A DNA stretch of 32,000 bases from Mycoplasmoides pneumoniae FH (lineage in GTDB: Bacteria > Bacillota_I > Bacilli_A > Mycoplasmatales > Mycoplasmoidaceae). Under the pieces are notes generated by a model. It had not been told where the DNA came from and made no database searches. It saw only the letters and a program-made list of their open reading frames with translations. The DNA lies in NCBI RefSeq assembly GCF_001272835.1, contig NZ_CP010546.1:452809-484808 (forward strand), in the 5' to 3' direction. Below are positions 1 through 32,000 of this stretch, piece by piece. The number at the start of each line of letters is the position of its first letter. Within the stretch, counting starts at the first letter, position 1. Position numbers and translations under genes: made by a program.

Positions 1-1761
1 CTCCACTTTGCTGGTTACTTTTTAGTGGTGAGCGACTTAGTTCAGTTTGCCCATAATAACGATATCCTCATCGGTCCTGGTCGAGGATCTGCAGTGGGTT
101 CTTTAGTGGCCTTTCTGCTCAAAATTACCCAAATTGATCCAGTAGCCAACAATCTCATTTTTGAGCGCTTTATTTCCCGTCACCGCCAGGGCTTACCTGA
201 CATTGACATTGACATTATGGAAACTAAACGTGATTTAGTAATTGACTATGTCATGCAAAAATATGGCCGGGAACAGTGTGCACAAATAGTTACTTTCCAA
301 AAATTTAAGACCCGCTCTGCGCTGCGTGATGTCGGTAAGGTATTTAAACACATTGAGGGTGCTGAAGATTTACTGGGTAAACTACCAAAAGACAAAAGCT
401 TATTGGAGCTTGATGTAAACGGTGTTACTGATCCGGTTTTACAACTTAGTTTAAAGAGCTTTCGCTTGTTGTGGGAGGTGGCGCGTGAAATTATTAACTT
501 TCCGCGCCAACCAAGCATTCACGCTTCTGGTGTTGTGATTGTCACTGAACCTTTAATTACCACGATCCCTTTAATGGTGGGTAATAACAACAACTACGTC
601 ACCCAAGTGTCGATGGACTGGTTAGAATGGTACAACCTCAATAAGTTTGACTTATTGGGTTTAATTAACCTCACCATGATCCATGAGGTTGTGCAAGCGG
701 TAAAACCCAAGGAAGTTAGCGTACAGCAATTCCTCCAACAAATACCGCTAGATGATGAAGCTACTTTTACTAACCTCACTAACCAAGCCACTTTAGGTGT
801 TTTTCAACTAGAGTCGTTTGGGATGAAAAAGGTGCTCAAACAAATTAAACCGCACAACCTCCATGATTTAGCAATTGTTTTAGCACTTTACCGCCCCGGT
901 CCACAGGACAACATTAATACCTTTATTGCTAACCGTAACTTAGGGTTTGACACATCAGACATCGATCCGCGAATTTTGCCAATTCTCAAAGAAACTTACG
1001 GAGTGTTAATCTTTCAAGAACAGGTTATTAACATCGCCAAAACTGTTGCTAACTATTCATTGGAAACCGCTGATAGCTTTCGCCGTGCCATTTCCAAAAA
1101 AAACTTGCAAGTAATTCAGGACAACATGCGCAGCTTTTATGAAGGCGCGCTAGCCAATAACTTTAGCTTAAAAGCAGCGACTACTATCTTTAATTACATC
1201 CAGCGCTTTGCTGGATATGGTTTTAACTTGTCCCACGCCTTGGGCTATGCTTTATTGAGTTACTGAACAGCATGATTGAAGACACATTACTTTGAGCAAT
1301 TTAACCTGTGGTGATTAAACCACGAACAGGGCAAAAAGGAAAAGCAAAAACAGCTCTTAAACGAGTTTATTAGCAGTGGTTATGAAATTTGCCCACCACT
1401 AATCAATAAGGCTAAAAGTGATTTTAGTGTTCAAGATAAAAAGCTGTATTTAGGCTTTAAGTTAATCAATGGTATTGGTGACAAGCAAGCCCATGCCTTG
1501 GAACATGTTCAGGAAGTTTTAAAGCAAAACCCCAATTTATCCTTAATAGCTACCGTTAATTTGTGTTTGAGCAAAACGGTAGGGGGTTTAGAACTTAAAG
1601 ACATTACATTGCTCCAACAAGCAGGTTGTTTTAATTGCTTTAATTACACGGTTGACTTTAATTTGGCCAAAAGCTTTTGGGTGCAAAGTAACCATGAATT
1701 ATTTCCAAAAATACCACTAGATCAACCACCCGTAATTAACTGAAAGAGCTTTGGTTTTTAA
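1..1761 (+). CDS. dnaE: DNA polymerase III alpha subunit (DnaE type), 3' portion (586 aa); the 5' end lies upstream of the window
   Basis: Frame 1 is open from nt 1. Track ORFs 25..1266 and 1498..1743 share this frame and join through in-frame TGA at 1264, 1273, 1312 and 1741 (read as Trp). The first real stop is TAA 1759-1761. Stretches such as GPGRGSAVGSLVAFLLKITQIDP and FERFIS..R..LPDIDID are typical of the Pol III alpha core. Confidence 0.95.
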
Positions 1762-1764
1762 TTT

Positions 1765-2640
1765 ATGAAAAATGCAATTTTAATTGATGGTAACTCACTA
1801 GCCTACCGTGCTTACTTCGCTACTTGACAACAGGTGGAGTTTGCCAAACTACACAACTTACCCTTTAACAATGCGATTCGCACAATGTTAATGATGTGCT
1901 GAAACTTACTGCAGTCAAAACAGTATGACTATGGTGTTATTAGCTTTGATACTAAAGCGCCCACTTTTCGTGATCAACTTTACAGTGAATACAAAAGTAA
2001 GCGCAGTAAAACACCGAGTGAACTGTTAGTCCAAATTCCTGTTGTTAAAGAATCACTGCGTCATTTAGGTTTTTTAGTGTGTGAACAAGACGGGTTTGAG
2101 GCAGATGATCTAATTGGTAGTTATGCGAGGTTAATGACACAAAACAATGTGGCAGTAGACATCTACAGCTCTGACCGTGATTTACTACAGTTAGTCGATA
2201 GTATGACTAGTGTTTGGCTTTGTGTAAAGGGCACAAAAGAGATGAAGGAATATAACACTGACAACTTTGCTGAGCAGTTTTTTGGCTTAACACCAAAACA
2301 AGTGATTGAATATAAAGGTTTGGTAGGGGATAACAGTGATAACCTCACTGGCATTAAGGGAATTGGTCCGAAAAAAGGGATTGATCTACTCAAACAATAC
2401 GGTACCATTGACAATATTTTTGCTAACTTTGACAAGCTATCCAAAGCATTGCAAACGATTCTCCAAGGCCAAATTGACACTGCTAAGAAATTCAGCTTTT
2501 TAGCGAGCATTAAAACAGATATTAAACTTAATGACGATATTGTCCACGCTGCTTTAAAACCAATCGATAAACAAGCTTTATTAGAGCTTTTAGATAAATA
2601 TGGCATTAAAGCACTAGCGCAAAAATTTAGTCAACTGTAA
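1765..2640 (+). CDS. polA: 5'-3' exonuclease (Pol I N-terminal / FEN-like domain only, 291 aa)
   Basis: ATG 1765 lies 3 nt after the dnaE stop. It is in frame with track ORF 2077..2640 through TGA at 1825 and 1900. Supporting sequence: N-terminus MKNAILIDGNSLAYRAYFA, acidic motifs EADDLIG and SSDRDLLQL, and the H3TH-like GIKGIGPKKG. Confidence 0.93.
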
Positions 2641-3473
2641 TGCCTGAACTACCTGAAGTTGCCACTGTAATTACCGAACTTAAGAGCTGTGTTTTAAACA
2701 AACCTGTCAAGCAAGTTAAGGTGCACTTAGACAAGGTGTTGAAAAATACTAATGTCAAGCAGCTTAACGATGCGTTAGTCAACCACAGCTTTGTGGACAT
2801 TAAGCGCCGCGGCAAGTACATTATTTTTTGTTTAAGTAACGGTTTGTTTTTAGTGTCACACTTACGCATGGAAGGCAAATATTTCTTTGAAGCTAAAGGC
2901 AGTCAGTTTGACTTAAACCATGTTTTAGTCGAGTTTTTATTCCAAGATGGTGATCAACTTAACTATCATGATACGCGTCAATTTGGTACCTTTCACTTGT
3001 TCAATAGATATCAGTTTGAAAACGCACGTGAATTGAACAAATTAGCACTCGATCCCTTAGATCAGGAATTTAACCATCAAGCGATCTTTAACAAAGGCCA
3101 TAAGTCCAACAAGAAGATTAAAACCTTTATTTTAGATCAGACCAACATTAGCGGTATTGGCAATATTTACGCTGATGAAATTTTGTTTGCAAGTAAGATT
3201 CACCCTGAAACTTTAGCTAAAAATTTGAACTTATCGCAGTATCAGCTAATTTGTCAAAATGCAACTGATATTTTAAAGAAAGCAGTTGAAATGAAGGGTA
3301 CTACCATTGGCACTTTTACCTTTAAAAAAGATCATACCGGTGGTTACCAACACTTCTTGAAAATTCATGGCAAAAAGGGGAAGCAATGTCAAAGCTGTAA
3401 CACCACTATTATTAAGAAAAAGATTAATGGTCGGGGCAGCTATATTTGTGAAAAGTGTCAAATACAGCGTTAA
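2640..3473 (+). CDS. fpg: Formamidopyrimidine-DNA glycosylase (Fpg/MutM), 277 aa
   Basis: The ATG overlaps the previous TAA (TAATG). The protein has the catalytic N-terminus MPELPEV and a C-terminal zinc finger CQSC-x16-CEKC. Confidence 0.95.
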   Translation: MPELPEVATVITELKSCVLNKPVKQVKVHLDKVLKNTNVKQLNDALVNHSFVDIKRRGKYIIFCLSNGLFLVSHLRMEGKYFFEAKGSQFDLNHVLVEFLFQDGDQLNYHDTRQFGTFHLFNRYQFENARELNKLALDPLDQEFNHQAIFNKGHKSNKKIKTFILDQTNISGIGNIYADEILFASKIHPETLAKNLNLSQYQLICQNATDILKKAVEMKGTTIGTFTFKKDHTGGYQHFLKIHGKKGKQCQSCNTTIIKKKINGRGSYICEKCQIQR

Positions 3474-3515
3474 TGGTTAACTGTTCCAGTTAATGCCAGA
3501 ATTATGGCTTTATAA

Positions 3516-3551
3516 AAAAGAGCTTAAATATCTTAAACTTAAGCTCTTTTT
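3516..3551 (+). terminator. Intrinsic terminator after fpg
   Basis: A perfect 12-bp inverted repeat, AAAAGAGCTTAA (3516-3527) with TTAAGCTCTTTT (3539-3550), has an 11-nt loop and runs into a T-tract. It lies 43 nt after the fpg stop. Confidence 0.7.
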
Positions 3552-3618
3552 GATCACTTAAATTAACCATAAAGATTGTTTTTAATCCTTAGATTAATCC
3601 ACGCTTGTTAGAAAAAAT

Positions 3619-4497
3619 ATGAAAAACAAAATTAAATACGTTTACTCCGACCTGGATGGCACGATTGTGAGCTGAAATCCTAAAAACCAGTTTACCCATC
3701 AGGGCAAAACTTACAAAAATCTCCATGAAGTTAGTCACGCTACCGTAACTGCTTTTAAACAATTACAAGCTCAAGGTATCAAAATTGGAATTGTGACTGG
3801 CCGTGATTACTGTCGCGTTCGTTGGTTAGAAAAGTACCTAAACACTGATCTACCAACAATTACCCTCGATGGCGCCATTATTTACTTCCGCGATGAAATT
3901 ATTCGGCAAGAAGTGCTTGATAAGGAATTTATCCATGGCATTAACCAGATTGTCAAACGTTACCCTACAGCAGCCTTTAAGCTCAACATGGGTTGAGGTA
4001 ACTATTACACCTGCAATCCTTCTTTAATCTTTGAAGGTGACCATGCTTACCGTGAGCACTTTAATGCTGACAGTAAGTTTTATCGCAAAGAGATCGACAA
4101 CACGGTTGATTGAGATATAAATAACATGAAAGTAAATCAGGTTTACTTTGACACATTTACTTGCCCTGAACCAATGATCCAAGAGCTCGATAACTTAGTT
4201 GAAAAAAGTGATGTAACCGCCAAAAGCTACCGCCATTCACTTTACATTATTAAAAAAGGGGTATCGAAGGCTAGTGCACTACAAAACCTCCAACGAGACT
4301 TTTTAGTGGAAATGAAGCCTGCTAACACGATTGTCTTTGGTGATGGGGATAATGACATTGAAATGATGCAGTGAGCTGATCACAGTGTGTCGTTAACTGG
4401 TAGTGATCCCGAGTGTTATAAGTTAGCTAAGTACCACACCGACAGCGTTGACGATGATGGGATTGCCAAATGGATTAATAAAAATCTGTTATGTTAA
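3619..4497 (+). CDS. Cof-type HAD-superfamily hydrolase/phosphatase (292 aa)
   Basis: ATG 3619 is in frame with track ORFs 3793..3996 and 4126..4374 through TGA codons at 3673, 3994, 4111 and 4372. The stop is TAA 4495-4497. HAD motif I is YSDLDGT and motif IV is GDGDNDIEM. Confidence 0.9.
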
Positions 4498-5093
4498 TCG
4501 CTGTTGTAGGCAAAGCTGGAGTTGGTAAAACCACCGTTTTGCAATACATCGCTGACTATTTTCATTTTCCCGTTTTTTTTGCTGATCGGTTTATCCATCA
4601 ACAATACGCAAATGGTCAAGCTGGTTATGCAATTGTAAAACAGCAATTTGGTGCTCAGTTTGTCAATCATGAAGCAGTTGATCGCAAACAGTTAGCACAA
4701 TACGTTTTTAATCAACCTGATGAGTTAAAGCGTTTGTCCAACTTAACCAAACCCCTAGTACAAGAGTGACTCAATCAATTAAAAGCGCAATTCCAAGACA
4801 AAATTGCACTTGTGGAAATTGCGGTGATGCTCAATTACTGAAACGATTACCGCCCTTTCTTTGATGAAGTAATCCAAATTGAACGTGATGCTAAGATAGT
4901 AAAACAAGCACTAAAAGCACGTGGCGTTGATGTAGAGCAGGTGCAAAAGTTAATTGCTGATCCGACTTACCCAATTCTTACAGTAATCAATAACAGCACT
5001 GTAGCTGAGTGTGCTTTACACGTTACTCAATTTTTAGAAAGCATTGCAAAAAGTGATAAATGCCATCATGGTCATTATCAAACTCCGAAATAA
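4491..5093 (+). CDS. coaE: Dephospho-CoA kinase (200 aa under table 4)
   Basis: The ATG overlaps the upstream stop by 7 nt, and the P-loop is GKAGVGKTT. Track ORF 4491..4769 ends at a TGA. Reading TGA 4767 and 4839 as Trp moves the first real stop to TAA 5091-5093, inside the convergent gene. Confidence 0.85.
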
Positions 5094-5871
5094 AGGTCGC
5101 GTTTTGTTTTGCTAAATCACTACCGTTAGCCATTGCGACAGAGTACTTGACAGCATTAAAAATTTCCACATCATTGTCCCCATCGCCAAAGACCATGGTC
5201 ATTTGGGGATCTAAACCGGTTTGCTGTTCTAATGCTTTGAGACCGTATGCCTTATTGACATCTTTGTGCATAATGTCAAGCGCAAAGGTCATAGAACTGA
5301 CATAGCTAATGTTTTCAATCGCATCGAGATGTTTGGTTATTTTACTAATGCGACCCCTGTCTTCAGTGATTAAAAGAATCTTGGTAATGTTTTGTGTGGC
5401 AAAATCAAACTTGCTAGCATCAGTTAACGGATTAATGGTAAAGTTATTTTGTGTAATGTCAGGTTCTACAATTTTGCTTTGAGTAGTGCGTAACCGTTTG
5501 CAAGGTATACCGGGTTTTTCAAAACCAAACACCTTTTTATCAGTGTAAATGCAAAAGCTTTCTTCCAATTGCAACAGTAAACGCATAATGGGTACCACAC
5601 TTTGGGGTGCTAACTGGGTCATATGCAGCGCTTTTTCCCGAGCAAAGTCATAAATTAAAGCACCGTTAGAGGAAATAACCGGTAGATCAGGTTGAATAAA
5701 CTGAGTGGTATTGCGGATTAAGATATGACTGCGCCCAGTCGCAAAGGTAATTTTAAACCCCTGCTTTTGCAACTCTTTGAGAAAAGTAACAGTTTGTGGT
5801 AGTGGTTCATGACCCCAAGACAATAAAGTACCATCGAGGTCAAAAATTAAGTTTTGTACTTTTGGTTTCAT
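5023..5871 (-). CDS. Cof-type HAD-superfamily hydrolase/phosphatase (282 aa), paralog-like to 3619..4497
   Basis: This is an intact track ORF with HAD motifs FDLDGT and GDGDNDVEIF. Its ATG (5871) is 2 nt downstream of the leuS stop. Confidence 0.92.
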   Translation of the reverse strand: MKPKVQNLIFDLDGTLLSWGHEPLPQTVTFLKELQKQGFKITFATGRSHILIRNTTQFIQPDLPVISSNGALIYDFAREKALHMTQLAPQSVVPIMRLLLQLEESFCIYTDKKVFGFEKPGIPCKRLRTTQSKIVEPDITQNNFTINPLTDASKFDFATQNITKILLITEDRGRISKITKHLDAIENISYVSSMTFALDIMHKDVNKAYGLKALEQQTGLDPQMTMVFGDGDNDVEIFNAVKYSVAMANGSDLAKQNATFISEFDNDHDGIYHFLQCFLKIE

Positions 5872-5873
5872 AG

Positions 5874-8255
5874 CTATTCGGATTTTAAAAGAACATTAAT
5901 AATACGATTAGGGACAAAAACAACACGCGCTAAGGGTTGGTCGAACAACGCTTGGAATTCCGGATCTGTCTTAAAGGCTTTTAAGACAGTCTGTTCATCA
6001 ACCCCTTTAGCAAATTCCTTGGTACCTTTGAAGCGACCGTTGACCGAAAGAATAATTTTAACCTTATCGGTTTCAAGTACGCTGTTATCAACATTTGGTA
6101 GTTGAGCATGAACAATAAACGGCTCCATCCCTAGTTTAGCGTTTAATTCTTCCGCTAAATAAGGTGCAAAAAACGATAACACCGTCAAAAAGCCCTTTGC
6201 ATAAGCCAGGGTTAATTGTTTTGTTTTGTAAAGCAGGTTTAAAAAGATCATCATTTGGCTAATTACCAAATTGAGTTCTTGTTTCTCTAAGTGCTCGTAA
6301 CTACGCTTTAAAAAGAGGTTATAACCATAAACAGTTTCTTGATCTACCGTTTCTTTAATAATGTTTTCCTTGTGAAAGAAATTGTGCACCCGATCAAGTC
6401 AACGCCGCATTCCGTTTAACCCATCATCCAATCAGGTCAACGCCGCGCTAATCGGCCCCATAAACATCAAGTAAAGTCGCAAGGCATCAGCACCATGAGA
6501 ATCAATTAGTGGCGTAGGGTTGATTGTGTTGCCCTTGGATTTGGACATCTTTTTGCCATCTGGTCCCAATACCATGCCCTGGTTAATTAACTTTTTAAAG
6601 GGCTCTTTAGTGGTGACTATTCCCTTTTGGTACAAGAATTGGTGCCAAAAGCGCGCGTACAAGAGGTGCAACACGGCATGTTCGGCACCACCCACATACA
6701 GATCCACTGGTAGGTAACGCTCAAAAAGATCTTTCGCTTCCTTGGAGTCAATTGGCCAAAAGTTTTCGTTATTAATTAACATCAAATAACCCAAGTAATA
6801 CCAACAAGAACCAGCCCACTGGGGCATAGTGCTCGTTTCCCGAGTAAAAGTTTGATTACCTTGTTTCACCTTAGCCCACTCCTGGTTTCGTCACAATGGT
6901 GGGTTAGTCGAACCATCAGGTTGATAGTTAGCCAAAGCTGGTAGGGTAACGGGGAGCTCTTTAACTAAATGGGGTTGGTTGTTTTCGTCAAACAAAATCG
7001 GAAAAGGTTCACCCCAGTAACGTTGACGGCTAAAAATCCAGTCACGGAGTTTGTACACCGTTGTTTTTTTAGCTTTTTGACGCTCGACTAACATTTGCGT
7101 AATTTGGGTGTTAGCAGTTTGGGAGTTGAGCCCGCTAAACTGCCCGGAGTGTTGCAAGCGTTCCTGTTTATCAATGACGGTAATAATCGGTAGCTTTTGC
7201 TTCCGCGCGAAGAAGTTATCGTTTTCGTTATGCGCTGGCACACCCATCACAGCATCCGTACCATAACCTTCCACTACATAGTTAGCTACATACAACGGAA
7301 TGGCAGTATTAGTTGCTGGATTAATTGCTTTAAGTTTTAAATCAACCCCGTCATGGAGCGTCTCAGGTTGCTTTACAGTGGTGGTTTTCTGTGCTTGTTT
7401 TTGGAGAAACTGTGCTATCTTGGGGTTGGTTTTAGCTACCTCTTTTACTAAGGGATGGCTAGTGGAAAGCGCTAAAAAGGTTACACCAAAAATAGTTTGC
7501 ACCTTAGTGGTAAAAATGGTAATCGTTTCCTTGGAGTTTTCTATGTCAAACGTTACCTCTACCCCTTCACTTTTACCAATCCAGTTGGTTTGCATTTCCT
7601 TAATAGATTGATGTCAATCCAGCTCAGCCAAACCATTGAGTAAACTTTCAGCAAAAGCAGTTATTTTCAACACCCATTGCTTCATTTTTCGCTTGGTTAC
7701 CGGGAACTCGCCACGCTCACTCACCGCATTACCATTACTGTCAATCAACACCTCTTCGTTGGCTAAAACGGTGCCCAATTCAGCACACCAGTTGACATCA
7801 ATCTCCTTCACTTCAGCCAAACCGGCTTCAAATAACTGACCAAAGATCCACTGTGTGTACTGGTAATAGCGTGGATCAGTTGTCTTTAAAGACAGCTGGT
7901 AGTCATAATCAAAGCCAAAGGCCGTTAACTGCTCAATGAAATTAGTAATGTTTTTGTCAGTTCAGTCACCAGGATGCTTATTGGAGGCAATCGCGTATTG
8001 TTCTGCTGGTAACCCAAAAGCATCAAAGCCAATCGGGTGAATCACATTAAAACCCTTCGCTTTATGATAACGACTCAAAACATCGGTAATGGTGTAAGCG
8101 CGCACATGTCCCAGGTGTAAACCAGCCGCTGAAGGATAAGGGAACATGTCCAAGATATAGTATTTGGGCTTAGTTTTATCATCAAAAAAACGGTTAACTT
8201 GCTTCGTTTTTCACAATTGCAACCATTTCTCTTCCAGTAAGTTGTGGTTATACAT
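5874..8255 (-). CDS. leuS: Leucyl-tRNA synthetase (793 aa)
   Basis: Five track fragments (5874..6389, 6432..6869, 6891..7595, 7614..7820, 7962..8153) all share one frame (end coordinate mod 3 = 2) and are separated only by TGA. The start is ATG 8255 ([11 protein letters not shown]). Class I motifs are [12 protein letters not shown] (HIGH) and KMSKS. Confidence 0.97.
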
Positions 8256-8600
8256 CTAGTTTTTTTTGAACGAGCGCTTAATTAAATACTTAATTAAATG
8301 GTAGAACAGGTCAGCTATAATGGCTACAGCAATCCCAAAAAGTAAACCAAAACCAACTGGAATAAAGAAGTGCACCAGGGTTTGGAACAGTTTTTGCTGT
8401 TGCTCTACAGTGCCTTTAAATCATTGATTAATATTGGGAATAATTTGCACAATTAGCCCACTAGCATCCTTTTCAGCTAGTAAATTAGCCCACTCCTTAG
8501 TATTGTAGGTATTGAGCCAAAAAGAGCCAATAAAAATAATAAAACCAACCGCGACAAAGAAGAGGAAAATCGCTAGTTTAATGAGCCGTTTAAGCAGCAT
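8256..8600 (-). CDS. Small membrane protein, 114 aa, two predicted TM helices (absent from the ORF track because of one internal TGA)
   Basis: The ORF runs from ATG 8600 to TAG 8256-8258, which abuts the leuS ATG at 8255. It has a single in-frame TGA at 8421-8423. The translation MLLKRLIKLAIFLFFVAVGFIIFIGSFW...FFIPVGFGLLFGIAVAIIADLFY contains two hydrophobic helices. Confidence 0.7.
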
Positions 8601-8625
8601 GGTAAGTGGAAATTAAGCTAATTAA

Positions 8626-8631
8626 ATTATA
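8626..8631 (-). promoter_or_regulatory. Candidate -10 box (TATAAT) for the small-membrane-protein/leuS/HAD unit
   Basis: The minus strand reads a perfect TATAAT 26 nt upstream of ATG 8600, within the 34-nt gap after the upstream stop. Confidence 0.4.
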
Positions 8632-8634
8632 AAG

Positions 8635-9324
8635 CTAGATAATTTCCCAGTCTAAGTTTTTTGACTTTAATACCTCTAGTACTTGTTTGGTGATGGATTC
8701 TACTGATTGGTTAGCGTTTACTATGCAATGGCTAATACCAAAGTCATAACAAACGTTTTTAATAAATTCACCATAAATCTTGTACAGGTTCTTAAAGTAG
8801 TCCTTATTTTTGGCAAAGTTATCAATTTCTACTTTACGGTTACGTTGAAACAATCTTTGTTCAAACAACTCCCAATCACCTTCTAAGATAACGTACAAAG
8901 CGGGAATACCATGTTTAAAGATTAGTTCTTTAACAATCCCATTCCACAAGTGGTTATAGTAAGTAAAGATGGAAGGACGGTGGATGTTTTGCTTGGCGAA
9001 CAATCAATCTTCAAAGATCGAGCGGTCAAAGATAGTTGGTGTTTTATTGTTACATTCCTTGCGGTATTTATTAAAGCGGTTTAAGGTAAAGTACAGTTGA
9101 AATAAAGGGGCGTAGAGCAACTCGTCGTTACGCTCATACATTTTGGCTAACAATAAATCAGCTAGCTGGTCTTGTTCTTCCAGTTCGTAAATCACCTTAG
9201 AACCCTTTAAGTGTTTAGCTAAACTTTCAGCTATCGTCGTTTTACCAAAAGCAATCATGCCACCAACCACAACGGCGTTAGCAATCTTAGCTGGTTGAAA
9301 TTTGGGTTTTAAGGGAGTCTTCAT
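8635..9324 (-). CDS. Deoxynucleoside kinase family protein (229 aa)
   Basis: Track ORFs 8635..9003 and 9004..9363 join through TGA 9004-9006. The P-loop is GGMIAFGKTT, there is a DRS motif (FDRSIFED), and the LID-like segment is RLFQRNRKVE. I place the start at the first ATG (9324, MKTPLKP) rather than the TTG at 9363 used by the track. Confidence 0.8.
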
Positions 9325-9451
9325 AATACTTAGAACGTGGTTACAGTGCAAAGTATTATGCAATAAAAAACCATCACACTCATTAAATAGTCTTAATGCT
9401 GCTCCATTTCTGGCCTGACATGATTCGACCGTAATGATGTGACGGCTCTAA

Positions 9452-9457
9452 ATTCTA
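9452..9457 (-). promoter_or_regulatory. Candidate -10 box (TAGAAT) upstream of the dNK-like gene
   Basis: The minus strand reads TAGAAT in the 147-nt gap between the upstream stop (9472) and ATG 9324. Confidence 0.3.
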
Positions 9458-9471
9458 ACACTTAACTGCTT

Positions 9472-10548
9472 TTAATCAATTAATTTGCTTACGCGCTTAA
9501 TCGAATTACGCTTCGGCTGGGTCGCGCCGCGAGGTAGATCTTTATTGGTTGTTGGTGGAGTTTCTTCCACTTCCATGTCATCATCCATATCATCGAGTGT
9601 ATAGCTAATAACTTGGGTTTGCGGGATAACAGCCTCTTGAGGACGGTGGAATTGCTGTGAAGTGTCAGCTAGGCTAACGGTATGGGTCTGACCATTAACT
9701 TGCGCGTTAGTAATTTCACCTAACTTTTGTTCCAAGCGGTTTTTGAGTTTGTTGTACTGCTTGACCAAATCGTTGTTAGCGCGCTGAAAGTCACGCTTTT
9801 CACTGGTAAGTGAATTGTTAATTTCCTGAATCCGGGCTAAATCGACTTGCAAGTCACTCACCATCTTTTCGTACTTTTGGTTTTTAAACAACACTAGTTT
9901 GTGCTGCTTTTGCAACGCCTCATTTTCATCAACCGCACTTTGCAAGTAAGTTTGCAGTTGGGTAATCTCACTGTTCTTTTCGTTTAACTTACTTGTAAAG
10001 ATGGCCTGGATTTCCTCATCACGCCTGTGAATGGCATCAGTACACTGCTGCTCGTACTCCTTCAACGCTTCTTCCAGGGTTTTGTTGTAGTGTTCCTCAA
10101 GCTTGTGGTTGTACTCCTTGGCTTCATTGAGCTGCTTTTGATACACCTCTAGTTGCCGTTCCTTTTCTTTAAATAGCTGCTGCATCTGGATAATTTCCTC
10201 ATCACGTTGACCTAACTGGATTAACAGCTCACTGTTTTGTTGGCTCTGGCGTTTAATTTCCCCTTCATACCGTACTTTGAGCTGTTCTTGCAACACCAAG
10301 ATCTTCTTTAAGCGATCCTTCTCTGATTGCTTTTCGGGGAGAAATTTCTGTGCTAAATACAGCAATGTTTGGTTCCAGTCAAGGTGTGCAGGGTTGGTTT
10401 GGCGTAACTGCACATAAGCCTGACGCGCTTGCTCTAGGAAGTCCTGGAGCTGTTTTTGACTCGCTAGTGGAAACTTTGAAAGAAAGAAGTTAATTGTCTC
10501 TCTTCTTTGAAAGTCATCAAAATCACGGTAATACTCAAAGTTAGTCAT
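9472..10548 (-). CDS. Long coiled-coil protein (358 aa); position and sequence match what I recall as the MPN387 gliding-motility protein
   Basis: This is an intact track ORF. Its central ~200 aa are heptad-rich and E/K/Q-rich (LQEQLKVRYEGEIKRQSQQNSELLIQL...), followed by an acidic patch DDMDDDMEVEE and a basic tail. The function is assigned from memory of the synteny (downstream of lplA). Confidence 0.85.
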   Translation of the reverse strand: MTNFEYYRDFDDFQRRETINFFLSKFPLASQKQLQDFLEQARQAYVQLRQTNPAHLDWNQTLLYLAQKFLPEKQSEKDRLKKILVLQEQLKVRYEGEIKRQSQQNSELLIQLGQRDEEIIQMQQLFKEKERQLEVYQKQLNEAKEYNHKLEEHYNKTLEEALKEYEQQCTDAIHRRDEEIQAIFTSKLNEKNSEITQLQTYLQSAVDENEALQKQHKLVLFKNQKYEKMVSDLQVDLARIQEINNSLTSEKRDFQRANNDLVKQYNKLKNRLEQKLGEITNAQVNGQTHTVSLADTSQQFHRPQEAVIPQTQVISYTLDDMDDDMEVEETPPTTNKDLPRGATQPKRNSIKRVSKLID

Positions 10549-10927
10549 TTAAGGCCTTTTCACGGAAAAAGATAATTACAGCATCAGGATTAGTAAAGTC
10601 CAAGTCACAGTGGTACTTGACATACTGCCCAACACTGTTAAAGATTGCTAACACAAAACTAGTAAACAAAAAGAAGGGGATTTTGCTCGAATAACACGCA
10701 TAAAAGTGCTTAATCTTAGCACGCATAGTACTTTTAAAAGTTTCTACATCGCTAAAATCACGCGGATTGAGCAAATAATCCTTGACATCACTAACCCGTT
10801 CCACCACCCAGTCATACGGAAACTGGTTAGGGTCAAAGTCGTGTTGGATGCGTTGAAAGTCAGCTGCGTCAATTTGGTCTAAAGTTTCAATAAAACCGTT
10901 AATGTATTTCTCAAAGAAGTTACTCAT
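10541..10927 (-). CDS. Uncharacterised protein (128 aa from ATG 10927; 133 aa if the TTG at 10942 is used)
   Basis: This is track ORF 10541..10942. The ATG at 10927 overlaps the lplA stop (ATGAGTAA), and its own stop overlaps the next ATG (ATGACTAA). Confidence 0.75.
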   Translation of the reverse strand: MSNFFEKYINGFIETLDQIDAADFQRIQHDFDPNQFPYDWVVERVSDVKDYLLNPRDFSDVETFKSTMRAKIKHFYACYSSKIPFFLFTSFVLAIFNSVGQYVKYHCDLDFTNPDAVIIFFREKALND

Positions 10928-11939
10928 CCTTTTTGTTATCAAAGATAACTTCGAGCATTTGTTGAGGTGTTAAGGTACCAAAGTACTCCTTAAAGTTATC
11001 AATGTTACCCAATATTTTAGCAAAGATTTGGTAATCGTATTTTTGTCCTACCAACTGCTGGGTAACGGGGGTAATGTCGATAACACTCAAAAAGTCCCCA
11101 TAGAACTCAATGTCGACTACTTTACCCTGATCTACCTGCACGTTACATTCAAAGATGCCCGCACCCTCAAACCGTTTCTTGTTTTTAAAGTTGTAGTCAG
11201 CTGTTTTACCAAAGTTTCAATCCCAGGATTGGAAGTGTTCCTGTGCACGTTTTTCCACCATCTTAATGCTGCTTTCATCCAAATGAATCGTTTCAGCATG
11301 TTCGGTTTCGGTAAAGAACTGCACCATCTTTTCCAAGAAGGTTGGGGTAGAGAGGTTGGGGAGGTATTCTTTTACGTTAACTACCCGTTTTTGGACACTT
11401 TCAATTCCCTTACTTACCATTTTTGTTTTATCCACATTGAGGTACTTCGCTAGCTTGGTAAAGTCGGTATCAAACAACAACGTACCGTGGACCAACACGC
11501 GGTCTTTGGAGAGGTATTCCGCTAAACCAGAGAACTTCTTGCCCTCAATTTCCAAGTCATTGCGGCCATGAAACTGTGCGGGTACACCTACACTGTTTAA
11601 GAACTTCACCACATTACGGGTTGTTTCTTCATAAGCGTTTTCCATTTCCTTTTTTGCTTTGGGCAAAATAATTGAGAAACAGATGTTACCCATGTCATGA
11701 AACACCGCCCCACCTCCAGAAAAACGGCGAAACAAATTAACCTTGTCCTTTTCCACTTCACTAAGGTTAACCTCAGCGTACGTATTTTGGTTGCGCCCCA
11801 CCACAATCGTGTTGGCGTTTTGCCAGAAGTAAATGACTTTAATTTCCTCGCCCTTTTTAAATTCGGTGAGTAGCCATTCTTCTAACGCTGCGTTGAAGTA
11901 AGGAATGTTTTTAGGGGAAGTGAGAATGTAAGTTTTCAT
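10920..11939 (-). CDS. lplA: Lipoate-protein ligase A (339 aa)
   Basis: Track ORFs 10920..11141 and 11217..11939 share a frame and join through TGA 11217-11219. The motifs are RRFSGGGAVFHD and the GKKFSG lysine motif. Confidence 0.93.
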
Positions 11940-11965
11940 ATTCAGTTGTTGATTAGTTAGACAGT

Positions 11966-13339
11966 TTATTTAAAGTGATCAAAAAGAGCTTTTTTGCACA
12001 CATCAGCGATCATTTCGTTGATGGTAGGATGTGGTGAAATGGAGTTGGCAATGTCAAATAATGTCAAACCTGCATCCATAGCCAACGCTAGCTCGGCAAT
12101 CATGTCACTAGCAGTAGCAGCAATAATACAGCAACCCAAGATCTTACCGGTTTGTGGGTCAAACATCATTTTGACAAAACCGTTGGTTTCATTGTCAGCG
12201 ATTGCTTTTCCACAGTGCGCTAAAACAAGATTGGTTTTGACATAAGGAATGCCCTGTTTTTTCAACTCCATTTCGGTGTAACCCACCGATGCTACTTCCG
12301 GATTGGTGTAAATACAGGAAGGGCAAGTTAACTTTTGCGCTGGTTTGACCTGCTTCTTGTTTAAGATATGGTTCACCGCATACCGCCCTTGTTGGTAGGC
12401 AAAGTGGGCCAACATTAACTGGGCATTGGCATCGCCAACTATGTAGATGTTGGGAATTGAGGTTTGGAGATCTTGATTGAGCACAATCCGGTTGCGCTCA
12501 TCACGTTGTAAGTTCAACCCATCAAGACATTCCGTGTTGGGAATGCGACCAATCGAGACCAAAATGCGATCACCAACCACACTGCCTTCCTGCCCGTTTT
12601 GCGAATAAAAGACTTCATTATTGTTAGCACGGGTTACCTGTGCGTTGGTAATAATCTTGACATTCTTGGTTTGCAAGAGTTTAGCGACTAAATCTGATAC
12701 CTCAGTGTCAAAGATTTCCAAGATCCTATCCACCCCTTGTAAGATAGTCACTTCACTACCCAATGAAGCGTAGAGAAAGGCAAATTCAATACCAATCACT
12801 CCACCACCAACAACAACTAACTTGCGTGGTACCCCTTCCAAAGAGAGCGCTTGGGTCGAGTCAATTACAAAACCGTTTTGACGCGCTTCTGCAAAACCCG
12901 GAAGCGTTAAGTAACGGGGTCGTGAACCAGTTGCGACCACAATGCTTTTGGTGGTGTAAGTTTTACCCGCTACCTCCACGGTGTTGGGATCCAAAACCTT
13001 GGCTTCTCCCATTACCGTTTCAGCTTTAGCGGAAGCAATAATCGCTTTAACCCCACCAACTAACTTACTCACTACCTTACCTTTTTGCTCCAGCAATTGG
13101 TTTCAGTTAAGTGCTACTTGACCATTAATTGAAATACCATAGTCCTGCGCATGGCGGAGGTAATCGACAATCTTGGCCCGTTTTAACAGTGTTTTCGTTG
13201 GAATACAACCAACATTTAAACACACGCCACCAAAGTATTCCTTTTCGACAACGAGTGTTTTAAGTTTATGCTTACCCGCGTACTCAGCGGCCACATACCC
13301 AGCGGGACCAGCCCCTATAATAATGAGATCGTAATTCAT
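11966..13339 (-). CDS. pdhD: Dihydrolipoamide dehydrogenase, PDH E3 (457 aa)
   Basis: Track ORFs 11966..13096 and 13103..13339 join through TGA 13103-13105. The FAD site is GAGPAGY, the redox disulfide is CLNVGCIPTK, the NAD site is VVGGGVIGIEF, and the C-terminal motif is SPHPTINE. Confidence 0.97.
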
Positions 13340-14548
13340 CTAAGCTACTTCTAAATCAATTAATTCTTCGATTTGCTTGGCAATTTCCTTACCAAAGCGA
13401 CCCACATCAGCGCCATCGACCCAGCGGTGGTCGGCAGCAATTGTTAACGGTAGGATGGTATGAACGGCTACCCCACCTTCAGCACGCACAACACGTTCTT
13501 CCATGTTACCGGTAGCGACAATACACATTTCCGGGTGCTTAATAATCGGGGTACCAAAAGCAGCGCCTAAAGAACCAAAGTTAGTTACCGAGATCGTTCC
13601 CTTACTTAAATCAGGAAGCTTAATTTGCTTACTGCGGGCACGGTTAGCAAGATCAACAATGTCCTTGGCAATGTCGACTACCGACTTCGTTTGTGCTTGC
13701 TTAATGTTAGGCACAATCAGACCATCGGGAGTGTCCACGGCAATACCTACGTTAACATCCTTGTTTAACACAATTAGGTTGCGTTCCTTGTCATAACGAC
13801 CATTGAAAACAGGAAACTTCTTCAAAGCATTAACAATTGCTTTAACAAAGAAAGCAAAGAAGGAAATCTTCATGTTGTACTTGCTTAAAGCTAAGCCGTT
13901 AACACTCTCACGGTACTGCTTTAACTTAGTAGCGTTAACATAGAAGGTGAGAATCGTAGCGGGAATGTTTTCGTGTGATTTCACCATTGCTTCAGCAATT
14001 GCTTTACGCATTGTCGTGATCGCAATCGTTTCCTCACCACTAGGTGCTGCTGCAGATGCTGGAGCTGGAGTGGGAGTTGGAGCGGATGTAGGTTGTACTA
14101 CAGGAGCTGGTGTTGGTTGGGGCGCACTTGGCTGCACACCAAAAATAGGAAACACACTGTTCGATACCTTAATTTCACCCACTACCGAGGCACCCGCCTC
14201 TTCCACTACTGGTTCGGTGGTTACAGGTGCTGGTGTTGGGGTAAATGTTGGGGTTGGGGCAGGAGCTGGTGCAGATACTGGTTGGGGCGCAGCAGGTGCA
14301 GCAGCACCAGCGCCATCATCAATAACGGCCATCACCTGACCAATGTGCACCACATCACCAACATTAGTGGTAATGGCGGTAATAACCCCAGCATAAGGGG
14401 ATGGAAGTTCGGTGGTTACCTTATCGGTTTCCACTACAAAAAGGGCTTCATCGACCTTGATCGTATCGCCCACTTTTTTGAGGATTTCAGTTACTTTACC
14501 CTCATGTAAGCCCTCACCAACATCGGTGAACTTAAACTCATTTGCCAT
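13340..14548 (-). CDS. pdhC: Dihydrolipoamide acetyltransferase, PDH E2 (402 aa)
   Basis: This is the track ORF trimmed to the first ATG (14548, MANEFKF); the track start at 14557 is a TTG. It has a lipoyl domain with VETDKV, two Ala/Pro-rich linkers, and a catalytic domain with DHRWVDG. Confidence 0.96.
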   Translation of the reverse strand: MANEFKFTDVGEGLHEGKVTEILKKVGDTIKVDEALFVVETDKVTTELPSPYAGVITAITTNVGDVVHIGQVMAVIDDGAGAAAPAAPQPVSAPAPAPTPTFTPTPAPVTTEPVVEEAGASVVGEIKVSNSVFPIFGVQPSAPQPTPAPVVQPTSAPTPTPAPASAAAPSGEETIAITTMRKAIAEAMVKSHENIPATILTFYVNATKLKQYRESVNGLALSKYNMKISFFAFFVKAIVNALKKFPVFNGRYDKERNLIVLNKDVNVGIAVDTPDGLIVPNIKQAQTKSVVDIAKDIVDLANRARSKQIKLPDLSKGTISVTNFGSLGAAFGTPIIKHPEMCIVATGNMEERVVRAEGGVAVHTILPLTIAADHRWVDGADVGRFGKEIAKQIEELIDLEVA

Positions 14549-14566
14549 GATATACAAACTGTTTTA

Positions 14567-14572
14567 ATTTTA
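14567..14572 (-). promoter_or_regulatory. Candidate -10 box (TAAAAT) for pdhC-pdhD
   Basis: The minus strand reads TAAAAT 19 nt upstream of ATG 14548 and immediately downstream of the terminator hairpin. Confidence 0.4.
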
Positions 14573-14593
14573 GATTTAAAGCAAAAGTAATGC

Positions 14594-14625
14594 AAATAAA
14601 AAACCAGTCTTACGACTGGCTTTTT
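14594..14625 (-). terminator. Intrinsic (bidirectional-looking) terminator between the micro-ORF and pdhC
   Basis: The minus strand reads AAAAAG-CCAGTC-GTAA-GACTGG-TTTTTTATTT. This is a 6-bp GC-rich stem (14604-14609 with 14614-14619), extendable by A:U pairs, capped by a GNRA tetraloop and followed by a U-tract. Confidence 0.7.
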
Positions 14626-14655
14626 ATCTAAAACGAAATTTAGAGAAATTTCGCC

Positions 14656-14745
14656 TTATTTTTGGCAGCATTTGCAACCGCCACAGTTGCATTTACTGCA
14701 GTTAGCTGTTTCGGTTTTGCAACCACAGCATTTCTTGTCTTCCAT
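14656..14745 (-). CDS. 29-aa cysteine-rich micro-ORF: MEDKKCCGCKTETANCSKCNCGGCKCCQK (9 Cys, metallothionein-like spacing)
   Basis: The ORF runs from ATG 14745-14743 to TAA 14658-14656 and was translated codon by codon from the window. It contains CC, CxC and CxxC motifs. It sits between its own -10 box and a terminator. It is too short for the ORF track. Confidence 0.45.
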   Translation of the reverse strand: MEDKKCCGCKTETANCSKCNCGGCKCCQK

Positions 14746-14811
14746 CTTAATATGAAATAAATGGTGTTCCCTAGCCTTCTCAACTTTTAGTTAAAAAAAC
14801 TAGGTGCAATT

Positions 14812-14817
14812 ATTCTA
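14812..14817 (-). promoter_or_regulatory. Candidate -10 box (TAGAAT) for the small RNA / micro-ORF
   Basis: The minus strand reads TAGAAT 50 nt after the pdhB stop and 67 nt upstream of the micro-ORF ATG. Confidence 0.45.
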
Positions 14818-14866
14818 ACAAACCTCAAACTTATTTCAAATGGCTTGATTTAGAAAAGTCGTTAGT

Positions 14867-15850
14867 TTACTTTAAAAGTTGGTTAACAGCTTCCAAAATG
14901 CGGGCATTTAAATTGAACTGGTAGTGTTCACCCCGTGCTAACGGTACCACAATGTCCCAACCGGTTACCCGTTGTGGGGCTGCCTTGAGATAGCTAAATA
15001 ATTCTTCAGTTACCGATGCAATAATTTCCCCACTGGTGGTAAAGGTTTTAGCCGCTTCGGTAACTACGAGCAAGCGCCCGGTTTTCTTCACGGAGTTAAA
15101 CACCGTTTCCTTGTCTCAAGGGGAAATGGTACGCAAGTCAATGAGTTCAATGCCCTTGTCCTTCAACTCACCCCCATAGACCATGTTAATTAGGTCAAAC
15201 ATGGTAGGACCGTAACTAACAATAGTAAGGTTGTTACCCTGGCTAATTAAGTTAGCTTGACCAATTGGCACAGTGTAATAATCTGCTGGAATTTCCTGAC
15301 GGAAGGCACGGTACAGCTTCTTTGGTTCAAAGAAGACCACAGGGTCAGGTGATTCCACTGCTGCTAAGAATAAGCCCTTGGTGTCGTAAGGGTTGGACGG
15401 CATCACTGTTTTAAGTCCGGCAATTTGACCGTAAATCGCTTCCAAGGTCTCACTGTGGTGTTCAAGTGCTTTAATCCCACCACCCATTGGCATGCGGACA
15501 ATAATCGGACAGGTATACACACCGCGAGAACGGTTGCGGATCCGTGCTGCGTGGGTAAAAATTTGGAACATTGCGGGGAAAGAAAAACCGGAGAACTGGA
15601 TTTCCACGATTGGTTTAAGTCCACCAATGGCAGCGCCCACACCAATACCAGCCATAGCTGCTTCGGCAATCGGACAGTCCCAAACACGCTCCTCACCGTA
15701 CTTCTTTTGTAAACCCTTAGTAGCACGGAACACACCACCTTCAAAGCCAGCATCCTGACCGTATAAAACAACGTTGGGGTCGCGCTCTAACGCTAGATCC
15801 ATTGCGTTACCCAACGCTTCAATGTTATTTGCTTGAATTGTTTTTGACAT
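14867..15850 (-). CDS. pdhB: Pyruvate dehydrogenase E1 beta subunit (327 aa)
   Basis: Track ORFs 14867..15103 and 15116..15850 share a frame and join through TGA 15116-15118. The sequence is E1-beta/transketolase-like (GQDAGFEGGVFRATKGL, FEPKKLYR). Confidence 0.97.
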
Positions 15851-15871
15851 AGTGAATTTATTAATGTGAAA

Positions 15872-16948
15872 TTAGTCTTTAAAGTATTTTTTAGCTTCAG
15901 CCTTTTGGCGCGCTAGATCAGGAGTCAACTTTTCATAGTTGTAATCAAACACTTCATCCAAGGTAACTGGCGTTTTGCTAACCATTACCTCATATGCAGC
16001 TTGCACTTCTTGTTCAATCTTAGCTACCATTTCCTCTTCTTGTTGTGGGGTTAGAATACCACGGTCAAACAAGAAGTTACGTAACCGCTTCACAGGGTCA
16101 CTCTTCATCGCTTCCGCTTCCTCTTCTTTAGTACGGTAAATGGAAGGGTCATCGGAAGTGGTGTGGGGACCTTGACGTCAAGAGAAGAACTCAATTAACA
16201 CTGGTCCATTACCGCTTCTCGCATAGTTAGCTGCTTCGTGCATTGCTTCGTAACTCGCAATTAAGTCATTACCGTCAACGCGAATACGAGGAATGTTAAC
16301 CGCAATAGCCTTGGTGGAAAGGTCACTTACAGCGGACTCTAATTTAGTTCTGGTGGAAATGGCAAACTGGTTGTTGTTAATACAAAAGACCGAGTTTCAC
16401 TTGTGAATGGAAGCAATGTTCATCGCTTCATAAAACTCACCTTCAGCTGTACCACCATCCCCAATCATCGTAACGGCTACGTTAGGGAGTTTCTTGTAGT
16501 GCAACATGTAACCAAGTCCAGCAGCATGAGAGTACTGTGCACCAATGGTAATGTTAATGGGCAGCGTTTTGTATTTAGCTTCGATCTTACTACCGTTTTC
16601 GTTACCGTTTCAGTAAAGTAAAAGCTGTTCTGGTTTAACACCACGGTACAACATTAACGCACCGGAACGGAAGGTAGGGCAGAACCAGTCATTTTCATTT
16701 AAACCCATGCCCATACCAACTTGCAGTGCTTCCTCACCTAAGTTAGGCGCAAAGTTCAACATCTTACCAGCACGTTGTCAAACAAGCATCTTCTTGTCCA
16801 TGATTCGGGAAAGATTCATGAGGTAAAAAGCGTGCTTTAACTGTTCGTTGCTAAGTGTAATCTTGTGATTAGGGTCCATTAACTTACCCTCATTGTCATA
16901 CACTTGGTAAAGTGTAGTAGGGACTTTGTTTTTAATCAAAATTGCCAT
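15872..16948 (-). CDS. pdhA: Pyruvate dehydrogenase E1 alpha subunit (358 aa)
   Basis: The start is ATG 16948 (MAILIKNKVP), in frame with track ORF 15872..16108. My translation shows four in-frame TGA codons and no TAA or TAG. The TPP motif is GDGGTAEGEFYEAMN. Confidence 0.96.
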
Positions 16949-16968
16949 AATTATTTGTTAGTTTAATC

Positions 16969-18408
16969 TTATTTATTTTTAGGGGTATAGTAACTAAAAC
17001 CAAGCGCTTGCAACACGGCTGCTAACACAAAGTTGAACGGCTTATTGTAGTGGGGAAGAAAGTAAACGTCTACTAAACCCAGTTCACTGATCAACATTTT
17101 CTTCTGTACTGCTAAAGCAATATAGAAGATAATTTCACTGTGGTTGGTGTTTCACGAAAGTAATTGGGCACCCAACAAACGGAGCGTCTTCTTGTCGTAA
17201 ATTAACTTAAAGCGCACCTTGTCAAAGGTCCCCATAAATTCGGGACGGTCGTTGTCATCAACAATGCTCACTCCCACATCAAAACCGTTCATTTTGGCAC
17301 GTTTTTCGGTTAAACCAGTAGCTGCTAGATTTAAACCAAATACGTGCAGCGCATTGGTACCAACAATGGACTCTAACTTTACAGCCTTGCTACCAATCAT
17401 GTGCATAGCAGCGACTAAACCACTTTTCACAGCGTTGGTAGCTAAGTCAATGTTTTCGTATTGTTCACTAGCTGCATCATAAATGGCAGCAGCCCCACCA
17501 ATAACATACACATTTTCATGATTTAAGGCTTGGAGGTATTCATTAACCTTAATCGAACCGTTACGGTTAAACTCAAACTGCCTGTCTTTAGGGACAAACT
17601 GGGTGTTTGGGCGGAACCCAATCGATTGGATGACAAGGTCAGCATCCACCCGACCCTTATCGGTTTCAACACCTTTAACGACATTTTTGTCCGCATCAAC
17701 AATAAAGCCCTTAACGGCACTACCCATCATTAGGTTAATGCCCGCTTTCTTCATGGCTTTTTCCAACTCGTTGGTAAACTCTTCATCAAAGTTATTGCCA
17801 GCTGGTTTGTCCAACATGTCAATCACAGTCACCTGTTTACCACACTGTCAAGCCGCTTCTGCTAACTCTAAACCAATGTAACCCGAGCCCACAATGGCTA
17901 CTGATTTAATTGACTTGTCATGACGGAAGCTGTCAATTAAGGTAAGGGCGTGTTGGTACAACTTACAACTAATTAAGTTCTTAATATTGCCACAGTACTT
18001 ATCAGTGTGGTTGAATTGCAATTGGGTGTGGGTTACTTCGTTTTCCACATTCATACAAATCGGTCAAGCTCCAGAGGCTACTACCAATTGATCATAGTGG
18101 TCCACAGTTTCCTTACCAGTGGCCAAGTCCTTCACGATTACTTGTTTTTTGTCTAGATCAAGACCAACTACATCATGAGCCATAAAGACATTAGCACCCA
18201 TAGCTTTTAGCTCTTCAGGGGTGGAGTAGAACAGGTCTTCGGTGTTTTTAACTACACCACTAACTGCCAAGGCAATTCCACAACCCAAAAAGGAGATGTT
18301 GGTATTGCGATCATAAGCGTTGACCTGAAAGTCTTTGCTCTTGCTTAAAAGGGTTCTGATAAAACTGGTGCCGGCGTGATTGACACCGATAACAATCACT
18401 TTCTTCAT
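16969..18408 (-). CDS. nox: NADH oxidase (FAD-dependent pyridine nucleotide-disulfide oxidoreductase, 479 aa)
   Basis: Track ORFs 17152..17832, 17848..18054 and 18064..18408 share a frame. Reading through TGA 17152-17154 extends the gene to TAA 16971-16969. It has an N-terminal FAD fold (VIVIGVNHAGT) and the redox-active Cys in FLGCGIAL. Confidence 0.95.
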
Positions 18409-18475
18409 ATCGTAATCAATGTCTTAAGATTAATATTTTCACGCCAAACTAAGTTTAGTTAAGTGCGGTATTTAT

Positions 18476-19009
18476 TTAATAGTGGAGCAAGATCTTGGTT
18501 GCCACATTTGGTTGTAGCTTTGCTTTACCGTGCAGTTTTTGCAGTTCAATTAAAAAACAATAACCCACAGTTTGACTACCTAAACGCGCTATTAGTTTGT
18601 CAATCGCTGCAACCGTACCAGCAGTAGCTAGTAAGTCATCAACAATCACACAGCGCTTGCAGTTTTCTAGTGCATCAACCCGCATTTCCAAGATTGAGTT
18701 TTGGCGGTATTCCAAATCATAGGTTTCACGCGCTAACTCACCTGATAGCTTATGGGGTTTGCGCACTAACACTAGGGGTAGTTTGGTTTTGGAAGCCAAA
18801 GCACCACCAAAGATAAAACCACGCGCTTCGGGACATACGATGCCATCAGCTTTAACTTCCTGGATAAACTGTGCCATTTGTTCCAGTACAAACTCAAACA
18901 GTTCACTGTTTAAAAAAATTGGCGTAATGTCGTAAAAGAGGATTCCCGGAGTGGGAAAGTCATTAAATCGCTTAATAGCTCGATCAAGCGCTTGGAGTTT
19001 CTGTTTCAC
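18476..19009 (-). CDS. apt: Adenine phosphoribosyltransferase (177 aa, GTG start)
   Basis: This is an intact track ORF with the PRPP-binding motif VIVDDLLATAGT. The start codon at 19009-19007 is GTG. Confidence 0.93.
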   Translation of the reverse strand: MKQKLQALDRAIKRFNDFPTPGILFYDITPIFLNSELFEFVLEQMAQFIQEVKADGIVCPEARGFIFGGALASKTKLPLVLVRKPHKLSGELARETYDLEYRQNSILEMRVDALENCKRCVIVDDLLATAGTVAAIDKLIARLGSQTVGYCFLIELQKLHGKAKLQPNVATKILLHY

Positions 19010-19043
19010 TGTTTATTATCTTAAAAACTGTTAAAAGCGTTTC

Positions 19044-21959
19044 TTAAAAGCTGTTAATTCCACTAATCAACTGTTCTTCAATTTGATCCACTTCCTTAAA
19101 CATTTGCTTTTTGTGGCGTAAGGTAATGTGGATTTGGACATAGTTGTACGGACTTAACCAACCATTGATTAAACCAAAGCTAAACAGCGGTAAGCCATTG
19201 ACAAACACGCTAAACAAGGCCACAATCGCAATTAAGTAGAAGATCACTAGGTTAATCGTGCCGTTAATACCACCAAAGTTAAAGGCAGCGTACACAATGA
19301 AGAGTAGGATTAAAACACTGCTACCAATAAGATCTAACCTTCATTGGCTGTTAACATTGTCGTTAAAGAGGTTTTTCACAAAGACCCGGTCCTTCAAGCT
19401 GCGTTTAAACCAGTAACAGTAAGTCCAAATGGTAGTTTGACCAATGCGGGCTTGGAAGAACAGCCAGAACAGGTACACAAAGATAATTAGTTGAATTGTG
19501 GACTGGTCAATCCTAAAGATAAAGTTAGCGAGGTACATTGCCCCAAAAAGTCCAGCGGCTAACAGAATTAAAGCAATTAGGTAGCTAATCCCATAAGCGA
19601 CACCATAGCGCGGTAGCGAATACAAGAGATAGAGCAAGCTAATCACCCCCACACCTAACATAATGCCAGTACTCGATTCGATGTCAGCGGCTAAAAAGTT
19701 ACCTAACAGTTGTGGTGCGCCCAGATAAAGGCCGAGCATCACCACCCCAAAGGCGAGAACTGTCAACCAAATAAACAGCAAGCTCCACTTTTTCTTACCA
19801 AAGAAGTCGTGCTGGTTCTTACTGATAAAGAAGTCCGTTTGGATGTCGTTGTTTTCCGTTAAGATCGAGCAGTTACTCGATGTTTTGGTCAACGCTTGCG
19901 CGTCCTTTTTATAGAGGAAGAAGCGTCATTCTAACCCGGAATGGGATGACACAAACAACCACACTAAGATTACTCCTAAACCATAGTTTAAGAAGTAAGA
20001 GGTAATCGCTGAAACTGCCATTAAGGTACCTAACTGTTGTACCTGGTAGTTGGAGAGGTAAATCACGACTAAGGCACTCAATAACCAGCAAATGTGGGTT
20101 TCTATCATCGTGAAGAAACTACGTTTTAAACACAGTTTTCACGATTCCACAATTGAGGCGTTGTTCTTAATGTTACGCAAAAACAGTTCCGCCAGAGTGA
20201 TCAGGTTAATAATGTTAACGGCAACCACAAAGAAGATGCCGACAAACGAAAAGACATCAACGACACCACCAACGGCATTAAAGAAGGCGAGCGAAGAGAT
20301 GGCACTAAGCGCTAAGGCTAAGGCTTTGTAAAGGCCAAGTAGCTTGTAACGAATACCTAACGCAATTGTAGCGAGCAGGATAATTACACCCAAGGCAATG
20401 AAGCTCGAAGCAAAGTTAGAAACATCGCGTGCTAAAGTGTTGGAAAGCGGTGCATTAACTAACTTGGTGTTAGCAGCTGCAATGGTAGCGGTTTCGGGAA
20501 AACCATTGCTCAACAGCACCTTTACCCTACTAGCTTCCAAGTAAGAAGCAGGAACGTATGAACCATCATTGTTAACAAAGTTAGCTACTTGGAACTTAAT
20601 GTTACCACCGTGTTCTAAGCGTTGGTTATTGCTATCCAAAAAGCTTTGTAAAGTGGCGTTTACCTTAACCGGATCACCATTCTTAGCTACCGGATCTTCT
20701 GTTCTAATTTCTGCCAAGATGTAATTGGAGAATAAACCAGAAAAACCAGTAGCATCACCGCTGCGCAGTTTTCTAGTGTCCGCGCTGTTAGCTACAGTGA
20801 CAACATCAGCAGCGTCCTTATTGTTATTGTCTTTGGTTGCAACTTGTGAGAAATGTGTCGGTGCTGCATAGATGTAATAGATATTTTTTAAGGTAATGTC
20901 ACTAGCTTTGGTAATTGGTGAATTACCATTATTATTTTTTTGCAAAAACAAATTATCACCAGAGGAAAAGTTACCCTCAGCGTGCAAGAAGTCCCAGAGG
21001 TTCTTTTCACGTTCGTTAAAGGTGAGGTAATCAGTACCACCTTTAGGAACGTTAAAGATGTTGCGCACATACTGTACTGCACCTTCCTTATCCTTCCATA
21101 AAACTAAAGTTTTATTTCCGTTTTGTGCACTACCGTTAGCCTTGTCTTTAAATCATTTACCGCTACCTTCAACACTCTTTTGACCATTACCAGTATTATA
21201 GTCAGAATCAGTTAAACTCTTACTCTTAATAAAGTCCAAAAAGTCGTTGTGTAAAGATTCTTTGGTAATAACATTTTTGCTGAGCTTGTACTCAAACGTT
21301 AAGGCACTGTTGGTGTTTGTGGTTTGGGGAACAACTGCTGTAAGCGAATTTCTAATAAATTCCTTATCAAACGAGTCAAAAAGAACAATTCCGTCAGTGG
21401 TTTCTAACGAAAGTTTGTAGTTGTGTTCAATTGCACTTAAAGCGTTGCGCTTGACCTGTGCATCTATTTGCCGCTTTCGTGCTCGGGTACGCGCCTCTTC
21501 ACGACGTTGCTCAAAGGTAACAGAAATAGAGGGTAAACCATCATTAACTAGTCAAGAACTGTCAAAAACTCCTTTATCTGAAAGTTCTTTTGCACTTGTA
21601 TCGTGTGAGTTTTTCGTGATGTTAACAGACGAAAAACCCTGGGCGTAGAGGCTGTTGGCGTAACTCTTTTCAATATTGTTGAGAAAACCGTTCACATCGG
21701 TAATCATTTCAGTATTGTTACCGTTGCCATTGCCGTCCTTTTTCTGGGTAGGATCTAACTCCTTGTTAGCGTCCTTGGACTTATGGTTTAAAAAATAAAC
21801 AGTGGTGGTAGTGGAACCGTTGAACACTACCCCTAAGCGACTGTCGTTTAGAAGCTTATAACTACCAAAAATAATTCCAAACAGGCCCAAAAAAGCTAAG
21901 ACCAGGATAATTCCAATCTTTAAGAGCCAGTCAAAGGAAACCCGCTTTTTCAGTCCCAC
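19044..21959 (-). CDS. secD: Fused protein-export membrane protein SecDF (971 aa under table 4, GTG start)
   Basis: Track fragments 19044..19295, 19341..19892, 19926..20108, 20139..21068 and 21552..21959 all have end coordinate mod 3 = 2. I translated every gap and found only TGA codons (for example 21552, 21153, 20139, 19926, 19341). The protein has an N-terminal TM helix, a large extracytoplasmic domain, and then two blocks of TM helices. The start is uncertain by a few codons. Confidence 0.9.
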
Positions 21960-21962
21960 TGG

Positions 21963-24164
21963 ATGTTTTACAATTGACTTAAATTATATAAATTTAGCAA
22001 AATGGCCACTTTAGTTGAAATTGAACGCGATTTTTTACAAAAAACAGCCCAAAAATTTGCACCTGAAGTGGTTGCGTTGATTACTAAAGCACTCGATTAC
22101 TCCAAAAAGTGACACGGTGAGCAAAAAAGGCTGAGTGGTGAACCGTTTTTTATCCATCCCTTGAGAACAGCACTGCGCTTAGTGGAGTGAAACATGGACA
22201 GCAACACCGTGTGTGCTGGTCTGTTACACGACATTATTGAAGATACCCAGGTCACTGAAGCTGATTTAACTGCCATTTTTGGTAAAGAAATTACTGATTT
22301 AGTGGTAAAAGTTACCAAAATTACCAGTGAATCCAAAAAACAACGCCAGCTAAACCGAAAGAAAGAAGATTTAAACCTCAAAAGTTTGGTTAACATTGCG
22401 ATGAGCTCGCAGCAAGAGGTCAATGCTTTGGTGTTAAAGTTGGCCGACCGACTCGACAACATCTCCTCAATTGAATTTTTAGCAGTCGAAAAACAAAAGA
22501 TTATTGCTAAAGAAACACTCGAACTGTATGCCAAGATAGCCGGTCGAATTGGAATGTATCCCGTTAAAACTCAACTAGCCGATCTTTCCTTTAAGGTATT
22601 AGATCCAAAAAACTTTAACAATACGCTGTCCAAGATTAACCAGCAAAAGGTCTTTTATGACAACGAATGGGACAACTTTAAAAAACAGTTGGAAGAGATG
22701 CTGGAACAAAACCAGATTGAATACCGCTTAGAAAGTCGAATTAAAGGCATTTATTCTACTTATCAAAAATTAACCTTTCACGAGCAGAACATTGCCAAAA
22801 TCCACGATCTGTTCGCCATTCGTTTAATTGTGAAGTCAGAGTTGGATTGTTACCACTTACTTGGTTTAATCCACCTCAACTTTACCGTGTTAATGAAACA
22901 CTTTAAGGATTACATAGCATCCCCCAAACAAAACTTTTACCAATCAATCCACACGACTGTGCGCTTGAAGGGTTTAAATGTGGAAATCCAGATTAGAACC
23001 CAACGAATGGATCATGTGAGCAAGTACGGTTTTGCTAGCCACTGGATTTACAAAGAGAAAAAGGAAGGGTTATTGGCAAGTGCTTTACAAGTAAATTACT
23101 TAAACAGTAAACAAATGCATTCGCGCGATTTTTTTAAACGAATCTTTGGTACTGATATTATTAAGGTTAATGTAAGTTCCGATAACGAACCTAACATAGT
23201 CAAAAAACTCAATGTTGAAAGTAACAGCAAGTTGCTCGATATTGCTTATGAGTTGTATCCCAAACAGTTCAATAAATTAGAAAAAATCAAACTCGATGGG
23301 GTTGAGGTTATGTCGTTTGACGTAACTGCCGAAAACGAAATGGTAATTGAGTTTTGTTTTGGTAAAACCAATAACCTCAAACGGCGTTGGTTACGTTATA
23401 TGAATAACCCCGTATTTCGCGAACGGGTTAAAAAGGATTTAAACAAGTTAAAGAAAGCGGTTAAGTACAGTGAACTACCTCTATACGAAAAGGCCTTGGA
23501 AGAGTTGCACTTAAAGCTAGCTGATGAAACCCAGATTAAACAACGCTTAAATGCTTTAGGGATCAAAAAACTGACAGAGTTCTTGGAATTAATCGAATAC
23601 CCCCACTTCCCTAAAAATGAGCATTTGTACTTTTTAGCTAGTAACAATCAGAAGTGAAGGGAATTGATTAAACCCATTAAGTTCGCTTTATCACAAGCTG
23701 TGTTCCAAAACTCTTACTTTGAACAAATTGAGGGAATTTACATCACCAAAATTGTGATTGAAACCTGTTGCACAAAGATTCCTGACATGCCAGAACAAGT
23801 TATTGGCATCTTAATGAAAAACATTCTCAGGGTACACCTTCATGATTGTAGGGAATTAGCTAATCAAAAGCAACCCAAAATTATTCCACTTTATTGAAAT
23901 GCACACCAATTAAAGATGCGACCACGTAAATTCCGCTGTCAAATTAACATTCGCGGTGTATGGAGTGAAACAACGGTCAATAAAATTGTTCAAACCATTA
24001 TTGAAGGTGATAGCTATTTAGAACGAATTATTCCCAAGATCGATAAACAAAAAGATGAGTTTGAGCTCAACATTACTATGTTTATCGACAACTATCACCA
24101 ACTAATCACAATTATGGAGCAGATTACTACTAAGAATATTAGCTACGTTTGAAAGTACCTTTAA
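21963..24164 (+). CDS. spoT: Bifunctional (p)ppGpp synthetase/hydrolase Rel/SpoT (733 aa from ATG 21963; 720 aa if ATG 22002 is the true start)
   Basis: Track ORFs 22194..23657, 23664..23897 and 23916..24152 share frame 0 with ATG 22002 and ATG 21963. They join through TGA at 22110, 22188, 23655, 23895 and 24150. The stop is TAA 24162-24164. The HD hydrolase motifs are [17 protein letters not shown] and LLHDIIEDT, and the synthetase motifs are FAIRLIV and EIQIRTQRM. Confidence 0.93.
21983..21988 (-). promoter_or_regulatory. Candidate -10 box (TATAAT) for secDF
   Basis: The minus strand reads a perfect TATAAT 24 nt upstream of GTG 21959. Confidence 0.4.
21987..21993 (+). promoter_or_regulatory. 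Candidate -10 box (TATAAAT) for rel/spoT
   Basis: The plus strand reads TATAAAT ending 8 nt before ATG 22002. It shares bases with the minus-strand TATAAT. Confidence 0.4.
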
Positions 24165-24817
24165 CTTTCAAATACTTCGTCATAAACATCTTGGTTCTTT
24201 TGTAAAAGTAACACTAAGTGTTTCTTCAATAGCCTTTGTGGGTTAAAGCGCGATACTCGTACCCCATAAACGCGTTTGGTGAAAATAAACAATAAGGCAC
24301 CAGAAACAACAAATGTACCAATAATAGATACCCCGACATAAAAGACAATTTGTGAAATATTAGTTACGTATTCCTTGAACTGATCATTTTCGTTAGGATT
24401 TGGAAAACGTTTTAAGATTTCGTCCACGTATTGATTAATCTTTTCAATTGTGTTCTTAACTTCAGTAAAAGTAGATCCTTTTGAGAAGTTGTTAACCTTG
24501 CTTAATGAATCTTCGAGTTGGTTAAAACTGCTTTCTAAAGCACTGTCATCCAGTAATTTTGTCAATTCTTTTCCTTCTTTAATTGAACTTTCAACATCAC
24601 CTAACGTTTTTACAAGTTCGTTACTAGAAAGTGACTTTGAAACTTTTTTAATTTCCTCGTTATATTGTTTAACCTTGTTATAACCTTCCTTGTAATAGTT
24701 ATTAATAGGTTCACGGTTTTCAAAGGCAAAGTAACCCGCTGCTGTAATGCCACCAACAAGTAGAATACCAATCAAAACAATTAGGAAAGTGGAAAGCTTT
24801 TTTAAAAACTTAAACAT
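24161..24817 (-). CDS. Two-TM coiled-coil membrane protein (218 aa), paralog of the next gene
   Basis: This is an intact track ORF. It has an N-terminal TM helix ([20 protein letters not shown]), a ~130-aa helical E/K/S-rich domain, a second TM helix ([23 protein letters not shown]) and an acidic tail. Its ATG overlaps the upstream stop by 1 nt. Confidence 0.85.
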
Positions 24818-25680
24818 TATTGATCAAGCTCCTCTAAAACAGCATCTTCCAACTCTGGATAACGATCTAAGATGTCATTAACATGATCAGCAATTTGATC
24901 AGTACTGGTTAAACGCGAAAACGTTCTAAGTCCTAACTTTTTCGAACCTAAGAAGGTCATTACAGTAGAGACTATTAGCACTGCTAAAACGCCACCAGAA
25001 ACACTAACTAAGGTAATTGCGCCTATGGTGTAATATTCATTAAACTGTTTTTCTGTTGGAATTTTGTTTTTAATTTCTTTGTACTGTTTAATGATGTCAT
25101 TTGCTTGTGTAGAGAACTCTTGAATATCTTTCAAAGCACTATTGGTTTTACCGTTAGTATCTCTGGTACTTACACTAATTGTTGAACCAGAAATCTTAGT
25201 AATTGGAATAGTCGAAGAAGATGTGCCATTTTGACCAGTTTTACCATTATTAGCGGTTTTTAAAGTATTTGCATACTTTTCTATTTGACTCTTAGTAGCT
25301 TGTAGACTCTTCTTAGCTTCTTGTAACTCCTTTAGTTTTTCCGGACTCACAAGATAGCCGTTTAAGCCTTTAGCTTGGTTTATTTGCTTTTCGTACTCCT
25401 CTAACTTTTTAGTTGATTCTTCAACTTTCTTCTTAACCTCTTCTATTTGTTTATTAATGGATTCAACACTAAACTTACTGGAACTTCCATTATAAGTATC
25501 TATAAACGCTTGAGAAGAGTCAAAGGAACTGTCGATCGATTTGCGGGTATCAATGTAAAGTTTAGCTGCGTTGTCTTTAAAGTAAAGTGCAGCACCGCCA
25601 AGACCTAACAAAACCAAAAAGACAAGCATCCCGAAGAACAGAATGATTGTTTTGGCAAAGCGATTAATAAAAAGGAGCAT
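24817..25680 (-). CDS. Two-TM coiled-coil membrane protein (287 aa), paralog of 24161..24817
   Basis: This is an intact track ORF with the same architecture: TM1 [23 protein letters not shown], a helical KE-rich domain, the motif QFNEYYT before TM2 (QFKEYVT in the paralog), and the acidic tail [12 protein letters not shown]. Confidence 0.85.
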
Positions 25681-25741
25681 TTAAAAGCTTAAGTTAGGCT
25701 TAAGGTTAATATATTTAACCAAACGGACAACCCGCTAAAGG

Positions 25742-27490
25742 TTAAGTTCGAATCTCTTGGAAAACATTTTCCCGATCCAATTTTTCTTTCAATTCCGCTA
25801 CAACGGTTTCATCTTTAGAAACATTAGTAATATTGAGAATTTCGGCGTTATCACGTAATACACCGATTAAATCAGTAACTGATTTGCTCATATCAGTGAC
25901 ACTACCAATAACTGGTTGGAACTTATCGGTACTCTTTAATGCCACTTGTTCTTGTGGACTTTCAAACTTCACGGTGTACTTTAAACCCGGACGGAGGTTT
26001 TTCACTCCATATTCAAAGACAACCCCAATAAGTTCAGCGCGTTGTACAATTTCCTTTTGGAACTCACTATCACGGGTAGCGCGTTCCGCTTCGTAAGCAC
26101 TGGCACCCGGATAGTAATTTTCGTTCACCCGGTACATCGTGTTGCCGCCATGAGTGTAAGTTTCCTCTAAGTGGAGATTAATGTCTTTTAGAGCAGCGTA
26201 AACGGTGTCGTTGTCTTTATTGACATTTTTTTCATTAGTGTTTTTCACCAAATAACGGTCAATGTAACCACCAGCTCAGTAACCTTGCATTTGTCGTTCA
26301 AAACGACGACGAATGTAAATGTCACTAACAGCACGCTTTAACTTAGATGCATCAATATTGTCTTGGTTATCTTTAAGTTCTAAACTAGTTAAATCAATGT
26401 AATTAAACGGCTTGGAAGCAAAAAGGTCATAGATAATATTAGTGTGATCGCCTAAAACTAGTGGATTAAAACCAAAGTTATTGTCTTGGTTAGTAGAGTA
26501 AAACTCCAACTCTAACACGTTTTTAAAAATTTGCTTAGCAACATTAATCGAGTGGTAGTCACCATAAATTGACACCTTTTTAACGCTTTCTGGTAATTCC
26601 AAATCCTTTAAGGTAGAACCATCACCAGTTAAACCATTAATGATGACGTAATCAGGATTACGTTGTTTTAAATTGAGGTTAATGCCGTCAGTATTACCTT
26701 GCTTAATCCTTGGAGCATCAAAGGCAATCGTTTTTATTTGCTTAAAGTGATGGTTTGGGTAAACGTTGTATAACGGTGAACCGTTAGCAACATAGTAATT
26801 CCACTCTTTAAACAAGTACTCGCTTTGTCCATTGGAGCCAGCATAGTAAGCCTTATCCACGTCATGGAACCAACCAGGGAACTTAGGGACACCTTGATCG
26901 ACAAAGATATCATCGTAAGCCCTATTGTTAGCAGTTAAAGTGCCGTTGGTAGTTTGCAAAATTGGCATTACTACCCGGTTGTTAAAGTATTCGGTTGATT
27001 GGTAATATTTGAGCGTTTTCCCGTCCGCTGCTACTTGGTCGTAGTAACCCGCTTTAAAGTTTGGCGTGATAAAGGTAGAACTGGTTTTAATCAAACCGCT
27101 CACCTCTACCTTAGGCACTGGTCGAAGTAAGTCTTTTGGTGCATCAGTAATTGCTTCTGATAAGTTATTGGCAAAATTACGGAAATCCTCACGGAAGTTG
27201 GAACCATCACCAAGATCGATTTCACTGCGGTATCCCCCATCGGTTAACGAAATCGAATTAAGTTTAGACTTGGCGTTTTGGTTTACCTTGGAATAAAGCT
27301 GGAAACTCAGGTTACCACTGCGCCCCGAAGCAATGAGTGTTTCACCACTTTGTAGCCTTAATACCTCATTAACGATTAGAACTGCGGAAAAAGCATTTAT
27401 TGCAGCACCAAAGAGACCAAGCGCTCAGAAACCACCCTTTTTGAGGCGCTTTAGCGTCTTTTTGTCCTTGATTTTGAAATTTAATTTCAT
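25742..27490 (-). CDS. ibpM: N-terminally anchored surface protein (582 aa); the position matches what I recall as the protein M / IbpM immunoglobulin-binding family (MG281/MPN400)
   Basis: Track ORFs 25742..26251 and 26276..27118 share a frame with ATG 27490 (MKLNFKIKDKKTLKRLKKGGFWALGLFGAAINAFSAVLIV, a basic n-region plus a TM anchor). They join through TGA at 27425 and 26276. The function comes from remembered synteny, not from a motif I can verify here. Confidence 0.8.
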
Positions 27491-27723
27491 CTTTTTTAAT
27501 AGTTTAAAATTGCAGAACTAAAACAGTTCTTACTCAACTAAATACTTGAACTACCTCAACGACAACGGGAAATTTAATTGAACACCTATTAAAGATATAG
27601 TGTTCTTCTCTATTTTAGATTTAGTAATCCCTAAAGGAGAAAATTTACGCCAAATGTGTACCAAAAAAAGAGAAATTTTTGGCGATTACGTTATTCATTT
27701 CTTTCCAAAATAGAGGTTAAGCG

Positions 27724-27752
27724 ATAATAAAAGCACCCGCTAAGCAGGTGCT
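27724..27752 (-). terminator. Intrinsic terminator after the tRNA operon
   Basis: The minus strand reads AGCACC-tgcttagcg-GGTGCT followed by TTTTATTAT, about 25 nt after the tRNA-Gly 3' end. Confidence 0.6.
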
Positions 27753-27777
27753 AACCTTCTTTTGGAAATGTTTAAAC

Positions 27778-27851
27778 TGGAGCGAGTAATCGGAATCGAA
27801 CCGACACGATCAGCTTGGAAGGCTGATGTTCTACCACTAAACTATACTCGC
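27778..27851 (-). tRNA. trnG: tRNA-Gly (anticodon UCC), CCA encoded
   Basis: The reverse complement folds as a cloverleaf: acceptor GCGAGTA/TACTCGC, anticodon stem TCAGC/GCTGA with loop CTTCCAA, and T-arm GTCGG-TTCGATT-CCGAT. Length is 74 nt. Confidence 0.93.
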
Positions 27852-27857
27852 AGAACT

Positions 27858-27943
27858 TGGTGCCCAAAGCCGGACTTGAACCGGCACGCTATTGCTAGCG
27901 TGGGATCTTAAATCCCATGCGTCTACCATTCCGCCACTTGGGC
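27858..27943 (-). tRNA. trnL: tRNA-Leu (anticodon UAA), long variable arm, CCA encoded
   Basis: The acceptor is GCCCAAG/TTTGGGC, the anticodon stem is TGGGA/TCCCA with loop TTTAAGA, the variable arm is CGCTAGCAATAGCGT, and the T-arm is GCCGG-TTCAAGT-CCGGC. Length is 86 nt. Confidence 0.93.
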
Positions 27944-28018
27944 TGGTGACTCACCCGAGGATCGAACTCGGGACCCTTTGATTAAAAGTCAAATGCTCTA
28001 CCGCTGAGCTAGTGAGTC
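27944..28018 (-). tRNA. trnK: tRNA-Lys (anticodon UUU), CCA encoded
   Basis: The acceptor is GACTCAC/GTGAGTC, the anticodon stem is TTTGA/TCAAA with loop CTTTTAA, and the T-arm is CCGAG-TTCGATC-CTCGG. Length is 75 nt, and it abuts tRNA-Leu with no spacer. Confidence 0.93.
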
Positions 28019-28023
28019 AATAA

Positions 28024-28039
28024 ACAGGGTTGCCCCTGT
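28024..28039 (-). other. GNRA-capped hairpin in the 43-nt Gln-Lys tRNA spacer
   Basis: The minus strand reads ACAGGG-GCAA-CCCTGT: a 6-bp stem with 4 G:C pairs and a GCAA tetraloop. Confidence 0.5.
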
Positions 28040-28061
28040 CATTTTATGAATGCTTTTTTAC

Positions 28062-28136
28062 TGGCTGGGATGGATGGGATCGAACCATCGCATGATAGAG
28101 TCAAAGTCTATTGCCTTACCGCTTGGCTACATCCCA
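28062..28136 (-). tRNA. trnQ: tRNA-Gln (anticodon UUG), CCA encoded
   Basis: The acceptor is TGGGATG/CATCCCA, the anticodon stem is ATAGA/TCTAT with loop CTTTGAC, and the T-arm is GATGG-TTCGATC-CCATC. Length is 75 nt. Confidence 0.92.
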
Positions 28137-28141
28137 ATAAA

Positions 28142-28228
28142 TGGTGGACAGGGAGAGATTCGAACTCCCGAAACCATGAAGGTGTCTGATCTACAGTCAG
28201 AAGCGTTTAGCCACTTCGCTACCTGTCC
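28142..28228 (-). tRNA. trnY: tRNA-Tyr (anticodon GUA), long variable arm, CCA encoded
   Basis: The acceptor is GGACAGG/CCTGTCC, the anticodon stem is TCTGA/TCAGA with loop CTGTAGA, there is a class II variable arm, and the T-arm is GGGAG-TTCGAAT-CTCTC. Length is 87 nt. Confidence 0.92.
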
Positions 28229-28245
28229 AATAACCAGCAAAAGAT

Positions 28246-28251
28246 ATTTTA
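28246..28251 (-). promoter_or_regulatory. Candidate -10 box (TAAAAT) for the tRNA operon
   Basis: The minus strand reads TAAAAT in the 29-nt gap between the greA stop (28258) and the tRNA-Tyr 5' end (28228), 18 nt upstream of the mature 5' end. Confidence 0.45.
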
Positions 28252-28257
28252 CAAAAA

Positions 28258-28740
28258 TTATCCGTTAATGATCTTAACAATTTTGACCCGGTAGGGCACT
28301 TCTATGCCAACTACGTCACATTCATCATCCACTAAACGACCATAAATGGCGTGTGCCAAAGGGGATTCATTGGAGATGCGGTGTTCTTCGGGATTAGCTT
28401 CTAAAGCTCCCACAATGGTGTACTTTTCGTGTGTTTTCGAACTGTAATCGTAAATTTCGACCGTACTACCCAGGGTAACCTTATTAGCCTTTTTTGTTTG
28501 CGACTCATTAATTAACTTAACGTTGGCTAAAATGTCTTGGATTTCAGCAATGCGGGTTTCAATTTCACCCTGCTGTGCTTTTGCTGCATCGTAATCAGCG
28601 TTTTCACTCAAGTCACCCTGGTCACGGGCTTCTTGCAATAACTTAATAATAGCGGGACGTTTTACTTGAATGAGGTGTTCCAGCTCCGCTTCTAATTGTT
28701 TTAGCCCCTCTTCGGTAAGGTAATTTTTGTTAAGTTCCAT
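28258..28740 (-). CDS. greA: Transcription elongation factor GreA (160 aa)
   Basis: This is an intact track ORF. It has the N-terminal coiled-coil LTEEGLKQLEAELEHL and the acidic tip DLSENADYDAAK, followed by a C-terminal globular domain. Confidence 0.96.
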   Translation of the reverse strand: MELNKNYLTEEGLKQLEAELEHLIQVKRPAIIKLLQEARDQGDLSENADYDAAKAQQGEIETRIAEIQDILANVKLINESQTKKANKVTLGSTVEIYDYSSKTHEKYTIVGALEANPEEHRISNESPLAHAIYGRLVDDECDVVGIEVPYRVKIVKIING

Positions 28741-28805
28741 TAATTAGAAATTGCGTTTAAAGTTAAATTAAATCTACTTTTTTTTCCCAATATTTGCCAA
28801 AAAAA

Positions 28806-28823
28806 TGCAAAATTTTATTTGCA
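28806..28823 (-). promoter_or_regulatory. Candidate greA -10 box (TAAAAT) embedded between 6-bp inverted-repeat arms
   Basis: The minus strand reads TGCAAA-TAAAAT-TTTGCA, with arms at 28806-28811 and 28818-28823. It lies 72 nt upstream of greA ATG 28740. Confidence 0.35.
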
Positions 28824-28870
28824 ATTTGACCTAACAGCACTAGTTAAAGCTACTGCTTGTTGGATGACAG

Positions 28871-29011
28871 ATGACAACGAAAGACAATTCTGGCATTAAA
28901 AGTAAAAGACGGATTCGTTTTTTAGCTTTAGGAATTATTATTTTGATTCTTGTAATTGCTGTAATCACCATTTTATTTGTCACGGGTGTAATTACCCGCG
29001 CTAACCAATAA
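28871..29011 (+). CDS. 46-aa single-pass membrane micro-ORF: MTTKDNSGIKSKRRIRFLALGIIILILVIAVITILFVTGVITRANQ
   Basis: The ORF runs from ATG 28871 to TAA 29009-29011, 10 nt before the proS ATG. It has a basic N-terminal segment followed by a 23-residue hydrophobic helix. It is too short for the ORF track, which instead lists its antisense frame (28840..29079). Confidence 0.45.
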   Translation: MTTKDNSGIKSKRRIRFLALGIIILILVIAVITILFVTGVITRANQ

Positions 29012-29021
29012 AACGTAGTTG

Positions 29022-30473
29022 ATGGCCAATAAAGATCAAAATCTAACGCTTTGATACGACCAACTACTGAGCAAAGCACAGTTAGTGAGCTATGGCGATG
29101 TGAAGGGCACTAACTGTTTTTTACCCAACAGTTGGAACCTCTGACTACAAATTCAAAGACTCTATAATAACGCTACTGCTCTAATTAAATTAAAGGACAA
29201 GGTTATTTTAAAGCAGTTTATCCCGATTGAACCACTGCCATACACAGTGGAGCAAGTTCAACTACCGACCCTTTCCTTTTACAGTGAGTACCAAAAGGAA
29301 AAGCGTCATGTGGAGGGCTTTAATCCTGAGCTTTTTTTAATAGAGCAAATAGGTACTAAAAAACTCCATGATCCGCTAGTACTACGTCCTACTAGTGAAA
29401 TTGCTTTTTGTAACTTATGGAAAAAACAGAGCTTTTCTTACCAAAACCTTCCCGTTATCTATAACCAGTGAACCTGTGTTTTTCGCGCTGAAAAAAACAC
29501 CCGCCCTTTCTTGCGCAACAGTGAGTTTTACTGACAAGAAACCCACGGTTTGTTTAGTGATGGAGTTAATTCTGAAAGCGCAGCAATTGCTTTTTGAAAA
29601 CTGTACCAGGACATTATTGTCAACCAGCTCTGTATCCCCGCTTTTGTGGGGTTAAAGAGTCCCAATGAGCGCTTTGCCGGAGCACAAAATACCTGAACGG
29701 TGGAAAGCATTATGCCCGATGGGCAGGCATTGCAGTGTGCCACGAGCCATGATTTAGGGCAAACCTTTACCAAACCGTTTGGGCTAACCTTTCAAAACCA
29801 AGCCAACCAACAGGCCATTCCCTACAGCTTTAGTTGTGGAATTTCTACAAGAATCCTCGGTGCTTTACTGTTAACCCACAGTGATGACTTTGGACTGATA
29901 CTACCATGAAAAGTAGCACCAATTCAAGTCAAACTGTACTTATTTGACAAAAAAGGTGATACAAAGACAGTAGAGTTAGCACAGAAAGTGCAAACGTTGT
30001 TGGAACAATTAGCAATCCGTTTTCAATTTATTAAGGTCGAAAACCAGCTCGGTAAACAGTTAGGACAGGGTGAAGTCAACGGCATTCCCTTTCAACTAAT
30101 AGTTGACAATCCCCAAACAGTCAACATCTTTAACCGGTTAACCAGGGTCAAAACAGCTTACAGTTTCGAACAGTTGGCAAGCCGATTTGTGGAGCTCGTG
30201 CAACAGTACCATCAAGCAATGTATGACAAAGCCAAAGCAGTGGTACAGCAAAAGGTGGTGCAAGCCACTACTTTAAAGCAAATTGAACAAGCCTTTAATG
30301 ACAAAAAGGCTGTTTTGTGTGCGGTTCGTTTAACCGATACATTAGAACAGCAATTAAAGGAACGGTACCAGGTCACGGTGCGCTGTTGCTTAGAGCAGCT
30401 TCAAAAGCCCCAAATTTGTCCGTTTAGCGGTGAGTCAGCACAGGACTATGTCCTGATTGCGCGTGCCTATTAA
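29022..30473 (+). CDS. proS: Prolyl-tRNA synthetase, archaeal/eukaryote-like type (483 aa)
   Basis: ATG 29022 is in frame with track ORFs 29247..29471, 29700..29909 and 29988..30473. They join through TGA at 29052, 29142, 29469, 29532, 29595, 29694 and 29907. The motifs are FRAE, EFYWQETHG, RFAGA and ATSHDLGQTF. There is no large insertion (editing) domain, and the C-terminus ends in ...ARAY. Confidence 0.96.
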
Positions 30474-30580
30474 TAACTTTTTACGAAAACTTTTTGCTTA
30501 AAAGCAAACCCTAAATGTAAAGGCTAAAAAGGTGGTTTTTATTTTCCACTTCTGGTCGTTTTTTGTCAATAAAATCAGTT

Positions 30581-30608
30581 AAACCTTTAAATTTTTTAAG
30601 GTTTTTTT
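30581..30608 (+). terminator. Hairpin plus T-tract after proS, ending 9 nt before the next ATG
   Basis: AAACCTT (30581-30587) pairs with AAGGTTT (30598-30604) across a 10-nt loop and is followed by TTTT. The stem is AT-rich and therefore weak to moderate. Confidence 0.5.
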
Positions 30609-30617
30609 GATCTATTT

Positions 30618-30986
30618 ATGAGTTTTAAAGTTAAAAACCAGAGTAAGCACCTATACTCTTTAATGACGAAATTTAAACGTTCGCAACTGATCTTGAAGCA
30701 CCAAAGCAATAACTTTGCCTCAGAGTTGTGGAACGAAGAGGACATTATCCGCTCCAAGCAGTTTATCGAACTTATAGAAGACACGCTGCTCCACCTCAAG
30801 AAGGATACGGTCGACTTTATTTACGACATCTTCATTTATGGGAAGAAGCCGTGTGATATTAGTTACTCCAATTCGACCTATTACAAAAAGTTAAACAAGG
30901 CTGCAAATAGTTTTTTTGACCATTTTGTCTGGGAGGCTCCAATTTATAAGACAAAGGAGCTTAAAAATGACAATTCTCACAGTTAG
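30618..30986 (+). CDS. Uncharacterised 122-aa protein with a possible C-terminal sigma-70 region-4-like helix-turn-helix
   Basis: This is an intact track ORF (ATG 30618, TAG 30984-30986). The segment LLHLKKDTVDFIYDIFIYGKKPCDISYSNSTYYKKLNKAANSFF loosely follows the region-4 pattern L..L....R.VF.L....G.S..EIA......S..TV...L.RA...L. Confidence 0.7.
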   Translation: MSFKVKNQSKHLYSLMTKFKRSQLILKHQSNNFASELWNEEDIIRSKQFIELIEDTLLHLKKDTVDFIYDIFIYGKKPCDISYSNSTYYKKLNKAANSFFDHFVWEAPIYKTKELKNDNSHS

Positions 30987-31350
30987 ACAAATTCAAAATA
31001 ATTACTATACGGAATACTACATGGGTCCGGTTAGAAACTTTGCTGACAAAAAGGAAGTTTACTTTGATGCTAAGGTAAACAATATTGAAAGCAAAGTCAA
31101 CAAGGATAAAGCCTTGTTACACATAACCCTGGCGTTAAAGTACGACAGTAACTTTCCCAGTAATATGTTCCAAGCTCAGTTTAAACTGGGTAATTGAAGT
31201 AGTGAAAAGATTCCGCTGCAAAAAGCACCGGATAAAAATCCGATCTGGAAAATAAGATTCACTATTTTTATGCCACTTTGGAAGTGCCACGAACTGCCCT
31301 TATTAAACGGGAAATTAACCGCATTAGTGAGTATATTCGTGAAGAATTAA
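30967..31350 (+). CDS. Uncharacterised ORF (127 aa as read in one frame); probably the 5' part of a longer gene disrupted or shifted near 31234-31238
   Basis: ATG 30967 overlaps the upstream ORF by 20 nt. It is in frame with track ORF 30916..31197, reads through TGA 31195, and stops at TAA 31348-31350. The last ~35 residues (PIWKIRFTIFMPLWKCHELPLL...) look compositionally unlike the rest. Confidence 0.55.
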
Positions 31351-32000
31351 CAATTGCTTTTCGCTTAAATGACAGTAGTGATCGCTACCATTGGAGTAAC
31401 TATAACCTGTTCGATACAGTGGCAGCTGATATGTACCAAACGGTCATTAAAGAAACCGTTACCTTTGGTAACATGATTAGACTAAACCAACTCGAGGGCG
31501 AGAAGGAAGGTAACATCCAACAAAGTGAACTTAAATATGGTTGAACGATGTTGGACTACCGCAATATGGGGCCGCTGGAAGAGGTTAATAATTTAATTAA
31601 TATTAAGTTTAACCAACCAGTAAAAGTGGTAAGTGTTGGTGTGACCGTAAGCTATACAGCGCCTGATGGTAAACGCCAAGAGCTCAAAGATCAAGCTGAA
31701 TACCAGCACACCCTCAACCCCAATGAAGAGTTCAAACTGAACTTTCCCAGACGGCTAAGCTTTAACAGGGTAACTAAAAAGTTGGACTTTGACCCCAATG
31801 GTAGTGCCGTGTTCCTACCACAGGGTGGCTTTGGTAGCTATGAGATCAAACTGGAGGCTAATGTCGGCAACCAGTTCTACACAATTGTGGCTACTAACAG
31901 CTTTGAGTACGCCCATCCGTTTGACGATCCCAAGACCAATGACTTCTTTCTGGTGCAGTACGCTCCAGTCTACAGTCTGTTTAACTTTAGCGATTTAATT
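31278..32000 (+). CDS. Uncharacterised protein continuing beyond the window; start uncertain (TTG 31278, GTG 31284, CTG 31245, or fusion to the upstream ORF)
   Basis: Frame 0 is open from 31236 to nt 32000, with one TGA at 31542. The track shows only 31278..31544 because of that TGA and the window edge. The translation (HYFYATLEVPRTALIKREINRISEYIREEL...VSYTAPDGKRQELKDQAEYQH...) looks like a real protein. Confidence 0.6.

What the first reader, a model, noticed from the sequence alone, without database searches (positions are those of the whole stretch)
14594..14817. Insulated mini-gene inside the pdh cluster: -10 box, a 29-codon ORF with 9 cysteines, and a GNRA-capped terminator
The 318-nt pdhB-pdhC spacer is not empty. 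On the minus strand it carries TAGAAT (14817-14812) and then ATG 14745 opening MEDKKCCGCKTETANCSKCNCGGCKCCQK, which stops at TAA 14658-14656. About 37 nt further on is CCAGTC-GTAA-GACTGG followed by a U-tract, and then a separate TAAAAT box for pdhC. The predicted transcript is ~205-215 nt. Nine Cys in 29 residues (31 percent), arranged as CC, CxC and CxxC and interleaved with Lys, resembles metallothionein or metal-cluster peptides, and I know of no metallothionein described in Mollicutes. The DNA also contains near-repeats (TTTGCAACCGCCACAG at 14671-14686 and TTTGCAACCACAG at 14716-14728), so the RNA could be structured and act as an RNA. I recall a ~200-nt RNA (MP200) with a Cys-rich 29-aa ORF being reported in this spacer in M. 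pneumoniae and M. genitalium around 2000, with its function and translation left open. The locus is therefore probably known, but as far as I know its biology is unresolved.
Basis: partly seen in the sequence, partly recalled or inferred. Interest (0 to 1): 0.75.

Follow-up and report, generated by a model that had tools for sequence, protein, structure and literature searches.

The report
Known MP200 cysteine-rich mini-gene
The gap between two pyruvate dehydrogenase genes of Mycoplasma pneumoniae holds a tiny self-contained gene, already described as MP200/MPN391a, for a 29-residue peptide that is one-third cysteine; the gene is real and shows selection on its cysteines, but its function is still unproven.

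Summary
The window is M. pneumoniae M129, and the 29-aa peptide is identical to GenBank CAG7571469.1, named "MP200". This is the published MP200 RNA / MPN391a locus, so it is already known.

What I add is comparative evidence.
- The mini-gene occurs only in M. pneumoniae and M. genitalium. Sixteen other Mycoplasmoides-type pdhB-pdhC spacers are 26-157 nt long and carry no such ORF.
- The M. genitalium ORF is 23 aa with 8 Cys. It differs by in-frame indels only (+3 and -21 nt).
- All 6 alignable Cys codons are kept despite 18 substitutions in 69 aligned nt (random-placement P about 0.002).
- The -10 region, a 5' hairpin, a hairpin after the stop codon and the terminator keep their positions in both species.
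- No homologue turned up in Pfam, NCBIfam, PDB or 1.84 billion protein representatives.

The resemblance to metallothionein is one of composition and motifs, not of ancestry.

One side finding: the overlapping 47-aa TTG ORF in another frame is what 38 GenBank genomes annotate, and its coordinates and mass are what the 2015 MPN391a table lists. It has no start codon in M. genitalium.

Best reading: an abundant, stable monocistronic mRNA encoding a thiol-rich peptide that buffers metals or oxidants.

The parts
14812..14839 (-). MP200 promoter: -35-like TTGAAA (14839-14834), a 16-nt spacer, and TG-extended -10 TGTTAGAAT (14820-12).
   Evidence: Consensus scan scored 10/12 with TG; coordinates verified. 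A -10-like box is kept at the aligned position in M. genitalium. The 'mp200 promoter' is used to drive cat reporters (PMC7246954). The published TSS 469317 equals window 14810.
14770..14804 (-). Strong hairpin at the 5' end of the transcript, with a CCUAG/CUAGG base and a 16-bp stem.
   Evidence: MFE fold of 14807-14596 and helix mapping. M. genitalium has a 12-bp hairpin with the same CCUAG/CUAGG base but a different upper stem.
14742..14764 (-). Weak hairpin that pairs CCAUUU with AGAUGG, so the start codon is partly sequestered. There is no Shine-Dalgarno sequence.
   Evidence: An equivalent CCUCAUUU / AAGUGAUGG pairing is predicted in M. genitalium. Any role in translation is inferred only.
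14656..14745 (-). MP200 ORF: MEDKKCCGCKTETANCSKCNCGGCKCCQK plus TAA (29 aa, 9 Cys, 3.1 kDa, pI 8.4).
   Evidence: Translation. Exact match to CAG7571469.1 'MP200'. The M. genitalium orthologue is MEDNKKCCQCKCECAKCNSCCKK, with in-frame indels and 6/6 alignable Cys retained.
14671..14728 (-). Two direct near-repeats, CTGTGGTTGCAAA (14728-14716) and CTGTGGCGGTTGCAAA (14686-14671), encoding C-G-C-K and C-G-G-C-K.
   Evidence: Coordinates verified. The second copy lies inside the 21-nt segment missing from M. genitalium.
14629..14658 (-). 13-bp hairpin that begins at the stop codon (UAAGGCGAAAUUUC-UCUA-AAUUUCGUUUUA).
   Evidence: M. genitalium has a hairpin in the same place with a different sequence (GACAAAA-UUU-UUGUC). 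The published TTS 469137 equals window 14630, at its 3' edge.
14593..14630 (-). Intrinsic terminator: core CCAGUC-GUAA-GACUGG (14619-14604), extended by A/U pairs, followed by U6.
   Evidence: Terminator scan. The stem CCAGU/ACUGG and the U-tract are conserved in M. genitalium, but the loop is different. Region identity is 23/30.
14549..14596 (-). Separate pdhC promoter (TTTGCA-18-TAAAAT, -10 at 14572-14567) and short leader; pdhC ATG is at 14548.
   Evidence: The published pdhC TSS 469068 equals window 14561.
14640..14783 (-). Overlapping 47-aa TTG ORF in the +1 frame (LRRLGNTIYFILRWKTRNAVVAKPKQLTAVNATVAVANAAKNKAKFL). Databases annotate it, but it is probably not a genuine product.
   Evidence: GenBank annotates it as 'hypothetical protein' on 38 M. 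pneumoniae contigs. The Lluch-Senar Table S2 start/stop (469290/469147) and the 5.3-kDa mass match this frame. It has no ATG/GTG/TTG in M. genitalium, and 0 synonymous against 11 non-synonymous codon changes. Its TTG lies in the 3' arm of the 5' hairpin.

Best explanation
The 318-nt pdhB-pdhC spacer of M. pneumoniae carries the known MP200/MPN391a mini-gene.

How it is built:
1. A TG-extended -10 promoter starts a monocistronic RNA of about 205-215 nt.
2. A stable hairpin at or near the 5' end, plus two 3' hairpins (the second being the intrinsic terminator), probably make the RNA long-lived and very abundant. This step is inferred.
3. The same terminator ends read-through from nox-pdhAB.
4. 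pdhC restarts from its own promoter about 25 nt further on.

What it encodes: the RNA is an mRNA. Its 29-codon ORF is translated into a Lys/Cys-rich peptide whose cysteines are the selected feature.

What the peptide most likely does (inferred, not shown): it acts as a metallothionein-like thiol buffer. It would bind soft metal ions (Zn/Cu/Cd) in thiolate clusters and so also absorb oxidants, in a cell whose proteome is only about 0.8% Cys.

Origin: the gene is an orphan that arose in the common ancestor of M. pneumoniae and M. genitalium. It is dispensable in rich medium.

My confidence by step:
- Autonomous, known mini-gene: about 0.95.
- Peptide-level selection: about 0.85.
- Metal/oxidant thiol-buffer function: about 0.4.
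For: - Identity: the peptide exactly matches CAG7571469.1 'MP200' of M129. Lluch-Senar 2015 lists it as MPN391a/MP200 with its own TSS and TTS.
- Anatomy: the promoter and terminator are called by the scan. The RNA folds far better than shuffled versions, z = -8.6 in M. pneumoniae and -5.6 in M. genitalium. The 5' hairpin, post-stop hairpin and terminator sit at equivalent positions in both species.
- Coding selection: indels are in-frame only (+3, -21 nt). The start, the stop and the N-terminal MED(N)KKCC are kept. All 6 alignable Cys are kept while 16 of 51 nt changed in the other codons; random placement of the substitutions keeps all Cys in 0.2% of trials.
- Frame comparison: the Cys frame has 4 synonymous-only codon changes. 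The +1 frame has none, and the +2 frame has stops.
- Strain variation: across 11 M. genitalium and 3 M. pneumoniae loci, the only change in the ORF is one Ala-to-Val.
- Translation competence: there is a 2005 paper on synthesis of the peptide (title cited). The 29-aa ORF is used as an N-terminal fusion on mCherry and Venus.
- Abundance and dispensability: log2CPKM is 14.2 at 6 h and 12.4 at 96 h, the highest in the smORF table. The gene is scored non-essential, with 65 transposon insertions in 115 bp.
- Metallothionein-like features: 31% Cys, CC/CxC/CxxC motifs, no aromatic residues or His, 3.1 kDa. M. genitalium turns two Thr into additional Cys, giving C-x-C-x-C-x-C.
Against: - No metal-binding or redox experiment is available to me. 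The 'peroxide resistance' role is described only as 'predicted'.
- There is no sequence homology to any metallothionein family or any other protein.
- The gene is non-essential in culture.
- Only two species carry it, so the comparative power is small and the placement of the 21-nt indel is partly arbitrary.
- The one mass-spectrometry peptide credited to MPN391a may belong to the other frame.
- The published TSS (window 14810) would leave about 6 unpaired nt ahead of the 5' hairpin. This weakens the stabiliser argument.
Confidence: 0.55

Rival explanations
1. The peptide is a sacrificial thiol or peroxide scavenger, or a redox partner of the neighbouring nox/pdh enzymes, and is not a metal binder. 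The gene anatomy is the same; only the chemistry of the product differs.
For: Lluch-Senar 2015 describe MPN391a as 'predicted to be involved in peroxide resistance', citing Zimmerman & Herrmann 2005. The gene sits between redox enzymes: nox, pdhA and pdhB upstream, pdhC and pdhD downstream. The proteome is very poor in Cys.
Against: This is a prediction only; no data were retrievable. The dense CC/CxC spacing is typical of metal-thiolate clusters rather than catalytic redox pairs, and only one CxxC is conserved. The position in the pdh cluster may be an accident of where the insertion landed, because 16 related species have a pdh cluster without it.
Confidence: 0.25
2. The element matters mainly in cis. 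It is a terminator-plus-promoter insulator that splits pdhAB from pdhCD. The highly expressed ORF is a passenger whose peptide has no function of its own.
For: The terminator and the pdhC promoter lie back to back. The terminator is the best-conserved part, at 23/30 identity. The gene is non-essential with dense transposon insertions. M. gallisepticum and M. imitans have spacers of about 150 nt with an inverted repeat and promoter-like boxes but no ORF.
Against: A passenger ORF should not keep its start, stop, reading frame and every alignable Cys through 26% nucleotide divergence (P about 0.002). It also should not gain extra Cys in M. genitalium. An insulator needs neither its own strong promoter nor a 5' hairpin.
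Confidence: 0.1
3. MP200 acts as a structured regulatory RNA, either alone or as a dual-function RNA, and the ORF is secondary.
For: The RNA folds much better than shuffled versions (z = -8.6 and -5.6). It is extremely abundant. It was first described as a small RNA (Göhlmann 2000, cited).
Against: The conserved structure is confined to the 5' hairpin, the post-stop hairpin and the terminator, which are ordinary features of a stable mRNA. The hairpins inside the ORF differ between the species. There is no Rfam match beyond sub-threshold hits on the terminator. The substitution pattern is codon-aware. No base-pairing target is known.
Confidence: 0.07
4. The real product is the overlapping 47-aa basic, Ala-rich protein from the TTG at 14783 (+1 frame). 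This is the ORF that GenBank and the 2015 table annotate.
For: It is annotated as a hypothetical protein on 38 M. pneumoniae contigs. The Table S2 coordinates and the 5.3-kDa expected mass fit this frame, and one unique peptide was detected by SEC-MS. This frame would give a good tryptic peptide, whereas the Cys-rich frame gives only very short ones; that comparison is my inference.
Against: M. genitalium has no ATG/GTG/TTG in this frame. There are 0 synonymous against 11 non-synonymous codon changes and 48% amino-acid identity. Its TTG is buried in the 5' hairpin stem. The Ala-richness follows automatically from TGC/TGT codons read one base later. The authors themselves describe MPN391a as the cysteine-rich peptide.
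Confidence: 0.03

Closest known systems
MP200 RNA / MPN391a of M. pneumoniae (Göhlmann et al. 2000, J Bacteriol 182:3281; Zimmerman & Herrmann 2005, FEMS Microbiol Lett 253:315; Lluch-Senar et al. 2015, PMC4332154)
   Same: This is the same locus. The peptide is identical, it sits in the same pdhB-pdhC position, and the listed TSS/TTS fall inside the element.
   Different: Nothing differs in the sequence. I add the phylogenetic restriction, the 23-aa M. genitalium form with conserved Cys, the conserved hairpin layout, and the frame discrepancy in public annotation.
Small metallothioneins: the beta-domain of vertebrate MT (9 Cys in about 30 residues, M3Cys9 cluster) and Neurospora crassa Cu-MT (25 aa, 7 Cys). 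The properties and sequences of these are from my memory.
   Same: Size, about 30% Cys, CC/CxC/CxxC motifs, many Lys/Ser/Thr/Gly/Asn, and no aromatic residues or His.
   Different: There is no detectable homology. Pfam gave no hit at E up to 10. BLASTP against human MT2A gave E = 1.7. Against N. crassa MT it gave E = 0.017 for an 11-residue motif that lies in the M. pneumoniae-specific duplication. Metal binding is untested.
Bacterial metallothioneins: SmtA/BmtA (zinc-finger-like, Cys plus His) and mycobacterial MymT (Cu). These are from my knowledge.
   Same: Small cytoplasmic Cys-rich bacterial peptides thought to buffer Zn or Cu.
   Different: Those are about 50-55 aa, contain His, and belong to defined families. 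MP200 matches none of them.
Small RNAs that turned out to be, or also are, mRNAs for tiny proteins: B. subtilis SR1/SR1P, S. aureus RNAIII/hld, E. coli SgrS/SgrT. These are from my knowledge.
   Same: A roughly 200-nt abundant 'sRNA' first seen on Northern blots that carries a translated ORF of fewer than 50 codons.
   Different: No base-pairing target or regulatory role is known for MP200. Its conserved structures are stabiliser and terminator hairpins only.

Membership tests
MP200 / MPN391a locus | A 29-aa Cys-rich ORF identical to the deposited MP200 protein of M. pneumoniae M129 | tested here: met
   The exact-sequence look-up returns CAG7571469.1 'MP200 [Mycoplasmoides pneumoniae M129]'.
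MP200 / MPN391a locus | Located between pdhB (MPN392) and pdhC (MPN391), on the same strand | tested here: met
   Table-4 ORF map. With an offset of +454507, the window coordinates of pdhB, pdhC and MPN391a coincide with Lluch-Senar Table S2.
MP200 / MPN391a locus | A discrete transcript of about 200 nt | not testable with these tools
   Sequence predicts about 205-215 nt from promoter to terminator. The published TSS/TTS table gives 181 nt. The 205/210-nt Northern sizes are from my memory of Göhlmann 2000; that paper is not held.
MP200 / MPN391a locus | An orthologue in the same spacer of M. genitalium | tested here: met
   Eleven M. genitalium loci (L081, L087-L096) carry MEDNKKCCQCKCECAKCNSCCKK, with a promoter-like box, hairpins and terminator.
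Metallothionein (operational definition) | Low molecular mass, about 15-30% or more Cys, CC/CxC/CxxC motifs, and few or no aromatic residues or His | tested here: met
   M. pneumoniae: 3.1 kDa, 9/29 Cys, motifs CC, CxC, CxxC, no F/Y/W/H. M. genitalium: 8/23 Cys.
Metallothionein (operational definition) | Binds metal ions in thiolate clusters | not testable with these tools
   This needs metal titration or ICP-MS of the peptide. No paper in the library links metallothionein to this peptide.
Metallothionein (sequence families, e.g. Pfam Metallothio, bacterial SmtA type) | Significant match to a family profile or a member sequence | tested here: not met
   No Pfam or NCBIfam family at E up to 10. 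No relevant PDB match. Only the query's own 29-aa entry was found among 1.84 billion representatives. BLASTP against two MTs was not significant.
Rho-independent (intrinsic) terminator | G+C-containing stem-loop directly followed by a U-tract, downstream of the stop codon | tested here: met
   The scan calls 14630-14593 with 17 pairs, a 4-nt loop and T6. The stem and U-tract are conserved in M. genitalium.
Curated RNA family (Rfam) | Match at or above a family's gathering score | tested here: not met
   The best hits score 24-26 bits against gathering scores of 47-80, and all of them include the terminator hairpin.
Cys-rich RiPP precursor (e.g. SCIFF/ranthipeptide, from my knowledge) | An adjacent maturase such as a radical-SAM enzyme | tested here: not met
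   The neighbours in both species are apt, nox, pdhA, pdhB, pdhC, pdhD and lplA only.

The most novel reading that the evidence does not exclude
MP200 is a true metallothionein that arose de novo. It was born inside a formerly 30-70-nt operon spacer in the ancestor of the two human pathogens M. pneumoniae and M. genitalium. It would be the first metallothionein in Mollicutes and, given how abundant its mRNA is, the main low-molecular-weight thiol and metal buffer of a cell that lacks glutathione. The M. pneumoniae form was enlarged by an internal C-G-(G)-C-K duplication.
Probability: 0.3. Interest if true: 0.55.

Novelty: already known. Interest (0 to 1): 0.3.

Why it matters
The locus has been in the literature since 2000, and its promoter and 29-aa leader are standard tools for Mycoplasma engineering. 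Even so, nobody has shown what the peptide does.

If it is a metal or oxidant buffer, it would fill a gap in the stress physiology of a minimal cell. It would also be a clean example of a new gene arising within an operon spacer.

There is a practical point too. Many GenBank M. pneumoniae genomes, and the coordinates and mass in the 2015 smORF table, describe the overlapping 47-aa frame rather than the Cys-rich peptide. Proteomic evidence credited to 'MPN391a' therefore needs re-checking.

Tried and rejected
- Rfam in E-value mode gave only sub-threshold hits, driven by the terminator hairpin.
- Pfam, NCBIfam and PDB sequence searches with both peptides found nothing relevant.
- Exhaustive phmmer with a 30-aa version (one extra upstream Lys) against 1.84 billion representatives found only the peptide's own 29-aa entry. 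Gene callers rarely call ORFs this short, so absence there is weak evidence.
All looked like chance hits. A recurrent MEDKKCCELA(C/Y)C in contigs with 57-60% G+C is a 12-codon ORF; I take it to be an out-of-frame reading across the start of a conserved secreted-protein gene, unrelated to MP200.
- BLASTP against human MT2A and N. crassa Cu-MT (both sequences from my memory) showed no meaningful similarity.
- The genome-contig scan with PdhB did not return M. pneumoniae or M. genitalium themselves. I reached M. genitalium through the PdhB protein clusters instead.
- The primary papers, Göhlmann 2000 (PMC94519) and Zimmerman & Herrmann 2005 (PMID 16260096), are not held. Their content is known to me only through titles, citing sentences and memory.
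- The Miravet-Verde 2019 supplements contain no mention of the peptide.
- No tryptic peptide sequence of either frame appears in the Lluch-Senar supplements.
- I considered reading the CCTAG...CTAGG palindrome as a protein operator and rejected it. The arm spacing differs between the species (25 nt in M. pneumoniae, 11 in M. genitalium), and the intervening bases are themselves paired, which fits an RNA hairpin.
Full report
**1. Observation**

- pdhB ends with TAA at 14869-14867 and pdhC starts with ATG at 14548, so the spacer is 318 nt.
- TAGAAT lies at 14817-14812. It is preceded by TGT, which makes it a TG-extended -10, and by TTGAAA 16 nt upstream. It is the best promoter-like site in the region, scoring 10/12.
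- ATG 14745 to TAA 14656 translates to MEDKKCCGCKTETANCSKCNCGGCKCCQK.
- CCAGTC-GTAA-GACTGG lies at 14619-14604, 36 nt after the stop. It is followed by T6 and is called a terminator, with A/U pairs extending the stem to 14630-14593.
- A second promoter-like site, TTTGCA-18-TAAAAT with the -10 at 14572-14567, precedes pdhC.

The ORF is unusual for this window. Its Cys fraction is 0.31, the highest of 486 ORFs of at least 20 aa, while the 22 ORFs of at least 200 aa average 0.8% Cys. Thirty shuffles of the window produced at most 7 Cys in any ORF of 20-40 aa.

**2. Identity**

The exact peptide is in the protein collection as CAG7571469.1, 'MP200 [Mycoplasmoides pneumoniae M129]', on an 816,550-bp contig. 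The window is therefore M. pneumoniae M129.

Adding 454,507 to window coordinates reproduces the published coordinates of pdhB and pdhC, and of the ORF listed for MPN391a/MP200 (see section 5), in Table S2 of Lluch-Senar et al. 2015. That paper reports the following for MPN391a:
- It lists a TSS at 469317 (window 14810) and a TTS at 469137 (window 14630).
- It counts 65 transposon insertions in 115 bp and scores the gene non-essential.
- It gives log2CPKM 14.2 at 6 h and 12.4 at 96 h, the highest values in its smORF table.

The founding papers appear in reference lists but are not held. They are Göhlmann et al. [quoted passage not shown]

Both the promoter and the ORF are used as engineering parts. 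The 'mp200 promoter' drives cat. The 29-aa ORF is fused to the N-terminus of mCherry and Venus 'to improve protein stability' or 'to facilitate translation'.

The finding is therefore already known.

**3. Comparative evidence (new here)**

*Finding the relatives.* A PdhB-based scan of one genome per species returned many relatives, but not M. pneumoniae or M. genitalium themselves. A PdhB protein search showed one cluster at 89% identity and then a drop to 68%. The 89% cluster contains the named M. genitalium proteins. Its encoding contigs gave eleven M. genitalium loci, L081 and L087-L096, with the same gene order apt-nox-pdhA-pdhB-spacer-pdhC-pdhD-lplA and a spacer of 249-250 nt.

*The M. 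genitalium ORF.* That spacer holds ATG...TAA encoding MEDNKKCCQCKCECAKCNSCCKK, which is 23 aa with 8 Cys. Compared with M. pneumoniae:
- The ORF differs by one 3-nt insertion and one 21-nt deletion. Both are in frame.
- It also differs by 18 substitutions in 69 aligned nt.
- All 6 alignable Cys codons stay Cys, with only 2 changes, both synonymous, in 18 nt.
- The other codons have 16 changes in 51 nt.
- Two Thr codons have become Cys.
- Placing 18 substitutions at random keeps all six Cys in 0.2% of 200,000 trials.

*Frame comparison.* The Cys frame has 4 synonymous-only codon differences and 67% amino-acid identity. The +1 frame has none and 48% identity. The +2 frame has stop codons.

*Variation within species.* The ORF is invariant in three M. 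pneumoniae loci. It is also invariant in ten of eleven M. genitalium loci; the eleventh has one Ala-to-Val change.

The repeats encode C-G-C-K and C-G-G-C-K. They are best explained as an internal coding duplication, or as a loss in M. genitalium, and not as RNA pairing partners, because direct repeats cannot pair with each other.

**4. Distribution**

No other sampled relative has the element.
- pdhB-pdhC spacers are 26-69 nt in M. pirum, M. alvi, M. testudinis and M. amphoriforme, in five Mycoplasmoidaceae MAGs, and in three further loci from unnamed Mycoplasmoides-type species.
- M. gallisepticum and M. imitans have very AT-rich spacers of 148-157 nt. These contain an inverted repeat and promoter-like boxes but no Cys-rich ORF. 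The terminator scan called nothing in the M. gallisepticum spacer.
- A scan of about 7 kb around pdhB in all these loci found no comparable ORF.

The mini-gene therefore looks like an insertion, or a de novo birth, in the M. pneumoniae/M. genitalium ancestor.

No homologue is detectable in Pfam, NCBIfam, PDB or 1.84 billion protein representatives. A degenerate DNA scan of metagenomes gave only chance hits.

**5. RNA anatomy**

The 212-nt stretch 14807-14596 folds to -77.1 kcal/mol, against -43.2 +/- 3.9 for shuffled versions (z = -8.6). The M. genitalium counterpart has z = -5.6.

Both RNAs have the same four elements in the same order:
1. A long hairpin at the 5' end with a conserved CCUAG/CUAGG base and a divergent but still paired upper stem (window 14804-14770).
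2. A weak hairpin that pairs the AUG with an upstream CCAU or CAU (14764-14742).
3. A hairpin that starts at or just after the stop codon, with different sequences in the two species (14658-14629).
4. The terminator, whose stem CCAGU/ACUGG and U-tract are conserved while the loop is not. The loop is GUAA in M. pneumoniae and 6 nt in M. genitalium.

The hairpins inside the ORF are not shared between the species. No Rfam family matches.

I read this as the architecture of a stable mRNA. In Firmicutes, 5'-terminal and 3' hairpins protect against RNase J and 3' exonucleases; this is general knowledge, not tested here. Such an architecture would fit the very high RNA level. It does not by itself point to a riboregulator.

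Two uncertainties remain:
- The published TSS (14810) leaves about 6 nt ahead of the 5' hairpin.
- In M. genitalium either TAAAAT or the overlapping TATAGT could be the -10 box.

**6. The other frame**

A 47-aa TTG ORF (14783-14640, +1 frame) overlaps the Cys-rich ORF. Public annotation favours this frame:
- It is annotated as 'hypothetical protein' on 38 M. pneumoniae GenBank contigs.
- Its coordinates are exactly the start and stop listed for MPN391a in Table S2 (469290 and 469147).
- Its mass of 5.24-5.26 kDa matches the 'expected Mw 5.3' in Table S5. The Cys-rich peptide weighs 3.1 kDa.
- The single unique peptide reported by SEC-MS may therefore have been matched to this frame. I could not find the peptide sequence.

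The comparative data argue against it:
- M. genitalium has no ATG, GTG or TTG in this frame.
- There are no synonymous codon changes.
- The TTG lies in the 3' arm of the 5' hairpin.
- Its Ala-richness follows automatically from reading TGC/TGT codons one base later.

**7. Mechanism**

*Shown or strongly supported:*
- The unit is autonomous, with its own promoter, ORF and terminator.
- It is identical to MP200.
- Selection acts on the cysteines of the 29-aa and 23-aa frame.
- It is restricted to one lineage.
- It is dispensable in culture.
- Its RNA is very abundant.

*Inferred:*
- The same terminator also ends nox-pdhAB read-through, and pdhC restarts from its own promoter.
- The hairpins confer RNA stability.
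- The peptide works through its thiols.

*The function I commit to.* I think a metallothionein-like buffer is most likely, with a probability of about 0.4. The reasons are 31-35% Cys, CC/CxC/CxxC spacing, no aromatic residues or His, and a size equal to a 9-Cys metallothionein beta-domain (that last comparison is from my knowledge). Such peptides also quench oxidants. A purely peroxide- or redox-related role is the closest rival, as the 2015 paper's wording suggests.

Membership in any metallothionein sequence family was tested and not met. The claim is therefore 'works like' and not 'is a member of'.

**8. Verdict**

The feature is already known, so the score is modest. What remains interesting is:
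- the unresolved biochemistry of the peptide;
- the apparent recent origin of the gene inside an operon spacer;
- the frame mix-up in public annotation.

Noticed in passing
window 14640-14783 (minus strand): A 47-aa TTG ORF overlaps the Cys-rich ORF in the +1 frame. GenBank annotates this frame on 38 M. pneumoniae contigs. Its coordinates and 5.3-kDa mass are also what the 2015 MPN391a tables list, so MS evidence credited to the Cys-rich peptide may belong to the wrong frame.
   Followed up: yes
L100 3979-4135 (M. gallisepticum) and L001 3976-4123 (M. imitans): The pdhB-pdhC spacer is about 150 nt and 16-18% G+C. It has an AT-rich inverted repeat (ATCGTTTTTATTAAT...ATTAATAAAAACGAT) and promoter-like boxes but no ORF. 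This may be an independent split of the pdh operon. The strict terminator scan run on the M. gallisepticum spacer called nothing.
   Followed up: partly
L087-L096 and L081, loop of the 5' hairpin (about L081 4010-4018): The T-run in the loop of the M. genitalium 5' hairpin varies in length by 1 nt among strains, giving a 249- or 250-nt spacer. One strain (L092) has GCT to GTT (Ala to Val) in the ORF.
   Followed up: partly
window 14825 and 14555: Two M. pneumoniae strain polymorphisms flank the mini-gene. One is A to G between the -35 and -10 of the MP200 promoter (L086). The other is G to T in the pdhC leader (L085, L086). A further variant on 2 GenBank contigs changes the last residue of the 47-aa frame (L to F), which places it in the loop of the post-stop hairpin.
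   Followed up: no
window 14604-14619 (plus strand): The terminator hairpin also scores as a terminator on the plus strand (CCAGTCTTACGACTGG followed by CTTTTTATCT), although no ORF of 100 aa or more is predicted on the plus strand in the adjacent intergenic region.
   Followed up: no
L007-L010 (Mycoplasmopsis species and a 'Ureaplasma sp.' MAG), about 3970-4950: After pdhB comes an E2-like ORF of about 240-310 aa with the catalytic domain. The lipoyl-domain match to the PdhC N-terminus lies about 750-950 nt further downstream. The E2 region is therefore organised differently from the pneumoniae group.
   Followed up: no
L118, L123, L125, L130, L134, L153, L190 (metagenome contigs, 57-60% G+C): A recurrent 12-codon ORF MEDKKCCELA(C/Y)C was picked up by the degenerate scan. 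I take it to be an out-of-frame reading across the start of a conserved secreted-protein gene, unrelated to MP200.
   Followed up: partly
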